From the NCBI GenBank assembly GCA_045616485.1, contig JAZLGU010000044.1, positions 897-64,896 on the forward strand: a stretch of DNA of 64,000 nucleotides. The letters are read 5' to 3'. Origin of the DNA: Lachnospiraceae bacterium (GTDB lineage: Bacteria > Bacillota > Clostridia > Lachnospirales > Lachnospiraceae). The position numbers and the translations under genes were made by a program. Numbering within the stretch: position 1 is the stretch's first letter; each line of letters starts with the position of its first letter. The notes beneath the pieces were generated by a model, which was not told where the DNA came from, searched no databases, and worked only from the letters and a program-made list of their open reading frames with translations. This document shows, piece after piece, positions 1 through 64,000 of the stretch.

Positions 1-964
1 TATCATTAATTGCAGTAAACTTATAGTAAAGATTCTCCACAGGTGTCTCTGTAGTATAAGCTCCTTTTGCTTTGCTAAAGTCTACCTTCTTCCAAAAGTC
101 ATTGATAAAGCAATCTGCCATCTTTACCTGGCCATCATAATTGGGGTGAAAGTCTACAAATTTACCATCTGCACCATACTGCAGATACTGAGAATTAAAT
201 AAGCTGTCAAGATTTACATAGTAAACATTACTATCGCTTGAAGCTAATGCTTTATAATACTGTTGAATCTCATTTATTGCGGTTTTTACAGATCTGGTAA
301 AAAGGTAAGAGGTTATTATATCCATATTGACTATACTTGATAAAGTGGAAACACCATAATTATCATTATAACCTACATTAGTAAGAGCGATTTTACAATT
401 TGGATTATAACTCTCAATAACAGAAATAGTTTGTTTTACTTTTTCATTTATTGAAGCAATATATTTTATATGAAGCTCATTTTTAGAGTTCCCTAAAGCA
501 TCGGTAACTGCTTTATATACAGGGCTACTAGTTGTGATTCTGTTCTTACTTCCAATCAAATCAGGAGTGTCATAGCCTGCTCTGTATAAAGCTTCACCCA
601 GCATATGAATTATATCATTACCACCAATGCAAATTGTTATAAAATCAGCCTTTTTGATATCATCGATAACTTTTGCATCGTTAATAATCTGATAAAAAAC
701 ATCATCCGTAGTATAGCCACCTTTAGCATCATTACGAATAATGATTTCAACATTCTTGGATTTTTCCAGCTTTTCCTTTACATATACAGGATAAGTAGTC
801 CAATCTTTACCATCATATGTTGCATAGTCTGTCAAACTATCCCCCAGCGCCAGATAAGCGACCTTAGTTCTTCCGGCTGCATCAGCATATCTTAACGGTA
901 AAAGAGTAATGCAACATGCAAGCATAACAACAAGTGCCAGTGCTTTTTTTGTAAATCTTTTCAT
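1..964 (-). CDS. secreted SGNH/GDSL-family hydrolase (3' end runs off the window)
   Basis: Absent from the ORF track because it is open at the window edge. Hand translation from the ATG (complement of 962-964), preceded by GGAGGG, gives MKRFTKKALALVVMLACCITLL (signal peptide). Then come LALGDSLTD (block I GDS), CIGGNDI (block III GxND) and DFHPN (block V DxxH). Confidence 0.8.
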   Translation of the reverse strand, partial: MKRFTKKALALVVMLACCITLLPLRYADAAGRTKVAYLALGDSLTDYATYDGKDWTTYPVYVKEKLEKSKNVEIIIRNDAKGGYTTDDVFYQIINDAKVIDDIKKADFITICIGGNDIIHMLGEALYRAGYDTPDLIGSKNRITTSSPVYKAVTDALGNSKNELHIKYIASINEKVKQTISVIESYNPNCKIALTNVGYNDNYGVSTLSSIVNMDIITSYLFTRSVKTAINEIQQYYKALASSDSNVYYVNLDSLFNSQYLQYGADGKFVDFHPNYDGQVKMADCFINDFWKKVDFSKAKGAYTTETPVENLYYKFTAIND

Positions 965-1014
965 TATATCGCCCTCCAAAAGTTAGTATATATAGTATAT
1001 ACTTTTTGTCCCCA

Positions 1015-1087
1015 AGGTGGTGTAAACTTAGTATAAATATACACTTAATTAATTATATTTATTGTGTCTTCTGTTTTTACACCACCT
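1015..1087. repeat. 12-bp inverted repeat AGGTGGTGTAAA / TTTACACCACCT separated by 49 nt of AT-rich DNA
   Basis: Read directly: arms at 1015-1026 and 1076-1087. It lies 50-120 nt upstream of the minus-strand GDSL gene start, so it may be an operator or 5'-UTR stem. Confidence 0.55.
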
Positions 1088-1239
1088 CTTAATAATATAT
1101 AGTGAAGTAAGCAATGTAAATAGGCAATGTGGTTCAAATGTTTATATATTTGCAAAAGAAGACTCGACATAAACGAACTATACTCCAGATGATAGTGTAA
1201 AATACTAATTTTATCCTCAGGATATTTCCCTTATTAGGG

Positions 1240-1269
1240 TTGACTTAGATTTATTCTTTTTTGTATAAT
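1240..1269 (+). promoter_or_regulatory. candidate sigma-A promoter (TTGACT - 18 nt - TATAAT) upstream of the DUF2971/MTase/AsnB-like operon
   Basis: -35 TTGACT at 1240-1245 and -10 TATAAT at 1264-1269. This would give a 5' UTR of roughly 270 nt before the ATG at 1546. Confidence 0.35.
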
Positions 1270-1545
1270 GACAAATAATGACAGACAATATGAATGCTTG
1301 CATCTGCCCGTGTGCCCTCACTGTCAAATTGCTAATGATGTTAATGATTTCAACGCCAGCTTGAAAAGACACTTGAAGATAGCCCCAAGTTTTATAACGA
1401 AGATTTAGTGAATTTCGTAAAAAAGCCATTTTAATTGGGATGATGTCACATCAAAAACATTAGATTTATACAAAAAGTAATAGTTATTCTTCCATGGATA
1501 TATAATAGTAATTTTTAAATATATAAAGCATAAGGTAAACATCCA

Positions 1546-2382
1546 ATGTCGACTATTAATTATCAAAAGTTTCCAAGTCTTCAGACCTTTGAGGATCTGG
1601 ATGACTATTATGAAAACAAATATGCACACCATACTGAATACAATCATTATGCAGGCAAGAATGCTATCAAATCTATTGTCAAAAATAATGAATTCTGGAT
1701 TTCTTCTGTAAAAGGATTTAATGATTGTGAAGATACCGCGCAGTTTACAGATAATCTAAATGCTTATTATTCATTATGCTTTAGCACAGGAACGGAAGAA
1801 AATCTGGCTTTATGGTTTATTTATTCCAATAAAGATGGCGGCCGCATCAGATTCAACAAATTTAATCAAATATCTAAAATTATTGATAATTCTACTTTTA
1901 CACTTGCAATTAAAAATGCAAATAATACTACCACAAATCTTATGACACTCCAAAAAGGAAAAGATTTTGATTTGATTATTGGAGATATTATTTATAAAGG
2001 GCAAGAGAAGAAAGGTAAAGTAGCATTAAGATATAATACATTTATAAACTATCATATAGCCTGTAAAGAAATTAAAAAATTCAAAGAAGAGCATGTTGGA
2101 TTTATTAAAGATAATATATGGTACTACGAAAAAGAAACTCGTGTCCTTATAAAATTAAAGGATAATGTACTAAAATCCATCACTTTTAATGAAAACAAAG
2201 AATACATAATAAAAATGAATTTTTCCAATGTTAAGCTATATAAACTTAATGTTGATTTATCACCTGGAATTACAGAAAATGAATTCTACGATTTATCAAA
2301 AGAATTGATCAGTTCAAAATATCAGGTGGCTATTAAACCAAGCTGTTTTTTCGGTAAAATTAGAAAATGGCCCAATAACTAG
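1546..2382 (+). CDS. hypothetical protein, DUF2971-like
   Basis: 278-aa ORF. The N-terminal HYAGKNAIKSIVKNNEFWISSVKGFNDCEDTAQF resembles the DUF2971 signature (YHYT...l..il....l..s....lNDp.E), recalled from memory. It is the first gene of a tightly spaced three-gene unit. Confidence 0.5.
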   Translation: MSTINYQKFPSLQTFEDLDDYYENKYAHHTEYNHYAGKNAIKSIVKNNEFWISSVKGFNDCEDTAQFTDNLNAYYSLCFSTGTEENLALWFIYSNKDGGRIRFNKFNQISKIIDNSTFTLAIKNANNTTTNLMTLQKGKDFDLIIGDIIYKGQEKKGKVALRYNTFINYHIACKEIKKFKEEHVGFIKDNIWYYEKETRVLIKLKDNVLKSITFNENKEYIIKMNFSNVKLYKLNVDLSPGITENEFYDLSKELISSKYQVAIKPSCFFGKIRKWPNN

Positions 2383-2402
2383 TTCTCCCCAGGGTACCCA
2401 TC

Positions 2403-3167
2403 ATGCTTACTAATCTTAAAACAAAAATAAAACAACAGGAAAAACATAACATAATTGCAAAAATAGTTATGAAGATATACAGACTATTTAAGAAGATTCT
2501 TCGATTTATTACCAGCAGAAAGTACAGATCTCTGGTGAAGATGAAGTTCTTTCATTCCAAAAGGGCTCAGCAGACCACCTGTTATACTGCTATGGATCGT
2601 TATCCCAATGAATTTGCTGCTGCAAAGGAATACTTTGATTCTATCAATAAAACGGATATTAGAATCCTTTCCTATGGCTGTTGCACCGGCGAAGAAGTAG
2701 TGACACTTAGGCAGTATTTTCCGGAGGCTACCATTGTAGGGGCTGAGATTAATGCTGACAGCTTGCGTATATGTAAAAAGCGAAAGCTGGATAATAAGAT
2801 TGTTTTTATCAAGTCCATTCCTAAAAAGATAGCAAAGTATGGTCCATACGATATGGTGCTGGCCATGGCAGTACTGGAACGTACACCACAGTATGTGCAA
2901 AATAACGGCATCACAGACCTTTCTAATATTTATCCTTATGAAAAGTATGACAAGCAGGTAATAGAGCTGGATTCATATCTTAAAAAGGATGGCTTGTTTT
3001 TATGTAGCTATACCCATTATTTCTTACCAGACTCTACTGTGGGGAAGAAATATAATGTATATGGCAACTGTGGCTTTAAGGGTCAGATTTTTGACACTCA
3101 TAGTAAGCTAAAAAGTAGTGATAAAGCATTTCCGGATATGTTTATAAAAAGTAAATTACAGGGGTAG
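2403..3167 (+). CDS. class I SAM-dependent methyltransferase, CheR-like motif set
   Basis: RILSYGCCTGEEVVTL matches CheR motif I (IWSaGCsTGEEpYS). IVGAEINADSL and YDMVLAMAVLE fit the post-I and motif II/III positions. It starts 20 nt after the preceding gene and ends 6 nt before the next. The exact start is uncertain because the RBS is weak. Confidence 0.7.
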   Translation: MLTNLKTKIKQQEKHNIIAKIVMKIYRLFKKILRFITSRKYRSLVKMKFFHSKRAQQTTCYTAMDRYPNEFAAAKEYFDSINKTDIRILSYGCCTGEEVVTLRQYFPEATIVGAEINADSLRICKKRKLDNKIVFIKSIPKKIAKYGPYDMVLAMAVLERTPQYVQNNGITDLSNIYPYEKYDKQVIELDSYLKKDGLFLCSYTHYFLPDSTVGKKYNVYGNCGFKGQIFDTHSKLKSSDKAFPDMFIKSKLQG

Positions 3168-3173
3168 TTTCTC

Positions 3174-5105
3174 ATGTCAGCGATATATGGAGCTGTAGAT
3201 CTAAAAAACACTAGTGACTTTTCAGTCCAGGCAGAAAAGTATAAAAAGGAATATTCAGCGTATGCAGTAGAGCATGTAGATAATATAATTTCCGGCTCTG
3301 CCTTTATGGGCTGTGCCCATCAGTATTTTACTCCTGAAGCAGAACGTGATGTGTTGCCTGTAGAAGAGCCCGAGCTGCTTTTCACAGCCGACTGTTTCCT
3401 GGACAATCATATAGAGCTTAAAGAGGCGATGCAGCTCCCCTCTGATACTCCGGACGGGGCAGTGATACTGGCAGCGTTTAAGAAGTGGAAAAAGGATGTT
3501 ATAAAGCATCTTCATGGCTCCTTTTCCTTTGCTATCTATGATAAAGAGGCCCGTGAAGTCATGCTGGCCAATGACCGTTTTGCCCAGCGTTGTTTATTCT
3601 ATACCGTAAGGGGCAGTCAGGTTCATTTTTCTACACTCTTTTATCCATTACTTCGTAATAGTGGTCTGGACTTTAAAAAGAATAATCGCTGGCTTTTGGA
3701 CAGTATTTCCATGCGTGGACCTGTTATGATGTCTGAATGCAGGGAGACTGCCGTAGACTCCGTATATAAGGTAGTAAGCGGCACTTTCGTTACCATTAGT
3801 CTCGGCAGCGACGACAATGCCATTATAGAAGAGCATGAGTATTACAGGCCAAAAGATGAGATCAAGGTAAATAGAAAAATCACTCCTAAAAAGAGTGAGG
3901 ATATGATAAAAGATGTGATGTACCATGCCGTGGGCAGGATACTTAGAAATAAAGATCATATAGGTGCTCAGCTTAGCCGCGGACTGGACAGTACTTCAGT
4001 CGCCTGTACAGCTGCCATTCTTATGGCAAGAGAAGGAAAGTCTATAAACAGCTATACATCTGTCCCTTTAAAGGAGGCCAATCTGGATAATAAGGGGTAT
4101 CTCGTATACGACGAGACCAGTGGCGTCATGAAAGTAGTAGAAGCTTACCCCAATATCAAGCCTCATTTTATCGATACTGCCGGTAGAAATTACCTGCAGG
4201 AAGCAGATAATATCATTCGTCTTTGGGAGCTGCCTTGCAAGTCCCAGCAAAATTCCATCTGGTCCGACGAGATATATAAGCAGGCTGCAGCAGATGGAGT
4301 AAAGATAATGCTGACCGGAGCTACGGGCAATTGCACCATATCCGCCGGTAGCATCGAAAATTCACTCTATGATCATTTAAAGCATCTGCGCTTTATAAAA
4401 GCTTACAAAAGCCTTGGAGTAGCAAAAAAAGTAGGGGTACCGCCTAAGCGTTATTTAAGAAATCTTTGGAATCTCTACAAGAATTATAGAAAATGGGTAA
4501 AAGAGAATCATAGCTTCTACGAAGAAAATTTCACCAGAAGCGATATAGGAGAAGCATACAAGCTCTCTACCCGTATGGTGGAAAATAATGGTCATTATCT
4601 GCCCTTTGAAGATCTTAAGGCCATGCGTAAAGTCATGTTTTTCCAGAAGGCTAATGCCCAGATAGGCGAAGTAGATACCAAGACCAGTCTTACATATGGT
4701 GTACTGCCCAGAGACCCCATGCGTACCCACGATATGATGCAGCTCTGCTATTCCCTGCCTATAGAATGTTTCTCCTGGGATGATTATGACAGACGTCTGG
4801 TAAGAGAGGGTATGGCAGGTATTGTACCTGAATTTATACGTCACGACGTGCGCCATCGTGGCCGTCAGAGTGGTGATATCTACTATAGACTGAGTCTGGT
4901 ATGGGATGATGTATTACCTGTCATAAAAAATCAGCTATATAGTCCATCTACTTTAGACTATCTGGATAAAAAGAAAATAGCAGAGTGGCTGGATACTCTG
5001 ACCCGGGACAATCTCGAAGAGAATAGCAATAAAACCCTGATGGTAGTAGATGCTTATTCATTTTCACTTTATGTAAATCAGCTTGATAAACTCATATCAA
5101 AATAG
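3174..5105 (+). CDS. asparagine synthetase (AsnB)-family enzyme lacking the glutaminase Cys; lasso-peptide macrolactam synthetase-like
   Basis: 643 aa. It starts MSAIYG instead of MCGI (Cys2 nucleophile replaced by Ser). FTADCFLDNHIELKEAM sits at the position of NGEIYN..EL. LSRGLDSTSVACTAA matches the SGGLDSS PP-loop. The RBS AGGGG is upstream. Confidence 0.75.
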   Translation: MSAIYGAVDLKNTSDFSVQAEKYKKEYSAYAVEHVDNIISGSAFMGCAHQYFTPEAERDVLPVEEPELLFTADCFLDNHIELKEAMQLPSDTPDGAVILAAFKKWKKDVIKHLHGSFSFAIYDKEAREVMLANDRFAQRCLFYTVRGSQVHFSTLFYPLLRNSGLDFKKNNRWLLDSISMRGPVMMSECRETAVDSVYKVVSGTFVTISLGSDDNAIIEEHEYYRPKDEIKVNRKITPKKSEDMIKDVMYHAVGRILRNKDHIGAQLSRGLDSTSVACTAAILMAREGKSINSYTSVPLKEANLDNKGYLVYDETSGVMKVVEAYPNIKPHFIDTAGRNYLQEADNIIRLWELPCKSQQNSIWSDEIYKQAAADGVKIMLTGATGNCTISAGSIENSLYDHLKHLRFIKAYKSLGVAKKVGVPPKRYLRNLWNLYKNYRKWVKENHSFYEENFTRSDIGEAYKLSTRMVENNGHYLPFEDLKAMRKVMFFQKANAQIGEVDTKTSLTYGVLPRDPMRTHDMMQLCYSLPIECFSWDDYDRRLVREGMAGIVPEFIRHDVRHRGRQSGDIYYRLSLVWDDVLPVIKNQLYSPSTLDYLDKKKIAEWLDTLTRDNLEENSNKTLMVVDAYSFSLYVNQLDKLISK

Positions 5106-5120
5106 ACGTGATAAAAAATT

Positions 5121-5134
5121 ACAATATTGTTACA
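5121..5134. promoter_or_regulatory. perfect 10-bp palindrome ACAATATTGT overlapping an ATATTGTTACA motif; candidate operator
   Basis: Palindrome at 5121-5130 and motif at 5124-5134, just upstream of the putative -35 at 5139. Related motifs occur at 5515-5525 and 5596-5607. Confidence 0.3.
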
Positions 5135-5138
5135 TCTC

Positions 5139-5167
5139 TTGCAATATATATAGCCTGGTGGTAAGAT
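5139..5167 (+). promoter_or_regulatory. candidate promoter for alpha1/beta1 (TTGCAA - 17 nt - TAAGAT, with TGG immediately upstream of the -10)
   Basis: Hand-counted spacing: -35 at 5139-5144 and -10 at 5162-5167. Confidence 0.35.
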
Positions 5168-5212
5168 GGCAAAGGTTCAAAATGAATTAGTAAATTGTAG
5201 GAGGATTATACA

Positions 5213-5350
5213 ATGAAGAATTGGAATACACCCGCAGTAGAAGAAGTAAAGGTTAGCAATACACAGTACGGTGGTGCTACTGTTACAGAGCCTGATGACG
5301 TTTTTGTAAACGCTGATGGTAAGTGGGAAGCTACTTTCGTAGCATCATAA
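5213..5350 (+). CDS. RiPP precursor-like peptide alpha1 (45 aa): MKNWNTPAVEEVKVSNTQYGGATVTEPDDVFVNADGKWEATFVAS
   Basis: The ATG lies 7 nt after AGGAGGA (5199-5205) and the stop TAA is at 5348-5350. Its paralog alpha2 differs mostly by synonymous changes. The leader-like N-terminus is shared with three neighbouring short ORFs. Confidence 0.8.
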   Translation: MKNWNTPAVEEVKVSNTQYGGATVTEPDDVFVNADGKWEATFVAS

Positions 5351-5369
5351 TTTGAGGGAGGACATAAAG

Positions 5370-5504
5370 ATGAAGAATTGGAATATGCCTGCAGTAGAAG
5401 TAGTTGAGATCTCAGCTACACAGAATGGTGGTATGCCTAGCAAGAATTTCGACCAGTCATGGTACGATGAGAATGGCGCTCTTCACGTAAATTTCGAGAG
5501 CTAA
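5370..5504 (+). CDS. RiPP precursor-like peptide beta1 (44 aa): MKNWNMPAVEVVEISATQNGGMPSKNFDQSWYDENGALHVNFES
   Basis: The ATG is preceded by GAGGGAGGA (5354-5362), 19 nt after the alpha1 stop. The stop TAA is at 5502-5504. It aligns without gaps to alpha1. Confidence 0.8.
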   Translation: MKNWNMPAVEVVEISATQNGGMPSKNFDQSWYDENGALHVNFES

Positions 5505-5527
5505 TTATTTAAACATATTGTAACAGA

Positions 5528-5581
5528 GGGGGACGTTTCCAGCTGACAAGATTTAAATGTTGTCAGTTGGAAACGTCCCCC
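5528..5581 (+). terminator. 22-bp stem hairpin (one G-U pair, 10-nt loop) between the two alpha/beta cassettes; terminator, attenuator or RNA-stability element
   Basis: GGGGGACGTTTCCAGCTGACAA (5528-5549) pairs with TTGTCAGTTGGAAACGTCCCCC (5560-5581). There is no clean U-tract. Outer arms CATATTGTAACA (5514-5525) and TGTTACAAATATG (5596-5608) extend the structure. Confidence 0.6.
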
Positions 5582-5617
5582 TGTCATATATTAATTGTTA
5601 CAAATATGAAATATTTC

Positions 5618-5646
5618 TTGATATAAAAATAACATAGTGATATTAT
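5618..5646 (+). promoter_or_regulatory. candidate promoter for alpha2/beta2 (TTGATA - 17 nt - TATTAT with TGA extended -10)
   Basis: -35 at 5618-5623 and -10 at 5641-5646, with TG at 5638-5639. Confidence 0.45.
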
Positions 5647-5688
5647 CTAAAATATCTTATAAGAAGTAATTTTTGGGAGGAAAAAATT

Positions 5689-5829
5689 ATGAAGAACAAT
5701 TGGAATACACCAGCTGTAGAGGAAGTAAAGGTTAGCAATACTCAGTACGGCGGCGCTACTGTTACAGAGCCTGATGACATTTTTGTAAATGCTGATGGTA
5801 AGTGGGAAGCTACATTCGTAGAGTCATAA
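5689..5829 (+). CDS. RiPP precursor-like peptide alpha2 (46 aa): MKNNWNTPAVEEVKVSNTQYGGATVTEPDDIFVNADGKWEATFVES
   Basis: The ATG is preceded by GGGAGG (5675-5680) and the stop TAA is at 5827-5829. Relative to alpha1 there are 8 synonymous codon changes, 2 replacements (V->I, A->E) and one extra Asn codon. Confidence 0.8.
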   Translation: MKNNWNTPAVEEVKVSNTQYGGATVTEPDDIFVNADGKWEATFVES

Positions 5830-5848
5830 TTATAGGGAGGACATAAAA

Positions 5849-5998
5849 ATGAAGACTTGGACAGATCCAGATGTAAAGGTACTTGATATCGAAGAGACAG
5901 CAAATGGCGGTATGCCTAGCAAAAATTTCGACCAGCAGTGGTACGATGAGAATGGCGCTCTTCACGTAAATTTCGTTGATCCTAACGCTAATAGCTGA
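5849..5998 (+). CDS. RiPP precursor-like peptide beta2 (49 aa): MKTWTDPDVKVLDIEETANGGMPSKNFDQQWYDENGALHVNFVDPNANS
   Basis: The ATG is preceded by AGGGAGGA, 19 nt after the alpha2 stop, and the stop TGA is at 5996-5998. The core is nearly identical to beta1, including a 37-nt identical stretch, while the leader has diverged. Confidence 0.8.
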   Translation: MKTWTDPDVKVLDIEETANGGMPSKNFDQQWYDENGALHVNFVDPNANS

Positions 5999-6016
5999 TT
6001 CTATCAGGTTATTACT

Positions 6017-6046
6017 CCGCACATGTAAATGTGCGGTCTTTTTTTG
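6017..6046 (+). terminator. Rho-independent terminator closing the peptide locus
   Basis: CCGCACAT (6017-6024), loop GTAA, ATGTGCGG (6029-6036), followed by TCTTTTTTT. Confidence 0.8.
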
Positions 6047-6218
6047 TTCATTTCTTATATCACATAATATCATTATATTTATAAGTAATTTTCAAGTGAT
6101 TATTCATTATTATTTTTATAATTTGCTTGCTTTTTCTTCTATAATAGGATATCATATCGTCTTGTACAAATGTATACAATTATACCATGATTATGAAATA
6201 CAGGAATATTTCATAGTA

Positions 6219-6304
6219 GGAGATAAAGAGTTCTCCATTTATTCCACTTCGTTTCATAAAAGGAGATAAAGAGTTTCCCATTTATTCCACTTCGTTTCAT
6301 AAAA
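6219..6304 (+). repeat. 43-bp tandem direct repeat (2 full copies plus a partial third that supplies the aminotransferase RBS)
   Basis: GGAGATAAAGAGTTCTCCATTTATTCCACTTCGTTTCATAAAA (6219-6261) is repeated at 6262-6304, with TTCTCC changed to TTTCCC. GGAGATAACATG then follows at 6305. Confidence 0.85.
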
Positions 6305-6313
6305 GGAGATAAC

Positions 6314-7513
6314 ATGTCACTTGAACTTTCTAAAAAAGCACTAGCAGTAAAGCCTTCATCTACCCTGGCTATCACAGCCAAGGCTAAGAAAATGAAAGCT
6401 GAGGGTATCGATGTAGTAGGATTTGGTGCAGGTGAGCCGGATTTTAATACACCTCAGAATATTTGTGATGCAGCCAAAAAAGCTATTGACGATGGCTTTA
6501 CCAAGTATACACCTGCTTCAGGTACAGTAGAGCTGCGACAGGCTATTGCCCAGAAGTTTAAAAGATTTAATAATCTTTCCTACGATATAAGTCAGATAGT
6601 AGTATCTAACGGTGGTAAGCATTCTCTTACCAATGTTTTTGAGGCTATTATTAATCCCGGTGATGAGGTCATCATCCCTGCACCTTTCTGGCTCAGCTAT
6701 CCTGAGATAGTAAAGCTTTGTGGCGGTGTACCTGTTATCGTTGACTGTCCTGCCAGCCAGAGCTATAAAATGACAGCTGCTCAGCTGCAGGCTGCTATTA
6801 CAGAGAGGACAAAGGCAGTTGTACTCAATACTCCTTCCAATCCCACAGGTATGATATATACCAAGGATGAGCTACTTGAGCTGGCTCAGGTCATTGTAAA
6901 GAATGATATCTACTGTGTATCCGACGAGATGTACGAGAATCTCGTATATACAGATGATGAGGTCGTATCTATAGCTTCCCTGGGTCAGGATATCTATGAC
7001 CGTACCATTACCTGCTCCGGCGTATCAAAGGCCTATGCCATGACCGGCTGGAGAATAGGCTATGTAGGCGCTCCTCGTGAGATTGCTGCTCTTATGGGCT
7101 CCATCCAGTCTCATCAGACTTCCAATCCCGGCTCTATCGCTCAGGCTGCTTCTTTAGAGGCTCTTTGCGGCCCTCAGGACACTATTGAGGATATGAGAAA
7201 AGAATTTGACAGAAGAAGAGTATATATGTATGACAGACTGTCCTCCATGCCTCTTATTTCCTGTCTGAAGCCTCAGGGTGCTTTCTATGTATTTGTAGAT
7301 ATGACCAATGTTTTTGGCAAAAAGTATCAGGAGCAGACTATTGAAAATATCGGCGATGTAGCTCGTATCCTTATCGACGATTACAAGACAGCAGTTATTC
7401 CTTGTGCTGATTTTGGTGCCCCCAATCATATGCGTCTTTCCTATGCCATCTCCATGGAAAACATCGAGAAGGGTCTGGATAGAATAGAAGGCTTCCTCAA
7501 TACTATCTGCTAA
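6314..7513 (+). CDS. pyridoxal-phosphate-dependent aspartate aminotransferase (class I)
   Basis: 399 aa. It has the SKAYAMTGWRIGY PLP-lysine motif, NPSNPTG-like TPSNPTG, and typical AspAT length. Confidence 0.85.
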   Translation: MSLELSKKALAVKPSSTLAITAKAKKMKAEGIDVVGFGAGEPDFNTPQNICDAAKKAIDDGFTKYTPASGTVELRQAIAQKFKRFNNLSYDISQIVVSNGGKHSLTNVFEAIINPGDEVIIPAPFWLSYPEIVKLCGGVPVIVDCPASQSYKMTAAQLQAAITERTKAVVLNTPSNPTGMIYTKDELLELAQVIVKNDIYCVSDEMYENLVYTDDEVVSIASLGQDIYDRTITCSGVSKAYAMTGWRIGYVGAPREIAALMGSIQSHQTSNPGSIAQAASLEALCGPQDTIEDMRKEFDRRRVYMYDRLSSMPLISCLKPQGAFYVFVDMTNVFGKKYQEQTIENIGDVARILIDDYKTAVIPCADFGAPNHMRLSYAISMENIEKGLDRIEGFLNTIC

Positions 7514-7550
7514 AATAAAATTAAAAGAGAATAGGAAAATCCTTGTTTTT

Positions 7551-7591
7551 AGGCCAGTTTTATTATACAATAAAGACTGGCCTATTTTTTT
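7551..7591 (+). terminator. Rho-independent terminator after the aminotransferase gene
   Basis: AGGCCAGT ... ACTGGCCT stem followed by a T7 run. Confidence 0.7.
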
Positions 7592-7614
7592 ATTATACTT
7601 AAAGAGGAGATTTT

Positions 7615-8412
7615 ATGATCGGATTTATCGGTACCGGCAATATGGGTATGCCACTTATAAGTGGTGCCATAGAGGCTTTTGGCCATGATAATGTTATTAT
7701 CCATGGTAAGAATGAAAGAAAAAATGATGAGATATCCTGTAAATCTCATATAGTCTGCGGCTCCTCCAATAAAGAGGTAGTAAAGCTGTCCGAGCTTATT
7801 ATACTGGCTATAAAGCCCCAGGTATATGACGAGGTATTTGCTGAGATAAAAGAGACTGTACTTACATCCACCGGTAAAAAGACCTTTGTGTCTCTGGCTC
7901 CCGGTCGTACCTGCGCCTCCATTGAAGAATACTTTGAAGGCAAGGTAAATGTAGTACGCGCCATGCCCAATACTCCTGCCCAGATAAAGCAGGGTATGAC
8001 AGCCATATCTTTTTCCGATTCCTTTGACGGAAAAAAGGATGATGTGCTTAAGCTTTTTTCCTGCGTAGGTAAAAGCGTATGCATGCCGGAGAGACTTATT
8101 GATTCCAGTATAGTAGCTTCCGGATCATCACCTGCTTTCGTATATATGTTTATAGAAGCGCTGGCTGATGGAGCCGTAAAGTATGGTATTCCTCGTGAGC
8201 AGGCTATCCAGATGGCCGCTCAGACTGTTCTGGGCTCAGCCCGTATGGTGCTGGAGTCTAAAGAGCATCCTGCCATTCTTAAAGATAAAGTATGTTCTCC
8301 CGGCGGTACCACTATTTGCGGTGTAGCTGCCCTGGAGGAGTACGGCTTTAGAAATGCCATTATAAAGGCCTGTGATGCCACCTATGAAAAGGCATCTGCT
8401 TTAAAGAAATGA
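7615..8412 (+). CDS. proC: pyrroline-5-carboxylate reductase
   Basis: GFIGTGNMG Rossmann motif, MPNTPA, SPGGTT signature, 265 aa. Confidence 0.85.
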   Translation: MIGFIGTGNMGMPLISGAIEAFGHDNVIIHGKNERKNDEISCKSHIVCGSSNKEVVKLSELIILAIKPQVYDEVFAEIKETVLTSTGKKTFVSLAPGRTCASIEEYFEGKVNVVRAMPNTPAQIKQGMTAISFSDSFDGKKDDVLKLFSCVGKSVCMPERLIDSSIVASGSSPAFVYMFIEALADGAVKYGIPREQAIQMAAQTVLGSARMVLESKEHPAILKDKVCSPGGTTICGVAALEEYGFRNAIIKACDATYEKASALKK

Positions 8413-8957
8413 TTATGGATACACCAAAAATAAAATCAAAAGAATTAATTAAAAAAGGCTCTATAGTAGAATTTTACAGTCTGGATATGGAGATGCCCGG
8501 TGGCCATACCGCCAGATGGGATTTTGTGAGCCATAGAGGAGCTGCTGCCATTATTTGTCCTGATGGGACAGGACGTATATATATGGTCAGACAGTATCGT
8601 CCCGGCACTGATTCCATTACTTTAGAGATACCTGCAGGCTGTGTGGATGCAGGTGAAGATAAAAAGACTGCAGCTATGCGTGAGCTGGAGGAAGAGGTAG
8701 GTGTAAAGTGCGAGACAGCAGAGCATCTTATTACCTACTATGGCATCCCGGCCTACAACAATGAATGTGTAGAGATATACATAGCAAAAAATATCAGCGC
8801 CGGCCATCAGCATCTGGATGCGGACGAGCAGATTACAGTAGAATCTTACTCTTTATCTGAGCTTACGGACATGATTTTATCCGGTGTTATAGTCGATGGG
8901 AAGACTATCGCAGGCATTCTGGCTTATAAAGAGAAGTTAAATAAAAAGGAAATATAA
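8409..8957 (+). CDS. NUDIX hydrolase (ADP-ribose pyrophosphatase-like)
   Basis: Nudix box GCVDAGEDKKTAAMRELEEEVG. It overlaps the proC stop by 4 nt. Confidence 0.8.
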   Translation: MIMDTPKIKSKELIKKGSIVEFYSLDMEMPGGHTARWDFVSHRGAAAIICPDGTGRIYMVRQYRPGTDSITLEIPAGCVDAGEDKKTAAMRELEEEVGVKCETAEHLITYYGIPAYNNECVEIYIAKNISAGHQHLDADEQITVESYSLSELTDMILSGVIVDGKTIAGILAYKEKLNKKEI

Positions 8958-8975
8958 TAAAGGAGATACTTTCTT

Positions 8976-10301
8976 ATGAGAATGTATGATTTAATTACCA
9001 AAAAGAAACATGGTGAAGAATTAACAAAAGAAGAGATAACATTTATTATTAACGGCTATACAGAGGGTACTATCCCTGATTATCAGATGTCTTCCTTCCT
9101 CATGGCAGTATACTTTAAGGGTATGACAGACCGTGAGACAGTAGATATGACCAATGCCATGATAGATACCGGCGACAGACTTGATCTGTCCGCTATTAAG
9201 GGCGTAAAAGCCGATAAGCATTCCACAGGCGGTGTAGGCGATAAGACCAGTCTTATTATCGGACCTATGGTAGCTGCCCTTGGTGTTCCTGTAGCCAAGA
9301 TGAGCGGACGTGGTCTGGGTCATACCGGCGGCACCATCGACAAGCTGGAGAGCTTTAAAGGCTTTTCCGTTTCTCTTACCGATCAGCAGTTTATAGATAA
9401 TGTAAATCAGATTGGTCTTGCCATTATGGGTCAGACAGCCAATCTGGTACCTGCAGATAAGAAGATCTATGCCCTTCGTGACGTTACAGCTACAGTAGAC
9501 AATATGTCTCTTATTGCAGCTTCCATCATGAGTAAAAAGATAGCTGCAGGCTCTGACGTTATTGTTCTTGATGTTAAGGTAGGCTCCGGCGCCTTTATGA
9601 AGACTCTGGAAGACGCCAAAGACCTGGCTGAGACTATGGTACGCTTAGGTGAGGGCTGTGGTCGTAAGACTTACGCAGTTCTTTCCGATATGAGCCAGCC
9701 TTTAGGTGAGTACGTAGGTAATGCCCTGGAGGCCTATGAGGCTATTGAAGCCCTTAAGGGACGCGGTCCTGAGGACTTAATGGAGGCCTGCATGACTCTT
9801 GCTTCCTATATGCTTATCGGTGCCGGTAAGGCTCGTGATGCAGCAGAAGCCCAGAGACTTTTACAGGGTACTATTGATAGCGGCGCAGCTCTTAAAAAGC
9901 TTAGCGAGTTTGTGGCAGCTCAGGGCGGCGATGCGTCTGTTATCGAGAAAAACGGCAAATTCTCCCACACAGAATTTTGCGAAGATATTATTTCTACCAC
10001 AGAGGGCTATGTATCTGAGATCATCACTGATGAGATTGGTATGACCAGCCTTATCCTGGGTGGTGGCCGTGAGACTAAGGAGTCAGATATTGACCTGTCA
10101 GTAGGTATCAAGATACTTAAAAAGGTAGGCGACTACGTATCCAAGGGCGATCCTATTGCCAGACTTTATGCCAATGATGTAGAAAAGCTTAAAGTGGCAT
10201 CTGCCCGCCTGCAGGCTGCTTATATCTACTCAGATAAGAAAGTAGAAAAGCCCAAGCATGTTCTTGGCATTATTACAAAGGACGAGACGATTATTTTCTA
10301 G
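8976..10301 (+). CDS. pdp: pyrimidine-nucleoside (thymidine) phosphorylase
   Basis: DKHSTGGVGDK and SGRGLGHTGGTIDKLE motifs, 441 aa. Confidence 0.9.
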   Translation: MRMYDLITKKKHGEELTKEEITFIINGYTEGTIPDYQMSSFLMAVYFKGMTDRETVDMTNAMIDTGDRLDLSAIKGVKADKHSTGGVGDKTSLIIGPMVAALGVPVAKMSGRGLGHTGGTIDKLESFKGFSVSLTDQQFIDNVNQIGLAIMGQTANLVPADKKIYALRDVTATVDNMSLIAASIMSKKIAAGSDVIVLDVKVGSGAFMKTLEDAKDLAETMVRLGEGCGRKTYAVLSDMSQPLGEYVGNALEAYEAIEALKGRGPEDLMEACMTLASYMLIGAGKARDAAEAQRLLQGTIDSGAALKKLSEFVAAQGGDASVIEKNGKFSHTEFCEDIISTTEGYVSEIITDEIGMTSLILGGGRETKESDIDLSVGIKILKKVGDYVSKGDPIARLYANDVEKLKVASARLQAAYIYSDKKVEKPKHVLGIITKDETIIF

Positions 10302-10303
10302 TT

Positions 10304-11113
10304 ATGGGATGGTATTATATAGTTTTAATAGTATTACTGGCATTATTCATACTTTTTACTTTGTATGAGATATACGAGCACAAAGTTATTGATTTTCATC
10401 ACGAGGATATAGCCCTGGGTCTCCAAAAAAGAGCAGTGGTTATATCCGATGTGCATGATTGCCCTGTTTCCGAAAGGACTTATAAAAAAATAGCGGCAGA
10501 AAAGCCTGACTATATTTTTGTAGCAGGGGATGTTATAAATAAAAGGACTAAGAATTATGAAAAGGGTCTTTCAGTACTGCATAGGCTGGCAGAAATAGCA
10601 GATATTTACTACTGTCTGGGCAATCATGAAATGACCTTCAGAAGGGAGTTTCCCGTATCCTGGCAGGAGTACATAAGGAGTCTTCCTGACAATTGTTTTA
10701 TCCTGGACAATGAAGAAGTCACACGTGACGGCTTTATTATCCACGGTCTTACACTTGACAGACGTTTTTACAAAAAATTCCATTTTTACAATACGGAGCA
10801 TGAGGATTTGTCCTTCTATAAAGACAAGCAAACGGATCTTCCCAGGATAGTGCTGGCTCACAATCCTGACTATGTGGATATGTATATTCGTGCTATGCAT
10901 CCTAGCCTTATCATATCCGGCCATTGTCATGGTGGACTTATCCGCCTTATGAATGGCGAGGGACTGATTTTTTCCAGTCCTACAGGGCCCAGAAGAGGCG
11001 CAGGTATGTATTCTGTAAAGGGTAGCCTGCTGCTGGTACATCGTGGCATGGGCTCCCACACCATCCCCCTTCGTATCCACAACAGATGCGAAGTCATAAC
11101 TATCGATTTTTAA
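10304..11113 (+). CDS. membrane-anchored metallophosphoesterase (YkuE-like)
   Basis: N-terminal TM helix, plus the ISDVHD, GDVIN, GNHE and GHCHGG calcineurin-like motifs. Confidence 0.8.
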   Translation: MGWYYIVLIVLLALFILFTLYEIYEHKVIDFHHEDIALGLQKRAVVISDVHDCPVSERTYKKIAAEKPDYIFVAGDVINKRTKNYEKGLSVLHRLAEIADIYYCLGNHEMTFRREFPVSWQEYIRSLPDNCFILDNEEVTRDGFIIHGLTLDRRFYKKFHFYNTEHEDLSFYKDKQTDLPRIVLAHNPDYVDMYIRAMHPSLIISGHCHGGLIRLMNGEGLIFSSPTGPRRGAGMYSVKGSLLLVHRGMGSHTIPLRIHNRCEVITIDF

Positions 11114-11137
11114 AAATAAAAGGCAAAAGGTTACAAA

Positions 11138-11929
11138 ATGGCAGCAATACCAGTAAAGCTTGAAGCATTCGAAGGTCCTCTTGACCTGCTTCTTCATCTG
11201 ATAGATGTAAACAAAGTAAATATTTATGATATTCCTATAGCAGAGATTACCGACCAGTATCTGGATGCCATAAAAGGCATCGAGGAAAAGGACATGGATA
11301 CCATGAGTGAATTTTTAGTAATGGCCTCCACCTTATTACGATTAAAGTCGGATATGCTGCTGCCCAAGGAGATCGATGAAGAGACCGGTGAAGAGATTGA
11401 TCCTAGAGCAGAGCTGGTAGAGCGACTCTTAGAGTATAAGATGTATAAGTATACCAGCCTGGAGCTTAAAGATATGCAGATGGATGCAGACAGAATGCTT
11501 TTCAGAAAGTCCAATCTGCCTCCTGAGATCCTTAATTATCACGAGGAAGTGCCTGTCTCAGAGCTCTTAAATGATATTACTCTTAAAAAGCTTAATGACA
11601 TCTTTGACGCAGTTATGAAAAAGCGTGAGGATAAGGTGGATCCTATCAGAAGTAAATTCGGTAAGATCGAGAAAGAAGAGATCAGCCTGTCCAGAAAGAT
11701 GTATCATGTCCAGGAGTATGGCATCCTCCATCGCAAGTTTTCTTTTAAGACTTTACTGGAGTCCCAGCATGATAAAATGGATGTTATAGTTACCTTCCTT
11801 TGTATACTGGAGCTTATGAAAATGGGCAGGATGAATATTACTCAGCAGGATATTTTTGAGGATATCGAAATAGAGTACACAGCTACAGATATTGTAGACT
11901 TTGATGAAACTAATTCTTTTGGGTTATAA
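11138..11929 (+). CDS. scpA: segregation and condensation protein A
   Basis: FEGPLDLLLHLI signature; followed by scpB. Confidence 0.9.
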   Translation: MAAIPVKLEAFEGPLDLLLHLIDVNKVNIYDIPIAEITDQYLDAIKGIEEKDMDTMSEFLVMASTLLRLKSDMLLPKEIDEETGEEIDPRAELVERLLEYKMYKYTSLELKDMQMDADRMLFRKSNLPPEILNYHEEVPVSELLNDITLKKLNDIFDAVMKKREDKVDPIRSKFGKIEKEEISLSRKMYHVQEYGILHRKFSFKTLLESQHDKMDVIVTFLCILELMKMGRMNITQQDIFEDIEIEYTATDIVDFDETNSFGL

Positions 11930-11945
11930 GGGGATTTTGAATTAA

Positions 11946-12518
11946 ATGGATGAAATAAAAGCATTAGAAGCAAAAATTGAAGCTATTCTTTTTACCATGG
12001 GTGAGGCAGTAGAGGCTGACCGTATCGCTATAGCTCTGGAGCAGGATACTGATGCCGTAAGAAATATTATTCGTGATATGGCACTTAAATACAAAGAGGC
12101 TGATCGCGGTATCCAGATCATAGAGCTCAATGATTCCTTCCAGCTCTGCACCAAGCCTGACATGTATGAGTACATTATCAAGGTGGCTCATGCCCCTAAA
12201 AAGCCTGTACTTACAGATGTTTTACTGGAGACCCTGTCCATCATAGCTTATAAGCAGCCCATTACCAGGACTGAGATATCCGCTATTCGCGGTGTCAATT
12301 GCGATCATGCGGTAAGCAAGCTGGTAGAGTACAATCTGGCTACTGAGCTGGGCCGTATGGATGCTCCCGGACGTCCTATAGCCTTTGGTACCACAGAAGA
12401 ATTTCTTCGTCACTTTGGCCTTAGCAGCCTGTCCGATCTGCCTATCGTCAATCCCGAAAAGCTGGAAGACTTCAAGATAGAAGTCCAGCAGGAACTGCAG
12501 TTAACATTAGATATCTAA
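11946..12518 (+). CDS. scpB: segregation and condensation protein B
   Basis: EAILFTMGE... and LETLSIIAYKQPITRTEISAIRGV winged-helix signature; synteny with scpA. Confidence 0.9.
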   Translation: MDEIKALEAKIEAILFTMGEAVEADRIAIALEQDTDAVRNIIRDMALKYKEADRGIQIIELNDSFQLCTKPDMYEYIIKVAHAPKKPVLTDVLLETLSIIAYKQPITRTEISAIRGVNCDHAVSKLVEYNLATELGRMDAPGRPIAFGTTEEFLRHFGLSSLSDLPIVNPEKLEDFKIEVQQELQLTLDI

Positions 12519-12536
12519 TTTTTTAAAGGAAGAAAA

Positions 12537-15500
12537 ATGATACATCTTTCAAAGCAAAAAATCAGAGATTTAGCAGCAGATGAGATGTCCTATAATAAGG
12601 GCGTCACATATTTTAACAATGGCCACATTCAGTCAGCATCCTACTCAAAGCAGAGCAACAAATACCGCTTTGTCATAAAGGGAGCCAGCAGCTATGTGGT
12701 CAATATAAATGAGCTTTCCGACGGCATGTTTGACTATACCTGTACCTGTCCCGGCAGCAAGCTGGAGAAGGGCGCCTGCAAGCATGTTGTATGCTCATTA
12801 TGCATGCTTTTTAAGCATCAGGAGAAGCAGGAGGGCAATCTGCCCAAGACCTCTGAAGAAAAGCGCATATACAACGTTTTAGACTATTTTGACAATCAGA
12901 ACAGCCTGTCATTAACAGGCGATGTTTTCCATATAGAGCCAGTCATCACTTTGCCCGGTATGCTGAAAAATGCTTCCGGCAAGGCCATGATTTCCATTAA
13001 AGTAGGCTCCAATCGACTTTATAAAGTACAGAATCTAAAGAAGTTTCTGGACTCCTTTGTGCGTCAGGACCCTATAGTACTGGGTAAGGACTTTCATTTC
13101 ATCTATGGTGAGAGCGCCTTTGACAAAGATTCCAAAATGTTTTTAGACTATCTCTTAGGCATATTTGACGTGGCTGAGCTTACTGCCGGAAAAGACGGCA
13201 ATGAGATTTTTTCCAGAAGTCAGATGATTATCTCAAAGTTTCTTTTTATCAAGCTGCTTAAGCAGATAGGTAATCTTAGCTGTACTTTGGAGCTCTATGG
13301 TAATACATATACAGATGTAAAGTGTGTTACCCAGAATCCCAATATCGAATTTGATTTAATAGATTTTAATGACTCTGTTATTTTTGACTATAAGGACAAA
13401 GAGCCTGTTATTCCTGTGACGGAGAATGGCGAAGTCCTTTACAGAGATGGATTTTTATATACGCCTGACAAGGTATTTCTTCGTAATTTCCTTCCATTTT
13501 TCAACAATCTGGGAGGCGACAGGGCTTCTTTAGTATTTGAGGGCAAGTACAAGCAGCGTTTCCTGGAAAATGTACTGCCAAAGCTCCACGAGACTATGGA
13601 GATCAATATCCCGGAAGAGCTTTCCGACAAGTATATTTCTCCTGAGTTAAAAGCAGAGATTTATTTTGACAGATATAATAATTATATAAAGGCTGAGCTT
13701 ATTTTTACCTATGGTGATTATAAGTTTAATTCCTTTGAGAGTCCTAAAAGTGCTCCTTACATTATCTTAAGAGATAAGGAAAAGGAGCGGAGAATGGCTG
13801 AGATACTGGAGAGTCACGGCTTTGATGCTTTTTCCGGCTTCTATCTTTTAAGAGCTGATAACGGTATCTACGACTTTATTACAGTAGGTGTGGATGAGCT
13901 TAAAGAATATGCTGAACTTTTCTACTCAGAGGACTTTAAGAAGCTTAAGAACAACCAGAACAGAAGATTCAGTATAGGTCTTAATGTCTCCAAAGAAAGC
14001 GATCTGCTGGATCTCACTCTGTCCTACGGAGAGATCTCCAAAGAGGAAATGAAGCAGATTTTCCGCGCTTACAGACTGAAAAAGAAATTTTACCGTCTGT
14101 CAGATGGCTCCTTTATAGACCTGCAGTCTGAGGAGTTCCATGAGCTTAATGACATCCTGGATGATTTCTCCATATCTGCCAAGGATATTGAGAAAAAGGA
14201 TGATCTGCGTATCTCCAAGGGCCTTGCTATATTTGCCGACAGAGTATTCGACGAGGGTCGTTTTATCGTCAGCAAAAACGAAGAATTCAAGTCCCTGGTA
14301 TCCAATATACTGGAGGGTCAGAATGAGGATTATGCTATCCCTTCAGGTATTACTGCCGAGCTTCGTTCATATCAGGTCAATGGCTATAAATGGCTAATGA
14401 ATCTTGCAAGCAATGGTCTGGGCGGTATCCTGGCCGACGATATGGGTCTTGGTAAGACTCTGCAAAGTATCGTATATATCACAGAGATGAAGAGACGCTT
14501 CCCAGGCGAGCAGTTCTTAATAGTTTGTCCTACTTCAGTAGTATACAATTGGATGGATGAATTTGAGACATTCTCCCCGGATCTCAAATGTCGCATCATA
14601 GAAGGCCTTCCACAGGAGCGAGAGGCCCTCATAAAGGACAGCAAGGGCTTTGATGTGCTTATTACCTCATACCCGCTGGTAAGACGCGATTATACGGCAT
14701 ATGAAGGCAAGATGTTCAATACTATTTTCCTTGATGAAGCCCAGTTTATCAAAAATGCAGCTTCAGTAAATGCCAAGACAGTAAAGGCACTTGAATCCAA
14801 GCACAGATTTGCACTTACAGGTACTCCTATAGAAAACAGCCTGTCAGAGCTTTGGTCCATATTTGATTTTATCATGCCTTTTTACCTGCTTTCATATACA
14901 AAGTTCATTACCAAGTATGAAAAGCCTATTACCAAGGGTGACGAAGGCATAAAGGCCGTATTAAACAAGCGCATTCAGCCATTTGTAATGCGTCGTATGA
15001 AGTCAGATGTGCTGCTGGAATTACCTGAAAAGATAGAAGAAAAGATGACTGCGGAGCTGACACCAGAGCAGAAGAGTATCTATGTGTCATATTTGGAAAG
15101 TGTAAAGGGAGACCTGCGTGCCGAGCTTATGAGCGAGGGTATCAATGCCTCCAGATTCCAGATACTGGCAGCCCTTACCAGACTCCGTCAGATATGCTGT
15201 CATCCGGCTACCTTCCTGGAAAATTACGATGGTACCTCAGGTAAAATGGAGCTTTTCTTAGAGCTTTTACCAAATCTCATTGAGAATGGCCACAGAGTGC
15301 TGGTATTCTCCCAGTTTACCAGTATGCTGGACATCATAAAGAGTGAGCTGGATAAGAGAGGATATACCTATTTTTACTTGGATGGCGCCACCAAGAATAC
15401 CGAACGTGTAGAGTACGTAAAGGCCTTCAATAGCGGCGAGCGTCATATGTTCCTAATATCTCTTAAGGCAGGCGGTACAGGCCTCAATCTGACCGGTGCC

Positions 15501-15752
15501 GATACGGTCATTCACTTTGACCCCTGGTGGAATCCTGCTGTAGAAAATCAGGCGACAGACAGAGCCCACAGAATAGGCCAGCAAAATGTGGTAGAAGTCA
15601 TTAAGCTTATCACCAAGGGCACTATAGAAGAAAAGATATATAAGCTTCAGAATAAAAAGAAGGAGCTTTCAGATTCAGTAATCTCCACAAAAGAGGTATT
15701 TATCAATTCCCTTTCCAAAGAAGAGATTATGGAATTATTCTCATTAGATTAA
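12537..15752 (+). CDS. SNF2-family helicase with N-terminal SWIM zinc finger
   Basis: SWIM CTCPGSKLEKGACKHV; helicase motifs LADDMGLGKT, DEAQFIKN, LTGTPIEN and QATDRAHRIGQ; 1071 aa. Confidence 0.9.
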   Translation: MIHLSKQKIRDLAADEMSYNKGVTYFNNGHIQSASYSKQSNKYRFVIKGASSYVVNINELSDGMFDYTCTCPGSKLEKGACKHVVCSLCMLFKHQEKQEGNLPKTSEEKRIYNVLDYFDNQNSLSLTGDVFHIEPVITLPGMLKNASGKAMISIKVGSNRLYKVQNLKKFLDSFVRQDPIVLGKDFHFIYGESAFDKDSKMFLDYLLGIFDVAELTAGKDGNEIFSRSQMIISKFLFIKLLKQIGNLSCTLELYGNTYTDVKCVTQNPNIEFDLIDFNDSVIFDYKDKEPVIPVTENGEVLYRDGFLYTPDKVFLRNFLPFFNNLGGDRASLVFEGKYKQRFLENVLPKLHETMEINIPEELSDKYISPELKAEIYFDRYNNYIKAELIFTYGDYKFNSFESPKSAPYIILRDKEKERRMAEILESHGFDAFSGFYLLRADNGIYDFITVGVDELKEYAELFYSEDFKKLKNNQNRRFSIGLNVSKESDLLDLTLSYGEISKEEMKQIFRAYRLKKKFYRLSDGSFIDLQSEEFHELNDILDDFSISAKDIEKKDDLRISKGLAIFADRVFDEGRFIVSKNEEFKSLVSNILEGQNEDYAIPSGITAELRSYQVNGYKWLMNLASNGLGGILADDMGLGKTLQSIVYITEMKRRFPGEQFLIVCPTSVVYNWMDEFETFSPDLKCRIIEGLPQEREALIKDSKGFDVLITSYPLVRRDYTAYEGKMFNTIFLDEAQFIKNAASVNAKTVKALESKHRFALTGTPIENSLSELWSIFDFIMPFYLLSYTKFITKYEKPITKGDEGIKAVLNKRIQPFVMRRMKSDVLLELPEKIEEKMTAELTPEQKSIYVSYLESVKGDLRAELMSEGINASRFQILAALTRLRQICCHPATFLENYDGTSGKMELFLELLPNLIENGHRVLVFSQFTSMLDIIKSELDKRGYTYFYLDGATKNTERVEYVKAFNSGERHMFLISLKAGGTGLNLTGADTVIHFDPWWNPAVENQATDRAHRIGQQNVVEVIKLITKGTIEEKIYKLQNKKKELSDSVISTKEVFINSLSKEEIMELFSLD

Positions 15753-15758
15753 TACATT

Positions 15759-15797
15759 AAAAAAGTTGACAGAATGGATTTTCTGTCAACTTTTTTT
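15759..15797. terminator. bidirectional Rho-independent terminator between convergent genes
   Basis: A-run, GTTGACAG (15765-15772), loop, CTGTCAAC (15783-15790), then a T-run. Confidence 0.8.
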
Positions 15798-15800
15798 ATC

Positions 15801-18464
15801 TTATTTATTTCTCTTTTTTACAATTGCAGGAAGAAATGCAAATACCACAGCAATTACTATGATACATACCACAATAATAATGGTATTAAATAAGCCGGAG
15901 TTTTCAGGCTCCACAGCCCCGCCATCAGGTGCCGGTACTGTAGTAGGGCCATCGGTACCATTTGTAGGCGCCGGAGTAGCAGTAGGTACAGGAGTATCTG
16001 TAGGAGTAGGTGTCGGTAAAGGAAGGACTTCCAGTATCTCGTATACATCTGTGTCACAGTCTGCACAGTGTCCCTTTCCCAAGCCCTCTGTAGTATATGT
16101 AGGCTCAATGATATTTTCCCATTTTGTTACATTGTGCTTTTTAAGAGAATATACAGCATATGTGTAGGTCTTACATTCATCACACATGTATTCTGTTTTA
16201 ACAGGACCACAGGCAGCAGTGTCATTTTCATTAGCTACAGGAGAGAATTTGTTTCCACTGCACTCATGAGGCAGGAGATCTTTATCAAATTCCTTTACTT
16301 CTTCTGACTTAAAGCTGGTAGTGTTGCTCTCTACAGTAGTGTATTTCTTACTGAGATTTTCACCTATTGTATCCTTGCAGTAAGCTCTGCGGTCTTTATT
16401 ATCCTCGAAAAATCTGATAAAGCCGTTAACAGTATTGTTTTTAATAGTACCCTTGGTAGTAGATCCATCATAATTAAAGTACATACCAACGATACCGCCG
16501 TCATGAACATAGCCATGATCTGAAGTATAGCCTTTAATATTAACCTTGGTATTAGTTACATTGATATAGCCCGTAGCCAGGACACCGCCGGTAAACTGTT
16601 CGTCTTTATTGACTGCATCTTTGTCGATATTAACCAGAGTAACATCTATTTCACATCCGTCTACAGTAGTCTTATTGGCAAAGCCTATAAGACCTGCCAC
16701 ACCAAACATTTTACCTGTAACCTTAAGGGTAACATCGCCTGTAACAGTACAATTTGTAATAACTGTATCGGTAGCATAGCCGCAGAGACCTGCTGCAAAA
16801 ACATCAGCCTCCACATCCAGATCAACATTCACGCCAAGTAAAGACAAATCATGGATATTACCGTGTCTTACTGCTGCAAAAAGTCCTGCAAATCTTGTAT
16901 CATAAGACTTTTTATTGCCGTCGTATGTCAGGGCAGAAGTATCAGATATCTCTGTAATCTTAAGATTGATAAGGGCATGTCCGTTACCGTCTAAAGTACC
17001 GTAGAAGTCAAAGGGCTTCCAGTCTATGCCTGTCATATCGATATCACGCATAAGAATAAACTTGCCGTAGCAGTCTTTCTCCATAAGGCGAAGGTCATCA
17101 ACTGTATAAATAGGGGTATAGTCAGCTTCAGTGCCTGTTTTTGATACAGAAGCTTTTGCTCTTAATGCATCAATAGCTGTATAGTCAATGTTTTCCAGTA
17201 AATCATTGTGATTTTTATCCACGCCTACAGTAGAGTAGATAAGTCCGAATTTGGAATTGTTGTACTGACCGTAGTCATCTACTGAATAATAGCCCTGCTG
17301 GGACTGGTGGCAAAGGAAAGCCTGTCTGGCAATCTGAATAGCTGTTTTTCCATCACGGGAAGCTATAGGCTGACGTAAATCCAGAGTAAGCTCATTTTCC
17401 TTATCCAGATGTCTGTAAAGCTTCGGCACCTCCCAAGTACCGTAAAGCGCAGCGCTTTCAGGATTGATAGTAGCTATGGCTGTTTTTGTAACAGCTTCTA
17501 CGGTAGCTGCAGAAGAGAGTCTGTGCTGACCGTGACCATACTCACCATTTTTATCGTGAATAACTACAGCAAGAGGATGACACTGTCTTATGGTATCTAT
17601 CATAAAGGATACGGAGTCATCCATGGAAATACCGTTTGCTATGGCTTCATTTAAGGAAGTAGAGTATTTATCCTTAAAATTGCTGAGAATAGGGTAATTG
17701 GTCATGCCGGCTACCCACATACCATTCAGCTTTTCATGCTCACGCTGTCTGTTGCCCCAGTGCTGGATAAAATAAGCCAGCTGGACTTTTTTGCCCTGGT
17801 CTATGTAAATAGGGTAGATGCCACCAAAGAAAATATATTCGTCATCTGCATGGGTGGAAACTACCAGAATATCTGCATCAGTAAGAGGTGGCTGCCATAC
17901 CTGTACCCAGCCCGGAATATTCTCATCAGGGAAAGCGTATATATCTGCTATGCTCATGCCGCCTTTATAGATACCCCAGGTATCTGCTCCCAGAGAAGCA
18001 CTGTCAGGCATAATAAGAGTCAGCTCCGTAGCAGCTTCAGGCAATACTATATACTCGTGTAAAAAGCCGTTTTTACCGTAGGTGTAGGTATTATCACCTA
18101 TCTTCATGGTCCATTCAGCTACAGGGCAATCCCATAAAATATAAATGGAATACATGGGAGTCTCACTTTTTACCACGATTTCGGTACCTTTTTTAAGGCT
18201 TATGGCTGTCTTAAAATTCTCATCGTGAATCTTTTTGGCACTGGTACCATCAGAAATCTTTAAGTCAAGCGGCAAAACATTGTGGCAAAGAGAGCCTTCG
18301 TAGAGGTCACGGCCTGCATCTCTGTTTTCTTCCACATTTTTGTCGATAGGCCATGCCTCAGCCTGAGACTTTTCAGGTCTATTAAAAATCCCAAAAACAA
18401 ATGTGATGGATAGAAGAAGAGTAATAGAAATAAGAATCTTCTTTCTTAAACTGACTTTTTTCAT
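15801..18464 (-). CDS. cell-surface protein: PIG-L/LmbE-type deacetylase domain, GLUG-like repeats, Cys-pair module, Pro/Thr linker and C-terminal TM anchor
   Basis: Signal/TM helix at the N-terminus; VVSTHADDEYIFFGG (PIG-L HxDD); GLFAAV/GLCGYA/GLIGFA GLUG-like repeats; CDECK...CADCD pairs; PLPTPTPTDTPVPTATPAPT linker; hydrophobic tail followed by KKRNK. Confidence 0.65.
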   Translation of the reverse strand: MKKVSLRKKILISITLLLSITFVFGIFNRPEKSQAEAWPIDKNVEENRDAGRDLYEGSLCHNVLPLDLKISDGTSAKKIHDENFKTAISLKKGTEIVVKSETPMYSIYILWDCPVAEWTMKIGDNTYTYGKNGFLHEYIVLPEAATELTLIMPDSASLGADTWGIYKGGMSIADIYAFPDENIPGWVQVWQPPLTDADILVVSTHADDEYIFFGGIYPIYIDQGKKVQLAYFIQHWGNRQREHEKLNGMWVAGMTNYPILSNFKDKYSTSLNEAIANGISMDDSVSFMIDTIRQCHPLAVVIHDKNGEYGHGQHRLSSAATVEAVTKTAIATINPESAALYGTWEVPKLYRHLDKENELTLDLRQPIASRDGKTAIQIARQAFLCHQSQQGYYSVDDYGQYNNSKFGLIYSTVGVDKNHNDLLENIDYTAIDALRAKASVSKTGTEADYTPIYTVDDLRLMEKDCYGKFILMRDIDMTGIDWKPFDFYGTLDGNGHALINLKITEISDTSALTYDGNKKSYDTRFAGLFAAVRHGNIHDLSLLGVNVDLDVEADVFAAGLCGYATDTVITNCTVTGDVTLKVTGKMFGVAGLIGFANKTTVDGCEIDVTLVNIDKDAVNKDEQFTGGVLATGYINVTNTKVNIKGYTSDHGYVHDGGIVGMYFNYDGSTTKGTIKNNTVNGFIRFFEDNKDRRAYCKDTIGENLSKKYTTVESNTTSFKSEEVKEFDKDLLPHECSGNKFSPVANENDTAACGPVKTEYMCDECKTYTYAVYSLKKHNVTKWENIIEPTYTTEGLGKGHCADCDTDVYEILEVLPLPTPTPTDTPVPTATPAPTNGTDGPTTVPAPDGGAVEPENSGLFNTIIIVVCIIVIAVVFAFLPAIVKKRNK

Positions 18465-18473
18465 AAAAATCTC

Positions 18474-19313
18474 CTAATTAAACATGCTATCTGTATATTC
18501 CTCAATAAAGTCATCCAGCATCCTGGAGGAAGCTTCAGGGAAAACAGAGGCCATGTATTTTTTAATTTCTTCCTGCACCTGTATGTATCTAAGCTCAGGT
18601 GTAGTATCGCTATCCTCCATCATCTCTGCAAATGTGAGAGGAGGGTATTTTTCATTAAGCTCAGCCTTAATCTTATTGATAAGGTCCTCTTCGCCGGCTA
18701 CTTCTTTGGAAAGGGATCTGGACCTGATAACAGAAGCGATACCACCCACAACACAGGCGATACCCAGCACCAGCATAACTATCTGGGAAATACGGGCCGG
18801 GAAAATGTTAAGCTTTTCCATATAATTCAGAATACTAACCACTACCAGCACTATACCCATGATAATAAATAAAATACCGGAAGACTTATAGTCATTAGTC
18901 CTGTCTTTTACGCTGACATAAGCCTTCTCAGGCTCCTTGTAGGCTTCGACTTCTTCCTCCTCGGAATCTTCTGTAAAATCATCTTCAACAGTCTCATCAC
19001 TAGCCTCAACAGCCTGTGCCTTGTTATCATGGTAAACCTTAATAACAGTAGCAGCTTCCATTTTAGCCTTTTTAAGCTCTTTTTCAGCTACATTAAAAAT
19101 AAGCTCGGCAGTCTCTTCATCAGTCAGAATATCATACTTAAGACCGATATGCCGGAAGTACCTGCCTACTTCATTTACCATAGTCTCGTCTTCTGAGCGG
19201 AAAAGCTCAGTCCAGTCAATAAGCTCAGTCAGCTCAGCAACCAGCTCCACATGGCACTCCGGGCAAATCTCTATACCCTTACGGTATTCGTTTTTACAAT
19301 TTGGACAATACAT
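18474..19313 (-). CDS. hypothetical zinc-ribbon / acidic / two-TM protein
   Basis: N-terminal CPNC...CPEC zinc ribbon, an acidic stretch, and two hydrophobic helices. It lies 9 nt upstream of the surface-protein gene, so the two probably form an operon. Confidence 0.5.
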   Translation of the reverse strand: MYCPNCKNEYRKGIEICPECHVELVAELTELIDWTELFRSEDETMVNEVGRYFRHIGLKYDILTDEETAELIFNVAEKELKKAKMEAATVIKVYHDNKAQAVEASDETVEDDFTEDSEEEEVEAYKEPEKAYVSVKDRTNDYKSSGILFIIMGIVLVVVSILNYMEKLNIFPARISQIVMLVLGIACVVGGIASVIRSRSLSKEVAGEEDLINKIKAELNEKYPPLTFAEMMEDSDTTPELRYIQVQEEIKKYMASVFPEASSRMLDDFIEEYTDSMFN

Positions 19314-19468
19314 ACAAACCTCTACAAATTTATAGTTTATTAATTATTTATTATAGTGAAATTTCACAGTCTTTTCAACAACTACTTTTTCTTTAGAAAG
19401 GGATATGATACAATAATTCTGTTAGGCATTTATGTTGAAAAATGAGTTATATGGGAGAAAAATATTAC

Positions 19469-21358
19469 ATGAGACATACAGCATTATCTGATGAGATTCT
19501 TTTAAATATCGAGAAGCCGGTGCGTTATATCGGTGGCGAGGTCAATTCCATCATGAAGGACAAGAGCCAGGTAGACGTACGTTTTTGTATGTGTTTCCCT
19601 GATGTCTACGAGATAGGCATGAGTCATCTGGGCATTCAGATTCTCTATGATATGTTTAATAAATTTGAGGGCGTATGGTGCGAAAGAGTGTATTCACCAT
19701 GGCCCGACCTGGACAAAATCATGCGTGAAAAGCACATTCCGCTTTTTGCCCTGGAGTCCCAGGAGCCTATTAAAAATTTCGACTTTTTAGGTATAACACT
19801 TCAGTATGAAATGTGTTACACCAACATTTTACAGGTGCTGGAGCTGTCCGGCATACCTCTTTTTGCTGTGGACAGAACAGAAGACGACCCTATTGTTATT
19901 GGCGGTGGTCCCTGCTCCTACAATCCTGAGCCTATAGCGCCATTCTTTGACTTTTTCTATATGGGTGAGGGCGAGACTGTATATCAGGACATTATTAATG
20001 AATATCGCAGAAATTGTGCTAATGGCGGCAGCAGAAAAGAATTTCTGGAGATGGTAGCTGATATCCCGGGCATGTATGTTCCTCAGTTCTACGATGCTGC
20101 CTACAATGAGGACGGTACTTTAAAGAGCTTTACCCCCAACAATCCTCATGCCAAGCCAAAGATCCGTAAGCAGGTAGAGATGCAGCTGGATAATACCTAC
20201 TATCCTGATGCCCCTGTAGTGCCTTATCTGCAGGTAGTTCAGGATAAGGTTACTCTGGAGATCCAGCGCGGCTGTATCAGAGGCTGTCGTTTCTGTCAGG
20301 CCGGTATGCTTTATCGTCCTATAAGAGAGAGAGACATTGATTTCCTCAAGGAACAGGCAGTAAAAATGATTAAAAATACCGGTCATGAGGAGATCACCCT
20401 TTCTTCCCTGTCCTCCAGTGACTATCGTCATCTTCAGGAGCTGGTATACTTTTTAATAGAAAAATTCGGTCCTAAGTATGTTAATATTTCCCTGCCTTCC
20501 TTACGTATTGATGCTTTTGCTCTGGATGTTATGAGCAAGGTCCAGGATATCAATAAGTCTTCCCTTACCTTTGCTCCTGAGGCCGGTTCCCAGCGTCTTC
20601 GTAATGTTATCAATAAGGGACTTACCGAGGAAAACATATTAAATGGTGCCATGGAAGCATTCCGTGGCGGCTGGAACAAGGTAAAGCTTTATTTCATGCT
20701 GGGTCAGCCTACTGAAACAGAAGAAGATATCGAGGCTATTGCCACCCTTTCTGACAAGATTGCCAGAGAGTACTACACTTTATCCAAGGAAGAGCGTAAC
20801 GGAAAAATTGCTATTACCACATCTACCAGCTTTTTTGTACCAAAGCCATTTACTCCTTTCCAGTGGGTCCGCATGAATACTGCTGAGGAATTTGAGGGTA
20901 AGGCCCGTTTCTTAAGCGGCAAGGTAAGAGAGCAGCTGAACGCCCGTTCCATCAAGTACAAATGGCACGATTCCGATCTGACTATACTGGAGGGTATTTT
21001 TGCCCGTGGTGACAGAAGAGTAGCGGATTTACTTTTAAACGTATACAGAAAAGGCTGTATTTTCGACTCCTGGACAGATTATTTTAATCGCGATATCTGG
21101 TATGATACCATTAAAGAAATGAATTTTGATCTGGATTTCTACTGCTTCCGTGAAAGAGGCGAGGATGAGCTTTTCCCATGGGACTTCATCGATGTGGGTG
21201 TTACCCGTAAATTCCTGTGGAGAGAATACCAGAACGGTATTAAGGAAGTGGTTACTCCCAACTGTCGTAAGAAATGTGCAGGCTGTGGAGCATATTCTTT
21301 CCACGGTGGCGTTTGCTATGAGAGCGCTGAAGCAAGTCACGGAGAGGGAGAGGAATAG
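19469..21358 (+). CDS. B12-binding-domain radical SAM protein, TIGR03960-like
   Basis: EIQRGCIRGCRFCQAG radical SAM cluster motif and EKPVRYIGGEVNS N-terminus. The ORF opens at 19442, but the ATG at 19469, preceded by GGGAGA, is the likelier start. Paired with a TIGR03936-like gene. Confidence 0.8.
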   Translation: MRHTALSDEILLNIEKPVRYIGGEVNSIMKDKSQVDVRFCMCFPDVYEIGMSHLGIQILYDMFNKFEGVWCERVYSPWPDLDKIMREKHIPLFALESQEPIKNFDFLGITLQYEMCYTNILQVLELSGIPLFAVDRTEDDPIVIGGGPCSYNPEPIAPFFDFFYMGEGETVYQDIINEYRRNCANGGSRKEFLEMVADIPGMYVPQFYDAAYNEDGTLKSFTPNNPHAKPKIRKQVEMQLDNTYYPDAPVVPYLQVVQDKVTLEIQRGCIRGCRFCQAGMLYRPIRERDIDFLKEQAVKMIKNTGHEEITLSSLSSSDYRHLQELVYFLIEKFGPKYVNISLPSLRIDAFALDVMSKVQDINKSSLTFAPEAGSQRLRNVINKGLTEENILNGAMEAFRGGWNKVKLYFMLGQPTETEEDIEAIATLSDKIAREYYTLSKEERNGKIAITTSTSFFVPKPFTPFQWVRMNTAEEFEGKARFLSGKVREQLNARSIKYKWHDSDLTILEGIFARGDRRVADLLLNVYRKGCIFDSWTDYFNRDIWYDTIKEMNFDLDFYCFRERGEDELFPWDFIDVGVTRKFLWREYQNGIKEVVTPNCRKKCAGCGAYSFHGGVCYESAEASHGEGEE

Positions 21359-21360
21359 AC

Positions 21361-22125
21361 ATGACAATTAGAATTAAATTTGCCAAATATGGCTCCTTAA
21401 AATTTTTATCCCATCTGGATACCATGAGATTTTTCCAGAAGGCTATAAGACGTGCTGAGCTGGATGTAGCATATTCCAGCGGTTTCCATCCCCATCAGAT
21501 TATGTCCTTTGCTGCTCCTCTTGGCGTAGGTCAGACCAGCGAAGGAGAGTATTTTGACGTAGATCTCAACTCCTACGAGAGTTTAGACCAGGTGTTTTCC
21601 GCTTTGGATAAAGAGATGACTGACGGCTTTAAGATTCTTGGTGTATATCTTATGCCACCTACACCCCCTCAGACCAGAAAAGAGTCTGTTATGGCCCTGG
21701 TGCGCCAGTCGGACTACCTGGTACTGCGTAAGGATCCCCAGGCCGGCTCTGAATTTTCCAAGTATACCAACGAAGAAGTATACGAAGCCATTCGTGAATT
21801 CGTAAAGCTGCCTGAGATTATTACCAGCAAGACCTCCAAAGCCGGAGAAATTGATGTAAATATCGCCCCACTCATTCTGGACTTTAAGGAAAATGCTCCT
21901 ACTACAGAGTATTCCGGTCAGTACGAAAATGGCATGTGTTTTTATCTGATGCTGTCAGCAGGTCTGGAACACCTGCGCCCTGAGCTTTTCATGAAGGCTC
22001 TTTATGACTGGAAGGGCTGGGATTTTTCCCCTTATGAGTATCAGGTCCACAGACTGGAAGTATACACGGAAAAAAATGATGAAATGATTCCTATATGCGA
22101 TTTCCATAAGGATTATTTAGGATAA
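21361..22125 (+). CDS. TIGR03936/DUF2344-family radical-SAM-associated protein
   Basis: KFAKYGSLKFLSHLDTMRFFQKAIRRA signature; conserved pairing with the upstream radical SAM gene and downstream RNase G. Confidence 0.75.
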   Translation: MTIRIKFAKYGSLKFLSHLDTMRFFQKAIRRAELDVAYSSGFHPHQIMSFAAPLGVGQTSEGEYFDVDLNSYESLDQVFSALDKEMTDGFKILGVYLMPPTPPQTRKESVMALVRQSDYLVLRKDPQAGSEFSKYTNEEVYEAIREFVKLPEIITSKTSKAGEIDVNIAPLILDFKENAPTTEYSGQYENGMCFYLMLSAGLEHLRPELFMKALYDWKGWDFSPYEYQVHRLEVYTEKNDEMIPICDFHKDYLG

Positions 22126-22127
22126 TA

Positions 22128-23300
22128 ATGGCTGATTTTATTATAACCCGAAAAAAGAATAAACTTCTGACCGGGGCTTTTATTGAGGACCGTCTCACAG
22201 ACCTTAGGGCTTACGATGAGGCCTCCGGCTACAGAGTAGGCGACATTTACGTAGGCCGCATATCCAATATTGTTAAAAATATCAATGCGGCTTTTGTAAA
22301 TATCAGTAAGGATCTGGAATGCTATCTTGATCTTTCCGCTTGCTCCAATGCTGTTTTTGTAAAAAAGCAGAGCCCTAAAAAAATCTCCATGGGAGACGAG
22401 CTTATAGTAGCTATCGAAAAGGAAGGCATTAAGACTAAGGCTCCCGTAGTTACCACAAGCTTTTCTCTCTCTGGCAAGTATGTGAGCATCTGTCACGGAA
22501 GTAAGGGTGTTCATGTATCCAAGAAAATAACTGGTAAAGCAGAAAAAGACAGGCTTACGGATATTTTTGCAGATTACGACTTATGTGACGCAGGTATTAT
22601 TATAAGGACCAATGCCAGTGGAATTGATGCAGAAATCATCAAAAAAGAAGCCGACACGCAGCTTGCTTTTTACAAGGAATTATGTGATAAAGCCCCTTAT
22701 TACACTCCGTTTACCCTTATTAAAAAGTCTGATCCTGAGTATATTCTGGCTATTAGAGACACCAATACCTATAAGATAGATAAAATAGTTACAGACTGCA
22801 AGGATATAAAAGAAGATCTTAAAGCATTTGATATCACTGACAAGCCTGAAATATCCTTTTTGTCGGAAGTAGAACTTAATACTATCTATAAAGTTGACAG
22901 GCATATCAATATGGCCCTTCGGAAAATTGTACTTTTAAAGTCCGGTGCCTCACTTTATATAGAGCAGACTGAAAGCCTGACAGCCATTGACGTAAATACA
23001 GGTAAGGCCATAGCCGGTAAAAACAATATCCAGGAGACCTTTTTCAAGATTAATATGGAAGCCTGCAAAGAAATTGCCTTTCAAATGAGAGCCAGAAATC
23101 TTTCGGGTATCATTATAGTGGATTTTATTAACATGGAAGATGACGCCATGAAAGATAAGCTGCTGCAGACTTTAAGAGAGGAATTTAAAAAGGATCCGGT
23201 AAAGGCTGAAGTAGTGGATATTACCAAGCTGGGCCTGGTGGAAATCACCAGAAAGAAGGTATTTAAGCCGCTTTCTCAGCAGTTAGGTGAGAATTTTTAA
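22128..23300 (+). CDS. rng: Rne/Rng-family ribonuclease (RNase G-like)
   Basis: S1-like GDIYVGRISNIV; TAIDVNTGK; IIIVDFINM catalytic-region motifs. Confidence 0.8.
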   Translation: MADFIITRKKNKLLTGAFIEDRLTDLRAYDEASGYRVGDIYVGRISNIVKNINAAFVNISKDLECYLDLSACSNAVFVKKQSPKKISMGDELIVAIEKEGIKTKAPVVTTSFSLSGKYVSICHGSKGVHVSKKITGKAEKDRLTDIFADYDLCDAGIIIRTNASGIDAEIIKKEADTQLAFYKELCDKAPYYTPFTLIKKSDPEYILAIRDTNTYKIDKIVTDCKDIKEDLKAFDITDKPEISFLSEVELNTIYKVDRHINMALRKIVLLKSGASLYIEQTESLTAIDVNTGKAIAGKNNIQETFFKINMEACKEIAFQMRARNLSGIIIVDFINMEDDAMKDKLLQTLREEFKKDPVKAEVVDITKLGLVEITRKKVFKPLSQQLGENF

Positions 23301-23317
23301 TATTTTTCAAAAATGTG

Positions 23318-23346
23318 TTGACAATAGACTTGATTTATGGTTTAAT
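23318..23346 (+). promoter_or_regulatory. sigma-A promoter of the rplU operon (TTGACA - 17 nt - TTTAAT with TGG extended -10)
   Basis: -35 at 23318-23323 and -10 at 23341-23346, hand counted. Confidence 0.6.
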
Positions 23347-23431
23347 ACCAAGGTATGCCGCACAACGAGGTCGAAGTCTGCCCAAAAGCAGCACCATAGT
23401 TGGCGAGTAATGATAAAATGGAGGTGCCAAT
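23347..23431 (+). ncRNA. candidate ribosomal-protein L21 leader (5' UTR regulatory RNA)
   Basis: A leader of about 85 nt lies between the promoter and rplU, at the position where Firmicutes carry the L21 leader. I could not verify the structure by hand. Confidence 0.4.
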
Positions 23432-23740
23432 ATGTACGCTATTATTGCAACAGGCGGTAAGCAGTACAAGGTCACAGAAGGCGATATCATTAATGTAGAA
23501 AAGCTCGGCGTTGAAGCTGGTGCTACTTTCACATTCGATCAGGTTCTTGCTATTAACGACGGAACCATGAAGGTTGGAAATCCTACTGTAGCCGGTGCAA
23601 CCGTTAACGCATCCGTAGTTGGAGACGTTAAGGGTAAGAAGGTTATTGTTTACAAGTATAAGAGAAAGTCCGGCTATCATAAGAAGAACGGCCACAGACA
23701 GAATTATACTCGCGTTAAGATTGAGAAGATCAACGCTTAA
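23432..23740 (+). CDS. rplU: 50S ribosomal protein L21
   Basis: [14 protein letters not shown]... canonical L21. Confidence 0.95.
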
Positions 23741-23742
23741 TC

Positions 23743-24069
23743 ATGATTAACGTAACAGCGATTTACAATGAAGCAGATGAGGCATGCGGCTTTCGTGTCG
23801 AGGGTCATGCAGGCTATGAGGACGCCGGTAGGGACATAGTATGTGCTGCAGTTTCCGTATTAGCTGAGAACACAGTCAATTCTGTAGAGACATTCACAGA
23901 GGATCACTTCTCCTGTAAGACTGATGAAAAGTCAGGTCTCTTGGAGTTCATCATCACTTCAGACGTATCGAAGGAGAGTAAACTTCTCCTACAATCCTTT
24001 TTCTTAGGGATCAGGACGATTTCCGAAGAATATAACAAGCATGTTAAATTCAAATTTCATGGGAGGTAA
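23743..24069 (+). CDS. prp: ribosomal-processing cysteine protease Prp
   Basis: [18 protein letters not shown] (His/Cys dyad); located between rplU and rpmA. Confidence 0.85.
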
Positions 24070-24359
24070 TGGCAATGTTAAAGATGAACCTTCAGTTATT
24101 TGCTCATAAAAAGGGCGTTGGTTCTACTAAGAACGGCAGAGATTCCGAGTCCAAGAGACTTGGTGCTAAGCGTGCAGATGGTCAGTTCGTTTTAGCCGGC
24201 AATATTCTTTACAGACAGCGTGGCACAAAGATCCATCCTGGTGTAAACGTTGGCCGTGGCGGTGACGATACATTATATGCACTTACTGATGGCGTTTTAA
24301 GATTTGAGAGACTTGGAAGAGACAAGAAGCAGGCTTCTGTTTATCCAGTTGAAGAGTAA
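24069..24359 (+). CDS. rpmA: 50S ribosomal protein L27 (with Prp-cleaved N-terminal extension)
   Basis: [26 protein letters not shown]: a Firmicute-type propeptide followed by the mature AHKKG start. Confidence 0.95.
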
Positions 24360-24372
24360 TCAGACGTTACGG

Positions 24373-24402
24373 AGCCCCGAATTGTAAAGTTCGGGGCTTT
24401 TT
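24373..24402 (+). terminator. Rho-independent terminator or attenuator after rpmA
   Basis: AGCCCCGAA / TTCGGGGCT stem followed by TTTTT. Confidence 0.75.
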
Positions 24403-24425
24403 ATTCTAAATCAGAGGAAATATTT

Positions 24426-25715
24426 ATGTTTGCAGATCGTGCAGAAATTTTTATAAAATCAGGCAAAGGCGGCGATGGCTGCGTAGCTTTCAGAAGAGAG
24501 CTTTTCGTAGCTGCAGGTGGTCCTAATGGCGGCGACGGTGGACGTGGCGGCGATGTTATTTTTGAAGTAGATAAGGGCTTAAATACCCTTACTGACTATC
24601 GTTTTGTACGTAAGTATGCGGCAGGTGATGGTGAGAAGGGCGGTCAGAATAACTGTACAGGCGCTGATGGCGCTGATGTTATCCTTAAAGTACCAGAGGG
24701 TACCGTAGTAAAGGATCTGGCCAGCGGTAAGGTTATTTGTGATATGTCCCATGGCAACATGCGTCAGGTAGTCTTAAAGGGCGGCCGCGGCGGTAAGGGC
24801 AATCGTCATTATGCTACAGCTACCATGCAGGTACCTAAATATGCTCAGCCCGGACAGGAAGCTCGTGAATTAAACGTTATTTTAGAGCTTAAGTGTATCG
24901 CTGACGTAGGTCTGGTAGGCTATCCCAATGTAGGTAAGTCCACATTCTTATCCCGTGTTACCAATGCCAAGCCCAAGATCGCAAACTATCATTTCACTAC
25001 ACTGAATCCCAATTTAGGTGTAGTAGACTTAAAGAACGGCGATGGTTTTGTTATCGCTGACATTCCGGGACTTATCGAAGGTGCATCCGAGGGCGTAGGT
25101 CTGGGTCACCAGTTCCTTCGTCATATCGAGAGATGCCGTGTACTTATCCATATTGTAGACGCAGCCTGCACAGAAGGCAGAGATGCAGTACAGGATATCT
25201 ACAATATTACAAAAGAGCTTTCAGAATACAATGATTCCATTAGTAAAAAGCCTTGGGTCATTGCCGCGAATAAGCTGGATGTTCTCTACGGAGAAGAGAA
25301 GGATATCGCTATGGAGCTTATTAAAAACGAATTCGAACCTCAGGGGATTAAGATTTTCCCTATATCTGCAGCTACAGGTGCAGGTATTGATGATCTCCTG
25401 ATGTATGTAAATAAAATGCTTAAAGAGACCAAGGAAGAGCCTATTGTCTTCAAGCAGGAATTCTTCCCTGAGAGCCTGGATCACGATCAGGAGCCTTACT
25501 TCGTAGAATACAATGAAGAAGATGACGTATACGTAGTAGAGGGTCCTCGTATCGAAAAGATGCTGGGTTATACCAATATCGACTCTGAAAAAGGCTTCGA
25601 ATTTTTCCAGAATTTCCTTCGTACCAATGGTATTATAGAAGAGCTGGAAGCCATCGGATGTAAAGACGGTGACACTGTACGTATGTACGGTTGGGACTTT
25701 GATTTTTATAAGTAA
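24426..25715 (+). CDS. obg: GTPase Obg/CgtA
   Basis: Gly-rich Obg fold (GGDGGRGGDV), G1 motif GYPNVGKST, DIPGLIEGA, and a C-terminal OCT-like domain. Confidence 0.95.
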   Translation: MFADRAEIFIKSGKGGDGCVAFRRELFVAAGGPNGGDGGRGGDVIFEVDKGLNTLTDYRFVRKYAAGDGEKGGQNNCTGADGADVILKVPEGTVVKDLASGKVICDMSHGNMRQVVLKGGRGGKGNRHYATATMQVPKYAQPGQEARELNVILELKCIADVGLVGYPNVGKSTFLSRVTNAKPKIANYHFTTLNPNLGVVDLKNGDGFVIADIPGLIEGASEGVGLGHQFLRHIERCRVLIHIVDAACTEGRDAVQDIYNITKELSEYNDSISKKPWVIAANKLDVLYGEEKDIAMELIKNEFEPQGIKIFPISAATGAGIDDLLMYVNKMLKETKEEPIVFKQEFFPESLDHDQEPYFVEYNEEDDVYVVEGPRIEKMLGYTNIDSEKGFEFFQNFLRTNGIIEELEAIGCKDGDTVRMYGWDFDFYK

Positions 25716-25736
25716 TATAAACAGGAGAAAATACAT

Positions 25737-26036
25737 ATGACTTCTAAACAGAGAGCTTATTTAAGAAGCTTATCAGCTACCCTTGTACCTGCTTTTCATA
25801 TCGGTAAGTCCAGTCTTACACCTGAATTTACTGAGGCCATGATAGAGCACCTTATAAAAAATGAGCTGGTAAAAATAGATGTTCTTAAGAATTGTGACGA
25901 CGAGCCTAAGGAAATCGCAGCTATTCTTGCTGACAGAACTCATTCCGAGGTAGTAGCAGTTACAGGTCGTAAGATCGTTCTCTACAAAGAGACAAAAGAT
26001 AAGGACAAGAAGAATAAAATAGAGCTTCCCAGATAA
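25737..26036 (+). CDS. yhbY: YhbY/CRS1-type RNA-binding protein
   Basis: MTSKQRAYLRSLS...IGKSSLT..ELVKI signature, 99 aa. Confidence 0.85.
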   Translation: MTSKQRAYLRSLSATLVPAFHIGKSSLTPEFTEAMIEHLIKNELVKIDVLKNCDDEPKEIAAILADRTHSEVVAVTGRKIVLYKETKDKDKKNKIELPR

Positions 26037-26082
26037 TTGCAGTGATAAGCATTCTTCATTTACTGTGTAAAAGGAGAGGAAA

Positions 26083-26697
26083 ATGGAAGAGAAGCAGATT
26101 GATTTTGAGCGCGTGTATGCCCTGATGGAAGAGATGAGAAATACCTTATCTACCTACAGATATGTGCATTCAGTAGGCGTAGCATTTATGTCAGCCGACT
26201 TAGCTTCAGTATACGGTGTAGATAAGGAAAAAGCTCTTATAGCCGGCATCCTGCATGACTGTGCCAAAGAAGCAGCTAAAGGTCCTGATATCGTCCGTAT
26301 TTGCGATGATTACGGTATAGCCTTATCAGACATCGAGCGCAGGGCCACCAGCCTGGTACATGCCCGTTTAGGCGCTTATTACGTAAAACACAAATACGGC
26401 ATAGACGATCAGGACATCATAAATGCTGTAGATAATCATACGGTAGGACGGCCTGCCATGAGCCGACTGGAACAGATTGTATTTTGTGCAGACTTTCTGG
26501 ATCCTTCCAGAAATTATGCCTGTGAGCCCAGTCTGGACGAGCTGAGACGCTTGATTTTCGCAGATATCGATATGGCTACCTACCTTATCCTGGACAATCA
26601 GATTTCATTTTTCAGAGAAAAGCCCAGGGATATTGATACAAAAACTATAGAGACTTACCAGTTTTACAAGAAGATAATAGAAGACAGAGAAAAGTAG
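26083..26697 (+). CDS. yqeK: HD-domain bis(5'-nucleosyl)-tetraphosphatase YqeK
   Basis: HSVGVA and LHDCAKE HD motifs; position upstream of rsfS. Confidence 0.8.
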   Translation: MEEKQIDFERVYALMEEMRNTLSTYRYVHSVGVAFMSADLASVYGVDKEKALIAGILHDCAKEAAKGPDIVRICDDYGIALSDIERRATSLVHARLGAYYVKHKYGIDDQDIINAVDNHTVGRPAMSRLEQIVFCADFLDPSRNYACEPSLDELRRLIFADIDMATYLILDNQISFFREKPRDIDTKTIETYQFYKKIIEDREK

Positions 26698-26712
26698 AAG
26701 GAGACAAATAAT

Positions 26713-27051
26713 ATGGCAGATCTTGCACTTTTAAAAGAGATTTATGACGCATTAGACGATAAAAAAGCTGAAAAGACAATGATTATCGACATTTCCGAGA
26801 TAAGCGTTATGGCTGATGCATTCGTTATTACCAATGGTTCCAATACCTCACAGGTAGATACACTGGTAGATGCAGTCAGCAAGGTAATGGACAAATACCC
26901 GGATATAAATGTTATGCCTGAAGGCAATGCTGCATCCGGCTGGATCCTCCTTGACTGCGGAGATGTTATTGTTCATATCTTTACCCGCGAAGCCAGAGAA
27001 TTCTACAACCTTGAAAAGATATGGAAAGACGGCAAGCTCGTAGAAATCTAA
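26713..27051 (+). CDS. rsfS: ribosome silencing factor RsfS
   Basis: DALDDKKAE..IDI..S.MADAFVI..G.S..Q; WILLDCGDVIVHIF signature. Confidence 0.9.
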   Translation: MADLALLKEIYDALDDKKAEKTMIIDISEISVMADAFVITNGSNTSQVDTLVDAVSKVMDKYPDINVMPEGNAASGWILLDCGDVIVHIFTREAREFYNLEKIWKDGKLVEI

Positions 27052-27089
27052 AAAGTTGACACAGGGACGTTTCTAATTGACAACTTTTT
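27051..27089 (+). terminator. terminator hairpin 1 after rsfS
   Basis: AAAAGTTGACA ... TTGACAACTTTT imperfect stem flanked by A and T runs. Its loop carries the GGGACGTTTC...TGACAA motif also present at 5530-5549. Confidence 0.55.
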
Positions 27090-27097
27090 ATAAATTT

Positions 27098-27141
27098 AAA
27101 AGGGCATTCCCCACAAAACAGTGGGAGAATTGCCCTTTTTT
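27098..27141 (+). terminator. terminator hairpin 2 after rsfS
   Basis: AAGGGCATTCCCCAC ... GTGGGAGAATTGCCCTT imperfect stem followed by TTTTT. Confidence 0.6.
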
Positions 27142-27196
27142 ATGTATTTGTTATTTTTATATCTTGCGGAAAAACTCCAGTTTTACTAAAAGTTAA

Positions 27197-27225
27197 TTGT
27201 ATATTTTTATTAATAGTGCTATAAT
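27197..27225 (+). promoter_or_regulatory. candidate promoter of the recombinase gene (TTGTAT - 17 nt - TATAAT with TGC extended -10)
   Basis: -35 at 27197-27202 and -10 at 27220-27225. It lies inside the 5' end of the long ORF, which argues for the downstream ATG at 27263. Confidence 0.45.
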
Positions 27226-27262
27226 ACATATATTAAATAATTTATTACGAGGAACAATTTAT

Positions 27263-28318
27263 ATGGCCAAATCATCAGCTTATTACAAGCAAATAATCGA
27301 TGAACAAAAAGAAATCTACAGGGACTTACAGCCGGAATTACCTTCATTTGCTGTACGTTTTTTAAATTCAAAGCATAAAGCTTTGCAGTCTACTAAAAAT
27401 CGTTATGGTATGCAGCTATTAACCTTTTTTAAATATATCTGTTCTACAGATCCAAAATTAAAAGGTAAAATGCCTCATGAGGTTACACTTACAGATATTT
27501 CAGATTATGATGAAGTTTTATTTGATGATTTCATGGATTATCTTATGTACCGTGAGGCTGGCAATCGAAATGGAGCCAATAAAGACTCTGCCTTTTCCTA
27601 CCTCAAAATCGTTCGTAATATGTACAGCAAATTAAGCCAGCTGGGTGAGCTCCCCCGCAATCCTCTGGCTCTTTATGAGCCATATAAAGAAGCTACAAAT
27701 AAGTCCATTATAAGGCTCACCAGCGAAGAAGTCGTTGATATAATGGATGCTGTGGAAAAAGGAGAAAATATCCCTCTGACAAAACGCGGAAAAGCTTTTT
27801 ATGAGAAAAATAAAAGCCGTGACACAGCAGTCATTACTCTCCTATTAAATACCGGAATCCGTGTTTCCGAACTTGTTGGTCTTGACCTAAAAGACGTGGA
27901 TTTTCGTAACAGCTGTATAAGTATTGTTCGTAAAGGCTTCCATGAAGATACAGTGTATTTTAATGATGACGTTGCCAATAGCCTTACAGACTATATTGAA
28001 GGCGAACGAAAGCTGAATAAAGGCGCTGATACAGAGCCTTTATTCCTGTCTATGCAAGGGACTCGTTTTTCTGTGGATTCTGTCGAGCGCATAGTAAAAA
28101 AATATTCTGCCGATATCGCCGGTAAAAAAATCACTCCTCACAAACTGAGATCTACCTTTGGGACCCATCTTTATCACGAAACTCACGATATAAATCTTGT
28201 TAAAGATGCTCTAGGCCACCAGGATCCGTCAACTACAACAAGATATTATGTTGACGATAGGGACGAAAATATGCAGCGGGCTGGTTCTGTTAATCTATTC
28301 AAACGAAAAAATAACTAA
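27263..28318 (+). CDS. tyrosine-type site-specific recombinase/integrase (XerC/D-like)
   Basis: C-terminal catalytic region RVSELVGL, HKLRSTFGTHLY, GHQDPSTTTRYY (R..H-x-x-R..H..Y). The start is chosen at MAKSSAYYKQ, preceded by GAGGA. The ORF track extends it to 27197. Confidence 0.8.
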   Translation: MAKSSAYYKQIIDEQKEIYRDLQPELPSFAVRFLNSKHKALQSTKNRYGMQLLTFFKYICSTDPKLKGKMPHEVTLTDISDYDEVLFDDFMDYLMYREAGNRNGANKDSAFSYLKIVRNMYSKLSQLGELPRNPLALYEPYKEATNKSIIRLTSEEVVDIMDAVEKGENIPLTKRGKAFYEKNKSRDTAVITLLLNTGIRVSELVGLDLKDVDFRNSCISIVRKGFHEDTVYFNDDVANSLTDYIEGERKLNKGADTEPLFLSMQGTRFSVDSVERIVKKYSADIAGKKITPHKLRSTFGTHLYHETHDINLVKDALGHQDPSTTTRYYVDDRDENMQRAGSVNLFKRKNN

Positions 28319-28368
28319 AATAAATAGATAAATTTTTGGGACTTCGATATAATAGCAAAAAAAAGAAA

Positions 28369-28398
28369 CAGCGAAGATGGCAAATGCAATCTTCGCTG
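28369..28398 (-). terminator. Rho-independent terminator for the minus-strand LRR gene
   Basis: 10-bp stem CAGCGAAGAT / ATCTTCGCTG with an A-run on the plus-strand side, which is a T-run on the minus strand. Confidence 0.5.
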
Positions 28399-28483
28399 AA
28401 GTGTCGATTTTGTCGACACACTGAACCGTTTTGAATTACTATTTCGTCCCAAAGCAAAATGTCATTGGGGCGAAAACAGCTGA

Positions 28484-29704
28484 TTATTCTTCATTTTTCT
28501 TCTCCGGAATGCCTGTAACACCTTCATCGAAAGCATTATCATCAACATTCTCGCAAGTCTCAGGTATAACGACACTACTAATATTAGTCATCGTAAATGA
28601 ATTCTGTGCTATATTAAGTAAACCTGCTCCAAAAGTAACATCAGATAAGCTTAGACATTCATTAAAGGTATACTCATTAATATCACTTAATTCATCAGAA
28701 AAAACAATCTCTTTTAAGCCATGACAGCCATTAAAAGCATAGGCTTCTATATTCGTTACAGTGTAAAGATATATCTCATATAAGGCTCTGCAGTTGTTAA
28801 ATGCCTTATATTTAATGGTAGTGATACCATCAGGTAAATAGACTCCTAAAAGACTGCTACAGCTTTCAAAAGTATATTCATTAATCTCTGTCATGTCATC
28901 GCCAAGAGTCACATATTTTAAGCTCGAGCAATTTTTGAATGCTGCACCACCTATCTGCTTAACATGAGATAAATCCAGAAAAGTAAGCGCATCACACTCA
29001 CAAAAAGCATATGAAGCAATCACTTCAATATTAGGTAAGATTTCTATATCTTTTAACAAATTACATCCGGCAAATGAACTATATCCAATAGTATCAAGAC
29101 TTTCTGACAGCTGAACTTTGGTCAGATTACTGCAGCCATAGAAAGTCCAGGAGCCCATATTTACAATAGTATCAGGCATATAAACTTCTTTAATTTCCTT
29201 ACAATTGTAAAATGCTTTGTCGGCAATAGCTGTAACAGGCAATCCATCAATACAAGAAGGAATATATAAGGCTTCAGGGAAAGTAAGCTCAATTTCGACT
29301 TCCTTCTCTTCCCCTGTCTCACTATCAATAATCTTCTCTTTTTCTTTTATAACCGCTCCGGTCTTAACGCCGGTAATAGTCACTTTTTCTCTCTTCTTAA
29401 CATAAGTGAAAAAACCTGCATTAGACCCGGGCCAACATGTAGGCTCAGGGGTCAAATTAGGCTCTATGGTAGGCTCTACGGTAGGCTCTACGGTAGGCTC
29501 CAAAGTAGGCTCTACAGTAGATGCCGGTGTATCAGCAGGCGCCTCTGAAGGAATAGCTGATATAATAGGTGTGGCTGACAGATCAGCTTCCATAGTAGGT
29601 GTATTGTTATTATCCGGTAATGCAGAAGGATCCACCTTTTTCTTACCACAGGCACACACATTAATTGTAAGAAGAAGCAACAATGCAAATAATAAACGCT
29701 TCAT
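28484..29704 (-). CDS. BspA-type leucine-rich-repeat lipoprotein with (EPTx) repeat linker
   Basis: Signal with Cys (LLLLLTINVCACGKK); EPTLEPTVEPTVEPTIEP linker; repeated ...IG..AF..C..L..I.LP... LRR_5-like units. Confidence 0.75.
   Translation of the reverse strand: MKRLLFALLLLLTINVCACGKKKVDPSALPDNNNTPTMEADLSATPIISAIPSEAPADTPASTVEPTLEPTVEPTVEPTIEPNLTPEPTCWPGSNAGFFTYVKKREKVTITGVKTGAVIKEKEKIIDSETGEEKEVEIELTFPEALYIPSCIDGLPVTAIADKAFYNCKEIKEVYMPDTIVNMGSWTFYGCSNLTKVQLSESLDTIGYSSFAGCNLLKDIEILPNIEVIASYAFCECDALTFLDLSHVKQIGGAAFKNCSSLKYVTLGDDMTEINEYTFESCSSLLGVYLPDGITTIKYKAFNNCRALYEIYLYTVTNIEAYAFNGCHGLKEIVFSDELSDINEYTFNECLSLSDVTFGAGLLNIAQNSFTMTNISSVVIPETCENVDDNAFDEGVTGIPEKKNEE
29457..29517 (-). repeat. 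12-nt in-frame tandem repeat (GGTAGGCTCTAC-like, about 5 copies) encoding the EPTV linker
   Basis: Read directly; it lies inside the LRR lipoprotein gene. Confidence 0.7.
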
Positions 29705-29722
29705 ATAACCTCATATATCCTG

Positions 29723-30106
29723 TTAGTCAACTCGAAAGCTTTTCTTCTGAATATCAAGAACTCTTTCAAGCTCAGATACATCAGCTGACTTCATGGGACA
29801 TGTACTCAAATATTCTGTAAAAAAGTTACTGAGAGAACCATTATATACTTTCTCCAATAAAGCTTTTGTTTCTATCTCCTGGACAGCCCTCTTAGTGATA
29901 ACAGCCTGACATATAAATCCTGGCTCCTCACGCCTAACGGCGCCCTTATCAATAAGTCTGTTAATAACTGTATATGTTGTATTTTTTTCCCAGCCAATAT
30001 ACTCTTTTATTATAGCAGCAATATCCTTGGCTGCCAACTGATCGTTGGACCAAAGTAGCTCCATAACATTTAATTCGCCTTCGTGAAGTCTGATTTCTTC
30101 GCTCAT
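29723..30106 (-). CDS. BlaI/MecI/CopY-family transcriptional repressor
   Basis: GELNVMELLW....AKDI..........WEKNTTYTVINRLIDKGAV winged helix. The start is chosen at MSEEIRL. The ORF track extends it to 30133. Confidence 0.8.
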   Translation of the reverse strand: MSEEIRLHEGELNVMELLWSNDQLAAKDIAAIIKEYIGWEKNTTYTVINRLIDKGAVRREEPGFICQAVITKRAVQEIETKALLEKVYNGSLSNFFTEYLSTCPMKSADVSELERVLDIQKKSFRVD

Positions 30107-30161
30107 GAGTAGTAACCCCCAAAAAATAAACATATAATACTCAAAAAAGAGTACAGAAGTT

Positions 30162-30191
30162 ATACTACCACAATAGAAAGGCTGTTGTCAA
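30162..30191 (-). promoter_or_regulatory. candidate promoter for the blaI-like/LRR operon (TTGACA - 18 nt - TAGTAT on the minus strand)
   Basis: The -35 is the complement of 30186-30191 and the -10 is the complement of 30162-30167. Confidence 0.4.
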
Positions 30192-30194
30192 TCA

Positions 30195-31385
30195 TTATAT
30201 TCCAAAGAGCATATAAACAGGTAAAACATATTCATTGTCTACAAAATTAGTATCGGCTATTTTCAAGGCTTCCGGGCACTTTTCTCTACTTCTGTAAGAT
30301 GCAATACTTCTTAAGTCATTTTTGCCATAAAACGACAAGTTTACCGGCCTCATAGCCCCTTCATAATCCATAATAAGATTAAGACTTGCTCTATTGCCTG
30401 ACTCCCAGTAATTATTCAATATCTTCTTTTGCAAAAGGGTCTGAATAATATAATTCTGAGTCCGCAAATAGTATTCATCTTGAGTAAGAGCATCGGTTCT
30501 GTCAGCTGAAAGGAAAGAAAATTCCGGATAAAACAGCTTAAAATTCCTATCAGACCCTATCTCTCTCTGTAAAAGTACTCTTTTCTCCTGCACCAAAGAA
30601 TTCAAGGCTCCTTCAAACATCTTTATGGAAGCCCCTTCTCTGATCTCACTGAATTTAAACTTTTGATTTTTATTCTTCAGCATCCTGTCCATTACTGAAA
30701 AAATCTGGATTTTCCTTATATTCCCCTCGTTAATGTCCTGTATGCCGGAAGCTAAATATTTTACATCCAGCTGGGCTCTTGCAATACTCATCTGGGATTT
30801 CATAGCCAGATATTCATTTACCACCTGGGGCATCCCACCCACATATAGATACTCATCAAAATCTGAAATCATTTCATTATGCAAAATATCCGGCAGTTTC
30901 TTTTTATTTATGAGATGTTCTTTTAATGCCCCTGCGTACCATTCAAATCCCAAAGCATTCAGATATTCATCAAATTGAAGGGGGAAAAGTTCCAATGACT
31001 CAGCACTGCCTGCTGCAATCCCATCATCATAATAATTATATTCACTTACAAAAATCCAATCGCAATGATTTACAGCAGCGAAATTAAAAAGCAGCTTTGA
31101 AAATTCAATATATTTTTCAGTATCATCAAATATCATGGAGGATGCAATAAGTATTTCAGGCGCTAAAGAAAAATATGCCGCTAAAAAGTCTACCGGCTCA
31201 GGACAGGCTGTAAATGCAGGATCCTGCAGCATAGACTCCGATGGTGTAAAATAAATAAAAGCATCCGGGTTGTCCTTAATATACTCATTGCAAAGGTAAG
31301 TCTTGCCTACTCCCTTCATTCCATATAAGAAAAACGGCTTGTGCCTGTCTCTGTTTTTTAATATATCATAGGAATTTCTTTTCAA
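30195..31385 (-). CDS. AAA-type ATPase (AAA_14/DUF4143-like architecture)
   Basis: Walker A FFLYGMKGVGKTYL near the N-terminus, 396 aa. The family assignment comes from general architecture only. Confidence 0.5.
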   Translation of the reverse strand: MKRNSYDILKNRDRHKPFFLYGMKGVGKTYLCNEYIKDNPDAFIYFTPSESMLQDPAFTACPEPVDFLAAYFSLAPEILIASSMIFDDTEKYIEFSKLLFNFAAVNHCDWIFVSEYNYYDDGIAAGSAESLELFPLQFDEYLNALGFEWYAGALKEHLINKKKLPDILHNEMISDFDEYLYVGGMPQVVNEYLAMKSQMSIARAQLDVKYLASGIQDINEGNIRKIQIFSVMDRMLKNKNQKFKFSEIREGASIKMFEGALNSLVQEKRVLLQREIGSDRNFKLFYPEFSFLSADRTDALTQDEYYLRTQNYIIQTLLQKKILNNYWESGNRASLNLIMDYEGAMRPVNLSFYGKNDLRSIASYRSREKCPEALKIADTNFVDNEYVLPVYMLFGI

Positions 31386-31398
31386 AATATGCCTCAGC

Positions 31399-32328
31399 TC
31401 AGCTTTCCGAAGAAAGGTTACTTTTATAAATATTTATCAGATTGTCAAAATATGATGGATTGGGAGCTATACACTCTATATATTCTCCTGTTCTTGGGTG
31501 CATGAAGCCTAAAACTTTAGCATGCAGGCACTGCCCCTGAAGATTTTTTCGGGTAAATCCACCATATATTTCATCCCCTAAAAGAGGATGTCCCAATGAA
31601 GACATATGGACCCTTATCTGATGGGTGCGTCCTGTTTCCAAGCGGCATTCAATAAGATTAACCTTTTTATCTAAATGATCCAGCACTGTGAAATTGGTAA
31701 TGGCGGGCTTTCCTTGAGGAGTTATTGCCATTTTTTTACGGTCCTTAGGGTCTCTGCCTATATTTCCCTCTACCCTGCCAAAATCCTCCTTAAAATTGCC
31801 ACAGGAAAGAGCCAGGTAACGCCTGTTTATACTATGGACCTTAAGCTGTTCTGCTATAGCATTATGAGCAAAATCATTTTTGCAGGCTATAATAGCACCG
31901 GTGGTATCTTTATCTATGCGATGCACTATCCCCGGCCTCATAATACCATTTATACCGGAAAGAGAATCTTTACAATGGTACATAAGAGCATTAACTAAAG
32001 TACCTGAATAATGGCCTGCAGCAGGATGTACTACCATATCCTTTGGCTTATTGACGACTATCACATCCATATCCTCATAAAGAATATCCAGTGGGATATT
32101 TTCAGGCAATATTTCAGGCACCATAGGCTCCGGAAAGATAATCTCCACTATGTCCCCGTCTTTACCCTTGAAGCTGCCCTTTACGGCCTTATTGTTAACG
32201 CAAACAAGACCGCTATCAATTAATTTTTTAATAGCGGTCCTGGACATGTCTTCCACCAGTTCCGATAAAAGCTTATCTATTCTGGTGTCTTCATTTTCTT
32301 CATTAATTGTTATTACTGCTTTCTCCAC
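31399..32328 (-). CDS. rluD: RluA-family 23S rRNA pseudouridine synthase (RluD-like)
   Basis: N-terminal S4 domain, HRIDKDTTG catalytic motif, GRTHQIRVH. Confidence 0.9.
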   Translation of the reverse strand: MEKAVITINEENEDTRIDKLLSELVEDMSRTAIKKLIDSGLVCVNNKAVKGSFKGKDGDIVEIIFPEPMVPEILPENIPLDILYEDMDVIVVNKPKDMVVHPAAGHYSGTLVNALMYHCKDSLSGINGIMRPGIVHRIDKDTTGAIIACKNDFAHNAIAEQLKVHSINRRYLALSCGNFKEDFGRVEGNIGRDPKDRKKMAITPQGKPAITNFTVLDHLDKKVNLIECRLETGRTHQIRVHMSSLGHPLLGDEIYGGFTRKNLQGQCLHAKVLGFMHPRTGEYIECIAPNPSYFDNLINIYKSNLSSES

Positions 32329-32863
32329 TTTCAGAAGGCTCCTCTGTCTGCTTCTTTTTAAAGCCTATAAATGCAAAATCATTATCTCTGTACTTGGTAA
32401 GCATAAGAATAATGGTAATAATGGCAGTACATGTGATATAAATATCAGCCACATTGAATATGGCAAAATTGATAAGCTCAAAATAAAAGAAATCAGTAAC
32501 ATGACCAAAAGCAATACGATCAATAGAATTGCCAATAGCTCCTGCCATCATAAAAATATCAATCCATAAAAGAGGCAGGTACTGCCTTTCTTTGGGCATC
32601 TTTATATATACCCACAAAAGTAATGCGAAAAGTACCAATGAGACTATCAAAAGGAAGCTAATCCTCCCAGATAACATCCCCCAGACACTGCCATCATTCT
32701 CAATATGCTCCAGGCAAAAAACACCGGGAATAAGATTGAATCTGTTATTATCAGCAGGTAGATAAATACGCACCAGTACTTTAGTCACCTGATCTAACGC
32801 TATTAAAAATACAAACAATACCCACTGTAAAATCATATTTACAGGCTTAACTTTTTTATTCAC
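32303..32863 (-). CDS. lspA: lipoprotein signal peptidase II
   Basis: DQVTK, N.G..WG, NSIDR and FNVAD motifs. Its acidic C-terminal tail overlaps the rluD start. Confidence 0.9.
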   Translation of the reverse strand: MNKKVKPVNMILQWVLFVFLIALDQVTKVLVRIYLPADNNRFNLIPGVFCLEHIENDGSVWGMLSGRISFLLIVSLVLFALLLWVYIKMPKERQYLPLLWIDIFMMAGAIGNSIDRIAFGHVTDFFYFELINFAIFNVADIYITCTAIITIILMLTKYRDNDFAFIGFKKKQTEEPSESGESSNNN

Positions 32864-32869
32864 TATAAT

Positions 32870-33436
32870 TTATTCCTTATCTATATCACTTATTTCAAAA
32901 TCCGGATCCGTCTCATCCTGAGCACTCTCCTCCTCATAATTTTTCTTAACTTCAAAAGAAAAATTGGAGATGGATGAACCAGATCCAACCAGATTAAAAA
33001 CATCTGAATTTAATAGTTCAATCTGGGAAGCTGCAAGATTTCTGCAATTTATTTTATAAGCCTCAAAAGTCTGTGTCATATTAATAATCTGCTTATTAAT
33101 ACTATCCAGCTCTCTCTTCGCATCAGATAAAATAATCTGAGCACGATTAGCCGCTTCATTTTCAATATTTCTGGCATTATCAATAGCCGCTTTTTTTGTA
33201 TCTTCTGCAGTCTTTTCTGCTAAAATCAAGGCCTTCTGCAGGGTCTTTTCTATATTTTTATAATAATCCAGCTCTTCAGTAAGATCATTAACCTGACTTT
33301 CCAGATCTGTCTTATCTCTATAAAGCTCCTCATAGCTTTCTATAATCTCCTGGATAAAGCCATCTACATCTTTTTTGTCGTAGCCAAGACCACCGGATTT
33401 AAATACTTTATTTTGAATCTCAACAGGTGTAAGCAT
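32870..33436 (-). CDS. divIVA: cell-division protein DivIVA
   Basis: MLTPVEIQNKVFKSGGLGYDKKDVDGFI signature followed by coiled coil. Confidence 0.9.
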   Translation of the reverse strand: MLTPVEIQNKVFKSGGLGYDKKDVDGFIQEIIESYEELYRDKTDLESQVNDLTEELDYYKNIEKTLQKALILAEKTAEDTKKAAIDNARNIENEAANRAQIILSDAKRELDSINKQIINMTQTFEAYKINCRNLAASQIELLNSDVFNLVGSGSSISNFSFEVKKNYEEESAQDETDPDFEISDIDKE

Positions 33437-33449
33437 ATACCCTCCCCAA

Positions 33450-34202
33450 TTATAAATATTTGATTATTGTAACAATAGTACGCCCCTTACGAGTAGTATT
33501 ATCAATAGACTTTAAAGAAAACCGTCCAAATCCCCTGACAGATACAATATCTCCCGGGCTCAGCTCTTTAGAATCCTTCTGAACCTCCCGTCCGTTAATA
33601 AAAACCTTTCTCTGAGTAATCAGCTCCTGAGATACGCCCCTGGCTACATTTATAGCAGCGGAAACCATAGCATCAATACGAAGTGAGGAAACACTGGGAT
33701 GAATCTCTTCGTTCAAAGGCTTATAATCAATGTCAAAATCCGAATCAATAACACTTACTCTGGTCTTTTTCACCTGGCAAAGATTGTCCTTAATGAAGCC
33801 GGCAATGGAATCCAAGCAAATAATATATGCTGTAGAATCATTTACATATATATCGCCCAAGGTCTCCCTCTTTATACCCAGCCCCATAAGGCTTCCCAAA
33901 AAATCTCTGTGACTAAGACTCTCAGTAAATTTTCCTGATAAAGGAATTATCTTAAGACAGCTGATGGGGTACAAGGGATACATATACCCGTCACTTCCAT
34001 CAAATACACAGATTTTTCTCTCTGAAAAATCAAAGCCTCCATATAAAACAGGATAATTAACTCCTGTTTCTTTAGGATGATTATATAAGAGGGTCTGCTC
34101 AGATAGGCCTAGGAATTCAGAATAGGTAATAATACCTTTATTAAAAGCTCTCTGCTGTAAATCCTTTATATGATTTAGAAAAATCTGATCATCTTTGTCC
34201 AT
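33450..34202 (-). CDS. ylmH: YlmH-type S4-domain RNA-binding protein
   Basis: C-terminal S4 domain (LRIDAMVSAA...SQELITQRKVFINGREV); synteny sepF-ylmH-divIVA. Confidence 0.8.
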   Translation of the reverse strand: MDKDDQIFLNHIKDLQQRAFNKGIITYSEFLGLSEQTLLYNHPKETGVNYPVLYGGFDFSERKICVFDGSDGYMYPLYPISCLKIIPLSGKFTESLSHRDFLGSLMGLGIKRETLGDIYVNDSTAYIICLDSIAGFIKDNLCQVKKTRVSVIDSDFDIDYKPLNEEIHPSVSSLRIDAMVSAAINVARGVSQELITQRKVFINGREVQKDSKELSPGDIVSVRGFGRFSLKSIDNTTRKGRTIVTIIKYL

Positions 34203-34875
34203 TGAAATCCATGCTGTTATTCCAGCTGCCTAAAGTAGACGCTGTTAATGAATTAATATATTCACCGGATATCTCTGCATCCTCAGGAGCAATAACAAAA
34301 TTGTTGCCTGAGAGCTGAATAATCTGAGCATCCAGAGCATAAACTGCTCCAAAGGAGAAATCCATAATGCGGTTGGCTATGGCAGGATTGGTACTGTCAA
34401 AAGTCAGGAAAATAACACGTCCGCTTTTAAGCACATCAATAATCTCCTGACACTCCTCGAATCTTTTCGGTCTCAGTATGCAGACATCCGCTACAGACAC
34501 CTGTGATCTCATAGGAGGAGCCTGACGGAGCTGCTGAGTACGCACTGCCGGCTGAGCAGAACGCTGAGGCTGAACAGGGCGCTGATTATAGTCTCTCTGA
34601 GGAGCCTCCTGGGCTCTCTCACGATACTGCTGCACTCTGCTGGCTCTCTTCTGCGCTACAGGATTCTCCTCTTCTTCATAGTCATCATCCTCGTCATCAT
34701 ATCTGGAAGAATCATAACGTCTCATGGATGGAGATTCCTTTTTGGAAAAAGCTGACTTTTTCTCTTCCTTCTGCTTCTGTTTTCTTTCCTTTAATTCAAT
34801 CTCGTCTTCTTCGAATTCATCGTCATCATCAGTCACCTTCAATGAATCCAAAATCATTTTGCTAAACTTCTTCAT
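34189..34875 (-). CDS. sepF: cell-division protein SepF
   Basis: A long acidic/Gln-rich linker, then the SepF core (ILRPKRFEECQEIIDVLKSGRVIFL...AQIIQLSGNNFVIAP). The start is chosen at MKKFSKM, preceded by GAGGTG. Confidence 0.85.
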   Translation of the reverse strand: MKKFSKMILDSLKVTDDDDEFEEDEIELKERKQKQKEEKKSAFSKKESPSMRRYDSSRYDDEDDDYEEEENPVAQKRASRVQQYRERAQEAPQRDYNQRPVQPQRSAQPAVRTQQLRQAPPMRSQVSVADVCILRPKRFEECQEIIDVLKSGRVIFLTFDSTNPAIANRIMDFSFGAVYALDAQIIQLSGNNFVIAPEDAEISGEYINSLTASTLGSWNNSMDFNGQR

Positions 34876-34897
34876 AAAACACCTCGCCCAAAAACAG

Positions 34898-35611
34898 CTA
34901 TATCGTATAATCCCTTTTACCAAAAATACCGGTGCCTACCCTTACATGAGTCGCCCCTTCTTCAATAGCTATTTCGTAATCATTAGTCATTCCCATTGAC
35001 AATATATTCATAGAAATATTATCCGCATTTTCCGAATTAATGTCAACCATTAATTGTTTTAATTGCCTAAATATAGGTCGATTTTGCTCAGCATCCTCTA
35101 CATATGGTGCTACAGTCATTAACCCTTTTATATTTAATCCCGGCAAAGCCAGGATATCCTTTATACTTTCTTTAATATTAGTAGCAGAAAAGCCGGACTT
35201 TGACTCTTCTTCACCAACATTCACTTCCAGAAGAATATCTACCGTTACTCCTTTTTTTGTAACGAAGTCTGAAACAGCTCTGGCCGTCTCGTAACTGTCA
35301 ATAGAATGTATAAGAACCGTAGTATCATATACATATTTAATCTTATTTTTCTGTAATTGCCCAATCATATGAAAATGGGCCTTATCCTTATAAGTAGTAT
35401 CTTGCAATAAAAGATACTTATCTCTGATTTCCTGAGGTCTGTTTTCGCCAAACTCCGTAAGTCCAAAAGCCGCAGCCTCGCATAAATCCTCAAAAGGCTT
35501 TGTTTTACTTACTGCAATCAAGGTGACTTCAGAAGGATTTCTGCCACTTTTTTCACAGGCAGTTTTTATTTTATCATAGACCTCTAAAATGTTGTCAGTA
35601 ATATAACTCAT
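34898..35611 (-). CDS. ylmE: YggS/YlmE-family PLP homeostasis protein
   Basis: LIAVSKTKP (PLP Lys), FGENRPQE, HMIGQLQKNK, SMGMTNDYEIAIEEGAT.VRVGT.IFG. Confidence 0.9.
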   Translation of the reverse strand: MSYITDNILEVYDKIKTACEKSGRNPSEVTLIAVSKTKPFEDLCEAAAFGLTEFGENRPQEIRDKYLLLQDTTYKDKAHFHMIGQLQKNKIKYVYDTTVLIHSIDSYETARAVSDFVTKKGVTVDILLEVNVGEEESKSGFSATNIKESIKDILALPGLNIKGLMTVAPYVEDAEQNRPIFRQLKQLMVDINSENADNISMNILSMGMTNDYEIAIEEGATHVRVGTGIFGKRDYTI

Positions 35612-36987
35612 TAGTAAATTACCATGCCTTCCGTAACTTCTTTGCCATTCACAGATATATGGTCATAAATCTCCAGACCGCCTACTGTACCGGTTTTGAT
35701 AATAACATAGCCGTCGTTCTCATCTACTTTTTCAATACGTCTGAAAATTGCATAGCCATTATTAACATTGTAGACACCCTCTACCAGCATCTTAAAGGCG
35801 CTGAGACTGGATTTATTACTTAAATCCTTATCAAAAATATACTTATTATCAGCTATCTGACTGGCATCTATGTATTTAAATTCATCCTGACTGTAAAATA
35901 CCTCCACTATGGTTGTATCATTTTGTACAGTACCGGTATCCTGATTATAATTTTCCACCTTGATAGTCCAGTTGCCTTCTTTGTCCCTGGTAAAATAAGA
36001 ATCAGGTATTCTGTAATATTCCCTGTAGCAAATACTGCTGGAAGGAATTTTAAGGCCTTCTACATCGTCTATATCAAAAATTATATCTAAGAATCTGTAA
36101 GCTGAATAGCGCATTACGTACTTATCCATATTGATATAACAATAATATTCAGAATTCTTAATCTGTGGATCTATATCCACCGTAAGCCTATCTTCATCAT
36201 TTATAATAATATCTGCTTTTTTAAGATTACGAAGACGCAGATACATTTTTTCATCTATTAAAATAGCGATAGTCCAATAAGGTGATGTCACCATCTTATA
36301 TGCAGGAGAATCAATGGTGGTCATCTCAGAGGTATACACATATTTACTTTCATAATCCTTTGAAAAATAGGATTTGTTTATATCTTCAAGCTTTAAAGTA
36401 CTATAGTCATCTACATAGTAGGAAACAAATCCCGCCTGCTTGGCTTTAACTACTTTAAAGCCGGTAATAGTACCATTATCTTTAATTATCTGATTAAGAT
36501 TTTCCAGCACTTCCTTATCCAATTGTCTGGAATATACAGTAGATATTTTGTCCTGAAGCCTTTTATAATCGTCCTGTGAATCACACTCTCTATATAAAGT
36601 GTTAATAGTCTTTTTAAGCTGTCCTAAAGCCTCATCAGAGAGGCGAATCTCAGCATTCTGGTCCTGTAGATAGCTGTATATATCTTTATTGGAGCCAATA
36701 GAATAAACAGCTCCTCCCTTCTGTACTCTGTCCCCTTCCAGAAAATAGTGATTAATATAGCCTGCTGTGGTAGTATATACTACCTCTTCTTCTCTAAAAA
36801 TATATCCTTTAAAAGTCTGCTTGGTATAAACCTTACCGGCCGGGACTTCATAGATTGAAATCTCATCCTTGCTATAGTAAATAACAATTTTAATAACAAG
36901 ATACAACAAAATAAAGGCAAAGATAACTATGCCGATGTTGATATCTCTATATGTTCTATTCTTACTTTTAGCATTTCTGACTGCCAA
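35611..36987 (-). CDS. membrane-anchored protein, HlyD/barrel-sandwich-like (tentative)
   Basis: Single N-terminal TM helix. GDRVQKGGAVYSI and a C-terminal GKEVTEGMVIY resemble lipoyl-like hybrid motifs. The assignment is weak. Confidence 0.35.
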   Translation of the reverse strand: MAVRNAKSKNRTYRDINIGIVIFAFILLYLVIKIVIYYSKDEISIYEVPAGKVYTKQTFKGYIFREEEVVYTTTAGYINHYFLEGDRVQKGGAVYSIGSNKDIYSYLQDQNAEIRLSDEALGQLKKTINTLYRECDSQDDYKRLQDKISTVYSRQLDKEVLENLNQIIKDNGTITGFKVVKAKQAGFVSYYVDDYSTLKLEDINKSYFSKDYESKYVYTSEMTTIDSPAYKMVTSPYWTIAILIDEKMYLRLRNLKKADIIINDEDRLTVDIDPQIKNSEYYCYINMDKYVMRYSAYRFLDIIFDIDDVEGLKIPSSSICYREYYRIPDSYFTRDKEGNWTIKVENYNQDTGTVQNDTTIVEVFYSQDEFKYIDASQIADNKYIFDKDLSNKSSLSAFKMLVEGVYNVNNGYAIFRRIEKVDENDGYVIIKTGTVGGLEIYDHISVNGKEVTEGMVIY

Positions 36988-37019
36988 ATTTAAACCTCAA
37001 ACAGAAACAAAACCATATA

Positions 37020-37047
37020 ACGGCCCGATAAATTAATACCGGGCCGT
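37020..37047 (-). terminator. GC-rich hairpin after the small P-loop gene
   Basis: ACGGCCCG / CGGGCCGT 8-bp stem with a 12-nt loop. The sequence downstream on the minus strand is T-rich. Confidence 0.5.
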
Positions 37048-37055
37048 CAAACTCC

Positions 37056-37475
37056 TTACAGTGAAACTGTTACAAATCCCTTTGCATCTTCAGGAAGTGC
37101 TGAAGCATTTGCAGATACACTTAACACAAAATCTACATTGAATGAGCCGGAAAGAACATCCAATTTCTTCAATATAGCACTAATATCAGTAACAGGAACA
37201 TTGGCACAAGTTAGGAAAGAATCCAAATAAATGGAAGTGATATCGTGGTTCTGAGAAAGCATACCGCTTATAAAACCAACAAACTCTGAAGCTTCTGAAA
37301 TGAAATAATCCATAGCGTTGATAAGACGAATCTTTTTATCCAGCTCATACATGTGTTTTGTGTTCTTATCAATGTAAATGACAGAACCTCTGGATGTAAG
37401 TACATCTGAATTGGCCTTATCAAGAATAATCTTGGTCTTGCCTTTTCCCTTTTCGCCTGCAATGATTGAAATCAT
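37056..37475 (-). CDS. small (139 aa) P-loop protein of unknown function
   Basis: Walker A GEKGKGKT at residues 7-14 and a hydrophobic-Asp stretch SIYLDSF (Walker B-like). Confidence 0.5.
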   Translation of the reverse strand: MISIIAGEKGKGKTKIILDKANSDVLTSRGSVIYIDKNTKHMYELDKKIRLINAMDYFISEASEFVGFISGMLSQNHDITSIYLDSFLTCANVPVTDISAILKKLDVLSGSFNVDFVLSVSANASALPEDAKGFVTVSL

Positions 37476-37530
37476 AATAGTGCCCTCCTGATTATATGTT
37501 TTGTATTATAAATGCTTTCGCATAAATAAA

Positions 37531-37929
37531 CTAATTTTTATATAACTCTCTCCAGTCAAGATCACCACGGTCTAAAGCTTTTATTAAAAGCTCTGCAGTC
37601 GCAATATTGGTGGCAAAAGGAATATTATGCACATCACAAAGACTGATTATATCGAAAACATTGGGCTCGTGAGCCTTCATAGTCAAAGGATCACGAAATA
37701 AAATAACCAAATCGATTTCGTTATTTTCAATCTGCGCACCTATCTGCTGCTGGCCACCTAAACGTCCAGCCAGATACTTGTGTACAGGAAGTCCTGAAGC
37801 TTCTTCTATCATACGTCCTGTAGTACCTGTTGCATACAGACTGTGCTTGGATAAAATTCCTTTATATGCTACGCAGAAAGACTGCATAAGATTTTTCTTG
37901 GCATCATGTGCAACCAAGCCGATATTCAT
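37531..37929 (-). CDS. mgsA: methylglyoxal synthase
   Basis: MNIGLVAHDAKK..., ATGTTG, GPLGGD-like RLGGQQQIG, 132 aa. Confidence 0.9.
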   Translation of the reverse strand: MNIGLVAHDAKKNLMQSFCVAYKGILSKHSLYATGTTGRMIEEASGLPVHKYLAGRLGGQQQIGAQIENNEIDLVILFRDPLTMKAHEPNVFDIISLCDVHNIPFATNIATAELLIKALDRGDLDWRELYKN

Positions 37930-39104
37930 CCGAGGTAATCCTCACTTTCCTCTTTAATTTCCGTAACATGATTTATGGCTATGTTTTCCACCATCCCCAG
38001 CATTACATAACTGGAAAAAACCGAGCTGAGACCTGATGATACAAAAGGAAGCGGTATACCGGTATTGGGTAAAAGACTGGTAACTACTCCAATATTAACA
38101 AAGGCCTGGCTCATAAATATGGTGGCACAGCCAATGGCAATTAGCTTGCCCAATTTATCTACTGCTTTATAGCCGATACGCACGATGTAAAAAGTAAGCA
38201 ATAAATATAAGCCTACCATAACTATAGCTCCCAAAAAGCCAAACTCTTCGCCTATACCGGCAAAAATAAAGTCTGACTCAACAACAGGAACTGTGGTAGA
38301 AAGTCTGGGACCTGTATCACCTGTCAAAGTCTTACCTAAAAGACCTCCGGACCTGATACTGGCCATGGAATTAAGCTGCTGGTACATCTCTGCAGGGTAA
38401 TCCTCAGGATGGAGCCAGGACAGAATTCTTTTCTGCTGAGTCTCTGTAATAATCTTACAGCCCGGCTGCTGGACATACCAAAATCCAACAATAGCCGTAG
38501 GGATGGCAAATAATGCGCATCCGGAAAAAATCTTTATATTATAGCCTGAAGCAAAGAGCATTACTATAAATAAGGACACAAGTACAATACTTGTGGAAAG
38601 ATCAGGCTGTTTTAATACAAGGAATGTAGGTATTGCAAAAACAATACCAACTATAAATATAGTATACCACTTTTCTGCTCTTTCTTTAAGCATAAAATAT
38701 ATTTTTGCAAGAGCAATTATAAGTGCGAGCTTGGTAATCTCTGATGGCTGAAAGGAAACAATAATCTTATCTCCGGAAGTCAGTCCCAGCCAACGGGTAG
38801 CACCATATCTGTTAATACCAAATTTGGTAAACTTTACAGCTAATAATAAAAGTATATTTATAATATACAGAATTATCCAGCATTTTGCAATAAAACGATA
38901 ATCAAATAATGAAACAAATACACATAAAGCTACGCCAAAAGCTACACCAAGAATCTGCTTAATATATAGAGATTCATCCAGTACTCCCGGCATCAGATAT
39001 AAAGTAGCAGCTCCAATACCTCCAAGAATAATTGCTGCAACCACTATAACCAGGCTGTAGGATTTAAAATTGTAGGATTGGAGTCTGTACCATATCTTTT
39101 TCAT
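37926..39104 (-). CDS. rodA: SEDS-family peptidoglycan glycosyltransferase RodA
   Basis: Multi-TM FtsW/RodA fold with the QPSE(ITK) motif and ESDFIFAGIGEEFG; located within the mre/min cluster. Confidence 0.85.
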   Translation of the reverse strand: MKKIWYRLQSYNFKSYSLVIVVAAIILGGIGAATLYLMPGVLDESLYIKQILGVAFGVALCVFVSLFDYRFIAKCWIILYIINILLLLAVKFTKFGINRYGATRWLGLTSGDKIIVSFQPSEITKLALIIALAKIYFMLKERAEKWYTIFIVGIVFAIPTFLVLKQPDLSTSIVLVSLFIVMLFASGYNIKIFSGCALFAIPTAIVGFWYVQQPGCKIITETQQKRILSWLHPEDYPAEMYQQLNSMASIRSGGLLGKTLTGDTGPRLSTTVPVVESDFIFAGIGEEFGFLGAIVMVGLYLLLTFYIVRIGYKAVDKLGKLIAIGCATIFMSQAFVNIGVVTSLLPNTGIPLPFVSSGLSSVFSSYVMLGMVENIAINHVTEIKEESEDYLG

Positions 39105-39107
39105 AAA

Positions 39108-39365
39108 TTATCTTCTATTGCCTTCTTTGATTGGAATATTAGTATAAAGAGAACCCATATTGACGTTGCCGTCACGATTAACCTTAAGATCGAAATTGTC
39201 TTCATCAATGTCAATATACTTTTTAACAACATCGATAATTTCCATCTTCATCTGCTCCATGGTCTCAGGAGAAAGACCCAGTCTTTCCATATAGAGAAGC
39301 ATTTCAAGTCTGTTCTTCGCACTGGAGCTGGACTTCTTCTGTTTATTAAATAATGTAAACGCCAT
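39108..39365 (-). CDS. minE: cell-division topological specificity factor MinE
   Basis: 85 aa with SSSAKNRLEMLL.. N-terminus; follows minD. Confidence 0.9.
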   Translation of the reverse strand: MAFTLFNKQKKSSSSAKNRLEMLLYMERLGLSPETMEQMKMEIIDVVKKYIDIDEDNFDLKVNRDGNVNMGSLYTNIPIKEGNRR

Positions 39366-39379
39366 TATATAGTCCTCCC

Positions 39380-40165
39380 CTATTTTTTCTTCTTAAAGAG
39401 ATTGGTGAAAATATTGCCCTTTTTCTTAAGGTCAAGATATTCAACTTCTTCCCCTGTAACACGACGACAAATATTCATAAATGCCTTACCTGCAAGAGAA
39501 TCATCTCCAACAAGAGGAGTGCCCTGATTGGTAGAAATAACAATATTTTCATCATCAGGAACTACGCCGATAAGGTCAACGGAGAGAATATCAAGTACAT
39601 CGTTAGCAGACATCATATCGCCTCTCTCCACCATATCTACTCTAAGACGATTTACAATAAGATCATGCTTCTTAATCTCATTAGCATCAAGGAGGCCAAT
39701 AATACGGTCAGCATCTCTTACTGCCGATACCTCAGGTGTAGTAACTACAAGAGCACGGTCAGCACCTGCTATGGCATTCTTAAAGCCCTGTTCAATACCT
39801 GCAGGACAGTCAAGAAGAACATAGTCAAATTCAGCTTTTAATGTATCAGTAAGAGCCTTCATCTGCTCTGGTGTAACAGATGTTTTATCTCTTGTCTGAG
39901 CACATGGTAAAAGATAAAAATTATTAAATCCCTTAACCTTGATAAAAGCCTGATTAATCTTACACTTCTGCTCGATAACGTCTACAAGATTGTAAACTAT
40001 TCTGTTTTCCAATCCCATAACCACATCAAGATTTCTAAGACCGATATCCATATCGATCAAAACAACGCTCTTGTTGAGCTTTGCAAGTCCGGTACCAACA
40101 TTGGCTGTAGTAGTAGTCTTACCTACACCACCTTTACCGGATGTTACAACGATAACCTCTCCCAT
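39380..40165 (-). CDS. minD: septum site-determining ATPase MinD
   Basis: Deviant Walker A SGKGGVGKTT and a C-terminal amphipathic helix. Confidence 0.95.
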   Translation of the reverse strand: MGEVIVVTSGKGGVGKTTTTANVGTGLAKLNKSVVLIDMDIGLRNLDVVMGLENRIVYNLVDVIEQKCKINQAFIKVKGFNNFYLLPCAQTRDKTSVTPEQMKALTDTLKAEFDYVLLDCPAGIEQGFKNAIAGADRALVVTTPEVSAVRDADRIIGLLDANEIKKHDLIVNRLRVDMVERGDMMSANDVLDILSVDLIGVVPDDENIVISTNQGTPLVGDDSLAGKAFMNICRRVTGEEVEYLDLKKKGNIFTNLFKKKK

Positions 40166-40179
40166 TTTGAAGCCTCCAA

Positions 40180-41016
40180 TTAAATATTAATATCATTAAG
40201 AACCGTTTTGGTTGCGAGCTCAATTGCAATGGAATCATTCCTAATAATTGCAATAGACGGTTCGTGACTCTCTTTTTTTGAAGTATTGTCCCCTGCTCTG
40301 GCTACAACATCAGCTATTGACACCTGCATAGGCTGCATATTAAGAGCAAAAACAAAGGCTTCAGTATTGCCCTTGGCTCCGGCTCTGGCACTGCCTCGTA
40401 AAGTACCAAGAATAATAATATTGCCACCTGATACCACCTCTGAACCGGCATTTACATCACCTACTATCACCAGGCTGCTTTCATCTTCAAGAACAAAGCC
40501 GGATCTTAAATTACCCTTGTAAAACTTGGCTATATTGGAAATATCAGCAGGGCCGCTTTCAGAAAGACTTGCAGACAGCTCAGACAGCTTTTCATCTCTT
40601 TCAGCCACTTTACTGCGAAGGCTTGTGATCTCGGCTAAAAGCTTGTCCACATCCTCCTGGTATTTTTTTACCACAGCACTGTCCATAATGGACTTCCGGC
40701 GCTCTTCTTCTTCAGCCTCAAGGCTTCTCTCAACAGCCGCTTTAAATCTTTCTTCCGTACCCAGAGAAAAATCCATAATACAAATACATTTAAAATTGCC
40801 GGCTGCAGCAATAGTCTTGGTCAGCTCCTCTTTCTCAAAATCAGAAAGAAGCTTGCCTTCAAAGCCAACCGCTATTTTTTGATTGGAAAACATTTTGGAG
40901 GAAGCAAAAAGCTCTCCGGCTTCAGCCCTGGCCTCTTCAAAAGAAGCACTGGGTGTAACAAAAACAGTGATTCCGTATTTATTTCCTTTTAGTGAAACAA
41001 GTCTACCCAAAATCAA
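40180..41016 (-). CDS. minC: septum site-determining protein MinC
   Basis: C-terminal beta-helix repeats (VIVGDVNAGSEVVSGGNIIILGTLRG.A.AG); synteny with minDE. Confidence 0.85.
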   Translation of the reverse strand: MILGRLVSLKGNKYGITVFVTPSASFEEARAEAGELFASSKMFSNQKIAVGFEGKLLSDFEKEELTKTIAAAGNFKCICIMDFSLGTEERFKAAVERSLEAEEEERRKSIMDSAVVKKYQEDVDKLLAEITSLRSKVAERDEKLSELSASLSESGPADISNIAKFYKGNLRSGFVLEDESSLVIVGDVNAGSEVVSGGNIIILGTLRGSARAGAKGNTEAFVFALNMQPMQVSIADVVARAGDNTSKKESHEPSIAIIRNDSIAIELATKTVLNDINI

Positions 41017-41036
41017 TGTCCTCTCTTAAATTATAT

Positions 41037-43856
41037 TTAGTCCGGAACCGCAATAATCTCTGACTCCGCACCATCATTACCTGTAGAAATATTATAATAT
41101 CTGCACATTACGCGACCTGCCAGTACACCGGAATTGGAGCCGGAATGGCCATTACCAATATAACATGCCAATGCTATCTCAGGATTATTCATAGGATAGA
41201 ATGATATATGAAGAGATGATGCAGGCTCGTAATTGGAAATCTCGGCTGTACCGGTCTTACCACATGCAACTCCCGGCAGGGCCTGGAAGGATTTTTTAAT
41301 ATTACTGTAGTACTGAATACTCCCCTTCATACCCTCATGAATCTGCTTCCATGCTGCAGAGCTAACAGAAGTAATCTTTCTGACTACCTGTGGCTCCTGG
41401 GTATAGACTACATTATCATCCTTATCAGTAATCTTTTTAATGATAGTCATATCATAGACTGTCCCCTTGGTAGCTATTGCCGTAACATACTTTGCCATGG
41501 AGACAATGGTAAATTTATTACCATATCCAATAACAGCTCGGATAATATCTACCTTTGCAGGCTCAGAAGAAGCTTCCGGTATCTCAATACCTGATCCTTC
41601 TGTAAAGCCAAACATTTTGGCACAGTCAGTAAAATAATCAATACCGCGCTGGTCAGAATAAGAAGACGCCCCCTTCATACCCAGTCTGTATCCTATTTCG
41701 AAAAAGTAATAGTTACAGGAATTGGTAATAGCCTGAGCCATATTCTGATACTTATGACCGTAGGATACCCAACAGCTGGGGCTGGGGTCAACCTTGGTAA
41801 AAGTAATCTCATCGTAGATACTTTCATTCGGGGTAACAACTTTATTCATGTCACCCAGACATGCTATCATAGGCTTTATTGTAGAGCCTGTAGGCGTTCT
41901 GACCTGAGTAGCACGACTGTACATAGGGCTGGAATAGTCATTTACCAATGACTGATAGTAGTCCCAGTCTATCTTATTGGCCAGATTATTATTATCAAAA
42001 GACGGGTAAGTAATAACAGCCAAGTACTCACCGGTCCTGGTATCTGTCTGTACTACAGCACCACTGCAGGGCTGAAGTGCCAGCTGTGCTGGTGTAATAT
42101 CCAGATTTTCAATTTTTTCTTTTATAAAATCACAGGGGTTCAAAACTCCTCTGTTCAAATTATAATATTCAGTACCGTTATATTCTAACACATTCTGATC
42201 AAATAATAAAAGACAAATTTGCTTAGCTGTAAGCCTAAATTCAAAGATCAGCGTTCTGTAAATCATAAGGTCATAGACACTGTTGTCATCCAGACACATA
42301 AAGGTCTTTTCCATGAGTATCTTATAAATCTCTTCTGTAGTCAGATACTGACCGGAAATACCTAAAGCTCCCAGATCGATCCATTCTGAATCAATAGCAT
42401 GGACTATATACTCATAAAACGAAATACGATTATTAAAATAGTCCAGATAAACCAAATCATTTTCATTAACATTGGCAGCAGGGAAATAACCCTTTTTATG
42501 CATACAGTCATAAAAATAATCCAGATAATCTCGCATCGTCTTGGTAAGTGTAGTGGCCTTTTTGGTATTGCCCCATGCCACGTACTGTGCCAGCATTTCT
42601 CTTACGTAATTATCATAATTTTCGTACTGCCTGTAAATACTTTTTTCCAGCTCTGTAGCTTCTGTACTGTAAAAATGGTTTATGTCCAGAGTATGATTTT
42701 TAAGGAGGGCATAATATACTTCATAAACAGGAAGAATAATATAGTCAGATGACTCACCTCTGGTACCATAATCCAGATTGGAAACAATACTGGATACAAG
42801 TACTTCAGCGATACGCTTTTCCAATAAATCGTAATAATCCTTTTGCAGCTCAGCGTCTAAAGTTAAGTAAATATTCTGTCCCGGAACAGGCTCAGAAATA
42901 ATCTCTGTAGAAATAATCTTGCCATTTCTCATAACAAGCTTTTCAACGCCTTTTTTACCGGCCAGTATTTCTTCCTGGGTAAGCTCGAGGCCCATTTTAC
43001 CCACATGGTCCGTAGATGTATATGTATTCTTGCCTGACTCCTTAAACTCTTCCAGCTCATTTTCATTAATGAGACCTGTATAGCCAAGAATATGCGAAAA
43101 ATACGTACTATAGTTGTAGACTCTTCTTGTCTGCTGGGAAATAGACACTCCCGGCATATCTCCTGAAGCCTCCATAATAGCAGCGATACATTTTTCATCT
43201 ACATTGGATGCCATGATATACTGCTGAGACTTATCAGTACTGGTAAAGTAGTAATATCTCACCATAACAATATCCAGCTTTTCCTCCAGGGAGTAGTCAT
43301 CTGAAACATTGAACATTGCCGTACTTTTATTACCATGACAAAGAAAATCGAACAATTCTTCAGCTGTAGAAGCCTTCTGAACTTCATCAAGATCCTTTAC
43401 GCTTCTGAGTCCATAGGCATTTTTCTTAAATCTAAGTAAGGCATTGCCCTCTATATTGTACTGAAGGCTGCCGTCTTCTGCTATTTCAATGGCAAAAGAA
43501 AGCTCAGGAGCAAAGCCACATTTTCTTAAGGTAGTACAAAGCCTGGAAATCATGGCATTTTTTTCTGTGGAATTTTCAAAGAGATCGGTATCCTGAAGGA
43601 AAACAGCATATCTAAGCTCATTGTAAGCAAGCAGTCTTCCCTTGGAATCATAAATAAGGCCTCTGGTAGCCGGGATATATCTTTCCATAACTGTAATAGT
43701 ATCATTAGACCCACTCTCACTGGAGCCTGCCTGTACTATCTGCATGGAGTAAAGTCTGTAAGAAAGTACAAATGCCAAACCTATAAAGACCAGATATATG
43801 TAGAAAATTCTTGAAGTAAGAACCCCTTTTATTGTTTTAATTATTTGTGAAATCAC
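41037..43856 (-). CDS. mrdA: penicillin-binding protein 2 (elongasome transpeptidase), unusually long at 939 aa
   Basis: SxxK (GSTIKP), SxN (NSCN) and KTG (GKTGTA) motifs; N-terminal TM helix; located between mreD and minC. Confidence 0.85.
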   Translation of the reverse strand: MISQIIKTIKGVLTSRIFYIYLVFIGLAFVLSYRLYSMQIVQAGSSESGSNDTITVMERYIPATRGLIYDSKGRLLAYNELRYAVFLQDTDLFENSTEKNAMISRLCTTLRKCGFAPELSFAIEIAEDGSLQYNIEGNALLRFKKNAYGLRSVKDLDEVQKASTAEELFDFLCHGNKSTAMFNVSDDYSLEEKLDIVMVRYYYFTSTDKSQQYIMASNVDEKCIAAIMEASGDMPGVSISQQTRRVYNYSTYFSHILGYTGLINENELEEFKESGKNTYTSTDHVGKMGLELTQEEILAGKKGVEKLVMRNGKIISTEIISEPVPGQNIYLTLDAELQKDYYDLLEKRIAEVLVSSIVSNLDYGTRGESSDYIILPVYEVYYALLKNHTLDINHFYSTEATELEKSIYRQYENYDNYVREMLAQYVAWGNTKKATTLTKTMRDYLDYFYDCMHKKGYFPAANVNENDLVYLDYFNNRISFYEYIVHAIDSEWIDLGALGISGQYLTTEEIYKILMEKTFMCLDDNSVYDLMIYRTLIFEFRLTAKQICLLLFDQNVLEYNGTEYYNLNRGVLNPCDFIKEKIENLDITPAQLALQPCSGAVVQTDTRTGEYLAVITYPSFDNNNLANKIDWDYYQSLVNDYSSPMYSRATQVRTPTGSTIKPMIACLGDMNKVVTPNESIYDEITFTKVDPSPSCWVSYGHKYQNMAQAITNSCNYYFFEIGYRLGMKGASSYSDQRGIDYFTDCAKMFGFTEGSGIEIPEASSEPAKVDIIRAVIGYGNKFTIVSMAKYVTAIATKGTVYDMTIIKKITDKDDNVVYTQEPQVVRKITSVSSAAWKQIHEGMKGSIQYYSNIKKSFQALPGVACGKTGTAEISNYEPASSLHISFYPMNNPEIALACYIGNGHSGSNSGVLAGRVMCRYYNISTGNDGAESEIIAVPD

Positions 43857-44361
43857 GATCTTCTACACCTTCAAATTTTAATAGCAGTCTGTGAATAATA
43901 TGAAAAACAGGATAAAGTACCAGTCCTACCACAATGGTATATACCGTCCTCGGCATCAGGGTATTGAAAAACAGCATGCCCAGCTCCAGCTTTCCCTGCA
44001 AAAAGAAACCTGTGAGATAGCTTAAAAAATTAAATAAAAGCTCTCCTGCACCTATGAGTAAATGAGGAATAATGTAATCCTGCTTGGCATATAGCTTGTG
44101 GGCATAGCCCGCAAGAAAAGCAATTATCATATAAAGAATAGATGTAATGCCAATATTACCTGAGGAAACTATATCCAGTAAAAATCCGGAGAAAAATCCC
44201 AGTATCACAGCCTGATTCTGTCCTTTAAAATAAGCCACGGAAATAACTAAAATAATAAGAATATCAGGCATAACGCCTGATATTACAAAATAGCTGAATA
44301 CACTTGTCTGTAAAAGCAGGCATATAAAAAGCTCAATTATTGTTACTATAATTCTTAGCAT
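43837..44361 (-). CDS. mreD: rod shape-determining protein MreD
   Basis: 174-aa polytopic membrane protein downstream of mreC. Confidence 0.8.
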   Translation of the reverse strand: MLRIIVTIIELFICLLLQTSVFSYFVISGVMPDILIILVISVAYFKGQNQAVILGFFSGFLLDIVSSGNIGITSILYMIIAFLAGYAHKLYAKQDYIIPHLLIGAGELLFNFLSYLTGFFLQGKLELGMLFFNTLMPRTVYTIVVGLVLYPVFHIIHRLLLKFEGVEDRDFTNN

Positions 44362-44385
44362 ATGCCCCCTAAATAATCATAAATA

Positions 44386-45276
44386 TTAATCTTCTGTATC
44401 ATTAAGCTGTGTAATGATAAGAACTGTCTTCAAATGCTCAAAATCTACTGCCGGAACCAGTGTGCCTTTCATGGAAAGATTACTGGAATCTATATGCACC
44501 TCAGTAACATAGCCTATAAGAATACCCGGAAGAAACTGGTCTGAAATATGTGAAGTCACCACTTCTTCGTTATTAACCACATTGGCTCCCAGAGAAATCT
44601 GTGACAGATTGATACTTCCATCATTTTTCATGGTATTCATATTGCCGGATACTATGCAGGTGTCACCGGAAGAAGAAAACATACCGGAAATATTACTGTT
44701 ATCGTCAATAACAGCTCTTACCACGCTGGTACTTTTTCTGACTTCAGTAACAATGCCTACAAGACCATTTCCTGCAATAACATTCATACCTGCTTTAATA
44801 CCGTTTTTTGAGCCCTTATTAACGGTAAAAGTATTGTACCAGCCATTACTTTCTCTGGCTATAATACGTGCCTCTTCCTTGGGATACTCATAGTATTTTT
44901 TATCAGCGCCGTAAAGAGCTCTAAGCTCTTCCAACTCCTTTTTATCCTGTGAAGTCATCTGGGCCTGATTCTTAAGACTCTCCACCTGTCTTCTTAAATC
45001 TTCATTCTCATCACGAAGTTTTTGCATGTCATCCAAATACTTCATTCTGTTTGTAATGGCATTGCCTACACTGCTGACCCCTATCTGCATAGGAGAAAAA
45101 ACCATGTCCATGGCATTTTTTACAGGATTCAGAACCGAAGGAAATCTGAAAGATATAAACAAAAGTACTATGGATAAGAATGAAAAAACAAAGAGGACAT
45201 GTTTGGGGAGTATCTGTATATTAATCTTTTTCTCCTCGTTGCCGCTACGTCTTCGCCTTCTTTTAGCCATAAACAC
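44386..45276 (-). CDS. mreC: rod shape-determining protein MreC
   Basis: TM helix, coiled coil (LRDENEDLRRQVESLK) and beta-barrel domains (GLVGIVTEV..., PGILIGYVTEV). Confidence 0.9.
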   Translation of the reverse strand: MFMAKRRRRRSGNEEKKINIQILPKHVLFVFSFLSIVLLFISFRFPSVLNPVKNAMDMVFSPMQIGVSSVGNAITNRMKYLDDMQKLRDENEDLRRQVESLKNQAQMTSQDKKELEELRALYGADKKYYEYPKEEARIIARESNGWYNTFTVNKGSKNGIKAGMNVIAGNGLVGIVTEVRKSTSVVRAVIDDNSNISGMFSSSGDTCIVSGNMNTMKNDGSINLSQISLGANVVNNEEVVTSHISDQFLPGILIGYVTEVHIDSSNLSMKGTLVPAVDFEHLKTVLIITQLNDTED

Positions 45277-45292
45277 TAATCCTTATTAATTA

Positions 45293-46318
45293 TTATCCGA
45301 GATGGGAAAGCTGAGCAGAATAGAAAGCAATCTCGTCATATCTGCCGCCCTCTTCTAAAATGATACCAAGACCTTTAACAACAGTATTGGCAGGATCTAC
45401 GCATACATGAGTAGTAAGCTCTGTATCCTGTGAAAAGAACTTGTCGAGATTTCTGATATAGGCAGAACCGCCTGCCAGGAATATACCGGTATCAATAATA
45501 TCTGCAGAAATCTCTGGCGGAGCATTCTCCAGGATAGCACGCACTGAATCAAGGATCTGATTGAGGGCGTCTTTAATAGTCTCAGTGATAAACTCTGAGT
45601 CAATCTCTACAACAATAGGAAGACCTGAAAGTACATCTTTACCACAGGCTGTAGCAGTAAGATGCTCAGGATTGCAGGCAAAAGCCAGCTGCTTTTTAAG
45701 ATTCTCTGCAGTAGCATGACCAATAATAAGATTGTACTTTTTACGTACATTATTGGTGATAGCTTCGTCTAAAGTATTGCCGCCAATAGGAATAAGTCTG
45801 GAAGAAACAATACCGCCTATGGACATAATGGAAATCTCTGTAGTATTGGCACCCATATCTACTACCATGACACCGGATGCATCCATAACTTCAAGACCTG
45901 ATCCGATAGCACATGCTACAGGCTTCTGAACGATTCTGACCTTTTTAGGCTTGGCGATACAGTTGGTAGCCAGATCAAAGTAAGCTCTCTGCTCTACTTC
46001 AGTAATATCAGTAGGTGTAGCTACTATAATCTCAGCTCCGGATACCTTGCCGTATTTTTTCTCAATCTTATAAAATGCCTCATTTAAGAGAAGAAGCATA
46101 TTCTTAATATCTGCAATAACACCATTTTTTACAGGATATGTGATATTGTAATTGTCAGGAGCCTTGCCGAACATCTCAAAAGCTTCATTACCTATAGCCA
46201 CTGCCTGTCCATTGCAGATAGCGATGAGATTCTTCTCGTCAAAAATAACTCCCTCATTTTTTTTGTATATCTTGATAGTACTGGTACCGAAATCTATGCC
46301 AAAAACCTTTGATGCCAT
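45293..46318 (-). CDS. mreB: actin-like rod shape-determining protein MreB
   Basis: GIDFGTS, VVDMGANTTE and LAGGSA actin-fold phosphate motifs; synteny with mreCD. Confidence 0.9.
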   Translation of the reverse strand: MASKVFGIDFGTSTIKIYKKNEGVIFDEKNLIAICNGQAVAIGNEAFEMFGKAPDNYNITYPVKNGVIADIKNMLLLLNEAFYKIEKKYGKVSGAEIIVATPTDITEVEQRAYFDLATNCIAKPKKVRIVQKPVACAIGSGLEVMDASGVMVVDMGANTTEISIMSIGGIVSSRLIPIGGNTLDEAITNNVRKKYNLIIGHATAENLKKQLAFACNPEHLTATACGKDVLSGLPIVVEIDSEFITETIKDALNQILDSVRAILENAPPEISADIIDTGIFLAGGSAYIRNLDKFFSQDTELTTHVCVDPANTVVKGLGIILEEGGRYDEIAFYSAQLSHLG

Positions 46319-46419
46319 ATATTAAAACCCTCCCTATAATTTCATAAAGATATCTACAAAATTATAGCATTTAACCCAAGGTATTTCAACTTAAAATCCT
46401 TAAAATAAGTGACGAAGAA

Positions 46420-47112
46420 TCAAAATTTCACCCTGTCGTTTTCCCTTAAAGAATAATAGGTATCGTACCCTAAAATAATATGGTCAAGTACAGGTATCCC
46501 CAGCATCTTTCCCAGATATACCAGCTCTGCAGTAACATCTATGTCCTTATCCGAAGGCTTGGCATCTCCGGAAGGGTGATTGTGTAAAATCACCATAGAT
46601 GCCGCTCCGGATCTTAAGGCCGCCATAAATATATCTCTAGGCTCGCATAAAGCCATCTTAACACTACCTATGGATATAATTTCTTCCTTTTTCACCTTAT
46701 TTTTCACATCTAAGAAAAGCAGCATTAAATGCTCTTTTGTCTGATATCTGAATCTTGGAAGATAGTACTCTGCTATCTCTCCCGGAGTCTTATAATGATT
46801 ACCAAAGGGCCTTTTTACATCTGTAATCCTTTTTGCTATCTCTGCTGCCGTCAGAAGCTGAATAGCCTTTACTTCGCCGATACCGGGAATTGCTTTAAGC
46901 TCCTCCTGACTACAGGATACCAGCCTTTTAAGGCCTTCTGCTCCGCAGAATTCTACTACTCTTTGAGCTATTTCATCTGCTCTGTCTTTTTTTCCTCCTG
47001 AGCGTATTAAAATAGTGAGAAGCTCCCTGTCAGACAGGGCTTGGCTTCCCACCTCTTTAAATTTGTCGAAAGGTCTGTCAGAAATCGGCAGATTTTTCAT
47101 AGTTTGTTTCAT
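46420..47112 (-). CDS. radC: RadC-family JAB-domain protein
   Basis: HhH (IPGIGEVKA) and the JAMM motif HNHPSGD. Confidence 0.9.
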   Translation of the reverse strand: MKQTMKNLPISDRPFDKFKEVGSQALSDRELLTILIRSGGKKDRADEIAQRVVEFCGAEGLKRLVSCSQEELKAIPGIGEVKAIQLLTAAEIAKRITDVKRPFGNHYKTPGEIAEYYLPRFRYQTKEHLMLLFLDVKNKVKKEEIISIGSVKMALCEPRDIFMAALRSGAASMVILHNHPSGDAKPSDKDIDVTAELVYLGKMLGIPVLDHIILGYDTYYSLRENDRVKF

Positions 47113-47164
47113 CTTTTCTCCTTCTACCCATTTCTCCCGAACAAGTTAAAGAAGAATCAATTAA

Positions 47165-48442
47165 TTAAAGTGTTACAAGGCCTTTTTCATACATTTTCTG
47201 TAATGACAGAATAACGCCAAGCTTGGCATGGTACCAGGTAAGACCTCCCTGGAAATATATAGCATAGGGCTCTTCAAGAGGGCCGTCAGCAGAAAGCTCA
47301 ATGGATGAGCCCTGAACAAAGGCACCTGCAGCCATAATAATGTCGCAGTGATAGCCGGGCATGGGTGCAGGCTCCGGCTTTACATAGCTGTCAACAGCTG
47401 CAGCAGCCTGGATACCTTCACAAAAAGCAATCATTTTCTCAGGGGATCCCAGAGTAATAGCCTGGATAATATCATGCCTGTCCTCTGTGGCATTGGGGAT
47501 ACAGGAGTATCCCAGACGCTCATAAATATTGGCTGCAAATATAGCACCCTTTTCAGCTGATGCTGCTACTGTAGGAGCTAAAAAGAGTCCCTGGAAAAAC
47601 TTTTCATTAACACCAAGTGTAGCTCCAACGTCCTTACCAACACCCGGAGCTGTAAGGCGGAAAGCGCATCTTTCTATAAGATCACGTCTGCCACAGATAT
47701 AGCCTCCAATAGGAGCAAGTCCGCCACCGGGATTCTTTATAAGAGAGCCTACTACCATATCAGCGCCTACATCAGAAGGCTCGATTTCCTCAATAAACTC
47801 GCCATAGCAGTTGTCTACCATAACGTCCACATCAGGCTTGATGCCCTTGATAAAAGCAATAAGCTCGCCTATCTGCGGCACGGAAAAGCTGGGTCTTGTA
47901 GCATAGCCTTTGGATCTTTGAATAGTCACAAGCTTTGTTTTTTCATTAATCGCTTTTCTTATATTTTCATAGTCAAAGCTGCCGTCCGGCAAAAGGTCTA
48001 CCTGTCTGTAGGAAACACCGTACTCTGCCAATGAGCCTGTCTGAGGTCTGATACCTATAACGCCTTCCAGAGTATCATAAGGCTTGCCTACAGGAGATAG
48101 GATCTCATCCCCCGGATGGGTAGCTGCAAAAAGAGCCAGGGCCAGGGCGTGGGTACCACAGGTAATCTGAGGACGTACCAGAGCATCCTCTGTATGGAAT
48201 ATGCTGGCATATACAGCTTCTAGCGCATCTCGTCCTGCATCATCATGTCCATATCCGGTAGAAGAACCAAAGTGCTCCGCAGCCACATAATTTTCCTGCA
48301 TGGCACGAATAACTTTAAGCTGATTATACTCAGCTATCTCATCAATTTTTTCAAATCTTTCCTTAAGTGAGTCCAATACTTCCAGACAGAAATCGGACAC
48401 CTTTTTGTCTATACCCATCTGGGCATATATACGGTCTAACAT
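47165..48442 (-). CDS. methionine gamma-lyase-family PLP protein (YnbB / aluminium-resistance-protein type)
   Basis: FGSSTGYGHDDAGRDALE..., TIQRSKGY (PLP Lys region), 425 aa; typical position after miaA. Confidence 0.75.
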   Translation of the reverse strand: MLDRIYAQMGIDKKVSDFCLEVLDSLKERFEKIDEIAEYNQLKVIRAMQENYVAAEHFGSSTGYGHDDAGRDALEAVYASIFHTEDALVRPQITCGTHALALALFAATHPGDEILSPVGKPYDTLEGVIGIRPQTGSLAEYGVSYRQVDLLPDGSFDYENIRKAINEKTKLVTIQRSKGYATRPSFSVPQIGELIAFIKGIKPDVDVMVDNCYGEFIEEIEPSDVGADMVVGSLIKNPGGGLAPIGGYICGRRDLIERCAFRLTAPGVGKDVGATLGVNEKFFQGLFLAPTVAASAEKGAIFAANIYERLGYSCIPNATEDRHDIIQAITLGSPEKMIAFCEGIQAAAAVDSYVKPEPAPMPGYHCDIIMAAGAFVQGSSIELSADGPLEEPYAIYFQGGLTWYHAKLGVILSLQKMYEKGLVTL

Positions 48443-48483
48443 TTCTTTCTCCTTAAAAGGCTTCTTATAAAAGCCAATCCTTA

Positions 48484-49404
48484 TTAAATAAAATCCTTGG
48501 AGATTATACCCGCAATTTCCTCATCTGACAAGAGGGATTTATCAAGCCAGATAACGTCATCCTCGTGACGCAGCCAGGTAAGCTGTCTTTTGGCAAAATG
48601 TCTGGTAGAAAGCTTAAGGGTGCAGACTGCTTCTTCGAGGCTGCATTTACCTAAAAGGAAATCTGCAATTTCTTTATATCCAAGCCCCTTCATGGCTACA
48701 CAGTCAACAGGTACCCCTCGGTCCAAAAGGCCTTTTACTTCTTCCACCAGGCCTTCCGAAAGCATAAGATCTATACGTTTTTCTATACGATCATACACTA
48801 CCTCTCTCTTATGAGTAAGGGCATAATATTTAAAATCGTAGGGTGACGATTTTTTCCTCTCCGTTTCATTATGAACAGACATTTTTTCACCGGTCTGGTA
48901 AAAATATTCCAGCGCTCTTATTACTCTTTTAATATTATTGGGATGTATGGCAAGGGCGCTATCCGGGTCAATCTCCTTGAGCTTTTCGTAATTGGAAAGG
49001 CCGCCGTCCTTTTCTGCATTTTTTTGCAGCTCATTACGAATAGTGTAGTCCTGCTCTTCCTCTTTAAAGTCTATATCATATAAAAGAGCCTGAATGTAAA
49101 AAGCAGTGCCGCCTACGATAATGGGCAGCTTCCCCCTGCTCCAGATATCATTGCAGGCAGCTTTGGCAAGATGTGCAAAAGTTGCCACATTAAACTCCTC
49201 TGTAGGCTCAAGTATATCAATAAGATGATGTTTAACGCCTTCCATTTCACATGGCTTAATCTTGGCAGTGCCGATATTCATCCCTTTGTAGACCTGCATG
49301 GAATCTGCAGATATTATTTCTCCGTTCAGTCTTTTAGCAAGCTCTATGGAAATTTGAGTTTTTCCAACAGCTGTAGGACCGGATAAAATAAGCATCCTAT
49401 TCAT
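48484..49404 (-). CDS. miaA: tRNA dimethylallyltransferase
   Basis: GPTAVGKT P-loop, DSMQVYKGMNIGTAK, VGGTAFY. Confidence 0.95.
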   Translation of the reverse strand: MNRMLILSGPTAVGKTQISIELAKRLNGEIISADSMQVYKGMNIGTAKIKPCEMEGVKHHLIDILEPTEEFNVATFAHLAKAACNDIWSRGKLPIIVGGTAFYIQALLYDIDFKEEEQDYTIRNELQKNAEKDGGLSNYEKLKEIDPDSALAIHPNNIKRVIRALEYFYQTGEKMSVHNETERKKSSPYDFKYYALTHKREVVYDRIEKRIDLMLSEGLVEEVKGLLDRGVPVDCVAMKGLGYKEIADFLLGKCSLEEAVCTLKLSTRHFAKRQLTWLRHEDDVIWLDKSLLSDEEIAGIISKDFI

Positions 49405-49406
49405 GA

Positions 49407-51371
49407 CTATACAATCCTCTTAAACATTTTATCCATCTGCTCCCTGGTATAGGAAATGGTAGTAGGTCTGCCATGAGGGCAGTGATACGGGTCCTCCAGA
49501 GTCAGCATATCTGCAATCAGCTTTCTGGCTTCAGCTTCCGGCAAAACGGTATTGCCTTTTACCGCAGCTTTACAGGATATGGTAGCTATACGGTCATTTA
49601 AAATATCAGGATTTTTATGGTCGCGATCTGACATAAGGCTGCCTATAACTTCCTTCATCATGGCATCCAGATCAATATCCACAAAATCAGCAGGAAGTCC
49701 TGTTACCTTTATATCAGAAAGACCAAATTCCTCTATTTCAAATCCCATTCGGTTAAATACCGAAATATTGTTCATAACGCACTCTGCCTCACGGATAGAA
49801 AGGCTGACAATTTTAGCCGGAAAAATGGCCTGTGTCGCAAATTCCTCTTTTTCCCGCAGTCTTTTCATAGTGCGTTCATATAATACTTTTTCATGGGCAG
49901 CATGCTGATCAATCATGAATACAGTATTGTCCATTTCTATAATCCAAAAAGTCCCCAGCACCTGTCCTACAATTCTAAATTCCTTTTCTCTCTCCTTATA
50001 CAGGTCAGAAATAAAAGACTCCTGCACCGGATTTTCTATAACAGGTGCATTTTTAAATGCCCCAAAAAGCTCAGTCTCAATTTCTTCTGCCAGTACTTTA
50101 GGCTCTGCCTGTTTAACAGGCTCTTCAATCTTTACAGGCTCTACAGGCTTAAGAGGCTCTGCAGGCTTTACTGGCTCTGCCTGTTTTACCGGCTCTTCAA
50201 CACTATATTTTTTAAGGCTGTCAGGTATGGCAACAGGTGTATTTTCAGGAGTTATAAGCTCTCTAATCGGTGTCTTCTTTACTTCAAAGGCTTCAGGCAG
50301 ATGCTTTGTATTTAATTCCTGTATCTTTTCTTTATGCTGCTCTACAGGGCTCTTGTCTTTTACTTCCTGATTGACAATCATGGTCTTACCTGCAAGAGCT
50401 TCTCTTACCGCATCATAAATAAGTCTGTAAACAGCTTCATTTTCAGTGAATCTAAGCTCCAGCTTGGAGGGATGAACATTTACATCAAGGGTATCTGACG
50501 GCATATCAAGAAAAAGAGCACATACGGGATAACAATGCCCCATCATATAGCCCTTATAGGCATCCTCTATGGCATTACGAAGAACTGCACATTTTACAAA
50601 TCTGCCATTGACAAAAAAGCCCTCCAGATTACGATTACCCCTGGAAACATAAGGCTTGGCTACAAGGCCTGTAAGCTGATAGGATCTAAGCTCATCTTTC
50701 ATCTCTACATTAAGGACTGATTTAGCCATATCCAGTCCGTAAAGCTCCATAAAAGTTTCTTTAAGCTTACCCTGACCGGCAGTATGAAGCTGTACTTTGC
50801 CGTTTACAATAAGCTTAAAAGAGATCTCCGGATGACACAGAGCCTGTTTTTCCACCATTTCGCAGACATAGCCTGCCTCAGTCCCCGGGCTCTTTAAGAA
50901 TTTTCTTCTTACAGGAGTATTGAAAAACAGGTCTTTAACAAGAAAAGTAGTGCCATCAGGGCAGCCTGCCTCTTCCATTATCTTTTCATCGCCGCCTTCA
51001 ATGACATATCTCTGCCCCATAAAAGCATCTTTTGTTTTGGTTAAAAGCTCTACTTTTGAGATGCTGGCTATGGATGATAAGGCTTCACCTCTAAAGCCCA
51101 GGCTGCTGATAGATAAAAGGTCTACAGCTGATTTAATCTTGGAAGTGGCATGCCTGTAAAAAGCTACTTTTATATCAGAAGCTTCAATACCGGATCCATT
51201 ATCTGTAACCCTTATTAAATCAATGCCACCGTTTTTTATCTCTACAGTAATGGCGCTGGCTCCTGCATCCACGGCATTCTCCACCAGCTCCTTTACTACA
51301 GACTGAGGTCTTTCTATAACCTCACCTGCGGCGATCTGATCTATTGTATTTTTATCTAGGATGTTAATCAT
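49407..51371 (-). CDS. mutL: DNA mismatch repair protein MutL
   Basis: GHKL ATPase motifs (VKELVENAVDAG, DNGSGI, GFRGEAL), a repetitive EPVK linker, and a C-terminal endonuclease region (DQHAAHEKV). Confidence 0.95.
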   Translation of the reverse strand: MINILDKNTIDQIAAGEVIERPQSVVKELVENAVDAGASAITVEIKNGGIDLIRVTDNGSGIEASDIKVAFYRHATSKIKSAVDLLSISSLGFRGEALSSIASISKVELLTKTKDAFMGQRYVIEGGDEKIMEEAGCPDGTTFLVKDLFFNTPVRRKFLKSPGTEAGYVCEMVEKQALCHPEISFKLIVNGKVQLHTAGQGKLKETFMELYGLDMAKSVLNVEMKDELRSYQLTGLVAKPYVSRGNRNLEGFFVNGRFVKCAVLRNAIEDAYKGYMMGHCYPVCALFLDMPSDTLDVNVHPSKLELRFTENEAVYRLIYDAVREALAGKTMIVNQEVKDKSPVEQHKEKIQELNTKHLPEAFEVKKTPIRELITPENTPVAIPDSLKKYSVEEPVKQAEPVKPAEPLKPVEPVKIEEPVKQAEPKVLAEEIETELFGAFKNAPVIENPVQESFISDLYKEREKEFRIVGQVLGTFWIIEMDNTVFMIDQHAAHEKVLYERTMKRLREKEEFATQAIFPAKIVSLSIREAECVMNNISVFNRMGFEIEEFGLSDIKVTGLPADFVDIDLDAMMKEVIGSLMSDRDHKNPDILNDRIATISCKAAVKGNTVLPEAEARKLIADMLTLEDPYHCPHGRPTTISYTREQMDKMFKRIV

Positions 51372-51382
51372 AAATTATCCTT

Positions 51383-54055
51383 TTATCTGCATTTCTCCTG
51401 TAATTTGTAAAGGGAATTAAGAGCATCCAAAGGAGTCATGGCCTGAACATTTATATGCAAAAGCTCATTAATGACCTGCATATATTTGGAATTATCAAAG
51501 TCTTTTGTATCCTCTATCTCTACTTCCTTAGGCTCTTCAAAAAGAGAAAGCTGTCCGTCAAAAACATCGTCCTTTTTAGGCTTTTTAGGCTCTTCAATAG
51601 TGCCCAGCTGATTGTCAAAAATCTCTCCGGCATTTATGTCATTTTTCACCAGCTCTTCTGATATTTCAGTAGCACGACGAAGCACTTCTTCAGGGAGTCC
51701 TGCCAGTCTTGCCACCTGGATACCATAGCTCTTGTCAGCTCCGCCTCTTATAATTTTTCTAAGGAATACTATAGAGTCTCCCTGCTCCTTAACGGCGATG
51801 CAGAAATTTACTACTCCTTTAAGTCGGCCCTCCAGCTCTGTAAGCTCATGATAATGTGTGGCAAAAAGGGCCTTGGCTCCCAGCTTTTTGGTATCTGCGA
51901 TGTGCTCTACTACAGCCCAGGCAATGGAAAGGCCATCATATGTGCTGGTGCCTCGTCCTATCTCGTCCAGGATAAGCAGGCTTTTCTTAGTGGCATTTTT
52001 TAGAATATTTGCCACTTCGTTCATTTCCACCATGAAAGTGGACTGACCACTGGCCAGATCATCAGATGCACCTACTCTGGTAAAAATACGATCTACTATA
52101 CCTATCTTGGCAGAGGTCGCAGGTACAAAGGATCCCAGCTGTGCCATCAGTACGATTAACGCTGTCTGTCTCATGTATGTAGACTTACCAGCCATATTGG
52201 GGCCTGTAATAACAGCTATTCTGCTATCATTGCCATCAAGGTAGGTATCATTATCAATAAAAAGGTCATTTACTATTAACTGCTCAACTACAGGATGTCT
52301 GCCGCCCTTTATGGATATAACTGAGTCATCCGTAATGGTGGGGCGTACATAATTGTTGGTGGTAGCTACTTTGGAAAGAGCGCATAAAAAGTCTGTAACA
52401 GCTATGGCTCTGGCTGAAGACTGAATACGAAGCACACATTTAGCCACTTCATCCCTAAGCTCTTCAAAAAGATTGTATTCCAATGAGAAAAGTCTGTCCT
52501 CAGAGCCTAAAATAGCTTCCTCAATTTTCTTAAGCTCTTCATTGGTATAACGCTCTGCTCCTGCCAGAGTCTGCTTTCTGATCCAGCTTTCAGGTACCAG
52601 GTCTTTAAAAGAATTTGTCACCTCAAAATAGTAGCCAAATACCCTGTTATACTTAATTTTAAGATTTTTTATGCCGGTAGCTTCCTTTTCCCTGACTTCC
52701 AGCTCCATAAGCCAGTTCTTGCCATCTGTTTTGGCCAGTCTCAGTCTGTCTACTTCTTCGTTGTAGCCGGTCTTTATTATGCCACCTTCTTTTATCTGAA
52801 TAGGCGGCTCTTCATTTACGGCATTTTCTATAAGCTCTGCCAGATCCTTAAGCTCATCTATTTCTCCGCAGGTCTTTTTTATAAGCCCGGACTTCATTTC
52901 AGATAAAAGACTCTTGATAAAGGGGAGCATTTTTAATGAAGTGGCCAGAGCTATCATATCTCTGGGATTGGCTGTGCGGTAGGAAATCTTACTCATAAGC
53001 CTTTCCAGATCATAAATGGCATCCAGATACTCTCTAAGCTCTTCCCTTATCATGGCATTATTATTAAGATTTTCAATGGCATCTAAACGCTCATTAATCT
53101 CGCTTTTCTTAATAAGCGGCTGCTCTATATAGTTCTTAAGGAGTCTGGCTCCCATAGCTGTTTTGGTTTTATCCAGGACTCCGAAAAGTGAACCTTTTTT
53201 CAGCTTTTCACGCATAGTCTCAGTAAGCTCCAGATTGCGTCTGGTAGATGCATCAATAATCATGAAGCGGCCTACAGAGTATGTCTCCACTCTTGTAATA
53301 TGTAAAAGTGAATTTTTCTGAGTATCAAAAAGGTACTTAAGTAAAGCACCTGATGCAAGCTTAGCCATGGAAGTCTTAATACCAAGATCCACTGAGCTTT
53401 GATTAAAGTGTCCGCTTATCTCCTGCTCACATATCTCGTCATCAAATATATAATCTTCCAAAACAGATATGAATATATTCATTTTGGACTTTAATTCGTC
53501 TAAATTAAGGCCGGATACTATACAGGATGAATTACATATTATCTCAGAGGGAGCAAATTTCACTATCTCATCCATACATAGGGGCAGGCTGTCTACTTCT
53601 GTTACCAGGAAATCACCTGTAGCCACATCTGTAGTAGCTATACCGAATTTGCCATCCACAAAAGCAATGCAGGTAAGATAATTGTGAGCACTTAAATCTT
53701 CGTTTTTTGAAGAAGTATTAGTACCCGGAGTTACGATTCTGGTAACTTCCCTTTTTACCAGGCCCTTTGCCTGCTTTGGATCCTCTACCTGTTCACATAT
53801 TGCCACTTTATATCCCAGTGATACCAGCTTGTCCAGGTAGGTATCTACTGCATGAAAAGGAATGCCACACATAGGGGCTCTTTCTTCCAGGCCACACATT
53901 TTACCTGTAAGAGTCAGCTCCAGCTCTCTGGAAGCCACCTTGGCATCTTCAAAAAACATTTCATAAAAGTCGCCCAGCCTGTAGAAAAGGATACAGTCCT
54001 TGTACTGTTCCTTTGTCTCCATATACTTTTCCATCATTGGCGATAATTCACCCAT
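51383..54055 (-). CDS. mutS: DNA mismatch repair protein MutS
   Basis: N-terminal mismatch-binding domain (TPMM.KY...K.....ILFYRLGDFYEMF); GPNMAGKSTYMRQ; DEIGRGTSTYDG. Confidence 0.95.
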   Translation of the reverse strand: MGELSPMMEKYMETKEQYKDCILFYRLGDFYEMFFEDAKVASRELELTLTGKMCGLEERAPMCGIPFHAVDTYLDKLVSLGYKVAICEQVEDPKQAKGLVKREVTRIVTPGTNTSSKNEDLSAHNYLTCIAFVDGKFGIATTDVATGDFLVTEVDSLPLCMDEIVKFAPSEIICNSSCIVSGLNLDELKSKMNIFISVLEDYIFDDEICEQEISGHFNQSSVDLGIKTSMAKLASGALLKYLFDTQKNSLLHITRVETYSVGRFMIIDASTRRNLELTETMREKLKKGSLFGVLDKTKTAMGARLLKNYIEQPLIKKSEINERLDAIENLNNNAMIREELREYLDAIYDLERLMSKISYRTANPRDMIALATSLKMLPFIKSLLSEMKSGLIKKTCGEIDELKDLAELIENAVNEEPPIQIKEGGIIKTGYNEEVDRLRLAKTDGKNWLMELEVREKEATGIKNLKIKYNRVFGYYFEVTNSFKDLVPESWIRKQTLAGAERYTNEELKKIEEAILGSEDRLFSLEYNLFEELRDEVAKCVLRIQSSARAIAVTDFLCALSKVATTNNYVRPTITDDSVISIKGGRHPVVEQLIVNDLFIDNDTYLDGNDSRIAVITGPNMAGKSTYMRQTALIVLMAQLGSFVPATSAKIGIVDRIFTRVGASDDLASGQSTFMVEMNEVANILKNATKKSLLILDEIGRGTSTYDGLSIAWAVVEHIADTKKLGAKALFATHYHELTELEGRLKGVVNFCIAVKEQGDSIVFLRKIIRGGADKSYGIQVARLAGLPEEVLRRATEISEELVKNDINAGEIFDNQLGTIEEPKKPKKDDVFDGQLSLFEEPKEVEIEDTKDFDNSKYMQVINELLHINVQAMTPLDALNSLYKLQEKCR

Positions 54056-54064
54056 TGTTAACTC

Positions 54065-55696
54065 CTACTTCCTCATGGCATTAGCTTCCGCATTTCTTGT
54101 AATTTCTTCGCTAAAGCCATATTTTTTCAAAAGTCTTATAGCATTACCGGAGTCTGAAGGACCTGGTAAAAGCTTATAAGTAAATACAATATCATCCCCG
54201 GATATATCTTCGGTAAAATGGTAATTGTCGTATAAATCTGCACATTTCTCGCAAAGCTCAATATCGTGAGATGCAGCAAAAATAAGCTTATTGCTGTCGG
54301 CAAAGGCTGATAAAACTGCTATGTTTGCTGCGATTCTTTCAACTGTGTTGGTCCCCTTAAACAGCTCGTCCGTAAAGCCTATAACAGGTATAGCTACATC
54401 CTCATCAAGGATACGCTTTACTGATTTAATTTCTGCAATGTAGTAGCTGTCACCTGTTATAATATTGTCCTTTACAGCCATGGAAGTAAGGACCTTACAG
54501 TAGGATGCTCTAAAGCTTTTTGCCGTACAGGTATGAATAGTCTGGGCATAATAGAGATTTATGGCTACTTCCTTAAGAAATGTGGACTTACCTGATGCGT
54601 TGGAGCCGGTAATAAGCATACCCTTATGAACATTAATGTCCTGACTTACAGGCTGCTCCAAAAGAGGATGATATAATTCATCTGCTTCCACAAAAGGCTT
54701 GTCAGACACTACAAGCTCAGGCTGACAGTAAAAGGGCAGATTCTCTCTATAGGCAGTAATGCTTATCATGGAATCAATATATCCTGCTGTCTCATAAAGC
54801 ATAAATATATCATCCAAACATTTTTTTGCATTATTCAGGGAAAGATTAAAGAGAATAAGGTCTATATGCAAAATCATATTAAAATAATCCAGCACCATCG
54901 TTAGCATATCTCCTGAAAAAGAGATACGTACAAAGCCCATACATTTTCTGAAGGTGGTAGTGGCCTTTAATGACTTTCTGATATCCTCATTTTCTTCCGA
55001 AAGAATATTCAGATTCATGGCCGCAATTTTTTCAGTAGCTTCGCACATGTTGGCCGCCTGGGAAAAGGCAGTCATATAGTCTCTCACCTGGCTTTTTCGC
55101 ATATAATAAGTAATTACGTTAACAAAAAGAAAGATGACGCTAAGGGCCACGCCATATTTAATGCTAAAAGGAATAAGCACTATAGATGCTATTATACCAA
55201 GAGCGCAGAAAACATGTAAAAAGGTGGAATCCTTCTTCATCTCGTCAATTTTTGAAAGAGATGCATACATGGAAGCATATTTATTCTTTTTTATATGCAT
55301 AAGCTGGTACTGAAGCTCGGTACGGATATCGGCCTTTTCCTTGAAGAAGCCAAAGAGACCTTCTCTTTTTTCCAGTTCAGTCTTATCAAAAACAGGCCTC
55401 CGAAGGAGGGAGTAAAGGTACTCTTCTCCGGGGGCCGAGGTAGTATGATTTATACGATTGTAAAGGTCGTAAAAATTAATATCATTGGCTGTAATATCAT
55501 CCATTAAAGCACCGCTTATGCTTTCGGAGAATATCGCCACTCTGTCCAGCTCTTCAGAAGTTTTTTTATACTCACAAGGCTTTGCGAAGTCCTGTAGGAG
55601 CTTCGCTTTCGCCTTTTTCTTGTCATTTACTCTGTCATAAACCGCTTTTATCAGCAGGAAAACCATTCCTGCGATTAAAAGGTATACTAACCACAT
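54065..55696 (-). CDS. membrane-anchored MutS-family ATPase (domain V only; no mismatch-binding or Smr domain)
   Basis: N-terminal and internal hydrophobic helices. ITGSNASGKSTFLK (Walker A) and FTDELFKGTNTVER (Walker B). It ends 9 nt upstream of mutS. Confidence 0.75.
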   Translation of the reverse strand: MWLVYLLIAGMVFLLIKAVYDRVNDKKKAKAKLLQDFAKPCEYKKTSEELDRVAIFSESISGALMDDITANDINFYDLYNRINHTTSAPGEEYLYSLLRRPVFDKTELEKREGLFGFFKEKADIRTELQYQLMHIKKNKYASMYASLSKIDEMKKDSTFLHVFCALGIIASIVLIPFSIKYGVALSVIFLFVNVITYYMRKSQVRDYMTAFSQAANMCEATEKIAAMNLNILSEENEDIRKSLKATTTFRKCMGFVRISFSGDMLTMVLDYFNMILHIDLILFNLSLNNAKKCLDDIFMLYETAGYIDSMISITAYRENLPFYCQPELVVSDKPFVEADELYHPLLEQPVSQDINVHKGMLITGSNASGKSTFLKEVAINLYYAQTIHTCTAKSFRASYCKVLTSMAVKDNIITGDSYYIAEIKSVKRILDEDVAIPVIGFTDELFKGTNTVERIAANIAVLSAFADSNKLIFAASHDIELCEKCADLYDNYHFTEDISGDDIVFTYKLLPGPSDSGNAIRLLKKYGFSEEITRNAEANAMRK

Positions 55697-55716
55697 ATCT
55701 AATCCCCTTTTATAAA

Positions 55717-56928
55717 TCAGTCGTTAATTATTCTACCGTAATACATCTTGTATGGCGAAATAAAATCAATATCGGAAATACCGATGCCCTGGGTATTGGT
55801 AGAAGAATGAATAATTCTGCCTACACCATCATCATCTTTTCCCAGATAAATTGCTACATGGAAAACCTTGGTCTTATTGGCATAAAATACCAGATCTCCC
55901 GGCTTTAAATCACTTCTGTTAATCTTTTTGAATGACTTCTGCATATCTGCAGATACTCTGGGCATTTTGTCCAATGGAGTAAGATACTTTCTATATCCCG
56001 AATTATTTTTATATACATTGTCAAAAACGTATCTCACAAAACCTGAACAGTCAACGCCCTTGCTGGGAATATTACCTCCCCACAAATATCCTGTAGGCTT
56101 TCCACTGCTGTCCTTAAGGCCTTTTACCTTAATACCCAGATATTTCATAGCTTCCTCGCAGATAGCTACTCTTACATCACTTACATTGGTACCGAATTTA
56201 TAATACTTTTCAGCCCACTGCAGCTCATATTGCAGAGCTACATAGTCAAGAGAAACATAGCCTACTTTTTCAGTGTCATTGGTATCGGATTCCAGGACTA
56301 CTTCTACCCACAATTTATGCTTATCTTCGCTTTTATTTACTACCAAAGCCCTTGAAACTGCCATCTTTTCTCCGGCTTTAACCTGAGTAATCATGTCTGA
56401 AGACACAGATGGCTCTTTTCTTACATTAAGCGCATTAACATTCTTCTTTACTACAGCATAAAGGCTCTTAAGCTCATCAGCTTTTTCCTGAGCATCAGCT
56501 CCTGTAAGCAGCCACTTGGCACTGACAAAGCCTGTAAGCTTACCGGACTGAACTTCGTACCACTCTTCATTTTCTCCTGAGCTTTTAACAATCACGGGAT
56601 TAGTATTTTTAATAATAACAGCAGCATTGGGATAGAGAATACCTACTTTGTTATTACTTGTACCTGCTTTGGCTCTGATATTTAAAAGGCTTGTAACATT
56701 GGCAATAGCCACATTTTCATTGTAATTATTGGTGGCCTCAACTAAAAAAGGTACTTGACCCTCTTTTTCTTCTTCACTGTAGTACTTTTCAATGCCTTCG
56801 GATATGCCAGCCAGTCCCAGAGAGCCCTTTATTTCCTCACCAAAAACAGCCCTCGTCTTATTCACGGAGAATAAAATGAAGGCTAACATACATCCTAAAA
56901 ATACTTTACCAAACAAATGCTTACTCAA
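55717..56928 (-). CDS. secreted NlpC/P60 peptidoglycan endopeptidase with SH3-like domains
   Basis: Signal peptide; two LNIRAKAG / LNVRKEPS SH3b-like modules; catalytic GVDCSGFVRYVF and HVAIYLG. Confidence 0.85.
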   Translation of the reverse strand: MSKHLFGKVFLGCMLAFILFSVNKTRAVFGEEIKGSLGLAGISEGIEKYYSEEEKEGQVPFLVEATNNYNENVAIANVTSLLNIRAKAGTSNNKVGILYPNAAVIIKNTNPVIVKSSGENEEWYEVQSGKLTGFVSAKWLLTGADAQEKADELKSLYAVVKKNVNALNVRKEPSVSSDMITQVKAGEKMAVSRALVVNKSEDKHKLWVEVVLESDTNDTEKVGYVSLDYVALQYELQWAEKYYKFGTNVSDVRVAICEEAMKYLGIKVKGLKDSSGKPTGYLWGGNIPSKGVDCSGFVRYVFDNVYKNNSGYRKYLTPLDKMPRVSADMQKSFKKINRSDLKPGDLVFYANKTKVFHVAIYLGKDDDGVGRIIHSSTNTQGIGISDIDFISPYKMYYGRIIND

Positions 56929-56973
56929 ACCCGATACCCCTTCCAGTGTTTGATTTTCTACTTTAGTAGTATT

Positions 56974-58110
56974 CTATTTTAATTTAAAGGACATGTATAC
57001 CGGCTCGTGATCAGAATACTTAAAGCCTTCGTACATGTTTTCGTATTTTAATATTTCCACATTGTCAGAAACTATAAAGCCATCCAGAATAAATACCTTT
57101 GTAATGCCCTCTGTATAAGGCGCATCATTATCACGCCCTGTAGGTGGCAGTTTCTTTTTGTCATATTTATCCATGGCAAAGGACAGAAACTTAGGTAATT
57201 CTTTCCTCGGGAAAGGATAGGCCCAGGTACTGTAAGGCTCTTCATCCTCATCTAAAGATAAGTCATGATTAAAATCTCCGCCGCAGATTATATAATTGCC
57301 GCAGAGATATTCATTAGTCATATCATCAATCAGCATTTTAAGCTGACCCTCACGCACAGAATCATCACTGCCATAGGCAGAAAGATGAATATTGTATAGG
57401 CATAAGCTCTTGCCGCCATCGACAGGAATCTTGGATACTGAATAGCATCTGTCCAGGTCAAAAAATTTGGTAATGGAGTCCATAATAGGCAGCTCCATTC
57501 TTTTGGCCTCGCTCATAGGCAGCTTGGAAAAAGTACCTATACCTGCAGTAATAGTGCCATGAGGCTGATAAATAGGGATAACGTAGTAAGGAGACTTGTA
57601 AAGATTATATGCAAAGCTGTAGTAATATCCCATCATCTTTGAATTCATATAATCCAGCTGATCTATATGATAAGATCTGGTACTATCCCTGTCTATCTCC
57701 TGAAATATAATAAAATCAGGATCTTTAGAAAGAACCTTGTCCAAAAGTCCGTCTATATTTTTATAGACATCCTTTCTGGAGAAAGCCCAGGACTCATGCC
57801 CGCCATCCATAAAGAAATCAAAATCATCAGAATATGCACCAAAGCCTAAATTGGCAGTCATTATACTATAAGTCTTACCTAAGCTAAGCCCGGCATCAGA
57901 AGCTACACCGCTCTGATACTCTAAAGAAAGCTCCCTGTCTCCCAAGCGGTTAAAGGTAAGGTAAGCATAGCCTACATAGCCGCCTGCCAAGCCTGTAAGT
58001 ACAGCAAGTACAATAAGTACAATCTTTAATGCAAGTAGAAATTTATTCTTTTTCTTATTAACTTTTTTCCTGTTAACCTTTTTCCTGCTTTTCTTATTCA
58101 TATACCCCAA
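56974..58110 (-). CDS. membrane-anchored endonuclease/exonuclease/phosphatase (EEP) family protein
   Basis: Basic N-terminus followed by a TM helix. It has the EEP motifs FQEID, GGDFNH and C-terminal SDHEPV. Confidence 0.75.
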   Translation of the reverse strand: MGYMNKKSRKKVNRKKVNKKKNKFLLALKIVLIVLAVLTGLAGGYVGYAYLTFNRLGDRELSLEYQSGVASDAGLSLGKTYSIMTANLGFGAYSDDFDFFMDGGHESWAFSRKDVYKNIDGLLDKVLSKDPDFIIFQEIDRDSTRSYHIDQLDYMNSKMMGYYYSFAYNLYKSPYYVIPIYQPHGTITAGIGTFSKLPMSEAKRMELPIMDSITKFFDLDRCYSVSKIPVDGGKSLCLYNIHLSAYGSDDSVREGQLKMLIDDMTNEYLCGNYIICGGDFNHDLSLDEDEEPYSTWAYPFPRKELPKFLSFAMDKYDKKKLPPTGRDNDAPYTEGITKVFILDGFIVSDNVEILKYENMYEGFKYSDHEPVYMSFKLK

Positions 58111-58145
58111 AGCCCTTATCGAGCCTTATTATCCCCATATTTATA

Positions 58146-59156
58146 TTAGTCCCAGGATAAGCTGTAATGCTCTATACGCTTATCTCTGGAGAACAGATCC
58201 TTAACTGCCTGTTTTGTATCTTTATTTTCAAAAAGAATCAGATTGATCTGCTCCACAATAGGCATTTCCACATCATACTTGTCTGCCAGCAGCTTGGCAG
58301 CCTTGGCGCAGTAAACACCCTCCACCACCTGACCTACTTCCTTTAAGGCTTCCTCACAGGTCATGCCCTGTCCCATCAGATAGCCTGCATTACGATTTCT
58401 GGAATGCTTACTGGTACAGGTAACAATAAGGTCTCCAATACCTGAGAGTCCGTTAAAGGACTCAGCTTTGCCGCCCATTTTTATACCCAGGCGGGATATC
58501 TCTACTATTCCTCTGGTCATAAGAGCAGCCTTGGCATTATCTCCAAATCCCATACCGTCAGTAATGCCGGCAGCCAGAGCAATAACATTTTTCAGAGAGC
58601 CACCAAGCTCAATACCTAAAACATCCGGGCTGGTATATACTCTGAAAAAATCATTCATAAAAGTGTCCTGAATAAGGCGGGCTGTTGCCTCCCTTTCAGC
58701 TCCTATTACTATAGTAGTAGGCATCTTTAATGACACTTCCTCAGCATGAGTAGGACCTGAAAGCACACATACCTGGGCATCACTAAGCTCATCCTTTATA
58801 ACATCGCAAAGTGTGAAAAGAGTACTCTCTTCAATACCCTTGGCCACATTGACAATAATCTGATCCTTGGGAATAAGTCCCTTAAGCCTGTTAGCTGTCT
58901 TACGAACAAAAATAGATGCTACCGCAAATACTATAATCTCCGGCTGTTCTGACAAAGCATCATCAATATCAGCAGTAAGCTTTACGGAATCAGGTAAAAC
59001 AGCACCGGGCAGATTCTTAATAGCAGCTCTGTCAGCCTTAAGTCCTTCTATTTCTTTTGCTACAGCACTCCAAAGTGTAACCTTGTGTCCATTTGTAGCC
59101 AGTAATATTGTAAGAGCTGTACCCCAGGTACCTGCTCCCAAAACAGTTATATTCAT
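58146..59156 (-). CDS. gpsA: NAD(P)H-dependent glycerol-3-phosphate dehydrogenase
   Basis: GAGTWGTAL Rossmann motif, KGIE, NRN.GY.LG. Confidence 0.95.
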   Translation of the reverse strand: MNITVLGAGTWGTALTILLATNGHKVTLWSAVAKEIEGLKADRAAIKNLPGAVLPDSVKLTADIDDALSEQPEIIVFAVASIFVRKTANRLKGLIPKDQIIVNVAKGIEESTLFTLCDVIKDELSDAQVCVLSGPTHAEEVSLKMPTTIVIGAEREATARLIQDTFMNDFFRVYTSPDVLGIELGGSLKNVIALAAGITDGMGFGDNAKAALMTRGIVEISRLGIKMGGKAESFNGLSGIGDLIVTCTSKHSRNRNAGYLMGQGMTCEEALKEVGQVVEGVYCAKAAKLLADKYDVEMPIVEQINLILFENKDTKQAVKDLFSRDKRIEHYSLSWD

Positions 59157-59178
59157 ATCTATAAACCAAAACCTTTAT

Positions 59179-59889
59179 TTATTTATTTTTCTTTGGACCA
59201 AAAGAAAATCTGTTCTCGTTATGATTTTTAAGTCTCTTAATATTGCTTCTGTGATTATATACACAAAGCACCGTAAATATCCAGGTAAAGCAGGACATGG
59301 CAATCCATATATTTTGATTAAAAGAGCCATAATCAAAAATATCACCATGACCGCCATAGCTAAAGTAGCCCTGAACAAGTACAAAAAGAGGGAAAAGTAA
59401 GGATGCTACCATGGAGGCAATACTCATATACTTTGTAATAAATATGGTAAGGGCAAAAATGGCAAATCCGCCTACTGCCAGCCTCCAGTCATATAAAAGC
59501 ATGCAGGCTCCCATACAGGCCACTCCCTTTCCACCTTTGAATTTAAGATAAAAAGGAAACATATGACCAAGTACAGCGCCAAAGCCTACCAAAAGTACCA
59601 GGAGCTGATTCATCTGAGACATGGCCGGATACTGCTGGAAGAATAAAAATCTAACCAGCAAAATAGGCAGCATAGTCTTAAACAGGTCAATAAACAGAGT
59701 AATAAATCCGGCTTTAGGCCCCATTACTCTAAGAACATTTGTTGCTCCTGTATTGCCACTTCCCTGATGCTTGATATCAACATTGCCTTTTTTGGCTACT
59801 ATCGTACCTGATGAAAAACATCCGCATATATAGCCTATAACAATACAGAAAATCACCTGTAAAGGAATCATATCAATAAACAACTGCAT
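59179..59889 (-). CDS. plsY: glycerol-3-phosphate acyltransferase PlsY
   Basis: GSGNTGATNVLR and FKGGKGVA motifs; polytopic; located between der and gpsA. Confidence 0.9.
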   Translation of the reverse strand: MQLFIDMIPLQVIFCIVIGYICGCFSSGTIVAKKGNVDIKHQGSGNTGATNVLRVMGPKAGFITLFIDLFKTMLPILLVRFLFFQQYPAMSQMNQLLVLLVGFGAVLGHMFPFYLKFKGGKGVACMGACMLLYDWRLAVGGFAIFALTIFITKYMSIASMVASLLFPLFVLVQGYFSYGGHGDIFDYGSFNQNIWIAMSCFTWIFTVLCVYNHRSNIKRLKNHNENRFSFGPKKNK

Positions 59890-61223
59890 TACTTCTTTTC
59901 CTCTTCGTTTCTTTCGCGAATAATAAACTTAATGGATGTGCCGGCAAAGCCAAAGGCCTCACGAATCTTATTTTCTATATAACGTACATAAGAGAAATGC
60001 ATGATTTTCTTATTATTAACGAAAATAACGAAAGTTGGCGGCTTAACTGCAACCTGAGTAATATAAAAGAGCTTAAGTCTTCTGCCCTTGTCTGAAGGTG
60101 GCTGCTGCAAAGCTACTGCCTGCATCATAACCTCATTCAGGACACCTGTACCTACGCGCTTATTCTGATTGTCAATAACAGTCTCGATATGTTCAAAGAT
60201 TTTATTGACTCTCTGACCTGTCTTAACTGAAATAAACAGGATATCAGCATAAGGAATAAAGGAAAGAACTTCCCTGATCTTTTCAGTCTGTTTATAGATG
60301 GTCTTATCGTCCTTATCCTCTACAGCGTCCCATTTGTTAACAGCGATGATAATACCCTTACCTGCATCATGGGCAATACCTGCGATCTTGGCGTCCTGCT
60401 CTGTGACACCTTCTGTCGCATCAATAAGAACGATGCAGACATCACATCTTTCTACGGCTGCAACAGTACGTACCATCATAAAATGCTCAATATCCGTATT
60501 GATTTTAGCATGTTTACGAAGACCTGCCGTATCTATAAATACATAATCTTTCTCATTGTAGGTAACCTGAGTATCAATGGCGTCTCTGGTAGTGCCTGCT
60601 ATATCAGATACAATAACTCTGTCTTCACCCAGAAGTCTGTTAACCAGTGAGCTCTTACCTACATTAGGCTTACCTACTATGGCAACACGAGGTCTGGTAT
60701 CCTCTTCTTCAGCATCCATGGAGCCCTGAGTCACTGAAAGTACCGCATCCAAAAGATCACCAAAGCCCAGTCTGTTAACTGATGAAACTGGAATAGGATC
60801 ACCTATACCCAGATTGTAGAACTCGTAAGTATCATTTATAAATTTATTGAAATCATCTACTTTGTTGGCACAAAGAACTACAGGCTTGCCGCTTCTTCTA
60901 AGAATATCTGCCACATTGTAGTCACTGTCTACCAGGCCCTGCTTGGTATCTACCACAAAAATGATACAGTCAGCAGTATCGATAGCCACCTGAGCCTGAG
61001 CTCTCATGTAAGAAAGCATCATATCTCCGTTGTCCGGCTCGATACCACCTGTATCTATAAGTGTGAACTGCTTATCCAGCCATGTGATATCTGCATATAT
61101 TCTATCCCTGGTAACACCAGGAGTGTCTTTTACTATTGAAATTCTTTCGCCTGCAAGAGCGTTAAACAATGTCGACTTACCAACATTAGGGCGTCCAACC
61201 ACAGCGATAATCGGTTTACTCAT
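59889..61223 (-). CDS. der: ribosome-biogenesis GTPase Der (EngA)
   Basis: Tandem G domains (GRPNVGKST and GKPNVGKSS) plus a KH-like C-terminus. Confidence 0.95.
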   Translation of the reverse strand: MSKPIIAVVGRPNVGKSTLFNALAGERISIVKDTPGVTRDRIYADITWLDKQFTLIDTGGIEPDNGDMMLSYMRAQAQVAIDTADCIIFVVDTKQGLVDSDYNVADILRRSGKPVVLCANKVDDFNKFINDTYEFYNLGIGDPIPVSSVNRLGFGDLLDAVLSVTQGSMDAEEEDTRPRVAIVGKPNVGKSSLVNRLLGEDRVIVSDIAGTTRDAIDTQVTYNEKDYVFIDTAGLRKHAKINTDIEHFMMVRTVAAVERCDVCIVLIDATEGVTEQDAKIAGIAHDAGKGIIIAVNKWDAVEDKDDKTIYKQTEKIREVLSFIPYADILFISVKTGQRVNKIFEHIETVIDNQNKRVGTGVLNEVMMQAVALQQPPSDKGRRLKLFYITQVAVKPPTFVIFVNNKKIMHFSYVRYIENKIREAFGFAGTSIKFIIRERNEEEKK

Positions 61224-62532
61224 TAATAATATCCTCCACTAATGAACTTCCTTGGGATTTTACAATACCTACCGGCTTTTGTAAAGATTTTTCAAGATCT
61301 GATACTGTATAGTCATCCAGAAAAACATCTTCACCGGTACGAAGACAAACACAGGGTAAAAGCAGCTTGTCTCCTATATCTTTTCCTTTTAGCTGTTCAT
61401 TTATATCTGTATAGGTAAGAAGACCTGCTACAGTAATACTGTCCCCAAAGAAATTGTTAATGATCTCGTATACATTAACATCTATATTGGGGAACTTGGC
61501 CTTTATTTTCTCTACCTGCTTTTTAATAATGGGATAGGCTAAAGCCCCTGTAGCTATGGAAAGATGACGCTTTCTGTCATCTCCTGAAAGTGACTCCAGG
61601 GCCTCATCCACTTCATACTCTAAAAGTCTCACCATGCCCACGCCATTGCCTATCTGAGGGTATTCCTCATAGGCTTCTGCAGGCGGTATGGGCAGCTCTG
61701 CTTTCAAATACCATTCATCACTGGCATATACGAATCTGGTGCCAAATGCAGCTAAGAATTTTTTCTGATATTTTTCTATCTGTTTTATAAGCTTTATGGA
61801 ATCTTCTTTGTCAAAAGGCTCCAGTGCCGTCAGCTTTTCTCTGTACTTTGTAAGTCCTACAGGTACTACAGATACGCTCTTCATGTACTTTATATACATG
61901 GAAAGATCTGTGATGGTACGGTCCAGCTCTTCACCGTCATTATAGCCTTTACATAGAACCACCTGGCCATTCATCTCAATGCCGGCCTCATAAAGCATGG
62001 TAAGATAATCCAGGATCTTGCCTGCAAAGCGATTTTTAAGCATCTTACAACGCAGCTCAGGATTGGTAGTATGAACAGATACATTGATAGGTGAAAGATT
62101 ATAAGATATAAGTCTTTTTATATCTTCTTCTTTCATATTGGTCAGCGTTACATAATTGCCCTGAAGGAAAGAAAGACGGGTATCATCATCTTTAAAATAA
62201 ATGGTCTCTCTCATCCCATCAGGATTCTGATCAATAAAGCAGAAAATGCAGCCATTACTGCATCTGGAGTACTTGTCCATAAGACCTTCCTCAAAAACAA
62301 GGCCCAGGTCTTCTTCAGCATCCTTTTCAATCTCCAGCTCCCACTCTTCACCGTCCGGCTTTCTGATAAGCACAACAATTTCTTCAGCATCAGTTAAAAA
62401 CTGATAGTCGAAAATGTCATTAACGGGCTTATCATTAATGGAAACCAGCTCATCTCCCGGCTCGATTTCCATTTCTTCAGCAATCGAGCCCTGAATTATG
62501 CTTTTTATAAATTGTGTTTTCTTACACTCCAT
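61216..62532 (-). CDS. DUF512-family protein with N-terminal PDZ domain (radical-SAM-like)
   Basis: PDZ-like GSIAEEMEIEPGDELVSIND; CSNGCIFCF Cys cluster; conserved position upstream of der in Clostridia. Confidence 0.7.
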   Translation of the reverse strand: MECKKTQFIKSIIQGSIAEEMEIEPGDELVSINDKPVNDIFDYQFLTDAEEIVVLIRKPDGEEWELEIEKDAEEDLGLVFEEGLMDKYSRCSNGCIFCFIDQNPDGMRETIYFKDDDTRLSFLQGNYVTLTNMKEEDIKRLISYNLSPINVSVHTTNPELRCKMLKNRFAGKILDYLTMLYEAGIEMNGQVVLCKGYNDGEELDRTITDLSMYIKYMKSVSVVPVGLTKYREKLTALEPFDKEDSIKLIKQIEKYQKKFLAAFGTRFVYASDEWYLKAELPIPPAEAYEEYPQIGNGVGMVRLLEYEVDEALESLSGDDRKRHLSIATGALAYPIIKKQVEKIKAKFPNIDVNVYEIINNFFGDSITVAGLLTYTDINEQLKGKDIGDKLLLPCVCLRTGEDVFLDDYTVSDLEKSLQKPVGIVKSQGSSLVEDIINE

Positions 62533-62545
62533 TACTTAAAAATCC

Positions 62546-62908
62546 TTAGTATAAACAAAATGCATTTTTTTCCCAGGTGATTTCATCTCCTAAAATGGAG
62601 ATTGCATCGAATCTCACATTCGTCTGGGGCGGGTATTTTTTATAGTTAAGGTAGACCTTGGCGCCTTTTATAATTTTGTTCCTTTTAGCCATGGTAATAG
62701 CCGAAAGAGGATGACCTGACGCCAGATCTTTTCTTGCCTTTACTTCTATAAAACAAAGATACTCTTCATTCATAAATTTATCTGTGGCTATAATATCTAT
62801 TTCGCCGCCTTTATAAAAGAAGTTCTTCTCGATTACATGACCTCCATGCTGAGCTATGTAATCAGAGGCTATATCTTCATATTTTCTCCCTTTTGCACGT
62901 GTATCCAC
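62546..62908 (-). CDS. yraN: YraN-family (UPF0102) endonuclease-like protein
   Basis: GEIDIIA....L.FIEVKAR PD-(D/E)xK motif, 120 aa. Confidence 0.85.
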   Translation of the reverse strand: MDTRAKGRKYEDIASDYIAQHGGHVIEKNFFYKGGEIDIIATDKFMNEEYLCFIEVKARKDLASGHPLSAITMAKRNKIIKGAKVYLNYKKYPPQTNVRFDAISILGDEITWEKNAFCLY

Positions 62909-63957
62909 TAAGCTGTACGACCTTTCATAACCAAATCTTTTAAATGCTGCCTGTCAGCTTCACATATGATTTTGATATCGGAATATGCAGGGTCGCTAAG
63001 GTCAATACAGTTGGTATTGGCCAGATCTGAAAGCCAGGGCCTTGCCAGATCGGAATTCTGACATACTACCCGTCTTATGGCATTATCAGAGCAGTATACC
63101 AGTGCTCCTGTTGGAAACATAACAAGAATCTGCTTAAAGGCCTCAAATATATCAGGGGCAAAGCATTCGCTCATCTGTAACATCTCGGACACGGCTTCTC
63201 TGGGAGTAATAGCATCTTTATATGCTCTTTTTGATACCAGTGCATCATATACATCGGCAATCATAAGAATCTGGGCAAATAACGGAATACTGTCACCTGA
63301 CAGATGATTTCTGTAGCCTGTACCATTAAATCTTTCATGATGGCATAATATCCCCATCTTTACATCCTGAGACAGATTTCTATCACCTTTTATAGCTTCA
63401 AAACTGTCTCTGGGATGCTTCTTCACAATATCAAATTCATATTTTGTAAGCTTTCCGGGCTTATTTAATATCTCAAAAGGCACCTTTTTTTTGCCAATGT
63501 CATGAAGCATACCGGCTATGGTAATGTCCTGAACAGCCTCTGTGGGCATATTTAACTTTTTAGCAAGAATACCTGCTAAATAGGCTACATCAAAAGAATG
63601 CTTGTAGATATATTCATCGGAGATCTTAATCTCATTCATGGCAACAAAGCCATTATTCTGGCTGTCATAGATAAGGGCAGAAATAATCTTGCTGGCATCT
63701 ATGCAGCAGTCTACCACATCCTTCTCGGTATCCTTGTCAAAGATATACTTCATGGATCTGAGAAGCTCTACTTTAATACGATCATCCACCTTGTAGGTCA
63801 TGTCGCCGGGAGCAGATGAGCCTTTAACAAAGCGCCCCTTTCCCTGCTGCTTAACTGTCTCTACATCACCGAAATTCTCCATATCTTCCGGCCGCATAAA
63901 CATAAGCGCAGCTTCCATGTCATCAATCTCTCGCACCACTCTGATACGACTAAACAT
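62908..63957 (-). CDS. HD-GYP domain protein (cyclic-di-GMP phosphodiesterase-like)
   Basis: H..VA, LHDIGKKKVP, HHERFNGTGY (GYP-like), ADVYDAL. Confidence 0.8.
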   Translation of the reverse strand: MFSRIRVVREIDDMEAALMFMRPEDMENFGDVETVKQQGKGRFVKGSSAPGDMTYKVDDRIKVELLRSMKYIFDKDTEKDVVDCCIDASKIISALIYDSQNNGFVAMNEIKISDEYIYKHSFDVAYLAGILAKKLNMPTEAVQDITIAGMLHDIGKKKVPFEILNKPGKLTKYEFDIVKKHPRDSFEAIKGDRNLSQDVKMGILCHHERFNGTGYRNHLSGDSIPLFAQILMIADVYDALVSKRAYKDAITPREAVSEMLQMSECFAPDIFEAFKQILVMFPTGALVYCSDNAIRRVVCQNSDLARPWLSDLANTNCIDLSDPAYSDIKIICEADRQHLKDLVMKGRTA

Positions 63958-64000
63958 ACGATTGATTTTACCTACTCTGTCTTCACTTACAGTCAGGCCT

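Follow-up and report, generated by a model that had tools for sequence, protein, structure and literature searches.

We found that four short open reading frames (tentatively referred to as alpha1, beta1, alpha2, and beta2) in the window, i.e., the whole 64-kb stretch of Lachnospiraceae DNA that was analyzed, encode predicted lasso peptide precursors of a Lachnospiraceae branch of the paeninodin-like family, an assignment that is well supported because homology and synteny agree. What defines this branch is a leader of the WxxP type together with Ser as the last residue. The offset between the leader Thr and the conserved Asp is not specific to this locus but a constant feature across a large Lachnospiraceae/Clostridia clade. 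In the reading that we favor, and that we hold to be probable with considerable room for doubt, the leader would be cut after residue 19, so that Thr would be residue -3 and Trp residue -16, and the predicted product would carry a 9-residue ring between Gly1 and Asp9. The locus itself is unusual in three respects: it is devoid of genes for the B1 and B2 proteins (B-less), a methyltransferase gene is coupled to its cyclase gene, and its alpha/beta precursor pair is tandemly duplicated. Its features are listed in Table 1.

Table 1. Features of the predicted lasso peptide locus and its left border (positions are those of the window).
Feature	Position	Strand	Description
DUF2971 gene	1546-2382	+	Pfam DUF2971; insertion relative to the related contig L017; left border of the module
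Class I SAM methyltransferase gene	2403-3167	+	254 aa; stop codon 6 nt before the cyclase start
Lasso cyclase (C protein) gene	3174-5105	+	643 aa; Asn-synthetase-like; directly 5' of the peptides
alpha1 precursor gene	5213-5350	+	45 aa; MKNWNTPAVEEVKVSNTQYGGATVTEPDDVFVNADGKWEATFVAS; proposed leader, residues 1-19, with leader marks W4, P7, V9, and T17; proposed core, G20-S45, with D28 as the proposed ring acceptor
beta1 precursor gene	5370-5504	+	44 aa; ATG at 5370; MKNWNMPAVEVVEISATQNGGMPSKNFDQSWYDENGALHVNFES; proposed core, G20-S44, with D28
Stem-loop	5527-5582	+	23 bp; 3' of beta1, between the two units; no T tract
Promoter-like site	5618-5646	+	TTGATA-17-TATTAT with TG; 5' of alpha2; consensus match only
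alpha2 precursor gene	5689-5829	+	46 aa; paralog of alpha1, 91% identical
beta2 precursor gene	5849-5998	+	49 aa; core near-identical to that of beta1
Intrinsic-terminator-like hairpin and T tract	6017-6046	+	closes the peptide array

All four peptides are encoded by real open reading frames on the plus strand, each with a Shine-Dalgarno sequence (AGGAGG or GGGAGG) 6-9 nt upstream, and all four contain the motif W4-x-x-P7-x-V9-x-x-(V/L)12-x-(V/I)14-x-x-T17-x-(Y/N)19-G20-G21 that the original prediction had claimed for them. Downstream of this motif they have in common D28, [D/N]35-G36, F42, and the C-terminal Ser (4/4 for each). It had also been noted earlier that D28 is the sole acidic residue shared by the four peptides and that Glu26 occurs in the alpha peptides only, and both statements hold in the four reading frames. 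Positions 5261-5350 cover the part of alpha1 that begins with the codon for Thr17 and includes the stop codon.

The array consists of an alpha/beta unit that is tandemly duplicated, the two units being 83% identical at the nucleotide level. The leader of alpha2 contains one Asn more than that of alpha1. The tail of beta2 is 5 residues longer than that of beta1, and the two beta leaders differ at 10 of 19 positions while retaining W4, P7, V9, T17, N19, and G20. The stem-loop between the units is predicted to fold as RNA with -49 kcal/mol (z = -9.6) and is possibly a transcript-stabilizing or attenuating hairpin. Promoter-like sites such as the one 5' of alpha2 are not more numerous than expected from shuffled sequence.

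The precursor paralogs are under purifying selection. Between alpha1 and alpha2, pN is 0.019 and pS is 0.347 (pN/pS ~0.05), with pN of 0.00 and pS of 0.48 for the leader portion. The cores of beta1 and beta2 give a pN of 0.035 and a pS of 0.25 (pN/pS ~0.14), and the beta leaders give 0.335 and 0.418, respectively. The low pN/pS ratios, together with the strong Shine-Dalgarno sequences and the retention of all invariant residues in the cyclase described below, argue that both the precursor and the cyclase genes are functional.

The only family to which any of the four peptides could be matched is NF033524, the NCBIfam model of paeninodin family lasso peptides, and here the alignment suggested by the original prediction gave a mixed outcome: NF033524 is the sole match of each peptide, at scores (14.1-16.2 bits, E = 0.0065-0.029) that all lie below the 27-bit cut-off of the model. 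Among the first pair, alpha1 scores 14.9 bits (E = 0.016) and beta1 16.2 bits (E = 0.0065). A relative from Lachnospira pectinoschiza (P0138), which is named "paeninodin family lasso peptide" at NCBI, scores above this cut-off (30.1 vs. 27 bits). Further relatives were collected by profile searches with the family, which returned 61 word-indexed relatives and, among 50%-identity representatives, 228 clusters at E ≤ 0.001; the exhaustive profile search covered 1.84 billion representatives. The best match of the profile search, P0081, is identical to beta1. One match to the peptide profile, a protein of 991 aa (P0306), is a low-complexity repeat protein and was set aside as irrelevant.

Among the 63 relatives of the word-indexed set, the WxxPx(L/V/I) element of the leader has Trp in 63/63, Val, Ile, or Leu in 62/63, and either Pro (36/63) or Ala (26/63) at the intermediate position. 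The C-terminal Ser, which is the kinase substrate in the paeninodin type, is found in 4/4 window peptides, in 56 of the 63 close relatives, and in 137 of the 201 peptides of the broad set described below. In the crystal structure of a leader bound to its RRE, that of PbaA, Trp is at -15, Pro at -12, and Leu at -10 (PMC13381572), and Thr(-2) is therefore located at Trp+13. The Trp-Thr spacing is 13 in the window peptides as well, which bears out the earlier comparison of their leaders with those of Firmicute paeninodin-type precursors. It may be noted that in PbaA the Thr at this spacing occupies position -2.

Directly upstream of the peptides, the cyclase gene encodes a protein with Asn_synthase and GATase_7 Pfam domains, whose best NCBIfam match is NF033535 (lasso isopeptide-forming cyclase; E = 7e-44, 150 bits vs. 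a cut-off of 525). Ser2 replaces the glutaminase Cys, the PP-loop S-x-G-L-D-S is intact, and all invariant columns of 24 homologs are kept. Homologs with 39-53% identity to the window cyclase come exclusively from Butyrivibrio, Pseudobutyrivibrio, and other Lachnospiraceae; a search of PDB sequences with the cyclase gave no match. In a neighbor-joining tree, cyclases from B-less loci and from complete clusters are interspersed and form no separate "orphan" clade.

The methyltransferase encoded immediately upstream of the cyclase is a candidate tailoring enzyme of the locus. It matches Methyltransf_31/23 in Pfam, scores 13 bits against PCMT (PF01135; E = 0.081, cut-off 20.3 bits), and has no match to the O-methyltransferase family-2 model in the Pfam scan. 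Its AF2 model (pLDDT 90) retrieves only generic class I folds from the PDB with Foldseek, such as CysG, WbdD, BpumL, and METTL6, with TM scores of at most 0.53, and a PDB sequence search yielded one weak generic match. Homologs with 46-47% identity are encoded within other lasso clusters: in L014 and L015, the order is NTP_transf_5, B2, and methyltransferase, with genes for two precursors, a cyclase, PqqD, and ABC alongside, and in L016 it is cyclase, precursor, sugar transferase, and methyltransferase. The nearest homolog (64% identity, L013) and a Paenibacillus homolog (L018) are located outside lasso clusters. As homologs occur both in and out of lasso clusters, the association is recurrent but not exclusive. 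A SAM methyltransferase is likewise present in the loci of known methyltransferase-tailored lasso peptides, namely lihuanodin and cellulonodin-2, which use a PIMT, and the lassomycin-like peptides, which use a C-terminal O-methyltransferase; the window enzyme, by contrast, is a generic class I enzyme that belongs to neither the PIMT nor the O-methyltransferase family-2 type.

We examined whether homologs of the precursors sit next to lasso genes elsewhere, and found alpha/beta pairs together with orthologs of the cyclase in full paeninodin-type clusters of Pseudobutyrivibrio, Butyrivibrio, and other Lachnospiraceae. The gene order in L007 (P. xylanivorans, CP043028) and L009 is NTP_transf_5, ABC, PqqD, Transglut_core3, HprK, cyclase, alpha, and beta. 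The B2 protein of L007 is well above the cut-off of NF033537 (68 vs. 33 bits), and its B1 protein scores 77.5 bits on the Bacillota lasso PqqD model, for which the cut-off is 80 bits. B2, kinase, ABC, or NTP-transferase genes were also detected by tblastn in L002-L005, and the HprK-like kinase and NTP_transf_5 are present in all six of these loci (L002-L005, L007, and L009).

When the L007 and L009 proteins were used as tblastn queries (E ≤ 10), none of B1 (PF05402), B2 (PF13471), the kinase, the ABC transporter, and the NTP-transferase was found in the 64-kb window, and a relaxed tblastn of the window for decayed remnants of B1, B2, or the kinase returned noise only. The lack of B1 and B2 had gone unmentioned in the original prediction. 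Two further loci, L010 and L001, contain similar B-less modules of cyclase and peptides, as does probably L012, for which only 0.8 kb of downstream sequence was covered. In the window, the module is composed of methyltransferase, cyclase, and two alpha/beta pairs, and is flanked on both sides by unrelated genes. Those downstream of the peptides are housekeeping genes, including an aminotransferase gene, proC, and scpA/B. On the left, a contig from a metagenome-assembled genome (L017; 81-90% nucleotide identity) aligns to positions 1-1151 and 2377-4425 of the window and carries a GDSL-lipase/GH16 gene on the reverse strand (corresponding to 1-1151) followed by the methyltransferase and cyclase genes. 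The DUF2971 gene, present in the window at the interruption of this alignment, is probably outside the lasso system. Because the conserved leader, with its RRE motif and Thr, and a full-length cyclase have been retained, we infer that B1 and B2 are encoded elsewhere in the genome and act in trans.

The core sequence of paeninodin forms a ring between Ala1 and Asp9. The Bacillus cereus homolog printed in PMC7533575 agrees with this, and canonical precursors such as those of B. cereus (T-M|A-G-P-G-L-K-T-P-D) and Ruminococcus (T-M|G-V-W-F-G-K-F-K-D) have the Asp at Thr+10 (Table 3 of PMC7533575). In the window peptides, the Asp is found at Thr+11, one residue beyond the canonical position. Taken together with the PbaA-like Trp-Thr spacing, this implies either a ring of 10 residues or a Thr at -3. 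The original prediction had described the invariant Asp as evidence of an atypical ring or cleavage site; it stands that each register breaks a rule of the class, and what does not stand is that the offset is particular to these peptides.

The offset was followed across a broad set of 201 distinct peptides, which was pooled from the word-indexed and exhaustive sets and picked by a W-x12-T anchor, so that the presence of Thr at W+13 in 201/201 is a consequence of the selection. Asp is at T+11 in 200 of these peptides, and Gly is at T+3 in 196, the exceptions being S, S, N, N, and D. T+2 is occupied by 15 residue types, including Glu, Lys, and Asp, and Gly at T+4 (Gly21) is found in 123/201. Acidic residues are not conserved at the other positions (29 at T+8, 54 at T+9, and 3 at T+10). 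Similarly, W4, T17, and D28 are each present in 63/63 word-indexed relatives and G20 in 62/63. All precursors located beside homologous cyclases (L001-L015) have Asp at T+11, including those of L014, in which T+3 is Thr or Ala, and nearly all Lachnospiraceae and Clostridium beijerinckii entries in the table of Sabino et al. have the Thr+11 spacing (PMC7533575).

Position 19 deserves a separate look. Over the 63 relatives it is N in 28, Y in 23, H in 5, Q in 4, E in 2, and F in 1, and when sorted by subtype it is Tyr in 23/26 alpha-type peptides (entropy of 0.52 bits) and Asn in 30/36 beta-type peptides (0.95 bits), as compared with 1.7-2.0 bits at position 18. Subtype conservation of this kind is what a residue 19 retained in the product should show. 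Further, Gly is found at T+3 in Bacillus paeninodins too (T-M|A-G-P-G), and by this comparison Gly20 could equal core residue 2.

Several lines of evidence lead us to favor the Gly1-Asp9 ring. The Gly at T+3 is near-invariant whereas T+2 is variable; a single cyclase per cluster takes peptides with Tyr19 and with Asn19 that share Gly20 and Asp28; and the spacing G20-x7-D28, which is found in 4/4 peptides and puts Asp at core position 9 if Gly20 is residue 1, corresponds to the Gx7D of a paeninodin-type 9-residue ring (PMC13289728, PMC7533575). Against a Thr at -3, the determinant in experimentally studied lasso leaders is always at -2, and the sole validated variant is Ile(-2) (PMC10368454).

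If the leader were instead cut canonically between residues 18 and 19, with Thr at -2, Tyr1 in the alpha peptides and Asn1 in the beta peptides would be joined to Asp10 in a 10-residue macrolactam. We consider this doubtful, though several observations fit it: the Trp-Thr spacing equals that of PbaA (Trp at -15, Thr at -2), position 19 is kept within subtypes like a core position, the divergence of beta1 and beta2 stops at residue 18 and gives way to identity from Asn19 on, Bacillus paeninodin-type cores begin with x-Gly (A-G-P-G), and Asn as residue 1 has one precedent in metanodin (PMC12670498). However, known lasso rings have 7-9 residues, and a change of one residue in ring size strongly cuts the yield in engineered systems (PMC13352647); we found no 10-membered lasso ring in our literature search. 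In addition, residue 1 would show 15 identities in the clade, charged residues among them, while residue 2 would be Gly in 97.5%, and the single cyclase of each cluster would need to take both Tyr1 and Asn1. A division of acceptors, with the alpha peptides closing on Glu26 (ring of 7 residues with Gly20 as residue 1, or of 8 with Tyr19) and the beta peptides on Asp28, would yield canonical ring sizes for alpha and would fit the Glu or Asp at position 26 in 19/26 alpha-type relatives. Yet position 26 is non-acidic in several alpha-type peptides (e.g., Val in P0126 and Gln in P0140) and in most beta-type peptides, Asp28 is invariant in the alpha type too, and one cyclase would need to make two ring sizes. 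We therefore rejected an alpha-specific Glu26 ring on grounds of conservation, and regard the split as very improbable.

Two other readings dispense with the lasso fold altogether. The locus may be an orphan remnant, a decaying module whose peptides are left unprocessed, or the cyclase and the methyltransferase may act on leader-bearing peptides to give something other than a lasso. The 64 kb without any homolog of B1, B2, kinase, or exporter even at E ≤ 10, the unrelated GDSL-lipase/GH16 gene on the left flank, and the recurrence of the B-less layout in L010, L001, and probably L012 are in line with such a fate, whereas the purifying selection on the peptides, which extends to the alpha leader, and the full-length cyclase with all of its invariant residues argue against it. 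Moreover, in the B-less triculamin system the precursor is without a leader and the cyclase is truncated at its N-terminus (PMC12070363), neither of which is the case here. On balance we think an orphan state or a non-lasso modification improbable, if somewhat less so than the split acceptors. The other reading, also raised by the original prediction, is that of a double-glycine leader; an ABC transporter with a peptidase domain would cut it after G20-G21 and set free linear, anionic peptides of the bacteriocin-like kind. G20-G21 is indeed located about 20 residues from the N-terminus in 4/4 window peptides, but the Gly21 frequency given above is far from invariance and the GG is shifted in L003. 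The exporter of L007 aligns to the bacteriocin cleavage/export model TIGR01193 only from position 166, and lacking the first 165 positions it has no C39 domain; the window contains no C39 transporter either, and genes for a lasso B2 peptidase and a cyclase are present in the orthologous clusters. This reading was accordingly dropped, and we give it hardly any credence.

Under the favored Gly1-Asp9 reading, processing could proceed as follows. The PqqD-type RRE (B1) would bind the leader segment W4-x-x-P7-x-V9 as a beta-strand, and the transglutaminase-like B2 peptidase would cut off the leader, with the invariant Thr17 as its determinant; both activities, and hence leader removal, would be provided from elsewhere in the genome. 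Thr and Trp would be one residue farther from the cut than in the Bacillus/Paenibacillus paeninodins. The adjacent Asn-synthetase-like cyclase (3174-5105) would adenylate the side chain of Asp28 and couple it to the new N-terminal amine of a core beginning at Gly20, giving the 9-residue ring followed by a loop and tail of 16-21 residues that ends at Ser, and the product may be methylated by the cyclase-coupled methyltransferase. What the sequences show directly is gene content, homology, conservation, the synteny of relatives, and purifying selection; from there, the cut, the ring and its threading, the provision of B1 and B2 in trans, and the methylation are inferred.

In comparison with known systems, the window peptides share with paeninodin-type peptides (PadeA, PbaA of Paenibacillus alginolyticus, and that of B. 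cereus) the WxxPx(L/V/I) leader, the Trp-Thr spacing of 13, an Asp acceptor, and the C-terminal Ser. The orthologous loci also have the paeninodin-type gene set of split B1/B2, HprK-like kinase, NTP_transf_5, MsbA-like exporter, and cyclase. The window peptides differ from the paeninodin type in having Asp at Thr+11 instead of Thr+10 and x-x-Gly after the Thr instead of Met|Ala-Gly, and their cores, at 25-30 aa, are longer and bear no sequence relation to those of the paeninodin type. The window locus, unlike paeninodin-type clusters, is without B1, B2, kinase, NTP-transferase, and exporter genes.

The closest precedents are computational. For LasA peptides of rumen Butyrivibrio, Lachnospira, and other Lachnospiraceae, Sabino et al. 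(2020) predicted Gly as residue 1, Asp as residue 8 or 9, a Thr that is invariant "at position -3," and conservation of the C-terminal Ser (PMC7533575), and a Hungate1000 survey of 2026 used Gx7D as a criterion (PMC13289728). These predictions concern the same clade, with the same W4/T17/G20/D28 layout, C-terminal Ser, and Gly1-Asp9/Thr(-3) register; the peptide of L004 is "Butyrivibrio sp. YAB3001 #2" of PMC7533575, and the Lachnospira multipara LasA peptides in the same paper are beta-like. The Gly1/Asp9/Thr(-3) reading is accordingly not new, and the window peptides add to a family that was already predicted in silico, their lasso product being likewise a prediction from genes. Since both surveys were in silico and searched by Gly1/Asp, they constitute no test of the register. 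They describe complete clusters, with no report of a methyltransferase, of paired alpha and beta peptides, of their tandem duplication, or of B-less modules. In our literature search, we found no experimentally characterized member of the clade or other lasso peptide of the Lachnospiraceae, and a search for orphan lasso cyclases found none.

The only proven B-less lasso system is that of triculamin (PMC12070363), which likewise combines precursor(s), a cyclase, and a tailoring enzyme without an RRE or leader peptidase. The triculamin precursor is leaderless with a follower, and its cyclase is without the N-terminal domain (PMC12070363), whereas the window has a conserved 19-residue leader with RRE motif and Thr and a 643-aa cyclase with a GATase-like N-domain. 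Metanodin, the precedent for Asn1 if the beta peptides were cut with Thr at -2 (PMC12670498), differs in its proteobacterial cluster, canonical ring size, and unrelated sequence.

Whichever register is correct, an abundant rumen and gut clade breaks one of two rules on which every lasso-mining tool relies, either the Thr at -2 or the ring of 7-9 residues. Should the ring prove to have 10 residues, more than 200 distinct peptides would be the first natural lasso peptides with a ring above nine residues, and one cyclase per cluster would take two different bulky N-terminal residues. The registers correspond to different calculated monoisotopic masses of the lactams: those starting at Gly would be 2664.2343 Da for alpha1, 2810.2031 Da for beta1, 2736.2554 Da for alpha2, and 3332.4581 Da for beta2, and those of the Thr(-2) cores would be 2827.2976 Da for alpha1 and 2924.2460 Da for beta1.

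In the window and in related loci, an alpha-type and a beta-type precursor peptide occur as a neighbouring pair behind a single lasso cyclase, and at least nine independent loci or contigs carry such a pair (see the table of features). The alpha-type peptides follow the pattern ..TQYGG..FDD[IV][FY]VN.[DE]G.WE.TF.., and the beta-type peptides the pattern ..T.NGGMPS..FDQ.W[FY]DENGALHVNF... Examples among the relatives are P0092/P0102, P0084/P0086, P0091/P0085, P0108/P0101, P0100/P0107, P0110/P0105, P0111/P0135, P0120/P0089, and P0124/P0139. Because this pairing is so strict, it suggests, by analogy with two-peptide bacteriocins, that the alpha and beta products may work jointly. To our knowledge, paired joint action of two products has so far not been described for lasso peptides. 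Separately, in an 86-aa metagenomic relative (P0136), the ORF that encodes an alpha-like leader and core continues into a beta-like YYDENGALHV segment; this relative may be an alpha-beta fusion.

Within the tandemly duplicated pair of the window, the alpha1 and alpha2 leaders are the same except for one inserted Asn, and the beta1 and beta2 cores are near-identical, unlike their leaders, which differ at 10 of 19 residues. In the beta leader, pN (0.335) comes near to pS (0.418), and the cores have hardly changed; this indicates that, since duplication, selection on beta leader positions other than the anchors has been relaxed or diversifying. Family-wide, the proline of the WxxP motif (leader position 7) gives way to Ala in 26 of the 63 close relatives, most of them beta-type (W-E-N-A-E-I), so that the RRE motif of this clade reads W-x-x-(P/A)-x-(I/V/L). 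The stem-loop in the same precursor region may stabilise the precursor mRNA or act as an attenuator of this transcript.

Modules consisting of a cyclase and one or more precursors, with no B1 (PqqD-type RRE protein), B2 (leader peptidase), kinase, or exporter gene nearby, are recurrent in rumen Lachnospiraceae and lie in varied genomic contexts. In a neighbour-joining tree, their cyclases are intermixed with those of complete clusters.

Features of the window and of related loci (L-numbers)
Feature	Location	Remarks
Modules lacking B1/B2	window 1-5105; L010 1-22000; L001; L012; L017	
Alpha/beta pairs	window 5213-5998; L001 6151-6479; L007 12065-12379; L009 12036-12363; L002-L005	
Beta leaders	window 5370-5426 (beta1); 5849-5905 (beta2)	
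Perfect 23-bp stem-loop	window 5527-5582	-49 kcal/mol; no T tract; directly 3' of beta1, between duplicated units
Methyltransferase family	window 2403-3167; L014 6001-6756; L016 6001-6783; L017 2147-2911	
L016 precursor	L016 3985-4221	adjoins 690-aa cyclase and homologous methyltransferase
AT-rich segment	window 1152-2376	27-31% GC
DUF2971 ORF	window 1546-2382	

A class I SAM methyltransferase family that is neither PIMT-like nor lassomycin-type is present inside three independent lasso loci, and may represent an uncharacterised lasso tailoring enzyme; members also occur outside lasso loci (L013 and L018). The L016 precursor has a leader ending in W...T-A-D-G and a Cys-rich core (CECTQNG...CPDCGG), with no Asp or Glu from T+7 to T+13 (counted from the conserved leader Thr), and therefore falls outside the clade ring rule of Asp at T+11. 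The AT-rich segment with the DUF2971 ORF is missing from the otherwise collinear L017; the segment seems to have been inserted recently, in between the lipase and methyltransferase genes.
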